A DNA stretch of 64,000 bases from Takakia lepidozioides (taxonomy: Eukaryota; Plantae; Bryophyta): the NCBI GenBank assembly GCA_030704615.1, contig CM060731.1, forward strand, positions 42,284,001 through 42,348,000. Reading direction: 5' to 3'. Positions 1 through 64,000 of the stretch are shown one piece after another. The first letter of the stretch is position 1. Every line of letters starts with the position of its first letter. Both the position numbers and the translations under genes were made by a program. Below the pieces are notes generated by a model. The model was not told where the DNA came from. It made no database searches and was given only the letters and a program-made list of their open reading frames with translations.

Positions 1-1830
1 GGTCAGATTTTGCTTTCAACATCCACCAGTAGAATCACGGTTAATGGGGCACTGTCCAAGCCCTTTCCCCTTCAGAGGTCAATTTGGCAAGGCTGTCCAC
101 TGTCCCCATTTCTATTCCTCATAGTAGCGGACACCCTGGGGTATGCCCTCGAACACAACGCCCAATTGGTCGGGCTTAGAGTCAACAACTATATCACACA
201 ACAACCAGCACAGGTCAAGGATTCGATGTATGTAGATGACACTTTTTTGATCCTGCAAGCCTGCTCTCAGAACCTGGATAGAGCCGCGGAGACAACAATG
301 GCTGGGGAAATTGCAGGCAGGACCGATTTGGCCTTCTTACAACTATTGGGCACTCACAATCCTCAACAACATGCTGACAGTGTTTTTTGTTAGCCAGACC
401 ACTTTGAACAACCATGTCGTACATACCTTCAGCATTGACACTGTCACACTTGTTCTCCACCTGACTTCAACCCAATCGATGGTTCTCCCCCCATCTCCAC
501 TAACACCGATCAGAGTATGTTGTTGGACATCTGCTCCAAGAGAGATGGATCCACAGCCGCCACCAGTGATTTCCCTTGTTGCCTGGCTAACAACCAACAC
601 GTTCATATGGATACTGGGTAGGCCCTTGGCGGAGCTGCAGTTTGATCCCTCAGAATGGACATGGAATTTTGGTAGGCAACTAGAGCCTTTTTTGTCATAC
701 ACAACCAAACAGGGATACAAAGCATTACTAAATGCTCAACCACTCAAAACCAAATGGGAGGCTAGGTAGGAGCACCATGGCTTCAGGGATGAAAACTGGA
801 CATCAATATGGAGGTCGGTATGGCACAAATCGAGACCAGCGAAGATGTCTGCATTTCTTTGGCAACTAGCTAACAAAGTCCTCAAAGTAGGCGAATGGTT
901 GCAGTTTCTGGATGCCCTCTTATGTGCTTGTTGTGCAACATGAATCATAGAAAGCTTGGAGCATTGCCTCCTTCACTATCATGCATCAGCAACAGTATGG
1001 CCACTTATCAAAACCTTTTACTCAAATTGGAACCCCAGGCACCTCTCTGATGTTGATCTTCTTCTAAACTATGATACCAGTACCAAAATCACGGCGGTTG
1101 TTTGTCCTGTCTTTGAAACACTTAGGGGTAGCACCCTGTGGCATCTGTGGAAAGCAAGATGCACAAAAACCCTTTATGGAGAAACAACTACTACCTCTGC
1201 TCTTCTCGCTTGTGTTTTTAACGATCTTGGTACTGAATCCAGGAAGGCATGGGCCAAGTTACGTACAGATATCAAACGGAAGCCTCGAATCGCAGCTGCC
1301 AGCCATCATAAGTTCTGCTCCACCTGGGGGAATCAGGGCCTCATCTTCTACAGTGAATCCCCAGACTCCTGCATTTGGTCCAACCTGCCACCTCCCTCAT
1401 GGAGGGGACTTCGTGCAACACTCCACCGCATCTCCTGAGTTTGAAAGGGACATTAACATCTTAAGTGTTCCACAAAAGCCTCACGGCTTCGCTATACCCA
1501 GGGATAGGTAGCCTCGGTCAATATTCAAGAAGACACTTTTAATGCCCACATAACTGCTTTATTATTCCGACAATCTAGACTTACTTTAAGGTCTAGGATT
1601 ATGGTCCATACAAATCGGTAGGAACTGATAAGGACGCTAGTTCGATTCCAGTCAAGTCAGTTTCGACAGATTCCCTTTACAAGGGGTCAAGGCTCATTCT
1701 TTCACTGAATACGGTGTGTGTGCCTCATGGTGTAAAAGGGGTTTTAATTTTTTCCCCCGAATAATTTGCAATAAACCTATCCAGGGCCTCTGTCCCTGTT
1801 CTTAATAATAATAATAATAATAATAATAAA
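1..1830 (+). mobile_element. L1/Tx1-like LINE 3' remnant (RT fragment, internal deletion, C-terminal zf-RVT-like region, 3' UTR, (TAA)n tail)
   Basis: ORF 10..393 has RT motifs QGCPLSPFLF and MYVDDT; the downstream CA..C...ESLEHCLLH and LWHLWKAR motifs are typical of L1/Tx1 ORF2 C-termini; ends in (TAA)n at about 1803-1830; frameshifted and stop-interrupted. Confidence 0.85.
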
Positions 1831-1905
1831 AACTAGTAAATTCGAAGATCAGTTTTGTAATATCACAAATCAATATTTATTTGTATTTTATGGAACAGGG
1901 GCGGT

Positions 1906-1976
1906 GCCCTGGCAGAACTTTATTTAGAATTATTTGAAGGGATTTAATTCACACATCAATAAAGTTCTGCCAGGGC
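1906..1976. repeat. Perfect 19-bp inverted repeat (hairpin) built from LINE-tail-like sequence
   Basis: GCCCTGGCAGAACTTTATT (1906-1924) and AATAAAGTTCTGCCAGGGC (1958-1976). Confidence 0.9.
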
Positions 1977-2149
1977 TTCTGTATAAATAAATAAATATGA
2001 ATTTTCCTCTAATGCGGAACATGTTTGACATATTATTCGAATACAAAGTAAACGTTACCAAAATAAATAAATTCGAATATGTGATATGTATATGATATTT
2101 TATTTCAATATAATATTTTTAGGAAATTTTCAACTTAAGAGTTCCAGGG

Positions 2150-3607
2150 ACAATTATCAGTCATTTTTGTCCAGTATGCAACTGCTCAGGCACTTACCAT
2201 CTTCATATTCCACATTAACACGGTCACTCTTGTGCTCACACTAGCCTCAAAATCCCCTCAGCTTATTAAACATTTCCCTCTCACTCCGATCAGAATCTGC
2301 CATTGGTCTTCGCACGATAGAGCCTTCAACCCACTTCCTCCGTTACCTGTTCCAGTTAATGACTGGCTGGCCTCTAACACTTTTGTGTGGATCCTTGGAA
2401 GACCCTTGGCGGTGCTTGATATAGACCCCGCAGAATGGTCATGGACCTTCAACAGATCGCTGGACCCTTTTTTTTCATACACAACCAAGAAAGGATACAG
2501 GGTACTAGCCAAAACAGAACCAATGCTCTCTAAATGGGACCTGAAATGGGGAAACCCATGGATTTTGTGATGAAAAATGGTCAGTTATCTGGGGCTCAAT
2601 ATGGATCAAAACTCGTCCTGCAAAAATCTCTGCCTTTCTATGGCAAATTGCGAATAGGGTTCTTAAAGTAGGGGAATGGCTCCAATTCCAGGCATCAGTC
2701 CTCTGTGCGTGCTGCTCTTCCGCCATGCAGGAAACCCTGGAACACTGTTTGCTTCACTGCCAAGCACCATCCAAGATATGACCATTGGTGAAATCTCTAT
2801 ACCTACACTGGAACCCATCTGCCCTATCCGAAATCCATTTGCTTCTAAACTATGACAAAAACACAAAAACCAGAGTTGTGAGTTGTCTTGTATTTGAAAC
2901 CCTCAGAAGATCCACGCTATGGCACCTGTGGAAGTTACGATGTAAGAATACCTTCTCTGGAACGACCGTCACTATCTCTGCGCTTCTTTCCACCATTTTT
3001 TATGATCTTCAAACTGAAGCCCGTAAGGCTTGGGCTAAAACGTGTGCAGACATGGAACGCAATTCCGGGAGCGCCAGCGATATCCACGCAGCTTTCTGCA
3101 GTTCTTGGGGTTGTGGAGGAATCATCCGCCACTCCCCTTCGCAAGACAAATGTGTCTGGACAGAGCTCCCTCCACCAGTGTGGCATGACCTGCGAGTCCC
3201 CGTCCACTCGTTCGCCGGAGTTTGAACGCGATGTCAACTGGAAACACCTCAAGACCTCTTCCAAGGCCTCTAGACGTAATTACTCTTAAATCATTCTGCT
3301 TCGGGTAAGGTCAATGGGCAAAATCTGAGTCCTCCGATTCGTGAGACTACCAGTATAGGGTCAAAGGGTCCGTTCGTTTAAGGACCGGCAATCGGAATAG
3401 GCCTGCCACATTTAAGTGGTTTTTCTCTCTTGGGATCTGTCCCAGATCATAATCCACCTTGTTGGATGCATGGCTCTTATTACACTGATTACAATGTCTG
3501 TGCCTTATGGCTTAATCGGGGTTTTAATTTTTTTCCCCAAATAATTCATGAATAAAATTAATCAGGGCAATACATGTTCTTTAAATTTAAAAAAAAAGAA
3601 AAAAAAA
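2150..3607 (+). mobile_element. Second 5'-truncated copy of the same L1/Tx1-like LINE family, with poly(A) tail
   Basis: ORFs 2232..2570 and 2785..3225 are paralogous to 311..769 and 956..1438 (WILGRPLA, FSYTTK.GY, FETLR.STLWHLWK); homologous 3' UTR; A-tail about 3589-3609; candidate TSD AAGAGTTCCAGGG (2137-2149) / AAGAGTTTTAGGG (3608-3620). Confidence 0.85.
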
Positions 3608-4758
3608 AAGAGTTTTAGGGTGGAGCCATTACGCGACTAGCCGCTTGTTAATATATTCCACCGGCTTTTCGAAAAAATAAAAATAAATAAAAATCATCCC
3701 CCAGGTGTCATCCTTGCAGCTCTGCAGATTGGTCATACTCCCATGCAGGCTCCATCTGAGATTGTTTCCTAAGCGCTCTGGACGGTATTTTCAGGTGGGA
3801 TAAATATAGCAGCAGTTACGCAGAAATATGCAGTACTGTAGGGCCGACGGTACAAGCGCAGGTGGCACCACCCTGACGCTTGGCCAGCGGTGAGAGGCTG
3901 CCGCGCTGTGCCATAGCCACCGCGCCACAGCGGCCCCACGCCTGCCCTGCGCTCATACGCTCTCCTCCTCGCACTCTGCACATGTCACCAAGCTACCTTG
4001 CCCGGCTTTTCATAAGGCATGTCCAACATAGGATGTGCTGTGAATTTTACAAATATGCTACTAAACCGTGAGAAGCATATATGTTTGTTTAAGTGCTGGA
4101 TCTACCAAGTGACTCTTCTTCGTCACTATTCCTTTTGATGTCATTGAAAGCAGGGTGGAAGTTTGTACGTCTCTCTCGTTTTTGCGTTCCAAGTTCCCAA
4201 GCAATGTGTAGGTAGTGACCGTTGCGACCGTGCTTGCTAGAAAGTGGAAAGATATTCTGTGTATTGCCAGTAGCAGGACTGAGCGACACTCGATAGCCTG
4301 AGGTTTACTGTGCGTAGAGATCTCTTAGGGATTCGCTAGTGTCGTTCGGAACACTCTGGTGCAGTAGGGATCGGGATCGTTGGAGATCCAGCATCGAAAG
4401 CGCTGAGCTGAGTAATCTCCTTGGAAACTCCTTTTGAGAGATTGTAGATCTATTTGTTTCAATCGGGAGGCGACTGTAGGGAGGGCTCCGGGCTCTGAGC
4501 AGAAGGAATGCCAATTTCGGCTTAGCTATGCTAGCTTATGTCTATTATGCCAGTAACCAAAATTTTAGACCTACCAGGGGTTCTAGCTGTGGCACACGAT
4601 ATAGACTGGCTTCTCTCCCTCAGTTCTTGTCATAGATACAAGGTCAGCACGTGGAGCATCATAAATCAAATTAAGGAACATTTGGAGCTGGCGGGGACAA
4701 TTGTATTTCATCAATCCGAGGTTTGGACGCCGAAGAGTATTCCAAGATTGTTACTCGA

Positions 4759-7700
4759 ATGGAGATACCATCTTCCCAAGGTGGTATATGCAGGCCTACC
4801 GCGAGGCTTCTGCGACACTCATCTAATTCGGCTCTTCTTGCTCGTATTGCTACCGAGCTCGTAGTGGGAGATGAGACACCAGCTGTAAATGGAAAGGTGA
4901 GCGTCGTTATACAATCTGCTTCAGTCTATATGTGGTTCAGAGTGTATACGGATAGTAGTTGCATATTGCGTGATGCGATCGAGTTTTGTATGTAGTGATC
5001 TGTGAGCTCTGGTGTAGGTGTAAATAAGTGTGGAGCCATAAAACTTCAAACAAGCTTTTGGTTTCACGGCTTTGTCACGAACAAGCAAACACAACTATCG
5101 TTCAATACAAAGTCATTTACGAATTCAAACCTCAGGCTGCATAATAACGGTACCCTACCTGCCGATTATCTCCTTCTCAGAAGTCGTACGCTTGTTCACA
5201 TGAAATCAAGATTTTGAAGGAACTTTTGTCATCCGCCACGCCTTCTAAAGGTCTTGGAATTCTGAGACTTCCGCATGCGCCGTTCATTTTCCCTAAGTAA
5301 CTTAGGGATCTGGTACCTGTGCACTAAGTGGTCATGTATCCTCTGTACATGTGGGAAAGGTCGTGTTTTATCGCGCACTGGTCTGGCACGGGCAAAGCGG
5401 GGTAAGGCCTGTCGATCCGGCTTCTGCAGGGATCAACGGGTAGATGAGATTAAAGAATTGAAGGGTGTTTCAGATCACACGTTTGACCCATTGGCTGCCC
5501 GTGGAAATCAAATTTTCCTAGAATCGTCTGCTGGTTGATTCGGAGACGGCATAACTCATTCATGTGCAGGGTGTTGGTTGGGAGCTGTCGGCGTGAATTA
5601 CTACCTAAATCGGCATTTCATCTATTGCTCTAACTTTTCCCTTTTTCATCATGTAGGGCAAGCGTTCCGCCTACAGCAACGAGGCACATAGCAGCTCCGC
5701 TACCTCACAACGGAAATCGCCACGCACGGTATCTTGTAAAGACGTGGGGGATAGTAAGCAGTGCTCCTCCGAGATTAGTAGACAAACAAACAGTAATTCC
5801 GTGGAACAGAGTCGAGGAAAAGGGGATACAAATGAGGGTCATACCTCTGTGCAAGTTCTGTCTTCCCATGTTCCAGCATCCCAAAGTTGTTACTCTGATG
5901 GAACTGAATGCAGTGGCACATCTGAACTCTCTGATGTAAGTTTTTTTCTCAGCATGTGTATATTATAATTCAACGTGGTGGCATTGTTTTGTACTTTTTA
6001 AAGATAGAAACATCATTTTCACTCGCGGTTAAACCAAAGTAGCAATGTTGTCAGTTGTTGTTTTGCAATTTTTTTATTATTATTATTACAGAACAGGGGA
6101 CAGAGGCCATGGAAATTTATTGAAGGATGGATGAAGGTACAATGAAGTGGAAAAAATAACCACCCTGGGGCCGTAGGCTTACTGGGGGGATACCACCCCG
6201 TAACCAATTTTTAGAATAGACGTCTGAAAAAGAGGGTAGATTGTCTTTGCATTTGTCTTCGTAGTTGAAGTTATAGTGAATGCTGCAATTCGCTAGGGTG
6301 TACTTGGCATACATGTTAATGGGTATGGAATGGACTCTAAGTGTCACAGCTATAGCTATTGTTTTGCTTTTACCAACAAGTTTTTTGTCATGGCACGGAA
6401 ATATTCATTATGTGAAATTTGTGGATATCCTTTCTAATCATGTTGGTACATTTTCAAGTTAATTTTTAAAGGAGTTTTTTTTTCCTCTCACCTATTGATG
6501 TATGTTACTGTCATAATGTTTTTGCAGACTGCAGGGACATCCATAAATATGCTCATTAGTTGTCGCGTGGCATGCCAATCTTGGAGTGGGCGCATGCATG
6601 GAGTGAAGAAACCAAACCAGGATGCGTACTGCTTGAAGCGAGCTGCAGATAAAAGGTGCAATGATTTCTTGTGAATGTCATTAACAATTGTAGCTATTTT
6701 TTTGATAGATTATTGAAATGGTTTTAAGTGGTTTTAGAGTTGGTGTATTTTCTTGTTTTATATATATGTATAGGGGTGTGTAGTGTGCACATACTTGTAA
6801 GAAAGCTCACGCACGATATTTTGTGAAAAAAATAAATGAGTAACATATTAGTTGCCATTGGGTATGTTGATAATGCAAGAGTTGTTGGATGATTTGTGAT
6901 CTATGGTTCCTCATTATATTATGAACCTTGTTTCACTTCATCTGTCTATGTTTGCTTTTTCAGTGGCTTTCTAGGGTTGAGTGTTGCAAATGAGAGTGGA
7001 AGATATACATCCATTTGCAATTTTACTCGGGTTTTTTTCGATTTTTGTGGATGTTGACCTATCAACGCATTGTACTATGAGTACAGAAGTTATCTATTTG
7101 GAGTCTTTGATGGACACGGTGATTATGGACAACAAGTTTCTGGGTTTGTGAAGGTAATTTGTACCTTTGACATCATTCCTTGATATGGAATAGATTGTGC
7201 AAAGCCTAACAGTACAAGAACTTTAGCACTAATGCACCTTGAGCCTCAAATCTTCTATCATCAGAAGGATCCATCAAGGGAGTGTAATGAGCATTGTGAA
7301 CACTAAATTAGTTTTTATTTGTGTCTGCCCTGTCATTGGTTAACCTGTCCATGTTGGAATTTGTGTTTGCCTTATTGAGTTATGGGTTTGAGTGTGCTTT
7401 GCAGTGCCCCATCACCGTTGCCTATACAAGCTGGTTGCATGTGGTATATGATGTGATCCAGTAGTGTTGACATTTCATTATCTATCTACTGTATTTTAGG
7501 TGTGTTATGCAGTGACACCGTCGCGTTACGTTATCGCTAGATGCATTTGACCTTTGCTCTCAATTAATGTTACCTCACACCATTATTGTTTTTGAAGGAC
7601 ATATATAGAGAGTATGTTTGGCTGTAAAGTGTGTTAAAGAGTGAATGTCATTTGACTTCTTTGATTCAAACCACATGTTACTGTGAGATTGATTGTGCAT

Positions 7701-9650
7701 TTTTCCAGGATAAGCTTCCTTTACATCTGATCAATGATCCAAGATTGATGACAGATATAAGAAAGGCTTATATGCAAGCCTTTTTAGCCATTGATAAGAG
7801 CGTTGGAGAACATGGTGAGTAAGTGTGCATGTCTTGGCAACAAAGTGGGAAAGTGTGTGCATCTATTGGTAGTTTTTTCACATCAGTCCTGTTTAACATC
7901 ATATACATATGATGCCACTAAGTGTCAAACATTTCATTTTAACACTATCGTTGTTATATCCATGGAGTGTTTGTTACATCTCATCATGTCTTGCTTATTG
8001 AATGGTAAATTAGGAGGTGATATATATTATCTGAAACACTTGTTTGTTGGGATGTATGGCCACAGTGGAGTGTAGTTTGAGTGGAACTACTGCGGTGGTA
8101 GGGCATCTATTTGATACGACCTTGACAATAGCTTGGACTGGAGATTCACGAGGCGTTTTGGGAAGAAAAGAAGAAAATGGTCTGTAATGCTTATGAAATA
8201 TCTGTACATTTCAAACTTCAACTCACTCTTTGAATGCTTTTTGTAGAAATCTAGAAATTAGTATAAGTGGTGTGGTTGACCGGATTGTGCTTGTAAATGG
8301 AAATGTGTTGGAATTTTAAGGTACGCATTATAATTTTTAAACCTATAGCGTTCTGATCCTGGATTGTCCTAGGTTTAGAAGAAGCAAAACAGGGAAGAAA
8401 GAAGGTCACTGGATGGATCGTGGAGGGGGAACATTATTGAACTTTAAGAATGGATTAATGTTGAAAGTGGCTTGTTGTACGTATTTTCACACCTGCAAGG
8501 ATATAGCCTGAGGAGAGTTGGAATATGTGATCGTCAATTACACCTTTTTCATGAAAAAGTATGTAGCACATTTGCACCTATTTGCAAGATAACAATTATG
8601 GACCATATTGCTTAATATCACCTATGGGTTATCACAGGTGATTGGGAAGCTCTTCCGTTAACGGTAGATCATAAACCTGACCACATGGAAGAGAAGCTGC
8701 GTATTATCGAGAGCAATGGCCGAGTTGACAGGTATGTATTACTGTGACAAATTTGAATTTATCGGAAAGAATGAGTAGTATCGAGAAAGTTTTGTATCTA
8801 AATTGCATTGTCTGAACTATGACTTACTCTATCTTGATTTTTTGCAGGAGTTTTTGGTAACACTTGAAAATGGTCGTTTTCTCATCACCACCTTTCTTGC
8901 TTTTTAAGTTCCAACAAATTCATTTGATGTTTGGTTTGTGATGATTTATGATGAATGGGTTCAGATCAGCAGACAAGTTTGGGGATCAAAGAGGACCATA
9001 CAGGGTGTGGCACAAGTATGCCCCTATAATGGGTCTTGCAATGAGTCGGAGTTTAGGTGATACCCTTGCGCACTCTGTTGGTGTCTCTGCAGAACCTGAG
9101 GTAGGTTTGTGACTGCGTCAGCTGTACTGTTTTGATGTGTAGAATATGGAGGAGATAAAAAGATGTGTGCTTATGTCTGTGTATAAGACTAGGTATAGAA
9201 AGGCCTTATGTGAATAAATACAGATACATAGAGCCTATTCGTGTTCATGTAAAGTTTTTCTTGAAAGTGTTTTATAGTCGCTTTCGTAAGAAGTGTAAAC
9301 CTAGGAAAGAAAAGTCTTAACGCAGTTGAAGGATAGACTGGAACTCTTAATTGCATATAAGTTTTAGATAGTAATTGAAGCTTTGAACATGTTGTGAGGG
9401 ACAGGTGGTGGTTCATAATATGAGAGAAACAGATAAGTTTTTGATATTGGCGAGCGATGGAGTGTGGGAAGTAATTGAAAGTGAGGAGGCTGTGCAAATT
9501 GTCGGGTCATGCGCTACTCCAGAATCTGGCTGTAAGAGACTAATGATGACTGCTCGCTCACGCTGGCAATCTCTTGGTCATGGATTATATGTTGATGATA
9601 TTACGGCCATGATTGTGTCGTTTATCCACCGAACAAATTTCAGCTCTTAA
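4759..9650 (+). CDS. Protein phosphatase 2C (PPM family). Exons about 4759-4896, 5657-5935, 6528-6655, 7087-7153, 7709-7814, 8066-8179, 8638-8731, 8965-9100, 9405-9650
   Basis: GT-AG joined exons keep frame and give PP2C motifs KPNQD, FGVFDGHG, SGTTAV, GDSR, DHKP, GLAMSRSLGD, LASDGVW, DDIT; the two N-terminal exons are less certain. Confidence 0.92.
6074..6204 (-). mobile_element. Very short retroposed LINE 3'-tail copy (or SINE) in PP2C intron 2, antisense
   Basis: (TTA)n followed by CAGAACAGGGGACAGAGGCCATGG, close to the reverse complement of the LINE end at about 1780-1830; candidate TSD CAATTTTT at 6066-6073 and 6205-6212. Confidence 0.7.
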
Positions 9651-10724
9651 ATTGGATTCTTTTTGTACGATCGTTTTAGGAAAAATGTACGATGGTTCAT
9701 AGTCCATAGCCGGACAATTGAGTTTCTGATAGTTGTATTGACCCATTTGTGCGATAAGCTTCTTCATCAACGGGTTTCTATCCAACAGAACATGAAGTTT
9801 CTGGTGAGATTGCCATAGCGCTTGTGCACAGACAAAGGATCATGTTTTACAAAGATCTCCACACTGGCCTGGACGGCCAGGCGACACTACCTGTGCCATG
9901 TTGGTGCCCATCAACTTCACAAAGCGGACGAAGCTTTGCTAGTTTGCAGTTGGTGAAGAGGAATTCACTCATGTGACCATCTGATTTTAATAGCATGTAT
10001 AGCGTAAATCATTGAGAGTTGAGCCTGCTCCGAGACTGAACATCGTACTATCAACAAAAGAAATACTTTTCTGAACGACTAAGATTGTCGCAAGAACTAC
10101 ATTCTGTGAACTTGCTTACCTCTCAATACTCCATCCAGAGACCGACGTGCACCTCAACCATGCTCTCCTCATTCCAAGCATGGCTTACATCTCATCGACA
10201 TGAGTTCGTCAGTCATGCTCGGAAAGGACCCCAAAATGCTCTGTTCTTCACTAGATCGTCAAGTTTGCTACAACATATTGCTGAAAAGGTGTGGACGCAA
10301 CATGCCAGCCTGCAAATGGAGCTGACGTGGATGAGAAACAGTCCCTGCGCTCATGGTGGAACCTACCTGTACAAAAGGATCTAAATGTTGTGCACTGTAC
10401 TCGTGTGTAGTTCTTCCTCGTGGACTACGTCATAACAGATGGATTCAGTTAGATATATTTTACCACTACAGACACATTGCGTGGAATTAGCAACCTTGAC
10501 AAAATCATTGAACAAAATTGAGGACTTTTATGATGAAGGAAGAAATAAAGTGGAAGCGAAGCATGGTTTGGCCGCATTGAGCAAGAGAAATCAGTGAGCC
10601 TAATGCGAACACTACTATTTGATTGTGAGACAAGTTTTTATTTTGATTTCGGCGGGGATGTTGCTAGTGTAGCTGGGTAGAAGCTTGCGTCCATCGATCC
10701 GCAGTAAAAAAGGGGGTCAGAGAG

Positions 10725-11029
10725 TGTTAGGAAGAATTAAACATATATACAAGACTAGGGGTCTAGAAGGCTAAAGGTCTATCGGAATACTAAGCGCCTA
10801 CTAAGAAACTACTTTGTTTAACTCATCATTGAAAGGTGAAAGATTAGAAGGTGAATAGTCATCATAGTAAGAAGTGGAAGTGACCAAATAGATCATAGAG
10901 ATGATCTAAACTTTCTTGTACAAGCTAGGGGTGAAGTCACGGTCGAAGTGTAAGAGTATGATAGTGGTTTAGGTGGAGAGCTTTAGCTTTAGCCTAAGAC
11001 TTTAGTTCTTGTTCTTATTCTTGCTAACA
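10725..11029 (+). mobile_element. Solo LTR related to the adjacent Copia LTRs (diverged)
   Basis: TGTTAG...CTAACA termini; shares blocks with the LTRs at 11597 and 16040 (GAAGTGGAAGTGACCAAATA, CTAAGACTTTAGTTCTTGTTC); flanks GAGAG/TAGAG (4/5 TSD). Confidence 0.8.
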
Positions 11030-11399
11030 TAGAGAGTAAACTGTGGAGAGCTAGAGGGGAATTGGGCTGTCACAGACAATGCTTGACAGTTGGAGCAGAG
11101 TTTATGCAGCTGTGGGCATAATTGCTGTTGTGCTTACATTGCTTGTGTCCACTTCGTTTCTTTCTGACTCGCCCACAAGATTCTCCCGTTCAAGCGGACA
11201 AGGTTCGTACGTACAATACTTCGTTACTCTTACCAGCTCGTGTCTATTGGATGGGTGACCGCGGCGGAAGACCTGTGTGGGTTAGTGCGGGTGGATTGCT
11301 TTCAGAATCCCCCCTCTCTCATCGTTCATGAACAGTCTTTTCCTTGACCGACATCGGAATCACGGACATGTCTGAAGTTTGTTGGGCGCTGGTGCAGGA

Positions 11400-14300
11400 A
11401 TGGGGTCGAAGAAAGGCATGGGGGTGGTGGCGGACGCAATAAAGGTTATTGAAGTGGAGAAGATTCAAGGGCCCGGAGAGTCTGCTTCGGTCAAATTGGG
11501 TACCTTCTGGGAGAGTCAGGTGTGAAACTCTGCACAAAACAACACATATTTGTGACTAATAATGAACACTATGTTCCAAGTAGGGAGGGTGAGTATAGTT
11601 GGAAGTAATTAAACATATTTAAAAGACTAAGAGTCTTGAAGGCCAAAGGTTTAGAAGTCTAAGAGACTATCTTGTTTAACTCACCTTTGGAAGTTGAATG
11701 GCTAGAAGGTGGATGGTCACCATAGTGGAAGTGGAAGTGACCAAATATGACTTTCTAGAGACCTTCTTGTACAAGCTCGGGGGTGAAGCCACTAGTCTAA
11801 GTGTAAGTGTATGATGGTGGCTTCTATGGTTGGGATGAGAGCTTTAGTTTTAGCTTTAGTCTAAGACTTTAGTTCTTGTTCATGTTCTTGCTCAATTCTA
11901 ACATGGTATCAGAGCCATTCTTCTCTAGGTGAGAGTTGGTAGTTGAGAATGAGAGAACTTGATTATGGCTAGAGCGTCGTCTTCTAGCAATCCTCCTTCT
12001 ATGTCTATGACGAGTGCATTAGATGTGAGAGTGGAAGATCGATTCAATGGAGCTAACTATCAAACCTAGAAGTTTAGGATGGAGATGGTCCTTCTAGACA
12101 AAGATCTATGGGGAGTGGTTGATGGATCAGTCCCAAGACCTGATACTATTGTTGGCCAAGCCATATGTGATAGGAAAGATTAGAAAGCAAGAGCTAGCAT
12201 CATCACAAGCTTGAGAGACGATCAGTTGCATCTCATTATAAGTGTTAAGAATGCTAAGGATGTTTGAGACAAGCTAGCAAACATATTTGAGACGAAGGAT
12301 GTCACATCGCAAGTGTATGCGACGCAAAAGTTCTATGGTCTGAAGATGACCGAGTCAGACTTTGTTGAACAACACTTGAATTTGTTTTGTGTGTTGCGAG
12401 ATCAACTAGTCTCTGTGGGAACTAATGTGATTGATGAACACGCCGCAGTGGTGTTATTGGCAACCTTACCTGAATCCTATGATGGTTTTGTGGTGTCTCT
12501 AGTAGGACAAACCAACTTAACTATTGATGTTGTCATAGGACTCCTCCTCAAGGAGGAAACAAGAAGAAAAATGTCAAGGTACGTTTATAGAGGTAGACAG
12601 AGCTTTGTTTACATGCAAGACTGGAGTAGTCTTGAATAGAAGACTCCCTTCACATATGTCTCAGAAGTCCAAGAGGTTTCAGAAACCTCAATCTAGCTCA
12701 AAGATCAAAAAGGCCAAAGTGAGGTGCTTTTATTGCAAGAAACTTGGTCACATGATCAAGGATTGTAGCAACAGAGAGAGTCAAAGGAACATAGCTACTC
12801 ATCAGAGGAATGCTATTCTATTTGTTGTGTCTCTCTCAGCCACTACTAGACAGAAGCATGTGTGGTATGTTGATTAAGGAGCATCTCAACATATGAGTTC
12901 AGAGAGAGAGCATTTCTTATCCTATAGATCTCTTTCACCTACACAATATGTTCTTTTGGGAGATGATAGCAAGCATGTCATTGGTGGGGAAGGCTCAGTC
13001 TCTCTTATGCTCAATGAAGGGGAAACCATAGAGGTGGAAAATGTCCTACATGTCCCTACTTTAACAAAGAACTTGTTGTCTGTAAGGCAAATTGTTGCAA
13101 AAGGATACAAAGTGGTATTCCAAGATGAGAGTTGTACTATCACAGATAGCTCATGAACTGTGGTAGCAAGAGCTATTCTTGATAATTGCTTGTATAGATT
13201 ACAACATCATGTCTCTAGTGCTCTTATAGTTGGGATCTACACCTGTCATGTCAGAAACAAAGTTGTGGCATAGAAGGTTAGGTCATGTGAGCATTAAGAA
13301 GTTGAGACAGATGCAACTCTCCAGCCATCTTGTGGAAGGACTACCATTGAAGGAGATGAGCGATATGCGTCTATGCAAAGGTTGCTTGGAAAGGAAGCAA
13401 CATCAAGGTCAATTTCCTAAGGATGGTGGACGAAGAGCCACAAGTATATTGGAGATTGTACATTCTGATGTGTGCGGGCCAATGCAAACCACATCACTTG
13501 GAGGAGCAAGGTACTTTGTGACATTCATTGATGATTTGTCGAGGAGGGTTGTGGTGAATTTCCTAAGGCAGAAAAGTCAAGTGCTAGAGAAATTCAAGGA
13601 GTTCAAAGTACTTGCAGAAAAACAAACTGGAAAGCCTCTTAAGATTTTGAGATCTGACAATGGTGGTGAGTACATCTCAAAGGCTTTCAATCAGTTTTGT
13701 CAAGAGAATGGAATAGCTCGACAGCTTACTGTTCCATATACACCTGAGCAGAATGGTGTAGCTGAGCGGATGAATAGATCAGTACAAGAATCTGCAAGGA
13801 GTATGTTGAAAGAAGTGAATCTTTCAAATCATTTTTGGGCAGAAGCTGTTGGTACTGCAGCATATCTTCACAACAGAATACCTACCAAATCAGTATTGGG
13901 AAATACACCAGAAGAGGTATGAAATGGTCAGAAGCCTAGTGTGGCTCATTGTAGGATTTTTGGATGTTGTGCATATGTCCATATCCCTACTCAGAAACGA
14001 AGAAAACTTGCTCCAAATCAGAATGATGCATCTTCATTGGCTACACAGAAGGTGTGAAGGGATATAAGTTGTTCAATAAGACAACTAATGCTGTCAAACA
14101 CAGTAGGGACGTAGAGTTTGATGAAGGCTTCATACCCTCTTTGGTAGTGGGAGAAGATGACATGGGAATGAGCTTAGAGCCATTACACCATTTCCAAGAG
14201 GAGTCTTATGAGGAGCCAATACAAGAGATGGCTGAAGCAAATGATAGAGGTGTTTAATTTGATGGAGTTGATCAAGGAGTCGAAGTTGGTAAACCACTTG

Positions 14301-17300
14301 TTGATATGGACTCTAGAGATGAAGTTGAAGATGTGCCAATTCTAAGGAGATCTCAGCGGGAAAGGAAAGCTCATAGTAGGCTGATTACATCTATGAGTGC
14401 CATTGAAGCTATGGAAAAAACATCACAAGTGGTTGAGCCTGCTACATATGATGAAGCGATGCGCTCTCCAGACAAACTACAATGGGAAGAAGCAATCAAC
14501 TCAGAGTTGGATTCATTGATGCAAAACAAAGCATGGACACTCACTAGGTTGCCTGCAGGACGAAGAGCCATTGGTTGCAAGTGGATCTTCAAGTTGAAGT
14601 ACAAAGCTGATGGATCTATTTACCAATACAAAGCTCGTCTTGTAGCTAAAGGCTATGCACAAATTCAAGGAGTGGATTATAATGAAACCTTCTCACCAGT
14701 GGTGAAGATTTCTTCTATCAAAGTGTGGTTAGCTCTTGCAACTCAACATGATCACGAAGTTTATCAAATGGATATTAAGACCGCATTTCTGAATGGAGAA
14801 CTACAAGAAGATATCTACATGGACAACCTGAAGGGTTTATACAAGGAGGAAGTGATATTGTGTGTAAGCTGCAAAAGAGTTTGTATGGACTCAAACAAAG
14901 TCGTTGAGTTTGGTATGCTAAGATCGATGTTTACCTCTTAAAGACAAGATTTGAGCGAAGCATTGCTGACACAAACATCTATGTGAAAAAGATGGGAGAG
15001 CAATTTGTGGTCATAGCTCTATATGTGGATGACATAATCATTGTCACCAACGATCATCAAAGGTTGTTGCCAAAAACCAAAGCACTGTTGAGTGCTGAGT
15101 TTGCCATGACTGACATGGGTGAGATTCGGTTCTGTCTTGGTATTCAAATCAGCAGAGATCGAGTGATTCATACAGTATTCATGCATCAACGACAATACAT
15201 TGAGACAATTCTACAAAGGTTTAAGTTGGAGATAAGTAAGCCAACATCAACTTCTCTTGAAGTTGGTTTGAAACTTACGAAAAGATATGACACCTAAGAC
15301 TCAAGAAGAGCAAGAAGATATGATGAAAACTCCTTATCAAAGCGCAGTCGGCAGTTTGATGTATTGCATGGTTTGTACTAGGCCAGACATTGTACATTCA
15401 ATGGGAGTGGTCTCACAATTTCTTTCGAATCCCGGACAAACCCATTGGAAAGCAGTGAAGAGGATATTTCGATATCTAAGAGGAACATTAACCTCTGGTC
15501 TACTCTACAAGAGAGTGGAAGATCCAAGTTTGTTGGGGTTTGCTGATACCGACTGGGCAGAAGACGTTGATAGTAGAAAATCAACTTCAGGCCATTGTTT
15601 TCTCCTAGCAGGTGGAGCTGTATTTTGGTCTAGCAAACGATAAGTTGCAACAGCGTTGTCATCAACAGAAGCTGAGTACATGTCCATTACACAAGCAGCA
15701 AAAGAGGCTATTTGGTTACGGAAGTTGCTTGGAGATTTGGATCATCTCCAATCACTACCTACGACTCTCTATTGTGACAATCAAAGTGCGATTGCACTAA
15801 GTCAGAATCCGAAGTATCATTCAAGGACGAAGCACATTGAAGTGCAACATCACTACATACGGGAAGTTGTATGCAAGGGAGAGATCAATATGATCTATTG
15901 TGCTACATGAGATATGGTTGCGGATGTTTTGACGAAGAGTCTACCACAAACAAAACACATGAAGTGTTCAGCCTTACTTGGTGTCTCTTCTCCAAAGACA
16001 AACGAAGTAGCTCAATGATATGGTTTAATTGAGGGGGAGTGTTGGAAGTAATAGAAGACTAAGAGTCTTGAAGGCCAAAGGTTTAGAAGTCTAAGAGACT
16101 ATTTTGTTTAACTCACCTTTGGAAGGTGAATGGCTAGAAGGTGGATGGTCACCATAGTGGAAGTGGAAGTGACCAAGTAGGATTTTCTAGAGACCTGCTT
16201 GTACAAGCTCGGGGGTGAAGCCACTAGTCTAAGTGTAAGAGTATGATGGTGGCTTCTATGGTTGGGAGGAGAGCTTTAGTTTTAGCTTTAGTCTAAGACT
16301 TTAGTTCTTGTTCATGTTCTTGCTCAATTCTAACAAGTATGTGTTCAGTATTGCAATTTATCAAGTGCTACACGGATTCCATTGCCTTGTGGCCTGGAAC
16401 AACATAATTAGTTGGTTGACAATCTCCTTGTGGGGCTGCCATGGTCCTCCCAAAGCCTATAACGTCTCAATTTCGAGAATAAGCAGTTCACAGACATGAT
16501 ATCGACAGGAACATGGGGCAACGCTAAGACAAGGCCGGATTTCCTAGGCAAAAAATCCACATGCTAGCTTGCAACGACACAGCTGTGACTCTAGTTTTTA
16601 TGGCTTCCCTGGTATATGTGGGATTGGAAAACCAAGAAAGGGATACATATTTGTCCTACGGTGCCTCCACGCTGTAAGGAAGATGTTTCGGAGGTTGTGC
16701 ACAAGCTTGTGTTTGCAGACAAAGAACGTAGTCTAGCACAGAATGATCTAGTCAATGCTTTCTAGAGGTCACCTAGTTTCAGAAAGAAGGCAGCTTTCCT
16801 TCTTCCTAAGTAGGAGACACTTACCTCTGGGTTCCCATTCCTAAACGTTGTCCTGAGACATGTTGGCATGTTAAGTATGTACCTTTTGTGAGTGTCCTCA
16901 GCCTGTGTTGATTCACATTCTTCGGCGATTCGGCTGTAAGCTTTGCCGGGGTGGAGCTCTTGAGATGTCAAAAAATATTCCCCAACTTGAAGCCAACAAC
17001 ATCAGGGTTGTTGGGATTGGTATGTCACTTTTTGTTGCTGACGCTTGAAACCAGCAGTTCACCCGTGCTATTTTCTGGTACCTCAAGCTCCGTAGTGATG
17101 CTATAGGAGATATGAGGCAGGGAGACTTGCAAAGAGAGAGAAACAGAGAGAGACAGGAAGAGATGAAATGAGACACTGCTTTATAATGTCCCCAGAAAGC
17201 TTGGGCTGATGGGACAAGATTAAAAAGAGTGGGGCCTAGAAAGAAAGAAACTTGATAATGGACAGAGAGATAGTGAACTTCACTGTATCCACAGAAGGTA

Positions 17301-18390
17301 AATGAGCTTTTGGGACAGGAGCACACAACAAACATAGAAACAACCACAGAAAAACACCACATAGAGGGAGGGAGCCTTATTAAGTTCTTGAGCCGGTGTC
17401 CAATTTGGATAGAGAGAAGGTGAAGTGGACAGAGATACAGTCCTTATGAAACCAGTGTTGGCGTTGGATGTGTGCAGGAATAGAGAGGCTGGGTGTGGAG
17501 GAGTTTCAGGAAGGTGGATATTGGAAGGGTGAGTTGTATGTGGACGATGGAAAGAAGATATACAAGGCACTGCAAATAAAGTCAGTGGGCATCCTTAAGG
17601 CAGTCCAGCTGATGGTGAGTAAAGGAGTAATGGAGTCCATTAAGAAGAACAAGGACACACCGGGCAACTTACCCTTGGTTTGGATGCTTGGTTTGTACTC
17701 TGTTCATTCCTCCTTCCTTCTTTGTTATCTGTCTTTTTGTAAGAAGTTGCCTTGCCTCAAGTATGGTGTATGTTCAGTAAATCAGCACAACTTCCTCATG
17801 AAACTTAGGGCTCTTGTATATTTTCCCCTGCCGACAGACCTTTCTTCAACGCTTGCTCACAGTTTCTTGAAGTGGCACTGGGTGCTGATTAAAAATGAGG
17901 CGGGGCAAGAACACAAGAAAGAATAGACAGAAACCTCACGATGTCCAGGGGGACCCAGAGGCCCTGGTAGAGCGACTCAGAGGTAAGGGGGAGAGCTACT
18001 CGGTTGGCATGAGAGATGAGACTGAGAATCATACCAAGACCAAATGATCTGAGGGAGAGAGGAGATTACTTATGGAAGTGAGGATGAAAGGATTGTGAAT
18101 TGTCCATATGAATAAACAGAATAGACGAGTTTTATAAATCTGTCATTGAGTGGTTGGAGCCCTTGGTCCAATGGTAGTGACCACAAATGTAATTCTTATG
18201 CAGGCAACTTGGGGCAACCTTTGTGATTGCAAAGGGTGGCAAGACACTTCTTGACTTCCGTCAGGCACACTTTGCTGCTCATCCCTCTAATGCATCCATT
18301 CTCGATGCTTTTGGCCTGGATTCTAACCAGGCAAAGGCAGAAGCTGGAGCTGCTGGGGCGACCTGCACCGACACTACTTGTACTTCATGA
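11400..18390 (+). CDS. Peroxiredoxin-like 2 / FAM213 (AhpC/TSA-type thioredoxin-fold, prostamide/PGF synthase-like) gene. Exons 11400-11519, 16902-17019, 17478-about 17670, 18204-18390; possibly damaged
   Basis: Spliced product ...VKLGTFWESQ|PVLIHILRRFGCKLCR...IRVVGIG|IERLGVEEFQEGGYWKGELYVDD...PGNL..QLGATFVIAKGGKTLLDFRQ matches the FAM213/PRXL2 RRFGCxxCR pattern; 3' boundary of exon 3 unresolved. Confidence 0.75.
11597..16335 (+). mobile_element. Full-length but degenerate Ty1/Copia LTR retrotransposon (LTRs 11597-11903 and 16040-16335)
   Basis: 5-bp TSD AGTAT (11592-11596, 16336-16340); PBS TGGTATCAGAGCC (tRNA-iMet) 11904-11916; PPT GAGGGGGAG 16031-16039; gag, CCHC knuckle CFYCKKLGHMIKDC, protease WYVD, LWHRRLGH, integrase (LRSDNGGEY, TPEQNG), RT (YVDD) and RNase H in Copia order, with several stops and frameshifts. 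Confidence 0.97.
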
Positions 18391-18801
18391 AGCCTTGAAA
18401 TTTTTCCTTTGCTTCACATGTATCTATATTTGCATACATCTTAGTTAGTTTTCATTAATCCTTGGAGAAGACACACCCCTTGCTCGGGTGCCATGAATTC
18501 TTTATTTTTTCCTAAAACCAAGCCAGCATATGGCAGTAGTGCTGACATCCAGCATGCTTGAGGGCACTAAGAGATACTGGAAAAGTCTGTTTTGCCATTC
18601 ATCTCTTTGAAGTACCTATGTTTGAGTCATTTGGCTCTACTTTTTCAGAAACTTCAAATTGTTGGTCAATTTGTGGGGACAGAGAACCTCTGACAGAAAT
18701 AATCTTAGTGTACCCCTCACACCCTCTTAGGGTGCAAGGGCCTTACAGGTATGGCCTGTTTGATGGGCACCCTTCTAAGGCTGTGCATAACTCTGTGCCT
18801 T

Positions 18802-19062
18802 TTGTGTAATAACAGTTTCAGTCTGCTTTGAATTGAATGCATGCCTGCAGACACATTTTTTGAAGGATTCCTACATCTACACCGCATTGCTTGGACAGAA
18901 CTCTACCTATTGTCTTAGAGATTACCCACACTTGTGTAATAACAGTTTCAGTCTGCTTTGAATTGAATGCATGCCTGCAGACACATTAGATTGAAGGATT
19001 CCTACATCTACACCGCATTGCTTGGACAGAACTCTACCTATTGTCTTATAGATTACCCACAC
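18802..19062. repeat. Tandem duplication, 2 x about 130 bp
   Basis: TTGTGTAATAACAGTTTCAG...GATTACCCACAC repeated at 18802 and 18932 with few differences. Confidence 0.9.
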
Positions 19063-21187
19063 ACATTGACAGTCTCTGGGATCATGACCAGACAGCTATG
19101 TCGCGACACTAGCTATCAAGCTTCAATTGTGTTAGACGACAGGCTCTTCCTGCTACTATGTTCAAAGTTCACACAAACAGTTTGTTTAGAGAGAGGCTAG
19201 TTAAATTTGCCGGTTCTCCACCACGCTCTCTGTGTCATCCCGTGCATCTACAACCTGGTGTATGTTGTGATCTTTACTGTCAAGCTTCGCATCCTTCTCA
19301 AGAACAAGATGGATATGTTGGCGAAGATCAACATCTTTTTCAAGCTGAAGCTGTTTCCTCCTGGCTCGAATGAGACAGACTTTCTTCTCGAGTATCTGAT
19401 CCAACTCCCGCAAGTCGGTCAAGCCCTTATCAAGTATCCTTTGAACCTCGACTATGGCTAATTGCCCCATCACATGGCTCAAGGCGTTGGCCATGTTTAA
19501 ATCCTAGAGAATTCTCAAGAGAACGTTGCGTTGATCAACTCCCTCGCACGTACAATAGGTGGGTCACCTGGTTTACTGCAATTTTTACTTCCTCGCTTCC
19601 ATCTGCAGCTGGTCTGTCTCTAATGTTGAGTCACACTACCTCCTTTCTTCTCTCTTCTACCCATGCAGCAACCGTTTCTCTTTCCAACCTTTTCAACACA
19701 TGCGTTGCAATTGAACTCTTTCCCGTTTATCGTTAACCCCTTTCGAGCAACAACCCGACAGTTATCTAAACCTCCAGTCACAGAAACTGTGGAGTGCAGG
19801 AGGTTTGCATTATGTTGTTCGATACGTGAATGTACCCGTTCTTGGCAATTTGGTCACCCGAGTTGGGCGTCTCTCTTTCGTCCACCACAAGTCAAGTCAG
19901 ATGGATCTACCCTGCCTGCGTTTAAAACCTCTGTTTTTCCCTTAAAGGCCCTTGTGTATCTTGGAATTGGCCGACTAGCTACGAACTCGCACGATAGTAC
20001 TACCGATCCCTGGCACAAGAAGCACGCCAAGTCTAAAATCTGGAGGTTTCCATTTGATGCACCTTCTGAACTACGAAAAAAATCTTTCAGCCTTCAGTTG
20101 CCTAAGGCTCCAATCACTACAAAGTTTACCATAGGGCTTTCGGGATTTCAGGATAGCTCTGTTGAAATTCCAGTTCCACACTGCGACTACGCAGAGTCCA
20201 TACATACGTTCAGTTCGGAACTTATGTCCACAGTCTACCTGTTATGATCTCTCGAAAAAGAATGATCTTTCCAAAACTTGGCAAGATTTGACAAATCATA
20301 CGTAGTGGCACGATTCTCTGCACAGGCCCCTTTCAGGTACTCCTTCAAACTTCCGATATTTTGCACTGTAATGTAGTGAGAAATGAATATGCTAATTCGA
20401 AGAAGAGATGATTATGAGTTCAATGTTTTGCCATTGCAGGATATGGGGGAAAGTCAAGAGCCTGAAATCCTAATCTTGCTAAGAGCTTGGTGGACTACTT
20501 TCAAACCTCCGAAGTCAGAGGTACTGGAAGCGATCGACCTAGTGCTTTGCTTTGATGGGTGAAGGTCAATAAGATGTGAAGCTGGTGGTTCCTAATATTG
20601 TTGAGTTTTGCATACATTTGGAGACATGCGCGAGGCATATTTTTGTCCGTCTTTGGATTTCTGCTTTGATTCAAGAGGTTTGGGAGATTGATAGGGCGTC
20701 TCATGATAGACATGTTCAGCTGGAGAGAACATGATAGAGCTGCTCATGAGAGAGAGAATGAGCGTCAATCAGCATTACCGCTGCCCGAATGATCTGCCAT
20801 GGTGCCCGTGAGAGATATCAGTCAATTAAATATTAGGTGTTGAGACTTGAAGCTTGACAAGAGGAGGAGAAAATTATGGCATAGACACCAGACCTTGAAT
20901 TGGCAGCCTATTAACGTCACGAAACCTTCTTTTCTTTTGGCCTCACAAGGGTTTAAGACATCTCAGCATTTTCTTTCTGTTGTTCTTCTGCAGACTCCCA
21001 CAATGAAGCTTGAGGACATTGCATGGTGGTAGCTCAAGAGACCAGGTTTTTGTTTCAATGTCTCTGAAATGCTACTAGCTGCAGTTGAAATCTGTTGGGT
21101 GGGTCAAAGCTCAGTATCTGCACGGTTTCATGTCCAAACTGACTTTTGGTACTTGGGTCCTTGCCACGTGACTGTTAGACCAAGATT

Positions 21188-24175
21188 TTGGGAGGTATAA
21201 TCTCACAGCGCATCAAGCCCACACCTTCTGCACCCAGTTCTGGGTCTCTGGTGAGAAGGTTTTTGATTGCGAACACAAAACTGCTAGAATGGATTTGGGA
21301 GGTGACATGTGCGGCATCCAGGGCTCTGGTTTATCAAGGTTTTGAAAGAGGACCTAAAGAGGGAGTCAACAACAGCTCTTCTGGCTTTTGTGGGGGATGT
21401 GAGAATACGTAATGCTGGAGAACGAAAAGAGGGGCTGCAATTTTTGAACCAACAAGGTATTTTGGCAGACTCCCAAACTTACATTTGTCTCTTGCAGGAG
21501 TGCATCAAGAGGAAAGGCCTAGCAGAAGGAAAACAGGTGCTTGCCTACATTATCCAATGTGGATTGTAACCAAGCAACACCCTTGTCAACATGTATGCCA
21601 AATGTGGAGGATGCACGCCTAGTGTTTGACAAAATGCCTGAACGAGATGTGTCTAGATGGAATATAATGATGTCAGGATATGCCAAGCATGGTTATGGTA
21701 GGGAGGCCCTTGAGGTCTATGCGCAAATGGTACCCGGGGGGGGGGGGTGAGGCCCAACAGGGTCACGTTCATTTGTGCTCTCAAGGCATGTGCGAGTCTG
21801 GCAACCCTAGACAAGGGTAAAGAGGTGCATGCAGACATAATCAGAGCTGGAATTGCTCGAGATGTTATTCTGGAGACTGCCCTTGCTGATATGTATGCCA
21901 AATGCAGGAGCATGAAAGATGCACGTCAAGTATTTGATAATATGATTGAACGAAATGTGGTCTCATGGAATGTGATTATTGCGGGATATGCTCAGCATGG
22001 GTGTAGTAGAGAGGCCGTGCAACTATTTAAGCACATGCAAGAAGAAGGCCTGAAGCCAAATGTGGTCTCATGGAGTGCGATGATCGCAGGATATGCGCAG
22101 CACGGTTGTGGTAGGGAGGCCTTCCAGACCTATGAACAGATGCTACAGGAAGGGTTGACACCAAACAGAGTCACGTTCATTTGCCTTCTGAATGTGTGTG
22201 CCAGCCTGGCTGCCCTGGAAAAGGGAAAAGAAGTCCATGTTGACATCATCAAACGTGGAGCTCCAGATGTTATTCTGGAGACCGCCCTGGCCGACATGTA
22301 CGCCAAATGCGGAAGCATGAATGATGCACACCAAGTGTTTGACAATATGGCTCAACGAAATGTGATCTCATGGAATGCAATGATCGCAGGATATGCTCAG
22401 CAGGGGTATGAGAGGGAGGCCCGTCAACTATTTGAACAAATGCAACAGGAAGGTTGGAAAAATGTGGTGTCATGGAATGGCATGATCGCAGGATATGCTC
22501 AGAATGGGTGTGGAAGGGAGGCTATAATGATGTATGAAAGAATGCTACAAAAAGGGGTGAAGCCCAACAATGTCACCTTCATCTCTGTCCTCAATGCATG
22601 TGCCAGCCTGGCAGCGCTGCAAAAGGGCAAAGAAGTCCATGCCAACATCATTGAAGTGGGAATCGCTCAAGATATTAAATTGGACAATACTCTTGTTGAC
22701 ATGTATGCCAAATGTGGCAGTGTAAAGGACGCGGGTCAAGTGTTCAATAATATGGCCAAGCGAGATATGGTGTCATGGAATGTGATGATTGCAGGATATG
22801 CTCAACGTGGGTGTAGTATGGATGCCCTGCAACTACTTGAACAAATGCAACAAGAAGGTTTTAAGCCAGACGGTATTACCTTTGTATCTATTCTCTCCGC
22901 ATGTAACCATGTAGGTGTAGTGGAAGAAGGTCGGCACTACTTTCATTCCATGAGTGAAGATCATGGCCTCACTCCTGCACTTGAGCATTTTTGCTGCATG
23001 GTAGACCTCCTTGGCAAGTGAACGCCTCATTGGACAATCGAACGAATTTCGATTGATCTCGTATTACACTGGGACGTATCAGAGGGTACATTGAACACAC
23101 TGGCCAAGTCTCAAAGCGAACGAAAATCATTTGGATGGGCAACCATCCGTTGGCCCATTGAACGAATTTCGATCGATCTCATATAACTATGGGCCCTCTT
23201 ACATGGCACATTCAACATAGTGGCCAAGTCTCAAAGCGAACCAAAATCATTTCGATGGCCAACCATCCGTTGAGCCATCGAATGAATTTCGATTGATCCC
23301 GTATTAGTCCAGGACCTGTGAGATGGTGTCTCGAACGTACTGGCAAAGTTTGGAAGCAAACAAAAATGATTTGGATGGGCAACCATCCGTTCACCCGTTG
23401 AATGTATTCCATTGGATCTGTTATTGCTTTGGGACCTGTTGGACTGTGTTTCGCGTGCTCACGATTCTTTTTTCATTCCGTTTTTAAGGGGGCGTGTAAT
23501 GTAGCCATATGCAGGGAAATTGGATGATGCAAAGGATTTCAATCAACAAGATGTCAATTGAACCAGGTGGCTCGGTGTGGCGGGCGTTACTTGGTGTGTG
23601 CAGAATTCATGGGAACATGGAGCTAGCAGAATGTGCTGCAGAATGCCTTCTCAGGTTGGATCCAGAAGATGCTCCAACTTATGTGCTGCTATCGAACATC
23701 TATGCTGCAGCTGGCAGGTGGGATGATCAAGCAAGGGTAAGAAAATTGATGAATGACAGAGGTGTCAGAAAGGAGCCAGGGTGCAGCTACATTGAGGTGC
23801 ACAACCAGTTCCATACGTTTGCCGTAGATGACAAAAGGCATCCACAGATTGAGGAAATCCATGCTGAGCTGAAGAGATTGTATGGGCAAATGAATGGGAC
23901 TGGGGGTATGCACCTGACACAAAAGTTTGCACTGCACAATATGGAGGAGGATGTAAAGGAATTTTCTCTTTGCCATCACAGTGAGATGCTGGCCATTGCT
24001 TTTGGGCTCATCGGTACACCCCCTGGGACACCTCTCCATGTCGTCAAGAATGTGCAGGTGGACTGCAGTCACCAAGTTTATCTCAAAGATTGTTGGCCGA
24101 GCAATTGCTGTGTGTGATGCCAACCGTTTTCACCACTTCCAGGATGGGGTTTGTTCTTGTGGGGATTACTGGTGA
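21188..24175 (+). pseudogene. PLS-class PPR protein with E/E+ and DYW domain (organellar C-to-U editing factor type), disrupted
   Basis: P-L-S repeats (VVSWNAMIAGYAQ, PNRVTFICLLNVCASLAALEKGKEVH, DMYAKCG) in 21747..23021; E domain, KEPGCSYIEV, HSEMLA and ...CSCGDYW* ending at 24175; stop at about 21567, frameshifts, insertion at about 23019-23510 and deleted CxxC; 5' end approximate. Confidence 0.92.
23019..23510. repeat. Insertion of about 3.5 copies of a 120-bp repeat (TE-terminal sequence) inside the PPR gene
   Basis: Exact 120-bp period (AACGAATTTC at 23041 and 23161, variants at 23281 and 23401); inverse-homologous to 59455-59697 and 60215-60680. Confidence 0.85.
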
Positions 24176-25579
24176 GCTGAACAACAATCTGTATCTGGAA
24201 TTTTATGCTGTATGTTACTGATAAGGAGAATTGGGTGAAATCGATGTTGTGGCAGCAGAAACAAACCATAAGAGTTTTTGTCCACTTAGGCTTATTGAAG
24301 AATACGTCTGGATAAAGATAAAATAACATCTAAATGCAACCAATGATTTCATATATTCTAAATCCAACTTACCCACTCACAAAACTTTTTGCAGCATCAA
24401 TACCTTCAACATCCTCAACATCATAGTTCACTTCTTTGTTGACAGCTATGTGCTACAAATAGCTTCCTCTCTCTTATGAAGCTTTTTGCAAATTTGACGC
24501 AGAATAATTGCTGACAAAGATGCAGGGTACTACCAATACTGCTGATCTCCAGCCATCAGTGCATTGGATGGTGGCTAGAGCCTCGCCAACAACCTCAATC
24601 CGTGAAAGCCATGGGAGGTTTTTGTAATAGACTTCAGAGGAAATTCTTGGCGAAGGTCGAGTGCAGGAAAAAGTTGTATTCGCCCCCACATTAGTGGAAT
24701 AGGAGGATTAGTAGGTAGTGCAAGAGCAATCAAGTCTCCGTTCTTGAGGGCACTAGAACATGGGTCATCATTCGGAAGCCTTTGCAGACCTGGAGTTTTA
24801 GGTGCTTCATTGTAGGTTCAGTAGTTTATCCAGTTCCTGTCTCCTTTCAATAGAGCTTTATGGAAGTCCTTTGACAAATTAGCATGTAGGGTATGCTCAA
24901 AAATTTCTTCAAATTTGGACTTGATGTTCGCAAATGGTTAGGGCGTCATGTGCTCACTCCGTTGTCTACAGCAATCGTAGAAGCAAAAACTTTCAGCGTC
25001 GTTCAAATTCTTCAAGATTGTCGTTGGTTTTTGGCTGTCTAAAAGATGTTGTTCACTGTATTCGATCCACCTAAAGTAATCAGGCTACTACTAAGAATTT
25101 CCTTGTTCACAATAAAGCTTTCCAGAAGCACAAGAAATCCGACTTCTCTTTCTACCAGTGTTCCAGGAGAAGGACTCAGAATATCTCAGTGAGAAGATTG
25201 GAAAGCTGAGGCCCGGTGAGGGTCCTTTGTTTTTGCAAAAAGAGGACTCCAGACAATTCACAAAATTTGTAGTGATAAGACGTTTGCCGATCAGTAGAAG
25301 AAGTGACGATCACTACCAAACAGAGCCATGTTGTGCTCCCAAGATCTGCGAGGGGGTGCCATAGAGAACCTGCAGTGGGGGGTTGATCTCAGTAATTACA
25401 AAATGGACACCGTCTTCCCTCATTCTTCACTCCCTCTGGATAATCTGCGGCCCATTCTACATGTAGATCCTTCTCACCGACCCCTCACCGACAAGAATCG
25501 AAAGTCATGATAGAGGAATTTGGAGGACCCGAGCCACTTGTGTTGTGCATTTCATATCTAGACGTTATCATTATATCCA

Positions 25580-28191
25580 TCAAAAACTCCGGGGCGTTGT
25601 GTGAAATCCACACATTTTGTGACAGATTTCTTTGAGTGTCTGCCTGGCGGAGTAAGGCAAACAGTATTGGAGCATTCTTGAGTGAAGACGAACTAGCGCC
25701 TCCTGAAGATAAGCAGCATGTAAATAGAAAGACGGAGTCATGAGAGGGAAAGACTCACAGCTGTGGTATTCTGCTTCCAGCTTTAGCAGACCAGCTTGCC
25801 CAGCTCCTTTTGCAAGTGCTGGACCCCCTGTATCGAATTACTAACAAAGCCTGCAACTTGCTGGCACATGGTTGGAGAAAGTTGGGGATCGGGTACTCCC
25901 ATTACATTAGATTACATCTCAGTCTAATCTGCGAGTAAGAGATAATATTTCTGGGACGTTTGCCGAGGCAAAATAGCGACGATACTCCTTTCGAGACAAT
26001 TTGACAACCAGCTTCACCACAACCGCGAATGTCACCTTGTGGTGAGAGATGCTCATCTCCACCGAGTTCCTGTCCAATCGACTCGGTATGAAGCCCCGAA
26101 GGTAAGGGGCTGCAGGGAAGTAGAGAGACATGTCTTACTTGCCGGTCTACTTGGAGGACAAGAAAGATTACCCATAAACATTGTCCCGACTGCGACCCAT
26201 GTCCATATGCAGGAAGCCCTTCTGGCATGCCCAACACAGTAGTCATGGATCACTAGGTTGAGTTCATCACCAACACCAAGAAGGTGTACAGGTGTGGGCG
26301 TGTGGGCCAGCTGCCCTGCCACATTGCCAGGCTACTGAAAATTTCGAGAAAGCGTTTGTACATGCTATTAAATTTCTGTAAGTTACTAGTGATTGGGTCT
26401 GCTGATTTTCTTTGCCAGATCATGAGAGATACATGTGTGTCAACTGATTGTCTGGCACTGGTTGACTTTGTGGATCTGTCACTATAAAAATTTATGAACT
26501 TTTCCTTACAGGATCTCCCTCACTGCATACAATGGAGTATCAACACATATGCCGCTCTCACTGTGAATTATGGTTGGGAAGTTGAGCCTACCCGGTGCAA
26601 CAAGATGGCATGGCCCAGCCAGACCGAAACGTGGCTGCTTGGACTACTGGGTAGCTTCTGCTCCACGTATTGCATGCCGACAACATGAAAGGAGCTCAGG
26701 AGGTGAGGTGGGCACAACATCAACTTGAGCATGGACCCAGACTGCGGCTAACATACTACGGATAAGACACATGTCTTGTCTATCTTGTAGTAGGATGCCT
26801 ACAAGGAGACGAAAGCAACAGAAAGGGCAGCACGGCCTCCGGGTAGAAACTAGAAACAGGTATGTAAGTTACATAAAGACAGAGCCAGTAATTGGGCTCT
26901 CTCTTCTATGCATGTGAGGTGTCGGTTTCATACAGCATATGTACAGGGAGCTTTTGGCAGATAGTACAGTATAAATTAGGTGCGGTGTCAGGGAGCCTGG
27001 AGGTTGACGCAGTGCTGAGGCACCACATAAGAATGATCCCACTTTTAATGAATTGCAAAGTCTACTGAAAGCTTGTCACCCAGGTCGGAACAAAGCTTAT
27101 GACGTCAAGTTTCCTAACACGTAATATTGGACGCCAAGAGCAGAGCAGATCGAGAGGGGATCAAGACAGGTGCAGACTGCTGAATTTGTGTAAGTATTAT
27201 GTCCCTGTAGACCCCAAATCTGAGTTTGACTCTCAACAAATTAGTTGCCGATTGGAAATATGTATCATAGTCTATAGTCCAGAAAGAGCTGCCATGGGAT
27301 TACATAAGCAGACTCCAGGTTGAAGATCTAACATGCATTGTAGACTGTGCCCTTAGTAACCCAGTAGCTGCACGACAGGGCTGAGCCGCACAGTCATAAT
27401 TGTCGTCGTGCAGTGTTGGACTTGTGGGTTGGCCCACCGTCCACACATCCGCCGGAAGCTGGCACCATGCACTATTCTATCGATCATGTGGGCACACCTC
27501 ATCCTACACAGACTGGCATCCCACTACCAATTGCGTTTACTGCTAAACTACCCTACTAGATATGACGCTGCGGACATTAGGAAAAACTCCGTTGAGGGTC
27601 CTAGAAGTTCCTCATTTGAGTATCAACAGGGAGGTTTGCAAGGCCGAAATGAAAATGGGTGGAAAAATGGGAAGCACGATGAGGTGCTCTAGAGGATAAT
27701 AGAGTACCTCAGACTTGAACTCAATCGATGCAGTGATAAACGACTGGATTCTCGAGAACCTTCCATGGCTCTTTGGGATATTGTTGATCACCTCACCCCT
27801 ATCAGGATTGTGATGTCTGTTTTTCATCAAACAAGCCGTAGTTTTCTTCTAAATCGACCTCTTGAGGAGAACGTCCATGATGTTTGCTGGCCGGCTAACG
27901 TCAAGTGCTATGTTCAGGACTTCTCGGATTTTAGTTGTATCCATTGTAATGGAGCCTTGATGCGATTTCTACACTGAAGACTAAAATATCTACACACAAA
28001 AATGTCGGTGGAGCAATGCTTCGACAGACTCACTTGTCAAAATCTGGAGAAAAGATCCAGGATGAAAAGGCCCTAGAAGAGCAGGAGGGCACCCACAGAG
28101 CATGCTTTGCGGCATGACATGAAAAGGGACGCACTCCTGCTGCAGGAACAGAAAGGAAGAGGAAGCTCGACTGTGGGGAGGGAGGCGGCAT
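25580..28191 (-). pseudogene. Probable decayed multi-exon gene of unknown family
   Basis: Series of minus-strand segments bounded by canonical (Y)nCAG acceptors and GTGAGT/GTAAG donors, with protein-like reading frames broken by stops; family not recognised. Confidence 0.3.
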
Positions 28192-28734
28192 GTTCCACGC
28201 GTAATCGGCCTTCGTCCCCACGCTGACAGATCTACAAGCATCGAAAAGTTTAAGTACATTTGTTTTTTTGAGGAGAATTTTAAATAATATTAAACAAATA
28301 ACTGGAAGATACTGCATTGCAGCAGGGGCCGCCACCTGGCGCTGTCGGAAGTGGGAACCCAACACGCCTACGTGGCAAACGTATCCCATCTCAGCTATCT
28401 CGCCAGCCAGGTCTAGTTAACCAAGCTAGCTGTCGCTTGTATAGCGGTTTGGTTTGGCCATAGTAATTATTTCTATTTCTATATTTTCACTTTTTAAAAA
28501 AAGAACGGATACTACTCAAATTAAAAAGCAAGGAAAAAAAAAGCTTGCAAGGCCATCATCAGGGTATTGAGAGAGATGAAGGACCCGAAAACGATCGAAC
28601 TAGTGGGACGGCATTTTTCTCTTTTGTCATATATTTGGACAATTGTACTCTTTTTTACATGGAACACTGAATATAAAAGTTTCTTTAGAGAAATTTCAGA
28701 AATAAATTTATAAACGAATAGGCTTAACCCTCAA

Positions 28735-29488
28735 CCCCTAAAGGACGAGCTAACTTTTGGGAGTTTTCCCAAAAAAGTGGGCCATACCCTCCATTGCTGA
28801 GCTGTAACTTCCTAACCCCCTTACATCCAGCTGGATGGACCGTTCCATTTCATCCTACCTACTTCATGAAGGTCCTCAGAAAATTGTAGCACTTTTGACT
28901 GTTCCATTTAGTAGATTATAACAAAAGAAAATTGGCCAAGTTGAAACCATGAACAAAAAAAGAGAGGAAAAATTGCTTTGACCATGCAAGTTTGTGATTT
29001 TACATTTTTTCTTGAAGAAATGGCCTCCAGAATCCAGATAAGGGGCAGCCAACAGGTCATCTCCCAGAATCTCAGACCCAAATGCCCAAAAATATGGGTG
29101 GCTGCCTTTGTAGTGAAATCTGGGGGGTTATATTATCTTTGTTTGCTTCTTTTACCAAGTACCCACCCATGAGGTGAGATATTTTTTTTTTCCAATTCCT
29201 CTGGTAAGTAAGTGAACAGTAACATTTCATGGGCCTTGTCCAAAATTTTGGGCATTATGATAAATTTCAGCCCTAGATGTTATCTTGAACATTGCCCATT
29301 TGACTGCCATGTAGGCAGGTCAATGGTGCTTTTACACTGGATTTCTTGAAACCCTGGCACTTTGCAAAATTCTAGGGAGCAGAGCTTTTATGATTTTTTG
29401 GCGCAAGGTTCACTTCCATCCACTATCATCCATGGGAATGGGAAGCGTGGCCGTAATCTGACATACCGGTCCCGTCGTCCTTTAGGGG
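28735..29488. mobile_element. Non-autonomous TIR element (MITE) with piggyBac-like ends
   Basis: TCAA|CCCCTAAAGGACGA ... TCGTCCTTTAGGGG|TTAA: perfect 14-bp TIR, TTAA on the right, TCAA on the left; no ORF. Confidence 0.6.
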
Positions 29489-32400
29489 TTAACTTCCTAC
29501 AGAGGGCGTTTTTTTGCCCTTGAAATTATATAACCAAGCTACCCCCTTGCCAAAAATATGAACCTTATAAATCAGTTGTTACCTACCACATACATCCATA
29601 TACCAAAGAATTCCACCACAAGATTTTTAAAACTATAGTGCTTTGGTAGGGGTTGTTTTCCTTTGGGGAAATGAGAAACCTGCAAGTTTGTCCACGAAAT
29701 GGAAATATCTGGTTGATTTTTGTTGGGCCCGCCGCACCACTACTGGCCATATCCTATTCCAAGGTATGCAAGCATGCACAAAATTCCATGCCAACCATGC
29801 CAAATTGCCGAAGGATGCTACATGCTCCTTTGGACGTGTTCTTAGTTGGGGGCAGAACATGGAGTTTCTAACATTGTCATAAAGTATGTAGAAATCCAAG
29901 ATTTTTTTCTATCCGAGCTGCGTGAGAATGAGTTCCTATAATCCTAATCAAAATGTCAAATTTTTCTGGGAATCCAATGGTGATTTTCCAAAATTTGAGG
30001 CCTAAGTAGGGCCAAGTGTTTCGGAGCTTGCTGTTGCATGCAACAATAGAGAGTTGTCACGCAAGTGGTCAACCCTCAGACTCTCTACCTCTCCTTACCT
30101 AACCCAAGCATTTTTGCAAAATTCTGCATGTCAGGGTTTTACTCCAAATGCTTTGTGGGTGGGTACCATGTTGTCAGCAAATTTATTGCTTCAACAATCA
30201 TTTAATTTCAATAAAATCTCAGCAAGATATCCCCATTTTTCTTACAACTCGCAACCCGATTCAAGTTTAGGGTCATTAAGCATAAATGTTTTAGCGTCTA
30301 TTCATTCTCCTAACTAGGTTAAATAGATTATGTTGCTATGCTTCTACATATGGTTGGATCCCCTCTATCAGTTGGCCCCATTTTGCCAAAAAAATTATCA
30401 TGCTAACGTTCGTCTTACACATTCCACTTGCTTCTAGGATCCAGGGTAGGAGTCATGTTAAGTTCAACACATCCATTTTTTAGGCTCCTCTTTATACCAT
30501 CCCAGCCCTAGCAAAGTGTTTGAAGGAATAGGCTAATTGTTTCTTTCCTCCTACTCTTTGTTTTAAAAGAAACTCCAAGCTTGTAGATCTCCATGCCACA
30601 ACTTTTCTAGATAGCTGATTGATGCTAGAAACAGGAAGTAGAAGGTTCTCACAAAATGTAATATTGTTTGTCAAAAATGTCTTGAGGAAAATGAAAATGA
30701 TCAGTCTAATACTTCTTATTGTTCTTCTAGAGCCAAAAAGAATCTATGCTCTCTACCTAGATTTAAAAGATGGTTTTTTTATTTGAGGTTGCTAGTTCCT
30801 TAAAAGTGAGAAGATAACATAATGATTATTTCTCGAAACCCAAAAAAATCGCTCACATTCAGGCTGCTTATGGGAATGACACCATCTTATAATTTATTTT
30901 GGAACCCTCATCACAGATCTAATATCTCAGTGGTTTGCATTGCAGCTGGTGCCTATGATCTCTTAGCCAACTTGGAGCTTCCGCTATTGGCTAGGGCATA
31001 ACTGTCCCCTCTTGGCATTTCATCATGACCCTCACACGGGGTATCGCTTAGGAAATCCCTATGGTTGTATAGAGTCCGCCGGATTAGCTCTTCATACTTC
31101 GTCAATTTTTGGCTCGCACAATTGCTTTAGTATCTTTGGTACTTTAACGGGCTTGCACTCGGCTTACTTCTTATATATACTTCTGTAGGTGTCGGTGGCG
31201 TGACGGTGAGGATTGCTCAACCAGCCTATGCTCTTTTTTGAGGACCACCATATTGTGACTCCTACCTAGTGGTGGTGAGCCATGGCCCACTCCTCGCGGC
31301 CCCATTGGCCTGCATGAGTGAGTCCCAAGACTCTCCCATGACTACGACCGACTACAACTACAACTCTCTACGCGACGATCATCCCACTCGGAGCCCCCAC
31401 CACAACTTGATTGAGAGGCTCCACCTAGTGAGTTCATTTTGTCTTCTTGAGTGTCTTAGCCACTTAAGGCACGTTCGTCCCCACTCCAACTGCTAATATT
31501 GCCCCGCCATAGGGAGCCCCTCTCATGTCCCACCCCCTGCCCTAAAAGCAAAGGCATGCGACAATAGCTTCCAATTGTTTCGACAAACGTCTTTCTTTTA
31601 TCTAGCCGTCAAAAAGATATATAACATTGAGTTAGGCGTGCTGCGCATTAAGTAATTAGTTGACCCACGTACCTCTGTTAATGGTTTCATGTTGAATGTA
31701 ACTACTACTTATTTCAAAAGCTTTTTCACCAGGATGCTCCTAGTGCCTCTTCCAAAGGCGGCTTTCCTTAAAGTTATATCAAACATCTCTTCTAAGTTTT
31801 AATGCAATTCAATCTCATAGTTTTTCCAAGACTTCTCTCATTTGGAAAATACTCCACCAATCTGAGAGCCTCAACGAACAGAAGGTGGTCCTCTAGAGTT
31901 CTTTTGCAAGCTGTGGCCCAATTGATGATGCATTCTTTAGCACTTTTTCTTGTTTGAAATGGTTTTGTTCCCAATGGATGTAGTTAGAGCGAGAGATGTA
32001 CACATGTGATGGTATCTTTAGTTCAACCTCTCATATATTCGCTTTACTTTGTATAAAATTTTCTTTGATTTGCTAATTGGCAGAATGATTCAATGCATAA
32101 GGGTATTTGGGCAGCTCTTCGAGGAAGCACTCAAAGCAAGTGAGCCACACTTTGCAATGACTTCAACGCTTCGTGGGGATGACATGACATCCTTTGCTCC
32201 TGTGCACTTGGGATGCTCATTCGATCCCCTAGACCTCCGACTTCCCATGTTATTGCTCTCAGCTCTCATGATCCTAGACCATCTCCTCTAGAAGTAGCCC
32301 AGGCTATCAATGGAGGCATTGCAAAATCACACCACCAAATTTTATGCAAACCTAAATATGAGGCGCAAACGTTAGCCCTCCTGTCCGGTCTCTAGTAGAT

Positions 32401-32700
32401 CATTTATATTTGGGCCCCTTCCATGGTAACTACCGCGGTTTCTCTTGTCCTTTGTTGGTTTGGGCTTGTGGCGATGGGAGGCTGCCAGCCCGCTCTCTCT
32501 ATGGCCTTAAATTATGGCACCCACACAAGGCTATTTTCCCCTTGTTATTTTCTCTTCTCCTTTTTCCTCTTAATTTGATGATATGATATGATCAGGGTTC
32601 CGCCGCCTCCTTTTCTTTAAGAAAGTTTTAATGTATATATATATTTTTATAAATTTAATAAAGGTTTGAGTTTCGACTCTGCTCTGCCCCTGCTGGTACC

Positions 32701-32799
32701 TAAAGTAAAAAACTTTCTGGCCCATCCTCTTTCAAGTTGTTGTCTTACCATAAAGTAAAAAACTTTCTGGCCCATCCTCTTTCAAGCTGTTGTCTTACC
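32701..32799. repeat. Tandem duplication, 2 x 50 bp
   Basis: TAAAGTAAAAAACTTTCTGGCCCATCCTCTTTCAAG(T/C)TGTTGTCTTACC twice. Confidence 0.9.
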
Positions 32800-33988
32800 T
32801 TCTTCAGGCAGTAGGTGAAACTAGAATAGTTTGATTCCTTTTTGTTAATATATGTAGCTCTATGAGATTGTGTTTCTCCACTTGGGGACACTTTTACCCA
32901 TTTGTACAGTCACCCCAATTGCGTCTTTGTACAAAACTATGTGGAACTTGTACACAGTAGAAACAAGACTCAAATGCCAATGACGTGTTCACATTACAGA
33001 GGTGCGCTTGGAGTGTCATGGATCGACAAATTGTCGCCCTTGATATGCTCTTTCGTGTAATCTAGTGGCTAGAAAGGTAAGAGTAGAGAGCATGAGTCAG
33101 CACAACACACCAATGGATGCCTGCCTTGACACTGTGTAAGGGTCCCTTGACTATGACATGTTGCTCTCCAAGACAGCCAGAGTGTAGAGAGAGCTAAGTA
33201 ACTTATTACTGGTCTGGTAGGAAGTGCGTGGAAGGGACAGGGAGGGAAGGGAGTGGGGGCAGCGATGGCGGAAGGTGGGAGGGAGAGGGGTGATGAGGCA
33301 GCAACGGTCAGCCCAGTATTGCGGGCGGGACCCACTGCCAGCCTTCAATACACCACCGTGCTCCCGTTCTTTTCTCTCAGCAATCATACATTCTCTTTAT
33401 GGCAGACGAGGCACTGTGCTTCTCCGCATTCCAGAGCTATCCGTTGAGAGTTTTCAGGATCCACGTACCAACACTTGGGTGTTCCGTTCCCCTGCCCTCG
33501 CTCAATTCTAGGACTCCGGAGTGACAGGGTCCTATAATCTAAGTTATTAACTGCTCTCTCCTCCTGTTTCTGATGCTTTATTTATTGAGGAAAAATTTCC
33601 CTTGAGGGATTTCACCTTCTGTGGACCTCTCTCTCCTCTCTCGCTAATCGCTGAGCTCTAAAGGGCTGGTGTAATTGAAAATCAATCTTAGTGGAACCGT
33701 TCCAGTGGTTGTCGTACTTCAGAATCCTAAGCTGACAGCGAGGTACATTTGACTGGCCTTACCGCCCGCAACGGTAGGCCAGCCATCATAAAAACACATA
33801 TGTTCACACCTGGGCATATAGATTGTAAACTACATATGTTTGTGCCTGCGCGGGGGCAGCTGGAGTCGACACCCTGAGTCTCCCTTTCCGGCTTTCCAAG
33901 CATGCTCCAAACTGGAGCACATACTTTAGAATCTAGAAGAAAACTTCTCAGGCAACTAGACTTTGGGGCAATCTGCTTACTGTCGAGG

Positions 33989-36900
33989 ATGAAGACTAGA
34001 ACTCCAATAAACCGGCGGCCATGGTTCCAATTGGCGATTCTCTTTTTTGCTATGTGTGTAACGAGGGGAAGTAATGGGCAAACTTTACAGGGAAGCTGGG
34101 CGATTCTCTTAGAAAACGCTGGGATTGCAACAATGCATACAGCCCTCACCCGATTCGGGACAGTGATTTTTCTAGACCGCACGGATATTGGGGCCTCCCA
34201 GATCGCCCTGCCAGGTACAAACCTTTGCTTGTCTTGATGTGTGAGCAACCAATGGGACCTGAGTAGTACGTGGTGTTTGAGTTTTCCTTACTCAATTTTC
34301 AACTTTCTTGGAATCAACCATTATGAAGGACGGGATGAGAAGTGACCTCAAAGTTGGCAGTGTGCATGCTTGTCTTTTGAGACATAGAGAGAAATCGCTC
34401 AAAAGGGCACTTGGCCAGGCGCAGGTGTGCTCCCAGGGCCCTCGGTGGTACCTCGATTAGACATTCAGCTATGGACACACTCCAGCTACAGCAACTGGCT
34501 ACATTGAAATCCTTTTGAACTTCATCGGTCTTCACTTGTCAAGCTGTAAAGAGTTATTTGAGGTCATGAAAATATAAACATTTTCAATGTGAACTAGTTA
34601 GACACCAATGGTGATCCAAGATCAATGCGGCGGTGAAATCTCAGTCCAAGTGCAGAGTTGAGCATTAAAATCCATCTCTACCACTAGCTCTCATGAATCG
34701 ATTGTGATTGCAGGCGGCGCTTGCAGAAATGATGTGATGGATTTGATCCTCAAGCATGACTGTACTGCACATTCGGTACTCTTTGACCCAACTCTCAACA
34801 CAGTTCGACCACTCACCATCCTTACTGACACCTGGTGCTCCTCGGGGCAATTCATGTCCGATGGGACACTTGTTCAAACAGGTGGAGATCTTGATGGCTT
34901 CAGTAAAGTCAGGTAGAGTTGATCTTTCTGAAACAACTTGTTTTGAAGCAATGGCCAAGAATATTAGGTCTTTGAGACTCTTACCACCCCCTACACCAAC
35001 AACCTCCCACCACCATCACCACATGACTATGATGAAACTCTCATTTAGAGATTATTGCATTGAATCCTTCAGCTCTGGTTGCAAGTGCGGCCCACTATCA
35101 TCAGCCTCCTTTCTATTTTCCTCTCTTGTCAATTTTTCCATCTTCTCATGATGATATCAATGAAGATAACTTGCAACTTACCGACGTGAAGAACCAAACA
35201 TTTTCTTAAATGTCTCTGTTTCTGGTTGTCTCTGGTTTTCCTAGACTGTGTTACTGGCAGTGCATATCCGTCGCCAAGCTTGGGGCTACAGAGGCATTTG
35301 GTGCAATCAGCATTGTGTTTCCTAGTATGATGTATAAATTGTTGTACGTCAGTCATTCAATTCCCTGTAGCCGAATCGTCGTGGTCTGTCCGGGATCTAT
35401 TTCTAAACAAGGCTCCTTTACCCTGGCAGGCTGAAATGCTGAAAATGCCGGCACAACCCTCTTTGGAAGGTTAAATATCCTGTGACAACTATGCCCTTAA
35501 GTGTATGTAGAGCTCTCAGCTCTCTTTTTCTCTCACGCAAGGTATATAATATCTACTAGCATCACTCCCAAATCTAGATCCTGAATCTAATACCAGGACT
35601 GCACAATTTTGATACAGGATATTTTCGCCATGTGACCCTTCTGGAACATGTGATTGGGTGGAGTCTACGGAGCAGATCTTGCAAGCGGGCCGTTGGTACG
35701 CAACCAATCAGCTGCTGCCAGATGGACGCCAGATCATTGTAGGTGGGCGTAGCCAACCCACATTGGAATTCTTGCCCCCCAATGGCCAGGGGCTTATTAA
35801 CCTCCCACTGCTGAGTGCAACAAATGACAATGAGACTGACAACCTCTACCCATATGTCCATCTTCTCCCAGATAACACTCTCTTCATCTTTGCAAACAGG
35901 GACTCCATTGTCTACAATTACATCACAAACACTGTAGTGAAAACTCTCCCTACTATTCCAGGTGAACCACGCAACTATCCATCAGCAGGGTCATCAGTGA
36001 TGCTGCCCCTTGTTTCGTCTGCTGTAGTGGAGATCCTAATTTGTGGAGGAGCTCAATTGGGGGCTTACTTGAATCCAGCAGCACAGATGCCGTGTTCGTC
36101 CACATGTGGCCGGATAACCGTTACAGATGCTGCTCCAGCATGGACAATGGAGACCATGCCAATCAATAGGTGCATGGGCGACATGATCCTTCTTCCATCA
36201 CAGGATGTTCTCATTATAAATGGTGCTCAGCAAGGTACGACTCTCATTGCCAATTCTAGCATGCCACCCCCAGTTTTCATTGAATTTGCAAGTTCCCATT
36301 TCACATAGCCGTGGAAATACAATCTATATTTTTGGAGCTTCTAGCACATTAGCCAGGGACCTTGGCACTGGGACTGCAGGGATTCTGGGTTTTGTAGATA
36401 GATATTGTTGGTGGCTACGACACATGATCCAACTTCCCCTGGGTAGGATGACAAAGCTGAGGTTGTTATGTGAAGTTATCAACAGAGGGATGTAAGACAG
36501 TAGTTTTTCGTAGATCCAGAGGCCAGTGTATACTAATGCAGGATTCGGAGGTACAACTTGTATGAAGAGGGTGAGCATCAACATAGTAGACATATTTAAC
36601 AAGTTTTACTAATTAGTCTATGAACACAGGGTAAGCATCTCCTGTCCCTCTTTATTAAATGCACTAGAAAATTGAAGCGACACTTTGCATTGAAGAACTT
36701 TACTGGGCCTGTCTGGGAGCTCTGTTGCTCTGAAGCTGCCCATTCCCAGATGCAATGCGTCTTCTAGCATGATATCTGCACACATCCTTAGTGCATACAA
36801 GCACTTGTCCTCTTTTCTTGGTGTGGGCTGCTAGTGCTATAGCAATATCGGTCTGAGTTTCTTTACCCTGGTGGGAACTCCTGTCGAAGGGCTGCAGCAG

Positions 36901-38080
36901 GGTATCTTTCCTTAAGAGTGTACACATTCATAGCCAGCATTCACATGGAGCTCTCAATGAGTGCAAATTGGGGGCTGGGAAAATGCTGCTGAAAATGCTC
37001 TGTGGGCAGAGTTTAATAAGTACATTCTCTGTCCACCTCTTTGTGACAGTTCCATACTAATGTCACCCCTCACACGAGTGTTTACACGATCTTATGATTA
37101 CTTAATCCATCTCATGAAGGTGTTACTGAATTATCCATACATGGTGGTGCAGGATCACAGGGGTGGAACAACGCAGAGAACCCTGCATTGAACCCGTTGT
37201 TGTACAGTCCCTATTCTACAGCAGGGTTACGGTTCACAGTGTTGGCACCCTCGACCATTCCTCGCATGTATCACTGCACAGCCAACCTTCTTCCTGTAAG
37301 TATTGCCAGCCTTCCAGTCATTTAAGTCACTCTGAGGAACGTATGCTTTCCAAAAAGCTGGCAAACAAGTTAATGTGATTTATCTTGCTCAGAAGTTATA
37401 TCATATCATTCGGTTGGGTGATTGGTGGCCTTGGAGGCAGATGTATGCATTCTTGGTAAAATGTAGGCTTACATCGGAACTAAGTTTTGAGTTGGACATA
37501 TTGCTTTGTGGTGACATTACTCCCAAGTCCTGATTTGTCTTCTAGATCTGCCTATGGCACAACCATGACTTGTTGTTTGGAGCAAATCCCAGTAAGCTGT
37601 GTTCATATAACTTGACCTTTTTGCTGGTTCTTGCAGGATGGCCGTATTCTCATAGCAGGGAGCAACCCCCATGAATTCTACACTTTTGAGGGTTCCTTCC
37701 CCACAGATTTACGGATCGAGGCCTTCTCTCCTCCTTACCTCAGCCCTGATCAGAATGTGATGAGGCCCACCATCACAGTTTGCCCTGCTCAAATCACATA
37801 CAATACCACATTCACCATCACCATCACCACTACCTTGATTTTAACAGGCAGTATTCAGGTTAACCTTGTTAGTGTCCCCTTTGTGACCCATTCTTTTGGC
37901 CAAGGACAGCGTCTTTTACCTTTGAGTGCCACAGGTCCTGTACCAGTGGCCACAAATACATATCAAGTGACTGCAACAGCCCCACTGGACAATGTTCTAG
38001 CCCCATCTTCATACTACATGCTCTTTGCTGTCAACCAGGGGATTCCCAGTCAAGCTGCCTGGGTTCTAGTTTCGGTCTGA
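33989..38080 (+). CDS. Glyoxal oxidase / aldehyde oxidase GLOX-like copper radical oxidase (secreted). Exons 33989-34214, 34714-34912, 35618-36234, 37153-37295, 37637-38080
   Basis: Hydrophobic N-terminal signal-like segment; motifs AGIATMH, LDRTDIG, TDTWCSSG, RWYATNQLLPDG, NLYPYVHLLPD, RNYPSAGSSVMLPL, PRMYH, GSNPH, FVTHSFGQGQR; GT-AG junctions preserve frame. Confidence 0.95.
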
Positions 38081-38211
38081 TCAATCCAAATCCTTTGTAA
38101 GCTCGGCTTTTGAGAGAATTGCACTTCCTAGACTGAGCATGTGGTTGCCTTATGGCTTCATACATTCCAGATTAGATGCAATTGACAGAGGTGATAGGAG
38201 GAGTATGTAGA

Positions 38212-38653
38212 CAGACGCACATACGACCACAGCCACTTTGTATATAGAATTTACTGCACTCCGAACAACAAAGGGAGAAGTGGTCACAGACGAATAGGTA
38301 GATCAGGTACACGGGAGTTCAATAGCAGTAAGCATCCAACAGATGGCCCGGTCGTTAGGGCACAAGGCTGCTGCCTTACAAGTGGCCCTGGGTTGAAAGC
38401 CACATAGGATCTCACCCATTATGGCCAACCCAGCTACAATAGCGGGGTAATTGGGTCAACCGATTACTTCATGTCTGGGTGTACCTGGGGACTTTGGAGT
38501 CCTTGGGGAGGGTTGGGCAACTGTATTGCCCCTGTCCACCTTCACCCCTGAAGGGCTATTGCCTTCCGCTTAGAAGTACACCGTAAGTTACACTTGCGTA
38601 GGCTAGAGTCACCTTCAGTAGGAGTGCTCACTTGCAGCCACATACTCAAGCAA
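38212..38653 (+). mobile_element. Candidate tRNA-derived SINE-like insertion
   Basis: A-box-like TGGCCCGGTCG (38344) and B-box-like GGTTGAAAGCC (38391); flanked by near-identical GAGGAGT(A/C)TGTAGA at 38198-38211 and 38658-38671. Confidence 0.35.
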
Positions 38654-40860
38654 ATAAGAGGAGTCTGTAGAAATCAAAACAGGCTTCTTCCAAGTCAGGG
38701 GGCATACATAAATCTTCCGCACTGTAGGTTTATGTGTATCCTTGGCTAGCAGGCTTAGCACCTTTTTTGTCACATGAGTGGGAACAGGAAAGCTGATTAC
38801 CTGACCTCGACTGACTTCCAGTAACGCCCATGAAGGGTGACAAGCTAGTGTTTTCTGTTCCTTGAACGGGAATTTGAACTCCAGAACTGTAGATGTTCTT
38901 AAATAACCTCAAATTTGAGACCTGTCTTGGAACTGTGAGACATCTCCCATGAATGACTTGAGGCCCTCCAGTTGCATGTTGATAGCATACACTTCATCTC
39001 TTTGGTGGAGAGGCAAGACGAGACATAGACGTTCTTGACATATTCTTTCTTCTTTTGGCATTCTTTTAGCATTCCATACTGTGAAGCAGGGCAGCTCTTT
39101 TCTTGCCCACCAATGTGAACAGCGAATCTGCATTCTATATGCTTCCATGGTGCACAGAAATGTTATTGCGTTGTCAGTTGCCTGGGTGACCATTCACAAA
39201 TATCCCTGGAGTAACGTACCTCAATGGAGTAGTGAGTGATTGTCATCTTTTCCTCGGGAACCTTCCAGTATACGAGTTCTTGTGAATTTCAACAACTTAT
39301 TACACTTCGTTGTTTGGGTTGGATGATGCAAGCAGTTCCCGTATCTCTCAATGCCTTTCCGCAAGATTCCTAAGACTCTCGCAACACTACTTCTCCAGGT
39401 TAGAATTGTTCCCAAACTGACAGGCCTAAATGGGGGAAAAATGAAGTAACAGTCCTAAACTTACTATGCAGTTGATTACTAGGACTGGGGTGTGCATAAC
39501 ATACCATGTTGAAGGGCCATTGAAGCAGTGATGGTCTCCAGTCTCCACCATCGTCTTCCACACCCACCGTCGGCTTCTTTCCCAGGCGGCGAGAGAAGGC
39601 GAGAGAAGGCGAGAGAATACTCATCCGTCCAGATATGTTCATCCATCTATGGGAATATACACATATATATTTCGTTGGGGAAAAGAACAAATGTTTTCTC
39701 GTGCGCGAGGGTCCCGAGAAGCTAGGGCGGAAGCGAAGGCGAGGGAGACGAGCATACTTACCGCAGCAGGTCTGGCGTGGCGCTCTGATTTGTTTGCACA
39801 GAAGAATCGGTGCAGGAGCGGCGGCAGGTAAGCTGGCAAGGATCCTGCGTCTGTATCTTTTCTGTTGATCATTATCTTGAACTTTGTAATAGCAGCGGAC
39901 GGTTGTCTTTCGAGGTTTCGGTGGTTAGATTAGACTGTAACCATGTGTGTCTGCTTTTAGTGAGCAGACGCGTATGTGTGTGGTATTGGTCGTTTGGTGC
40001 GGAGATTTTATTCATATTTTTCCTCTAGGCGGGTCCCTTGCTGATCTGAGGGCCATGTCTTTTCATTCTTGAGCTGTTTTTTGCTTAGTTCGGGATGATC
40101 TCGAGTTTGTGTTTATCCTGGATCGCCTGTGTTTGATAGAGTAGTACCGAACCCTAACAAATTCGGTCTGGCGGTGACTGGCGATTTGCGTAGTTCAGCT
40201 ATGGTGTGACAGTTCGCTTGCCCCAGCCATGCGTGTGTCTATCCTCGCCATACAGAGTCTCTCAAACCTCTTTCGAAGAGTACATAGGTCATCGTTGGCT
40301 GATCTTCGTGTAAAGCCCGCCTTCTGTGCTGTTTTCTGTAAAGTCTGTTCTGCGGAACGGCGTTGTTAGTCTTTGGAGGTGTGACTACCTTTGTGCAAGG
40401 GGTCTGTTAGCACATGGGAGCGTGTCACGCATGTTTTGCTGAAACCTGCGACAGAGTTGGAGTGGGTTCAGGGGCTGAGAAACGGCGTGTAGATCAACTA
40501 TGGATGGTACTCGTTAGATCGAGATCAGACGTAGAGAAGGAAAGCGTGTGGATACTCAGAGCACATCGTATGAGAAGGTTTTACAGTAGCAAGTGTCCTT
40601 CTTAAGAGTTGTTATGAAGATGTACTCCCAGCATGAGTCAGAAGTGCATCTGACCGATTCCCTGTTAGTCTGAGGGAGGGCACGGAGGGCATTTAGCTTA
40701 GACTGTAGCTTCCATGGAAGGTATAAGTTTATACAATCTTTTTTCATGCGATTTGCACTTTTCAGGGAAGGATTTGGAGCAGTAGAGGACGTGTTAAGTG
40801 GTTAATTGTCACTTCAACCAAGAAGCCGGTGCGGCCTCGTTATCAGATAAGTAAGGCAAG

Positions 40861-43800
40861 CTGGCGAGAGTCAGACCAGTGTTCTGTGGCAACTTTGAGT
40901 ACGATGCACGACAATCCGAGATTGAGCGCATGTTTACGTCCTTCGGAAAGGTGGACCGTGTTGACATGAAGACAGGCATGCCGCCTCTCCCCATCTATTT
41001 TCTTGCCCAAGAGTTTATTGTTGTGTGCATGATTCTCTTGTTTTTTAGTCTCTGTGTTGTCTCCTCTGCACTGGCAGAGATGACAATCTCTATGTGACTG
41101 TGAGATTGCCTTGGTTGACGTTGAGCCCTTCACCATTTCAGAGAACATGTCATAAAACTTTGTTTCTTTCTCTATTTGTCCCATGCCCTTTGGTAGGGTT
41201 TGCAATTGTCATGCCTCTGCCATTGGCCAGTTTCCCCTGCTGAGTGAAGAAGTATGCTGTCTTCAACTTCTCAGAGTGAATGATGTAGATCACTCTTTAT
41301 CCAGCTTCAAGCAGTTTCTACAAAGTCGACTTTCACATTTATCTTAAGTTGCCCATTACACCACTTGAATGTCTAGAAGCTTGATGCTTGTCCTAATCAG
41401 GGAGCATTTCAAACAAAGATATACTAGAAACAGGTAACTCGTCAATTTCATTTTAGGCCAGGGGGAGAATAAATTACTGGACAAATTATTAGCAGTGAAA
41501 AGCTTAACCAACTTAATATAGATGCACAATAATCAAATGAGTGCAGACCATTGTATTGCTATAGAGGTCTCTTTTTGTTTGTTGCTTCTGTTGGTGTGTG
41601 GTTGAAACTTCTTTGTTTCTTCTTCATTTGAGCAAACATAGGCAATCACAAAAGTGGTTTTGTATGAAGTAATAGGATACTCAGGGATGGGTGTGGGAGC
41701 GCAGGCGTGAGCATAGAGAGTTTGGCAGCTCTCATGCTGGCATCTTGGCTGATGCCCCATTTCTTCAAGGCTTCTACTGCCAACACTTGGCTTCAGTCTC
41801 TACCTGATTCTGACCACACCAGTTATCCAACAAAACCTGCAGAAGACAACTTGCATGCACCTTATTATCATCAGATCATCACACTTTTCAATCCATGCGT
41901 GACTTGTCTTCTTTGTGGTGCTGATGTCAGCATCTTCGTATTCACCTCAGCATGCTCGTTGTCTTCGTCATCTTCTGATGCGTGCGTGCAAGGGCTGGTC
42001 ATCTAGATTGTCACCGCCTAAGAGAGTTTATCACCTCAGCATCTCCAATGTCCACCTCAGGATCTGCGTTGTCCATGTCAGCATCTCTGTTTGTCCACAC
42101 GTGCCAGTCGTGTAGATTGTCATCAGACTTCAGACTCGAAGAGGGGAGCAACGTGATCGGTGCAAGCTTGGCTGACCTCTGTCTCTTTGTCAACAGCTCA
42201 CACCTCACTAGACTTCAGTCAATTCATTATTGGCATTCGTGCCACCTGCTTCCTGACATTCCTGACATTGTGCAGCCAACTGTCAACCAATGGTCGCCAG
42301 GTGTTGTTTATCAAGTTTTCCATCATCTCAGATTGATCAAGATTTAACACTTATGAGAGTGGTACTGAATGAAAACAAGTGGCTAAATGTGTGCTACACA
42401 GGCCCAGCTTTTATGGGGTAGACATTGCTAGGGTTGTGATTTCCTTGAGCTCCCTGGATTGGTTGAATGGGGGGTTACTGGATTGAAAGTTGCAGTAGCT
42501 GGTAAGTAAATCACCATATCTGCTAATACTTGGAAATGAGAGTTTTTCATTGTAAATCTCAAAGCTCGGGCTCAGAGCATCAAGTCTGTCATTGTCCCTG
42601 ATGGACACTCACCTATCCTTTTCATTACTATCCGAATTTTCTTTGGGTAAAGTTCTCTGATATTTTTATTTTGGTTGGCCCAGGCTTTGCGTTTGTCTAC
42701 ATGGATGATGAACGCGATGCAGAGGATGCAATTCGCACTCTGGACAATACAGAGTTCGGTAGGCAGCGCCGTCGGCTGTGTGTCGAATGGGCCAAGGTAC
42801 GTTATGGGGATTTACATTGTTGCTGAAGCTATTTTTTGGCTGTGTAGTGTGCTTTTTTCTTGGTCAGCTTTGACAGTGTGGTAGACTTCAGAGATCTTGA
42901 CTGTTTCTTGATTTTGATTGGACAGAAGTATGTGTATTCCAACATGGTCTATCTTGTTTGTATGGATGACTGCATTTTGAGTGTGGCAATGGGATGGTGT
43001 TGGATATTTCTGGAATAGTACAGGAACATGCCGAGCAAATGACCTGTGTTATTTGTTGCAGCAAGCTGATGGTGCGATACGGCGGCGGGAGGATGCTCGA
43101 AGGAGTATCACCAAACAGAGACCCACCAAGACTCTTTTTGTGGTGAATTTTGACCCCATCAATACCCGAGTTCGTGACCTTGAGAGGCACTTTGAACCCT
43201 ATGGGAAGCTGGTCCGTGTGCAAATTCGCAAGAACTTTGGGTTTGTCCAGTACGAGACTCAAGATGAGGCCACCAAAGCCTTGGAGTGCACCAATATGAG
43301 GTATTTCGATGCAGATTTATTGACCAAAAAGGTTTTTCAGGTTAAGTTAGAGAACATATGTTCTGCTTGAGTTTTGTAGAAGGTTATTGGCGTTGATACA
43401 TCATTCAGAGGGTTATTTATCCCAAATACTCCGGCAAGTTGAATTGTACTTCCACACAGAGTCCTTGTAACTGCTTGGACCTAGTAATCACTCTAATTAA
43501 TTGACGTTTTCACCAATGGTCACAACTGGAATATGCTCATATACAAATCAGAGGAATGCCTAGTTGAGTTTGACAATTTTGGATATTGCTAAGTATGATA
43601 TTATCACAATTGAGCTCTACAGAATTGGCAGCTTTAAGGAGTTGTTTGTCTCTCAAATTTTGATTCTATTAAAGCTGCTACCGGAAAAGGGTAGAAGAGA
43701 TTTTCAAGGATCTGAATCTTAGTCCACTAGCCATGACCCTGCTGGATAAATCTGGCTTAGAAGCTGAAGTTTCCGAAGCCATGTCTATTGCCAGGAAATT

Positions 43801-45321
43801 GTCTGAAGAAAATAAAGTTAGGCAGAAAACTTCCCTGAACCTGTTTCCAGTCTGTGACATGGGTGAGGCCATCATGGATGACCTCAAGGGTCTACCCACC
43901 CTCGGCACTAGACTGAAATTCAAACTCAGGGCGGGTAGCCTACCTTTGAACAACAAACAGTCGCAGAGAGGAAAGGGGGATTGTAAGTGCCCGTTGTGTG
44001 GGCAACCTGAAGACAATATTCACTTCCTGATTCATTGTCCTGGGTACTCTCACCAATGGGACACCCTCTTCAATTCCATCAAGGAAATTGTGCCTGTACC
44101 TCTGTTTAACAACTTTGAAAATCCTGAGGCTGAGCCAAAAACCCAGGCCCTTTTGGGGTCTAGCTATTGGGCAAATCACACACATCAGATTGATGCTTGT
44201 GTGAAGGGATTTCTGGAGGATATCTGGAAATCTCGGATCAACTGTTTATTTCAAGGTAAATCATACTACCGGTGTCAGCCCCTGACAAAGGTAGTTTCTG
44301 TCCCTTTATGTTCCGTTCAAACTGGGCGTGGGGTCAATGGCCACAAGGCTACGGCACACAATGTCTTATGAGTACAATCTATTAAAGCTGCTTCAAGCTT
44401 AAGGTTAAGAAGTTTGCAGGTTTCCATCGTCTTTTCGATTTTTTTTGGGCCCACTTCAATGTGACTTCTCTTGAAGTTTTGTGCTTATGTGTTGTTTTCA
44501 CCTTTGCTCTTCTAACCTTGAATATGCTATTTGATTTTGTCATTGTTTACGTCTCAAATGTCCATTCAGAGTTGACAAGGCTCTCACATTGATGCATATT
44601 TTTCTTAGTTGCCGCGACATTATTTGATTTGTGTTGCCTTTCTTCCTCCACTAGAATTATACAGTTTCCAACCTAGACTACCTGGTTGACTGACGCGTAA
44701 GCTTTCCTATTATGCAGCAAGGTGATGGATCGAGTGATAACTGTTGAATACGCAGCACGTGAGGATGGCGAACCTCTAGCCAGTGGTGGCTACGGAGGCC
44801 GAGGTGCTAGCCCTGGTCGGTATGGAGGGACAAGGGGAGTTTCAAGGGGCAGTCCTGACTATGATCGGGCACGAAGTCCTCCCCGAGGTGGGGGACGACA
44901 TCGCAGGTGAGATTCTGGTTCAATCCTTCCTCAGAAAAGAACAGGTTGAATATATCTTTTGATCAAGAGAGACAACTGATCGGAGGGTTGTGAGGACAGT
45001 ACTCTGAAATGAGTGTAGTAGCACATCCTGTTGTACCCCTGAAATGTTTGATTGTGGTTGCTCTCTTTTGTGAAGCTAGTTTGACATGCATGGATCTGTA
45101 ACTAGGCACATGAGAGCACCGTATGCTTCATTTAAGTTGTCAGGAGAGTCTTCCGTGCAATTAGGAATGTTTGCCACAGGGAAGATCTTTTGGAGCTTTG
45201 CCACAGAATATGGAGTTCCGGACCAACCAGTGTGGTATTCCTTTTGTGCAGCCGATCACCGGCTCGACGCTATCGGAGCCGCTCTCCTGACTACCGGCCC
45301 TATTTGGGATCCCATCGTTAG
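40861..45321 (+). CDS. Plant RS-subfamily serine/arginine-rich splicing factor (RS31/RS40-like; two RRMs plus RS tail). Exons 40861-40975, 42684-42796, 43062-43300, 44718-44906, 45252-45321; probable 5'-UTR intron 39828-40765
   Basis: [28 protein letters not shown]|[21 protein letters not shown]|...[36 protein letters not shown]|..[28 protein letters not shown]; first coding intron is GC-AG; start codon is apparently CTG. Confidence 0.92.
43680..44377 (+). mobile_element. 5'-truncated LINE (RTE-X-like C-terminus) in an intron of the SR gene
   Basis: Perfect 15-bp TSD TCTATTAAAGCTGCT (43665-43679, 44378-44392); open ORF 43733..44371 with LRAGSLPL...CPLC...[13 protein letters not shown]; clade assignment is inference. 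Confidence 0.85.
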
Positions 45322-45954
45322 AAAGATCTCTGGGATCATGCTGTCCCTTCTTGTTTGGAGTGTATACTCAACGATAAGACCAGTGAGACTGAGTATTGTT
45401 TGATGTATAGTGAGAAGATTCTAACTTCCAGAATGCTTGTTTGGACACATTGATCATGCATTGCACATGGCAGTCCTCATGGGAGGAAAATAGAATTGTG
45501 TTGGATGGGAGGCTTTGAGGTTGTTAGGGAGTTAGGTCATATGACAGAGTTGCCATCTTTGATGTTTGTGGTGAATACTGCTATGTCAAGAATGATGTAT
45601 CTTCTTGAACTTCTAAGTTGGCACTATGAAATTCTTTTTCTTGATCTGGTCAGGCTCAACTAGGATGGACCAGGCCCCGCATTTAGACAGAGGCTCACCT
45701 GTGACGGCCAAAGTGTTCTGCCATGGTTTCTTCTGTGAAGGTTTGACTGGATGCAGTGCTAAGGATGTCTTTGTATGTATACATTTGGTGAGGTTACTCA
45801 TGTCTGTCCTTCCCCCTTCTCTCTTGCAGGGGCACTCAATCAATTTCTTTGAAGTGCTTTACTTGGCTCTGATTATATAATCTTGTGGGGGTTAAATCTA
45901 CACCTTGGTGATTGACTACTATGACATTACAATGTCCAAGTAATATGGAAGGTC

Positions 45955-48900
45955 TGTGAAGCCTCAAAACGAGCCTGAAGCATATACTCCTTTCCTCTCA
46001 AGAAACAAGTTTTCACAACAAAGGTGCAAGTGGAAAGAGCAGCCGATGCGTGAGAGGAGGATCAAACACGAGGATCTGACACACAGGAGCTCTCATCCAA
46101 AGCTTGGACACCAAAATTACATGTACACTAACACCCGAGTTGACCTTCTGTCAGGGCAAGGTCTTTATACAAAAGCCCTAGCTTTAGTTGCCCGCCGCGT
46201 GGGGAGGCGTCACAAGCCAAAACCTACGGCGTCGCATTGTTACCCTAGATCTGATGAAGGGCCAGGATGTGGCCACCAGCCAAAACTAACCCTAACCTAG
46301 ATATCATTGTAAGCCCCCGCCGCACCTATGAGTTAAGAAGTCAATTAGGTTAGCTAATTGGTGTTAATGGCAAGGTGACGGCCGCACCTGCCGAATACAT
46401 CGCTCGTTAGCTAACCGGTGATTAACTGACATTAAAATTTGTAACGGGGAGAGGCCGAGATTTAACACCTCCTCCATGGAGGTGTTAAACCTCGGTCAGC
46501 AATTAAAAGTCGGGCAGCGGAGCAAGCGTTCTCGTGACCTCGTTCTATCATGAATCAGAGTGCAGGGGCCATCGCATTCTTGATCAACTCGTTCTATCAA
46601 GTGACTTGTTGGGAGCAATCCAACTTTTCCGCTGGTCTATCAAATATACATTCGGATTATGAATTTGTACGTTGCATGTGGGCACAGTCGAGAACCGAGA
46701 GCTAACAAATACCTTCGACAAGAAGCTTCAAGGCACATAATCATACACACTTATTCCAACCCTGCAGGCACTCTAGACCGCATGGTTGATCTGATTCTAT
46801 TTCTGCTCTTTGACGTGCACCAACACGAAGCTTGGCTACACCTTGCAAAACTTGACTACACAAAGGTTTTGTCGCTAGCTGTTCTACACTTAGTTATTCT
46901 GTTGATGGCAATATGCATTAATGTGGGGGATGTAAGCATCCAGGCAACAGTGATGTGTAACCTCGCAGTGATCTTTAAGGGGAATCCGCCATCCTGGCTG
47001 GGCTGAACCCTCCTTCTTTTGTCAAGGAGATACAAAAGCCTTTCTACGAAGCGAATGCACAGCTGTTGACGATTAATGGACTTTTACCAGCACTTGTTGG
47101 GGCCTTGGCTGCAATCAGTGGCCATTGATACTGCTCAAGAGAGCTGAGTCTTACAAAACACAAACTCAAACATACGACTACTAGGCAACCTGCATGTAAT
47201 CGCAGTGGATCACATAAGGGCAGTCTAGGAAAGTTTTGAACTTGGTGCTTTGATTACAAAGTACATCTTCAGTCATATGCTGTGGGTATGAAGACCTTAC
47301 AAAGAGCCAGGCTTTAATTATCAAAGTCTGGTATTTTGCTTCATCATGTCTTTGGGCTCCTCCATATTGTAGCTGAGACTATGCATTCTTGGCAAGGCAT
47401 CCAGTCATCATACAACAGATCAGGCCGGTTTGCTAAGCCCTGTCTGGATTGGTTAAAGTGGACCCTACTATTTTTCATGTTTGTTTGGAGGTCCCTGGCA
47501 TTTATTATTAGCTTAAAAACGGCTGCCATATGTGAATGAAGATCTTGCATATTTCATAATGATATAGGTTGGACAGAGCCACAGACATAGCTTGTGCGCA
47601 CGGGAGGAGAAGAGATGGCGATGTCGTCGTGCGGGCAGGAAATCAGTTCGGGCAGCAGCGCGGCTAACAAACCGCGTTGCACCAGTTAAACTTAACTAGC
47701 ATGTGCGGCCGGCGATTAATTAGCTATCCGGCCAGTCATGTAACTGACCGGTTAGCCTTCGGTTAGCTAACCGGCAGGTGCGGCCGGGGCCTAACTGTTT
47801 AAGGGCATTATACGCCAAAAAATTATACCATGGATGTGTATCGCCGTTTTGGATGAAACAGGCCATTTCTAGCCAAAGCCATCACATCTGCGAAGCCTAC
47901 CCCCCACGAAAAATCCTGAGCTCCGCGAAGGAAAACAATAATAAGGAAATATCACCCTCCACTGCTGGGTGAAAAACCTACCAAGATAAAACTTGGCACC
48001 TGCAAGTTGGGCCGAGGACAAAACCCTTGGCTAGGAAAACCGTGCAGGGAGTACAGATGGTGATATATACCAGGAAACTAAAATGTTTCTAAGTCCTAGA
48101 AAGGTCAAGTCCTAGGACCCCAATAGTCACCATCCGCAAACTAAGACTAAGCCGCTGAAGAGAAGATCAAGCTAAGGTAGATCGGCTAAGAAGATCAAGA
48201 CATCATCCCACCGTGCGCCCCTCCACATTGATACATGTAAGATCAAAAACTAGCTCGGAATGTACTAAGTCCGTCAAGGAAACAGGTTCATCCCGCACTT
48301 CAGTATTAGAGCCTTGTAGAAGAAGGAGAGCACGTTGCCCACATAAAATCTGATAGATCAAGAATGGACCGTCGATCTTGAGCTTAGATTTGCATGCATG
48401 CTTGCCATGCTGTAATCGAACACACATGGTCTGTCCCACCTGAAACAGGTTAGAATACTTGACACGCTTGTTAAAATTACGGGCCTGAGTTCGCTGAGCC
48501 TTACCAATATTCGTTTTGGCATCATGGATAGACACCGCATGTCGAGCATGAAGATCTTCAACAAATGTATCAAGATCAACCGGATCAGCAACAGTAGAGA
48601 TAAGAGGGGTAGAATGCAAAGGAGAAACACATTTGCGACCATACAACAACTTAAAATGAGTCTTCTTGGTGTTAGCATGCTCGACGGTGCGATAAGCAAA
48701 GAGAATAGGGGGAAGAAAGGTATCCCACTCCCTGGTAAGTGCGCCATTCTTCTCCAACATTCGACAAAGAGTTTGGTTGAAGCGTTCCGTAAGGCCATTG
48801 GTCTGGGGATGGTATGGGGTTGTGGTGGAATGCTTAACACCGAAATTGAAGCAAACCACCGTGAGGAGCTGGTTACAAACCTCCTTGCCCTGATCCGTTA

Positions 48901-51146
48901 GTACCTCCCGAGGACACCCATGCCGCATAAGGATCTCATTGAAAAAGAACTGAGCTACAGCATCACTAACCTTGGAACGCAAAAGACCGGACTTCTACCC
49001 ACTAAGTCAAGTAGTCGGTAGCAACACAAAGGTAGCTTCGACCCTTTGATGTGAGTGCGAGGGGTCCTACTAAGTCAATGCCAATACGAGCAAAAGCATG
49101 GGTGACAGGCAAAAGCTGCAACTCATACAAGATCCGGGCCCTAGGGAGAGCAATGTTAGCACGACAACCTTCACACTTAGAGATGAACTTTGTGACGTCC
49201 CGGTGAATGCCCAGCCAATAGTAAACCACTTGGATACGAGCCACGGTTTTCTTGATACCAAGGTGACATGCATACAAGGAACAATGGAAACGCTCCAATA
49301 AAGCATTCAGCTGGCTCCGTGGTGGCACCTCCAAATAGCATGGCACTCCCCCTCTGGTGAGCTCCTTGAAAAGCTTATCACCCATGAAACGGTAAGTAGA
49401 CACATGATAGAGAATTTGTATACCACTCGGAAAGGCCAGCTGGCGAACGCCCTGATTGGCATCGCTGGAGTAGTGCAGCATGTAGCTGATCATCCATGAC
49501 TGCACTGCACATAAGAGGTAGACAATGGGTTTTAGAGAAGGTGGTCTGGAGTGCTTGCACCTATGATCTCCAGCCAGGGATACCTTCACCTCATTTGTTA
49601 CTATTCATGGACAGTCAAATCAGGCCTTGAGGCTCAAGCCAATAGTCACACCGGAGTGCAGCAGCTGAATTACAACATATTCGGGGGCCTAGGAAAGAGA
49701 AGAGTTGAAACACAACAAGGAACTTCCACCAAACTATCCGAATTCTCTCTAAGCAATAAATCCACCACACATACTAACACACGAGTAAATCAACCAAGAT
49801 CATCAAGAAGGCTAGACCAGCCCCAAGCAGCCAATATGCCATTGGAATCCAAGGCAAAGGGGTGCTGATCTGCACAAAGAAGGTTGAGAAGAGGGGCTGC
49901 ATCAGGAGGAGGGGCTGCATCAGCAGCAGCAAGGTCATCCAAGGTAACATAGGCTTGCTGACAGGAGGATCAACCCGTGTAAGCGCATCAGCATTTGTGT
50001 TTTCTTTGCTATTCTTGTAGACATATCCATGTCAAATTCCTGCAGGTACATAGCCCATCTAGCAAGTCTGCCATGAAGTTCATTTGGCTTAACAAGAGCC
50101 TTAAGTGGAAGATGATTAGTCTCTACCACAAACCGGTTGTCATGTAAATATTGCCTGAAATGCTTCACACCAAATACCAGGGCGAGACCCTCCTTATCAG
50201 ATATAGAATAATTTATTTCATGACGATCAAGACGGCGAGATGCATAAGCTATCACATGCTCCTTACCTTCTACAATTTGACATAAGATTGCAGAAATGGC
50301 AACATTTGAGACATCAGTCTGAAGCAAGAAAGATAATTCAAATTTGGGAAACATCAGGATGGGAGCTGAACACAAAGCCTTGTGAAGGGTGTCAAAGGCA
50401 GCTTGCTGGGAGAAGGTCCATTCAAACCTGGCATCCTTGCACAACACTTTGGTTAGAGGGTGAGCAAGCTTGGCAAAAAAAATTATAAAGCGCGTATAAT
50501 AAGAGGCCAGACCAAGGAAGGATTTGATACAATGTTTATCCCTGGGAATAGAATAAACAGACTCAAGCTTGGCAGGATCAGAAATCAAACCATCCTTAGA
50601 GAGGATATGACCAAGAAAATGTAGCTCAGGCATAAACAGCTCACACTTCTTTGGCTTCACTATGAGCCCTATTGTGCGCAATTTGCTGAAAACACGTTGC
50701 AGATCAATCAAGTGAGCATCAAAATTGGCCGAGTACACATTGATATCATCTACATAAATTAAGGCACATTCCCAGCGAAGATTACCCAAGACAATGTCCA
50801 TAAGGCATTGGAATGTGGAGGTGGCATTGCACAAACCAAATGGCATGGTCTCGTAATGGTATCTGCCCATGCGACATACAAATGAGGTCTTTTCCTTGGC
50901 TGCTTCAGTGAGATGAACTTGCCAAAACCTAGATGCAAGATCAAGAGAGGAGAAAATTGTAACACCATGCAATTAATCCAAGGTCTCATTGATCATGGGT
51001 AGTGGGTGGGCATCCTTCTTGGTGATGTCATTCAGTTTTCTGAAGTCAACACAGAAGCGGGTGGTGCCATTTTTCTTACCAACCAGGACAATTGGACTGG
51101 CCCAAGGAGAAACTGAAGGCTTAATCACACCAGCATCTAGCATTTT
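45955..51146 (-). mobile_element. 5'-truncated Ty3/Gypsy LTR retrotransposon (RT, RNase H, integrase, 3' LTR about 45955-48202)
   Basis: SPWASPIVLV..RFCVDFRKLN, MPFGLCNA, YVDDI, LQTDVS, H2C2 zinc motif, LTDQG, YHPQTNGLTERFN in RT-RH-INT order; purine-rich tract before TG at 48202; TG..CA LTR ends inferred because the 5' LTR is absent. Confidence 0.88.
46312..47791. mobile_element. Non-autonomous TIR element (PIF/Harbinger-like) nested in the Gypsy LTR
   Basis: AGCCCCCGCCGCACCT ... AGGTGCGGCCGGGGCC (2 mismatches), TA/TAA flanks, GTTAGCTAA subterminal motifs at both ends. Confidence 0.6.
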
Positions 51147-52508
51147 ATGGACTCCCTCTACATGAGAAGGGTGGACAAAGAGGCCCCTCTAATGTGAAGG
51201 AAGAGGATGATGTGCAGAACAAAGACATGGTTTTGCCCAAAAAATCAAGGAGGGTGAAACTATCGAACACCGAGGTGGAGCAAGCACATGACTTTGTATT
51301 GAAGAACACCCCTTGCATAGTGGAGTGGGAGGCAAGACATGCGGATGAGAATGCACGGTGGTTGGAAGCAAATACAATTTGGAGATGCACGCGTGCGAGG
51401 GAATTGCGAGCCTCACGAGGACGGCGCAGATCTAGGAGCACGGCCCCATCGGGGGCGCGTGATTTGCCCATGGAGATGCAGCCATTGAGACCATTTCACC
51501 ATTAGCTCCGGAGTGGAATTGAGGCTGCGATGGCCGCGGGCGAGGTGGTGCCGCCTTTAGTGCAAGAGCTTGCGAGATGGCCATCTCAATATGCCATTTC
51601 ATTCTCCTCAATTTGGATTCATGGTCGTCATTTTTCGCATCCGTTCTCTTGACATCCGTCGGAAGACCACATTTGACTCCGGTTTGTGTGCAACATATTG
51701 GCAAGACTCCGTGTCAAGCACAAGGGACATTTGACCTGAGAGAAGCAAGCTTGAATATATCGGGGAGCTTGATGCCATTTTGCATCTCGAGTATGATCAC
51801 CATCGCCCTATTCTTTTCAAGGGGAGGTGGTTCCAAACCCACATTGCAGGCCCAAATGCAACCCTCTTGCCTGACGAGTGTGGCTTCATGCGGGTCAACA
51901 CTTCTAGGATCACGCCCTCTACACGCATCTCCAATGAACCATTTGCATGGCCGAAGGACATGGAACAAGTCTTTTTTTCCGAAGCCAAGACTAGATCGGA
52001 CAATTGGAAGGTGGTTGTGCATGCTAGGCCAAGAGGGAGACGCATTTACCATGGTGAGGGATCAAACCGTTGGGGTGGTGATGAGGCTGAAGTGGCCGAA
52101 GCGACCGAGGTGGACGAGGTGGCCGATGCAGATGCGGATGTGGAAAATGATGCTTCGTGGATAGAGGCAATTGAAGACACTGCCTTGAACAATGTTGGAG
52201 GAGATGAAGTGGTTGATGCGAATATTGCGCCGGAGGAGGAGGAGGACGAAGACGAGGATGACAATGAGGAGGATGACGAGGATGACGATGACGATGACGA
52301 TGAGGATGTACAAGAAGAGGAAGATCATATTGTGTCGCCTCCTATTGACCCTCCGGTCGTGCAAGTGCCATATGAATATATGGATGATGATTCGGCTTCT
52401 GATCATGACTCTCTTGAGAGGGGTCAATATAGTGACTTCGATGAGGACAATACACAGGAGTTGGAGCTTGAGGAGGAAGATGATGTCCCTTCCGATGACA
52501 TTATGTAG
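51147..52508 (+). mobile_element. CACTA/EnSpm transposase remnant (DUF4216-like C-terminal region) with acidic tail
   Basis: LFKGRWF...DECGFMRVN...EPFAWPKDMEQVFF...WKVVVHARPR resembles the CACTA TnpD C-terminal domain; upstream part fragmented. Confidence 0.75.
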
Positions 52509-52856
52509 TACCCACGTGGCACATTGTTACAAGGCGAACATGACAACTACTTCGGAACCAAATTGACCAACCAAGAGGATGTCTCCCATTATGATGTACA
52601 ACAATTTGCCAATATGACAAGAACGGTTGCAAATTGTAGTATGATGTGTGTGACAGAACTACGGTTGCTTTGAGACCGGGATCGCGTAGAAAGACATTTT
52701 AGATATTCTCATGATGCATTTTGGATACATTTGATTAACCGATTGATGTGAATATTTCTTCTTGATGCTCATCTTTTGCGACTTTGCATTGGTGATCTGA
52801 ACATACTTAAGCACATGTGGACCAAAGATGAGCTTGAACCAAGTTCATTCAATGGG

Positions 52857-54436
52857 TCATTCAAGTGATGAACGCAACTACGTGTCGTACAGACGGAAAA
52901 CCGTGTTTTTTTTTTCGTTCTATTCTCTAGCCATATGCTTAATGACAGCGTGTGCAATGTGCGTGCAAAATTTCGCAGCAAAAAAAAATCATCTGGACCC
53001 AAAACCATATTTTCTTCCTTCATTTGCACTCCAAGATTAAGTTCTCTTCAACTTCATGCACTCTTCATAGAGAGTTTTGTAATAGTGACCCAAGAAAACA
53101 TTTTTTTTTTCTTTTTTTTTTGGTCCAATCTTTTACATGGATGTAGTAGTCCAAAGTTTGAATTCAAAGAACAAAATAGAGCCAAAATAAAATCATTACG
53201 CCCCTCAAATCCGCAATCCTAGATATTCTAAATCATAATACTTATTTAAAAATCATTAAAATTCTATTTAATCAGAAATGGTTCTATTAGTGACTCCCTG
53301 GGCGTCACTACTACTATCAGCGCCTTCCCTGAGGTTTTTTGTCCATATTTTGGGGGGTGCTAACAGCGCCTTCCTGGGAGTCGCTTCAACTTCATAACAA
53401 TAACCCGACGCTGCTTAACAGCGACCCATGGGGGTTTGCTGTGAGTTTTTTGCAAAATATTTTGTCTACAATGTGTGTGCCCTCACTTCTGGGTCATAAA
53501 GTGGTGCAAAAGGTGGAATTTGGTGTGAACAACTCCCAAGATTCCTACACCCATTTCAGAGAACGAGATTGAGGTATATGTCAGGCCATCCAAATTTTCA
53601 AATACCCATTGTATGTGTATAAAGCAGTTTATTCCTATATTTGTGGTAGCAAGAGCCGACACCTATTGTCCATCAGAAGTCGTCCATTGAACCAATATTG
53701 TATCATTTTAATCTGTCACTATGTTTGGGGTTTGATAGGGATCACACGCAGACAAACTTCAATTCTAATGCACGGTTTGCAGCGTTGGGGAACAGCTTCT
53801 CTGTATACACAATTGCATTTCACTTCTCAGTGCTATGGCAACCCAACCTAGATGGCATGAAGGTGTTATTGCTATTTTCAGGGATTGTTGGGAGGGGGGG
53901 GGAGGGCAGAGATAGCCCTCCACAAATCAGGCATAAAGCTCAAGGTAGGGGTTTCCATTCAGATCATTTAAGGTACCCGTCATTGCATTTAGGGTTGGTG
54001 GGAAGCAAGCAAGCATACTCATTCAAGTGATGAACGCAACTACGTGTCGTACAGACGGAAAACTGTGTTTTGCCTATACATGATTTTTTTTTTAATTCCA
54101 TTCTCTAGCCATATGCTTAATGACAGTGTGTGCAATGTGCGTGCAAAATTTTGCAGCAAAAAAACATCATCTGGACCCAAAACCATATTTTCTTCCCTCA
54201 TTTGCACTCCAAGATTAAGTTCTCTTCAACTTCATGCACTCTTCATAGAGAGTTCTGAATAGTGACCCAAGAAAATATTTTTTCTTTTTTTTCATTATTT
54301 TTTGGTCCAAACTTTTGCATGGATGTAGTAGTCCAAAGTCTGCATTCAAAGAATAAAATAGAGCCAAAAATAAAATTATTACGCCCCTCAAATCCGCAAT
54401 CCTAGATATTCTAAATCATAATACTTATTTAAAATC
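52857..54436. repeat. Direct repeat of about 400 bp (52857-53254 and 54019-54436), TE non-coding arm, inversely homologous to about 60060-60230
   Basis: TCATTCAAGTGATGAACGCAACTACGTGTCGTACAGACGG...CCTAGATATTCTAAATCATAATACTTATTTAAAA in both copies. Confidence 0.9.
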
Positions 54437-55675
54437 GATCAATAAGGAATTCGGATCCTCATTTATCAAACCGAGAGGTCGCAGATTTGCCAACACACAG
54501 TACATTCTTCCTGTTGCGCTTCCGTTTAGACACCGGTTTAGCAATATCTTGTGATTGACTCTCAGGAATGAGCTCAAAATTTGGCGCATCATCAACAACA
54601 ACTTGACGCTTCCTATAACTCCTGGTATCTGCACCAGAACCTCGCGATGCTCTCACACGGCCACGCATCGAAAAAGCTATACAAGAAAAATGAGGGAAAC
54701 GCAGGTTTAGAAGCAAGGAAGTTAGATGGGTAGGTACAAAATCGCAACTGACACGTCATATATTATAGGATATAGACTGTCACTCTCGATGTTTCGAAAA
54801 CCCGGTTATGTTAGGTGACCCGTGGCATCTCGTCAATTACCTAGTCCATAGTTGCATGGCGGATGCCATAACTTCTTTACCCTAACTTATCCATAGAAAC
54901 TAACCTTACAAAAATGTGCCTACCTACCTACTACATCCATATGTCCCTGACTTTACATAAACTTTCAATGTCGCAATTGGCAGATTATTAAAAAAAAAAT
55001 GTGGTTTTTCCACATGGACTCCAAGTTTACCCAAAACAATGGTTTTGACCAAGCTCGAGACTTGTAGGTTCAAGATTTTTCTGCGAATGCCCTGCATATT
55101 CAGATTCCTAGGCACCCACATGGTTTAGGAGTAAAACCTCATCCCCATATTCCAAAAATATGTAGGGGGTCCTTTGTATGTCAAATTGGGGGCTTGGAAT
55201 TACAATCCCACCACGATTGCTAACCTTTTTGTCCCAGGGGTTCCTCAATTTTGAGCTAAACTGAAATTCCTCATGTTATCTTCTGCTATGCAACAACGCT
55301 ACACAAAATTTCTTTGTGGATTATGACAATTTTCCCACCTCAGATATGAAACCAGGTGGGTTTTGTATAGGAGAAGGGTCCCTCTTGAGGCCCTTCTGGG
55401 ATTTGAGGTACCCGTCGCAAGGCCGGTAACCCTTCTCCGGCGTAAAGAACCATGATATTTTGAGTACCTTCCAGCCCCGTAATGTATTTTGCCAGCGTGG
55501 CAAGGACCTTACGGGGGCTGGAAGGTATAGTGCAGTGTTGGCTGGGTACCATGTTTTGGGCCCTCTTCCGGTCCCGGTTATGGGGGATTGTTTTTCCATG
55601 AGCGGTGAGCAGACCGGCCTGAGCATGAGCAGAAGAAAATCAGAGGGGTATATTCACATATTTGGCGGAATTACA

Positions 55676-56140
55676 CACTACACCGCCTAATTCCGCGGGG
55701 TGTAAATGGTGAGGGTGTGGGGGTAAATGGGCGTCGAATAGAGTGGAGTCTATGGAATGGAGGTAAGTCGGCGCCGATTTGTGTCATTATCCCAATTTTA
55801 GGGGAAAAGAAAAAAGAAAAGAAAAAGAAAAACCTAAATGGGCGCCGACTTACCTCCCAACCAAATTGGTAAGTCGGCGCCCATTTAGGTTTTTTTTTTT
55901 TTTCTTTTTTTTCTTTTTTTTTCCCCCTAAATTTGGGGTACTTAATACAAATTGGCGCCGACTTACCTCTTCGAGTGAAAACGACCAGCAAAATCGGGGT
56001 AATTGATACAAATCGGCGTCGACTTAGCTCTTCCTCTGAAAACGGACAGTGATCATTCTAACTTCCTTTGTTGTTTGTTCCGCGGAAATAGAAACATGGC
56101 ATATTACCGCGGGTCCATATTCGCCGCCGACTTCCCATAA
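55676..56140. mobile_element. CACTA-like terminus with palindromic subterminal repeats
   Basis: CACTACACC at 55676; GGTAAGTCGGCGCC motif in alternating orientation forming a 55760-55969 inverted repeat. Confidence 0.55.
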
Positions 56141-58095
56141 TTGGACCTTCTGGTTGTCCGCATTGATCCACCATTTTCGTGCAAATAACTGTGGAATGGA
56201 CTCAAAATTGCCTCAAAATTGTGCCATTTCAGACTCTGCTCTGCTCATGCTCATGCTTAGCTATGCTCATCGCTCATGGAGTTTACGGACCCCCGGTTAT
56301 GGCCTACTCTTTGAAAAAAATGAATGGCCGGGGCAGGGTATACCAATTGGTTTGAAAACCATCTCGGATACAGGTTCTCATTAAACACATGAATTTTTTT
56401 TTGTCCGGTTCCCAATCTATCGGTTATACCATCTTAAAAAATGCCGGTTCCATGGTACCGGTTATGGGATTCATCCATTTTAATTTTTATACTTTTTCTA
56501 ACATTTTTGTGTATTTGTGTAATACTACACATGAGTGTTGTGGCCTGGTGGTAAGCCACTCATGTCATTGGCCTGTGGGTCTGGGGTTCAAACGTTCAAC
56601 CCCTGTCATTTATCTCTCTGCCTTTCAGTATGAGGCTTGAGCCCTGTCATACACTAAGTTTACAACTATTGTTTTAGCCAAATGCCCAATTAATTAATTT
56701 CTTATTTACTTGGACATTCTCAATGTTGTGCACCTAATCTCCCCAACCATTGTAAACATGTTGTCACTAATAATACATAGCATTCTACTTAGGATCCCTC
56801 CATCTGTAATGTTATTTACTACCATCACCAACCCCCACCCTATGTTATCTAGAACCGCCTCTACGCCATCCACTTTTGCTCCGGATCTTGCTCCGGGTAT
56901 AACACCCTTACAATCACGAAGCCTGGTTCTCTAGCCAGTTAGGAAGTTGGGTGACTTTTGCCGGTTCCCTTCCATAGCCGGTTCTTGCTAGGGCTGCACT
57001 TTCCGGTTATAACTGGCAAATAACCGCCGCATATGCCCCCGTACTTTCCGGTTATAACCGGCAAATAACCGCCGGATATGCATGTCAAGATGCCATACCC
57101 GACCAACATTGGTATAGTGCAATCTTCTGCCCTATAGACGACATAATGAACTAAGAAAAATATCACGGTTCTTCATGAGTTGCATACCAAATCAGGCACT
57201 TGTTGCCGGAGCAGGCACAACTTTCTGGCATGCTTTTTGGGGGGCCACGTCAAAAACACCCAGCACAAACACCGGGCGCGGGAAGACGATATCCGTCACC
57301 CCTACATGCCACCCTGCATGGCATTCCGCAAGGGCGGACACGTAGCCAGGCGACACATGCCATGCCACCCTGGATGCGGGGTCGGGTGGCATGACATTAT
57401 GCACCGGCCTATATCCGTGTGACCCCCACACGCTGGACGCCGGCAATGGCCGACCTAGTGGGGCTCCCCGCCTGCCACAACGACGCAATGGCGTGAGCGT
57501 TGCGCGTGAGCGCGCGAGCGCCGCTCACGCCAGCTGACGTGGCATGAGCCTGCACACACGCTGACGTGGCGTGAGCGTCATGTCAGCATGCTGATGTGGC
57601 GGTAAATGATGACATGGCACTGTCCGTCATCTGCCACGTCACCATTAACATGCGCCGCCTATAACCGTGGATGGTCCTATGACCGTGGAATTAATGCAGG
57701 GAATCTTGCCTAAATAGAATCAAGACGAGCATTGAGGCCTACAATTGCAGCATCCAACATTGTGCAATTACAAATGCTTGTTTCACTTTTACAATTACGA
57801 GGACGACAAAATATCCTCACAAAGTGTGCGCCATAAAGGCTGCCACGGGAAGACCTTCCTCCCTCCTCAAATAACAATGAGAGCTAGGATCATCTTCAAA
57901 AGATGATTGTAGTGCATAGCGACAGCAAGACATGTAGACTTCGAACGGTGCAATGACAAATGTGCACTACCTAAAAGTTGTCACTCAGAGCTGACTCCGT
58001 ATAGTTGGAGGCCATATCATTGCACAGCCGACGAATTGATGTGAATTACACATTTCAAATCATGGTCATCCACATACCACATTACATAGTTCATG

Positions 58096-59400
58096 CTACC
58101 CATGTGTTGTATCCCGCTGCAAAAGAGTATCGACCTCGTTGAAACTCATAGTGGCCTGGTGAATGAAGTTGTCACGTTTGGGATCGCAAACCATCATCCT
58201 CAAAAATATGAAATACAAATGTTTGCAGGGTATGAATTTACCTCTCTTGCCCAAACTGGTTGATAGCATATTCACAAAATCAGGACATGTGCAATTGGGG
58301 AAATTGGAAACCGTGATGTCGTAGGTCCTGTCATGAACAGCAGATGTGGAAGTGATGATTGTGAATACCCGACCATATCCTGGATCGGGTACTTCCGTGG
58401 TGCTTCCAACACGAGCTTGGAGCATTCTTGCGGACTCCACTTTGCCACAAAGTGTTCAGCGGTTGGAGGGAAACGCCGAACGAGCTTTCCATCTCGTTTG
58501 GTTGGCCACAAGTCAGGATTTGCCGGGGGGACCCGGGAGGACGCAGAAGTAGTAGCACATGCATGGAGTTGGGGTTGTCTCGCAAGGGAAAAACCTGCCT
58601 CCTCCAGCATTTCAATCTCATGAAAGCTGAGATGTGTTCCCACCTTCACGGGCCAAACAGGGATGATGACGTGGGCTCGGAATTTCCCTCCACCAACAGC
58701 AGGGGGTAGCTGCGTTTGTAATTTCGAGGCTTGGCTCGTCCGGAATCCAACAACATCCAGTAGGGTGACAGTCTTGTAAGAACATTTGGGCAGCTGCATC
58801 AGCCTTGATGCGGTTTATGTAATTGTACCCCCAAGACCCCACTAGCACTCCTTGCCTCCAGGGGTCTTTCATAGTGCTAGATTGATTTGGTGGTGTGGAA
58901 TTTAGAACCTGTGTGGTGATGCGATTGGGGTGGGCCAAAGTCAATTTAGACGAGAAGTGGGCGACTGGGACCTTGGTGGTCGTTAATTGCAACGGTTGAT
59001 AGCCGGTTCGCGTGTAGCAAAGTAGCTGCGCTTTTGAGGTCGCCAGTTGAAGCATCATAGTGGTCACTCGTGATGTATGTAGATTAGCCTTCCACTCATG
59101 GTAAGTGGTACCAGAGGTGTGGTGCTCTTGCTTAGAGTTTGTCCCCGGACTTGGCCTGATATGAAGGTGATGGAACGCCGCCTTTTGGAGGCACAGGCTG
59201 GTCTGGGTATTCGTAATGAGCAGCAGACTAAGTAGAATCCGTGTAAAAAGAGAGACACGATGGAAAATGTGTAAACATTATGCTTGAGCTGAGATGGGCA
59301 GAGCGCATATTGCCTGTTGCAGGCGAGTCTTCGAGGATAGGCATGCGTGTAGCTGGGAACCCTAAAAATATAACCATGACTAAAGACATAGCTAGATCAC
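58096..59400 (-). pseudogene. SWIM zinc-finger-containing, probably transposon-borne ORF (frameshifted)
   Basis: YDITVSNFPNCTCPDF...PCKHLYFIF is a CxC..CxH SWIM signature in ORF 58096..58440; upstream frames broken. Confidence 0.65.
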
Positions 59401-59454
59401 GAAGGGGGGAGGCGGAGCTCCGCCTTCCATCACGCGGGAGTGGGGGCAATTATT

Positions 59455-60950
59455 CTTGCCCATCCAAATGATTTTGGTTCACTTTGAGACTTTGCCAATA
59501 TGTTCAATGTACCATCTAAGAGGTCCCAGAGTAATATGAGATAAATCGAAATTCGTTCAATGGCTCAACGGATGGTTGCCCATCCAAATGATTTTGGTTT
59601 GCTTTGAGACTTTGCCAGTATGTTCAATCCATCTAACAGGTCCCAGAGTAATGTGAGATCACACGAAATTCGTTATGGGCCAATGAGGCGTTCACCAGTC
59701 ATCCAATTTGTTCATTGGGAAAAAAAAATCCTGTCATATGTGAACGACTATTGCACCCATTGAACGGATGTGGTTGAAGCCCAACTTTTGCCCACATGTG
59801 CTTGAATATGTGTGCAACACATGTGCGGAGATACAACAGAAGAAAAAAAACATTTCCTCCCCAACGACGCGCTCACCCTTCAACCAATTTAGAATTAAAT
59901 AAAATTTAAATGAATTTCAAACAAATAATTAGGTTTACATTGTCTTTGATTGGGGGTTTCTACTACGTAACGATTTGTTTTTTGGCTCAATCTTGGGCTT
60001 CAACCCTCACATCGCTACATCCCTGCAAAATTTTGGGCCACAAAAAATGGAAAAAAAAAACTCACTATTGCAGAACTCTCTATGAAGATTGCATGAACTA
60101 GAAGACAAATCAAGTTTGGAGTGCAAATGAGGGAAGAAACTGTGGTTTTGGGTCCAAATGACTTTTGTTCACTCCCAAAATTGGCATGCACGTTGCATAT
60201 GCCGTCATTAGACATATGGTTAAAAAATGGAATTAAAAAAAAATCATGTGCACGCGAAACGCAGTCCAACAGGTCCCAGAGTAATAGCAGATCCAACAGA
60301 ATTCATTGAATGGGTCAACGGATGGTTGCCCATTGAAATGACTTTTGTTTGCTTTGAAACATTTCCAGAACGTTTGGTACACCCTCTCATAGGTCCCGGA
60401 CTAATATGAGATCAATCGAAATTCGTTCAATGGCTCAACGGATGGTTGCCCATCCAAATGATTTTGGTTCGCTTTGAGACTTTGCCAGTATGTTCAATGT
60501 ACCATCTAAGAGGTCCCAAAATAATATGAGATCAAATGAAATTTGTTCAATGGGCCAACGGATGGTTGCCCATCCAAATGATTTTTGTTTGTTTTGAAAC
60601 TTGGGCAGTATGTTATGTATACCGTCTCACAGGTCCCGGACTAATACGAGGTCAATCGAAATTCATTCAATGGGCCAGCATTCATATAGTCGTTGATTCG
60701 TTCCCCATCCACATGAATTATTTTGTGCTTCGAGAACTTTGTGGGTATGTTGTTCATACGTAGATAGAAATGATTATCACATACGAGACTAGACAAAATT
60801 TGTTTGGCAGACGACCGTTTGTTATTGGTTGACATCAATTTTTCTTGTTCTGAAACTTTCTGAGTTGATTGCAGATACCCACATACACGTCATGACCAAA
60901 TATGAGACCATTGTAAATTTGTTGACAGGGTGAACCACTTCTTCCCCATC
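59455..60950. repeat. Arrays of the 120-bp repeat (59455-59697; 60270-60680, decaying to about 60950)
   Basis: CAACGGATGGTTGCCCATCCAAATGATTTTGG recurring at about 120-bp spacing. Confidence 0.88.
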
Positions 60951-61346
60951 ACATGAGTGAAAATGTGAAGAAAACGATGCTCATGCAATTGAAATTGGCC
61001 AGCAGGTGCCGTACATGTGTATTATCAAAATTGGTGCATATACAAAATTGGCAGAGTGCTATAAGGTACAACAGAAATCCGCATTGTCTATGTACTACGT
61101 TGCTAGTGATTCAAATCCTAGTCGTCACTGTCAGTCTTCACTTGATGTTGATGAAGGGGGCAAGGGATGTGATGTGTTGGCCTGATTTGCGCTGCCAATA
61201 TGGAGAACCTGGGACTGTGATCTCGTGATCAATGAGGGGCCCAACGAGATTAGATCAACGGTGGCCAGCATCCACCTACTTTTCGGCGAAAGTTGATTTT
61301 TTTCCAGACTCTCACGACGTGGCGGAGGTGGATCGACGGCAAGTGC

Positions 61347-62600
61347 TCAGCCTGCATGCAAATTGACAACGTGGCCATCTACATTTGGCAACATAGCCCC
61401 TGAAACACGATGAAAACAGTCTGTCCATAGTCGCTTCCATTCCTCTACAACTGCCTTGATGCTACCCTTGAAACTTTCCAACACCCTCTCGCGGGCCCGG
61501 TCCCTAATCATTATGTCGTCCCGACTAAGAGCCTCATCGTACGCCTCCTTTAATTGGCGTTGACATATTATAGCATCTTCCAATTCGGACAGCAACAAAT
61601 GTCTCCCAATCGGTTCTCGGTCATATAATTCGGTCTATTCCGACATCCATGGAATCTGTGGGAGCCGGATAAACCTCGCCCTTCTCTGACTCCAATGCCC
61701 TCCCAAATACGTGGGATGGAACATATGTCTACATGATCCAAGCACATGACATCCCTCTGGGCCGTAAGGATTCATGCACATCGAACAAAGTGTGTCATCT
61801 GATATCCATGACGGCAAAATGCCTCGTGGTATATCTTCCCTCTCGGCCGCGTCGATATGGCTGCTCATCCTTGTTGTGGTGTCCCACTCCTCCTCTCTCT
61901 CCAATTCCTAGTTTATGCTTCTATTCAATTTCAAAATTATGTGCTCACATCAATCGAACATAGATTCCACATCTGCCCAGTTGGTATACCCGGCGAACAT
62001 GCTTGATGCGATGCGGAGATCGTTATACCTTTGCATGTTATCATAAATGTTATCCATGCTACGGTTTGACATACATGCGATACGTTGCAAGGCTGACAGT
62101 GCCCGCTCTACCCGTGCTTCTCCGGAGGCCAGGTGGGTCGCCCATTGTACCCAATTCTCCCAATCGCCATCCAATGGCACCCATGCCCAAATCTCCAATG
62201 CTTTTGACAAGCGCCATGCAGTTGCCATGGCAATGTCCCGCTCCCTTGTAACACGATCGACATCAGACACGGTGTCGGGTTGAATGGCTACCCTCGAGCA
62301 TTCCCCGGTTTCCACTACTGGTTCTTTTCCTTTTCTCCTTCTCTCATCCGCAATTCACTATTCTTCAACCATGGTTTCATCGGCCGCAGGGTCAAGGACG
62401 TCCGTAATTCCGTGAATGATGCGGTCAATACTGCGATCGGGCATTGTAAACTCCACGGCCATGTCCACGTCGTTCGTTCCAACCTCATTGTGGACAACAA
62501 TGCCTTCATTGTTTGGATGCGTGTCTTCAAATCTACCCTCCAACTCGGAAAGAGATTTGGAAAGCGACAATACTATTGACCCTAAACCCTTAACCCAAAA
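61347..62600 (-). pseudogene. Degenerate ORF with RING-finger-like motif, probably TE cargo
   Basis: CSMCMNPYGPEGCHVLGSCRHMFHPTYL (C-x2-C...C-x-H-x2-H) in 61635..61904; collinear broken ORFs 61347-62600. Confidence 0.45.
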
Positions 62601-63469
62601 TGGGTTTGAATGAGTGCCAGAATAGTTCTTCAAAACTAATTTTGTAGAATGAAATGATACTGGAAGCCACAGGAGGCCTAGGGGGTGCACTCCTCATTAA
62701 ATGTACCAGCCACGTGCGTGCACAGGAGGGGGTATTTTAAACCCTCCCATGTACAACATTATACATACCGAGGGGTTTTTTTTTTTTTTTTTTTTTTTCC
62801 TCCGCGATCTTTCTCCCCTTCCCTCCCGCGGCTTTCTCTTTTCCCTCTCCTCCTCTCATCTCCTCTCCACTCCTCTCCCACGTTCGCCTTCCCTTCCGCG
62901 GGCTTTCTGTTTTCCCTCCTCTCCTCTCCCCTCCTCTCCACAGGGCATGGTATTCTTCCTGATGTTTACAAGGTTTAAGGGAGAGTGAGCTTGGTCTTAG
63001 CAGGCCATTTTGTGGTGGTTTCTCAAAGACCAATCCGACATTACCTGAGTACAGACACCAGCAACACACCGAAGCGATCCTTTTGGGTTGATGGGAGGGC
63101 AAATCCTCCATGGGTCATGACACAAGGTCAAGGACAATGTGGTGAGGGCACCTTCTTCTTCGACCTATTTCAGCCCGTCTTGCCCTCTCATCAGAGTCGG
63201 CCCTGAATTTGCAGCACTGAGCAGACCTGACATGAGTTTTTAGAAGATTGACAATGGTGGGACAACTGCAATCGCAAGGTGTGGCATTTTCTTAAGGTAC
63301 GTTGTGAAGAATTTTTTCCTTCCTGTTATTGCGGGCTCTTGCCTCCTGTTAGTACCTGATTTGGTATTCTTCCAGATGTTTACAAGGTTCTTGGGAGAGT
63401 CAGCTTGGTCTTAGCAAGCCGTGCTCAGCTGCACCGTGGTGGTTCTCACTGACCAATCCGTCGTTACCT

Positions 63470-64000
63470 GACTACAGACACAAGTACACACACGAGAGGT
63501 TCTCTTTTGATCTCAGTCCAAACAGGAAGTGGTCAGAGGTACCAATATCAGTTCTGTCGATCAACACATTGGCACACTGGGGGAACAAAGTTTTGTCCAT
63601 TATGATATAGTCCACAATGGAACGTTCCCCAGTTTGGGATTTCTCACGAGTCCACTGCACTTGGTCACCTGCAGTTGAAGTCCTTGCCCTTGGTTGTCTT
63701 CCTAGAGCGCGCCATTGAATCACCAATGTCTAAGACCGCTCTCCAGCCAGTCAAGGGACAAACTTCTTTGAGATTGAATTGATCTGGGACTCTATTAGAA
63801 GCACTTTTGGTCATTGCATCATTCAATGTATAGCACCACTTGACCTTTGGCAAGGAACAAAGCACAGTCCAGTTTTACATCTTCGAAGGCTTTGTCTGCG
63901 TCAGAACTAAGGGTCCCCTCTGTGGGCATGTAAACACAACCCACAAAGAGGTCCTTCGTTCTCATGCCGCCCTTCAGATTCAGTTTTAGCCAGATACTAT
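63470..64000 (-). mobile_element. LINE APE-type endonuclease fragment (degenerate)
   Basis: SIWLKL...LFVGCVYMP and SIVDYIIM...GTSDHFL motifs on the minus strand; runs off the window end. Confidence 0.75.

What the first reader, a model, noticed from the sequence alone, without database searches (positions are those of the whole stretch)
40852..40881. SR splicing factor with no ATG: candidate CUG (non-AUG) translation start
Seen: the RRM1 frame (..[10 protein letters not shown]) is closed upstream by an in-frame TAA at 40852-40854, and the exon starting at acceptor 40765 has no ATG before it. A CTG at 40861 sits in ideal plant start context (AAG CTG GCG: A at -3, G at +4, C at +5), just ahead of the point where RS-subfamily proteins begin (MRPVF..). 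The rest of the gene is intact across five exons. Known: CUG initiation occurs in some plant regulators, e.g. Arabidopsis FCA. Inference: translation-level dampening of a dosage-sensitive splicing regulator, layered on the alternative-splicing control described in the next finding.
Basis: partly seen in the sequence, partly recalled or inferred. Interest (0 to 1): 0.78.

Follow-up and report, generated by a model that had tools for sequence, protein, structure and literature searches.

The report
Moss splicing-factor duplicate starting at CUG
One of two expressed copies of a splicing-factor gene in this moss has CTG exactly where its sister copy and related plants have the ATG start codon, so it is likely translated from this weaker start and would make less protein per message.

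Summary
The gene is an intact plant RS-subfamily SR splicing factor (241 codons from CTG 40861) from a moss; it is most similar to Sphagnum. RNA-derived contigs from two runs carry the CTG, join exon 1 only to 40767 and have no AUG in the covered leader. They differ from the assembly at other sites, so CTG is not an assembly error. CTG sits exactly at the orthologous start: 13 of 13 moss loci (3 genes) have ATG there. New: both runs also express a ~90%-identical sister copy with ATG at that place, so CTG is derived in one of two old duplicates. Codons 2-23, before the first in-frame AUG, are still constrained (7 silent, 1 replacement change against Sphagnum). Best reading (0.62): CUG initiation gives full-length protein at reduced yield. 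Rival (0.28): recent start loss, tolerated because of the sister copy. Against special adaptation: the strong context is inherited and there is no downstream hairpin. Translation was not measured. Two fern sequences hint at a parallel AUG loss, untested at DNA level.

The parts
39664..39670 (+). TATA-like box; would put the transcription start near 39695-39715, downstream of ATGs 39635, 39649 and 39691 (inferred)
   Evidence: the longest exon-1 RNA contig starts at 39714
39714..39827 (+). Exon 1, non-coding, the part covered by RNA (true 5' end not mapped); GT donor at 39828
   Evidence: joint 39824->40763, cut +3, GT..AG, in both runs
39772..39774 (+). Second CTG in good context (G-3, G+4, C+5); would open a 24-codon upstream ORF ending at TAG 40783 after splicing
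   Evidence: untested
40767..40975 (+). Exon 2: 94 nt of leader, then the first half of RRM1; ends at a GC donor (40976)
40852..40854 (+). In-frame TAA closing the frame upstream
40861..40863 (+). CTG at the position of the orthologous ATG; likely start codon (context C-4 A-3 A-2 G-1, G+4 C+5)
40904..40969 (+). First AUG of the covered mRNA: out of frame, A at -3, 21 codons, stop at 40967-40969; predicted sink for ribosomes that scan past CUG
40930..40932 (+). First in-frame AUG (Met24), weak context (C-3, T+4); a start here would remove the first part of RRM1
40976..42683 (+). Long intron inside RRM1, with GC donor; an alternative GT donor at 42301 extends exon 2 and brings a premature stop at 41095 (78-aa product)
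   Evidence: overlapping contigs 40948-41731, 41702-42301 and 42272-42709; joint 42296->42680 cut +4, both runs
42684..42796 (+). Exon 3, second half of RRM1
43062..43300 (+). Exon 4, linker and RRM2
44718..44906 (+). Exon 5, end of RRM2 and start of the RS region
45252..45321 (+). Coding part of exon 6, to the TAG stop at 45319-45321

Best explanation
This is one of two expressed copies of a moss RS-type splicing-factor gene; it has CTG where the sister copy and its orthologues have ATG, and it is likely translated from that CUG into full-length protein at reduced yield. Shown: gene structure, transcription, splicing, the CTG in two haplotypes, the ATG-bearing sister transcript, and constraint on codons 2-23. 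Inferred: scanning 40S subunits cross an AUG-free leader of about 210 nt, and a fraction initiate at CUG in the inherited strong context, giving the same M-A-R-V-R-P-V-F N-terminus as the sister copy. Those that pass it would mostly be absorbed by the out-of-frame AUG 40904 (21 codons) rather than make RRM1-truncated protein. The net effect would be a low-output duplicate, on top of the conserved unproductive splicing of intron 2. That selection keeps CUG in order to limit dose is a further inference (about 0.35 on its own).
For: (1) Position: 13 of 13 moss loci among the 23 fetched have ATG at exactly this codon (3 distinct genes). Named Marchantia, Riccia, Sphagnum, Ceratopteris and Adiantum proteins have Met there. 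(2) RNA: both runs carry CTG and splice 39827->40767 and on through exon 6. The 211-nt covered leader has 0 ATG against 3.7 expected from composition. (3) The runs differ from the assembly at 7 of 2,138 non-coding sites (0.33%), so CTG is shared by two haplotypes. (4) Codons 2-23 against Sphagnum-type L011: 7 silent and 1 replacement change (pS 0.49, pN 0.019), as constrained as between the two Sphagnum genes (0.43, 0.019). The sister copy differs at 11 of 116 nt; if this stretch had been free since the duplication, 12-17 replacements would be expected, P(<=1) < 1e-4 (assuming 8-10 of the 11 are silent). (5) A neutral single change of ATG gives CTG only 4-8% of the time. CUG is the most enriched and a more efficient near-cognate start in tomato and Arabidopsis, with a preference for purine at -3, G at +4 and A/C at -4 and -2, all met here (PMC7605272 passages). 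(6) The whole frame is intact, and its branch length (0.11) equals the median of the tree.
Against: No ribosome profiling or peptide data. The context is inherited from the ancestral ATG, so it shows no adaptation. No helper hairpin downstream of CUG: the folds are weaker than shuffles, z +1.1 to +2.0. The constraint test cannot exclude an AUG loss within the last 0.06-0.09 substitutions per site. No moss orthologue shares the CTG (0 of 13 loci), and no close relative of this lineage was available. Coding polymorphism has no power: 1 silent and 0 replacement changes in 652 nt, P=0.19. Contigs drop rare isoforms and cannot fix the 5' end. The sister copy's ATG rests on the loose-end letters next to the aligned part, not on its full sequence.
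Confidence: 0.62

Rival explanations
1. Recent start-codon loss tolerated because the ATG sister copy supplies the protein. The gene is still transcribed and spliced, but most ribosomes start at the out-of-frame AUG 40904 or at Met24/36/45, giving a short peptide or a protein without an intact RRM1. The gene is at an early stage of decay or truncation, and any CUG use is incidental.
For: An expressed ATG sister copy exists in both runs. All moss orthologue loci have ATG. The context is inherited and there is no hairpin. A one-base change explains it: A>C in AAG-ATG (the context of moss locus L012), or loss of the A from the sister copy's AGC-ATG (inference). Precedent for this reading: a Capsella RPL9 duplicate with TTG was suggested to be non-functional (PMC4679983 passage).
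Against: It needs the loss to be older than the split of two haplotypes yet young enough to leave codons 2-23 unchanged. That has a chance of 6-17% if the loss time is uniform on the branch, and less for whole-gene decay with 241 intact codons. The new codon is the best near-cognate one (4-8% by neutral change). Contig depth of this copy's exon 2 is not lower than the sister's (128 vs 58 in X1, 42 vs 32 in X2; a poor measure).
Confidence: 0.28
2. An AUG is supplied by isoforms not seen here: a longer 5' end that includes ATG 39649/39691 (or 39635), spliced to a downstream AG (40867-68, 40873-74, 40854-55, 40869-70 or 40878-79) that puts it in frame.
For: Such joins give open frames on paper. 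Contigs can drop rare isoforms.
Against: Only 39827->40767 is seen, in 2 of 2 runs. RNA cover of exon 1 starts at 39714 and 39779, downstream of all three ATGs, and a TATA-like box lies at 39664. The alternative AGs are in purine-rich sequence. The products would carry about 45-65 unconserved residues and most would delete the conserved A-R.
Confidence: 0.07
3. Assembly error, or C-to-A change in the RNA, so that the real message has AUG.
For: None found; raw reads were not available.
Against: RNA-derived contigs of both runs match the window at 40861-40863. The ATG-bearing contig is a different gene, with 11 differences in 116 nt and a different leader.
Confidence: 0.02

Closest known systems
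Plant RS-subfamily SR proteins (Marchantia MpSR6, Sphagnum RS proteins, Physcomitrium RS27, Arabidopsis RS31/RS40/RS41)
   Same: Two RRMs plus an RS region; 84-88% identity to bryophyte members; long, alternatively spliced intron between RNP2 and RNP1 of RRM1 (PMC1636356 passages; seen here).
   Different: Start codon is CTG. Of 443 stored homologues with the first RRM strand, 437 have Met within 6 residues upstream and 5 more within 7-10; only P0231 has none. This census is biased, because gene callers need a start codon.
Arabidopsis FCA (CUG-initiated RNA-binding regulator; Simpson et al. 2010, known to me only through passages of PMC6380273 and PMC7605272)
   Same: An RNA-processing regulator whose main frame starts at CUG followed by G.
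   Different: FCA's CUG use was shown experimentally and lies upstream of an annotated AUG. Here CUG replaces the family's ancestral AUG in one duplicate of one lineage, and use is not shown.
Non-AUG N-terminal extensions in plants (POLgamma2; the 14 conserved extensions of PMC6380273; the maize, rice and soybean set of PMC13096810)
   Same: Near-cognate start in strong context, leaky scanning.
   Different: Those add an extension to an AUG-started protein. Here there is no extension: the CUG is needed to make the normal N-terminus.
Start-lost duplicate, e.g. Capsella grandiflora RPL9C2 (TTG; PMC4679983 passage)
   Same: One of two gene copies has a near-cognate codon in place of ATG.
   Different: That pair differs by a single nucleotide (very recent). 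This pair is old (dS about 0.5-0.65), and the CTG copy is intact and expressed.

Membership tests
Plant SR protein, RS subfamily | Two N-terminal RRMs | tested here: met
   Pfam RRM_1 hits on exon 2 (24.8 bits) and exon 4 (43.7 bits), both above the cut-off of 20.7
Plant SR protein, RS subfamily | RS region of at least 50 aa with at least 20% RS/SR dipeptides (definition as quoted in PMC7105729) | tested here: met
   Last 51-56 residues: 21-24% of residues lie in RS/SR dipeptides; 17-18% over the last 65-71, so it is near the threshold
Plant SR protein, RS subfamily | No SWQDLKD motif in RRM2 | tested here: met
Plant SR protein, RS subfamily | Long alternatively spliced intron between RNP2 and RNP1 of RRM1 | tested here: met
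   Intron 40976-42683 with alternative donor 42301 in both runs
Plant SR protein, RS subfamily | Groups with RS proteins in a tree | tested here: met
   Inside the 6-row moss clade, 96/93; sister to the two Sphagnum genes at 90/61 (weak). The tree held 25 chosen RS-type rows and no other SR subfamily. All named top hits that carry a subfamily name are RS-type.
Genes with a non-AUG main start (FCA type) | No in-frame AUG ahead of conserved coding sequence in the expressed mRNA | tested here: met
   (for the covered leader; 5' end not mapped)
Genes with a non-AUG main start (FCA type) | Near-cognate codon in strong context | tested here: met
   CTG with A-3, G+4, C+5; context inherited
Genes with a non-AUG main start (FCA type) | Coding constraint between the near-cognate codon and the first in-frame AUG | tested here: met
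   pN 0.019-0.058 against pS 0.49-0.70 for three moss genes; cannot exclude a recent loss
Genes with a non-AUG main start (FCA type) | Near-cognate codon conserved across species | tested here: inconclusive
   0 of 13 moss loci have it, but none belongs to this lineage's duplicate; fern-like P0231 has Leu there, codon unknown
Genes with a non-AUG main start (FCA type) | Initiation shown by ribosome profiling, proteomics or reporter | not testable with these tools
   no such data available
Pseudogene / decaying duplicate | Stops, frameshifts, raised replacement rate or silence | tested here: not met
   Intact 241 codons, spliced RNA in 2 of 2 runs, ordinary branch length

The most novel reading that the evidence does not exclude
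Seedless plants have repeatedly swapped the AUG of RS splicing-factor genes for a near-cognate start: here in one moss duplicate, and independently in a fern lineage (P0231 reads K-L-A-S-I-R-P-I-F where Adiantum has K-M-A-N-I-R-P-I-F; the correctly spliced Pteridium transcript was called only from Met36). Start-codon weakening would then be a selected, convergent way to tune the dose of a splicing regulator, invisible to AUG-based annotation.
Probability: 0.18. Interest if true: 0.75.

Novelty: new variant of a known kind. Interest (0 to 1): 0.5.

Why it matters
Known plant non-AUG starts mostly add N-terminal extensions. A case where CUG has replaced the family's own AUG, next to an ATG sister copy with a nearly identical N-terminus, is a natural paired experiment on whether start-codon weakening is one route to keeping duplicates of dose-sensitive regulators. 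I found no report of a non-AUG start in a plant SR gene or in a moss nuclear gene in 9 literature searches (open-access library only, supplements not read). In practice, AUG-based annotation would truncate this gene and remove half of RRM1.

Tried and rejected
No whole genome is held for this window, so the sister copy's locus could not be read. No run is on record as RNA; X1 and X2 are treated as RNA because their contigs join exons at GT..AG sites and leave intron 1 uncovered. X1 and X2 share the same alternative letters, so they count as one haplotype, not two. Helper hairpin downstream of CUG: not found. Selection test on polymorphisms: no power. Context as evidence of adaptation: rejected as inherited. 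Exact look-ups of five exon-2 read-through translations of the window: 0 of 5 in the protein collection. Two further searches aimed at more Leu-start relatives (best 120 of 299 and 150 of 436 listed) found none beyond P0231; a related fern-like fragment, P0397, has Met near that position. Homologues called from the MDDER/MEDER Met (Psilotum, Coleochaete, Netrium, hornwort, Diphasiastrum) are mostly explained by alternative splice forms, since cluster mates have a normal Met start; Psilotum P0037 has no such mate and stays open. Earlier findings near this place, by sequence or by words: none. My first exon joins had off-by-one bounds for downstream exons; corrected. Only the leader and exon-2 results are used.
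Full report
Observation. The window reads TAA (40852-40854) GGC AAG CTG GCG AGA GTC AGA CCA GTG TTC, so the RRM1 frame is closed two codons above a CTG at 40861. There is no ATG between 40747 and 40903. With exon bounds taken from RNA joints, five coding exons give an uninterrupted 241-codon frame from the CTG to TAG 45319-45321.

Identity. Pfam finds two RRMs. The tail meets the RS-region definition narrowly and SWQDLKD is absent (definition from PMC7105729, passages). The best named hits are Marchantia MpSR6, Calypogeia, Riccia, Ceratopteris, Selaginella and Sphagnum RS proteins. In a tree of 25 chosen RS-type proteins the window falls in the moss clade (96/93), next to two Sphagnum genes (90/61, weak), at 88% identity and with a median-length branch. 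It is a moss RS-subfamily gene, probably from an early-diverging lineage.

RNA. Two runs hold the locus as contigs. Neither is recorded as RNA, but both join exons at GT..AG sites and leave intron 1 empty. Both join 39827 to 40767 and show no other acceptor for that donor. Both match the window over 40763-40977 except for T>G at 40840, so CTG is in the message. The runs differ from the assembly at 7 of 2,138 non-coding sites in X1 and share those alternative letters where both cover them, so CTG is present in two haplotypes. The covered leader (39714 to the CTG, 211 nt) has no ATG. The three upstream ATGs (39635, 39649, 39691) lie outside RNA cover, and a TATA-like box is at 39664. The 5' end is not mapped and contigs drop rare isoforms.

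Orthologues. A motif scan of metagenome contigs gave 23 loci. Thirteen are moss loci from three genes: two match named Sphagnum proteins and one groups with Physcomitrium and Ceratodon. All 13 have ATG at exactly the CTG codon. One alga-like locus also does, and the other nine start M-K-P three codons later. Marchantia and Riccia start M-A-R-M-R-P-V-F, Sphagnum M-A-R-I-R-P-V, Ceratopteris M-A-N-I-R-P-V-F. So CTG is the ancestral start codon changed by one base. G+4, C+5 and a purine at -3 also surround the ATG in these genes, so the good context is inherited.

Sister copy. At 80% likeness a second transcript appears in both runs. It aligns from 40862 to 40977 with 11 differences, and its loose end has A where the window has C at 40861, giving ATG in a different leader. 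The six listed differences are four silent changes and a Phe/Tyr change; the other five are not shown. Assuming 8-10 silent changes, dS is about 0.47-0.65, an old duplication. Contig depth is not lower for the CTG copy (128 vs 58; 42 vs 32), though this is a poor measure.

Selection. Codons 2-23 lie before the first in-frame AUG (Met24). Against three moss genes they show pS 0.49-0.70 and pN 0.019-0.058, like the Sphagnum pair (0.43, 0.019). If they had been free since the duplication, 12-17 replacements would be expected against at most one seen relative to L011 (P < 1e-4). A loss within the last 0.06-0.09 substitutions per site cannot be excluded; with a uniform loss time the chance of seeing so few changes is 6-17%. 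A neutral substitution in ATG gives CTG 4-8% of the time, while CUG is the favoured near-cognate start in plants (PMC7605272, passages). No stable hairpin follows the CUG (z +1.1 to +2.0). PMC13096810 lists flanking structure as a common feature of plant non-AUG starts (abstract), so this counts mildly against.

Mechanism. Most likely (0.62) a fraction of scanning ribosomes start at CUG and make the normal full-length protein. Those that pass it meet first an out-of-frame AUG at 40904 (A at -3, 21 codons), then weak Met24, then Met36 and Met45; these would give a short peptide or proteins lacking the first strand and helix of RRM1. The result would be a low-output duplicate. Initiation, reduced yield and any dosage purpose are inferred. 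The main rival (0.28) is recent start loss tolerated by redundancy; a Capsella RPL9 duplicate with TTG was read that way (PMC4679983, passage). Unseen AUG-bearing isoforms (0.07) and error (0.02) are minor.

Second layer. Intron 2 has a GC donor, also present in 10 of 10 genomic moss loci with an intact exon end, while the angiosperm-like and alga-like genomic loci have GT. An alternative donor at 42301 gives a premature stop at 41095 in both runs. Alternative splicing of this intron is known to be conserved from algae to flowering plants (PMC1636356, passages).

Possible parallel. Among 443 stored homologues with the first RRM strand, one unnamed fern-like fragment (P0231) has K-L-A-S-I where Adiantum has K-M-A-N-I. 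A correctly spliced Pteridium transcript was called from the Met36 equivalent at nucleotide 309. No DNA could be had for either, the Leu codon is unknown, and two aimed searches found no more. This is a lead only.

Comparison. CUG starts of main frames are known in plants, FCA above all (read only through passages of PMC6380273 and PMC7605272); most known cases add an extension to an AUG-started protein. Nine searches of the open-access library listed no report of a non-AUG start in a plant SR gene or a moss nuclear gene; a term search of PMC13096810 found no mention of moss, splicing or paralogs. Supplementary start-site tables were not read and subscription papers are not searched.

Verdict. 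A real feature and a new variant of a known kind. Interest 0.5; 0.75 if the fern cases prove convergent (probability about 0.18).

Noticed in passing
window 40976-40977; L002, L011-L014, L016-L018, L020, L022: The GC donor of the regulated intron in RRM1 is conserved in 10 of 10 intact genomic moss loci (3 genes), while the angiosperm-like and alga-like genomic loci have GT. A weak donor kept across mosses, competing with a distal GT donor.
   Followed up: partly
window 39772-39774 and 40783: A second CTG in good context in exon 1 would open a 24-codon upstream ORF ending 75 nt before the main CTG.
   Followed up: no
P0231; P0016 (Pteridium); P0037 (Psilotum): Fern or fern-like RS sequences that seem to lack Met at the orthologous start; DNA not available.
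   Followed up: partly
window about 43600-44380: Intron 4 holds a high-copy, transcribed repeat (contig depth in the thousands) with a 232-codon stop-free frame; no Pfam hit. It resembles the 3' end of a LINE-type element (recalled, not tested).
   Followed up: partly
window 35613-38080: Upstream neighbour is a glyoxal oxidase / galactose oxidase-like gene (PF07250, PF09118).
   Followed up: no
window 48203-50972 (minus strand): Frames resembling reverse transcriptase/RNase H and integrase of an LTR retrotransposon, in pieces (identified by recalled motifs).
   Followed up: no
L009: A Sphagnum-type RS gene copy whose exon 2 breaks off after ERMFT into unrelated sequence.
   Followed up: no
window 38500-39186: Contigs in both runs cover this stretch upstream of exon 1 at low depth; transcript of unknown origin.
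   Followed up: no
P0409: Seed-plant-like RS fragment with Ile in place of the start Met and degenerate sequence after exon 2; probably a decayed copy.
   Followed up: no
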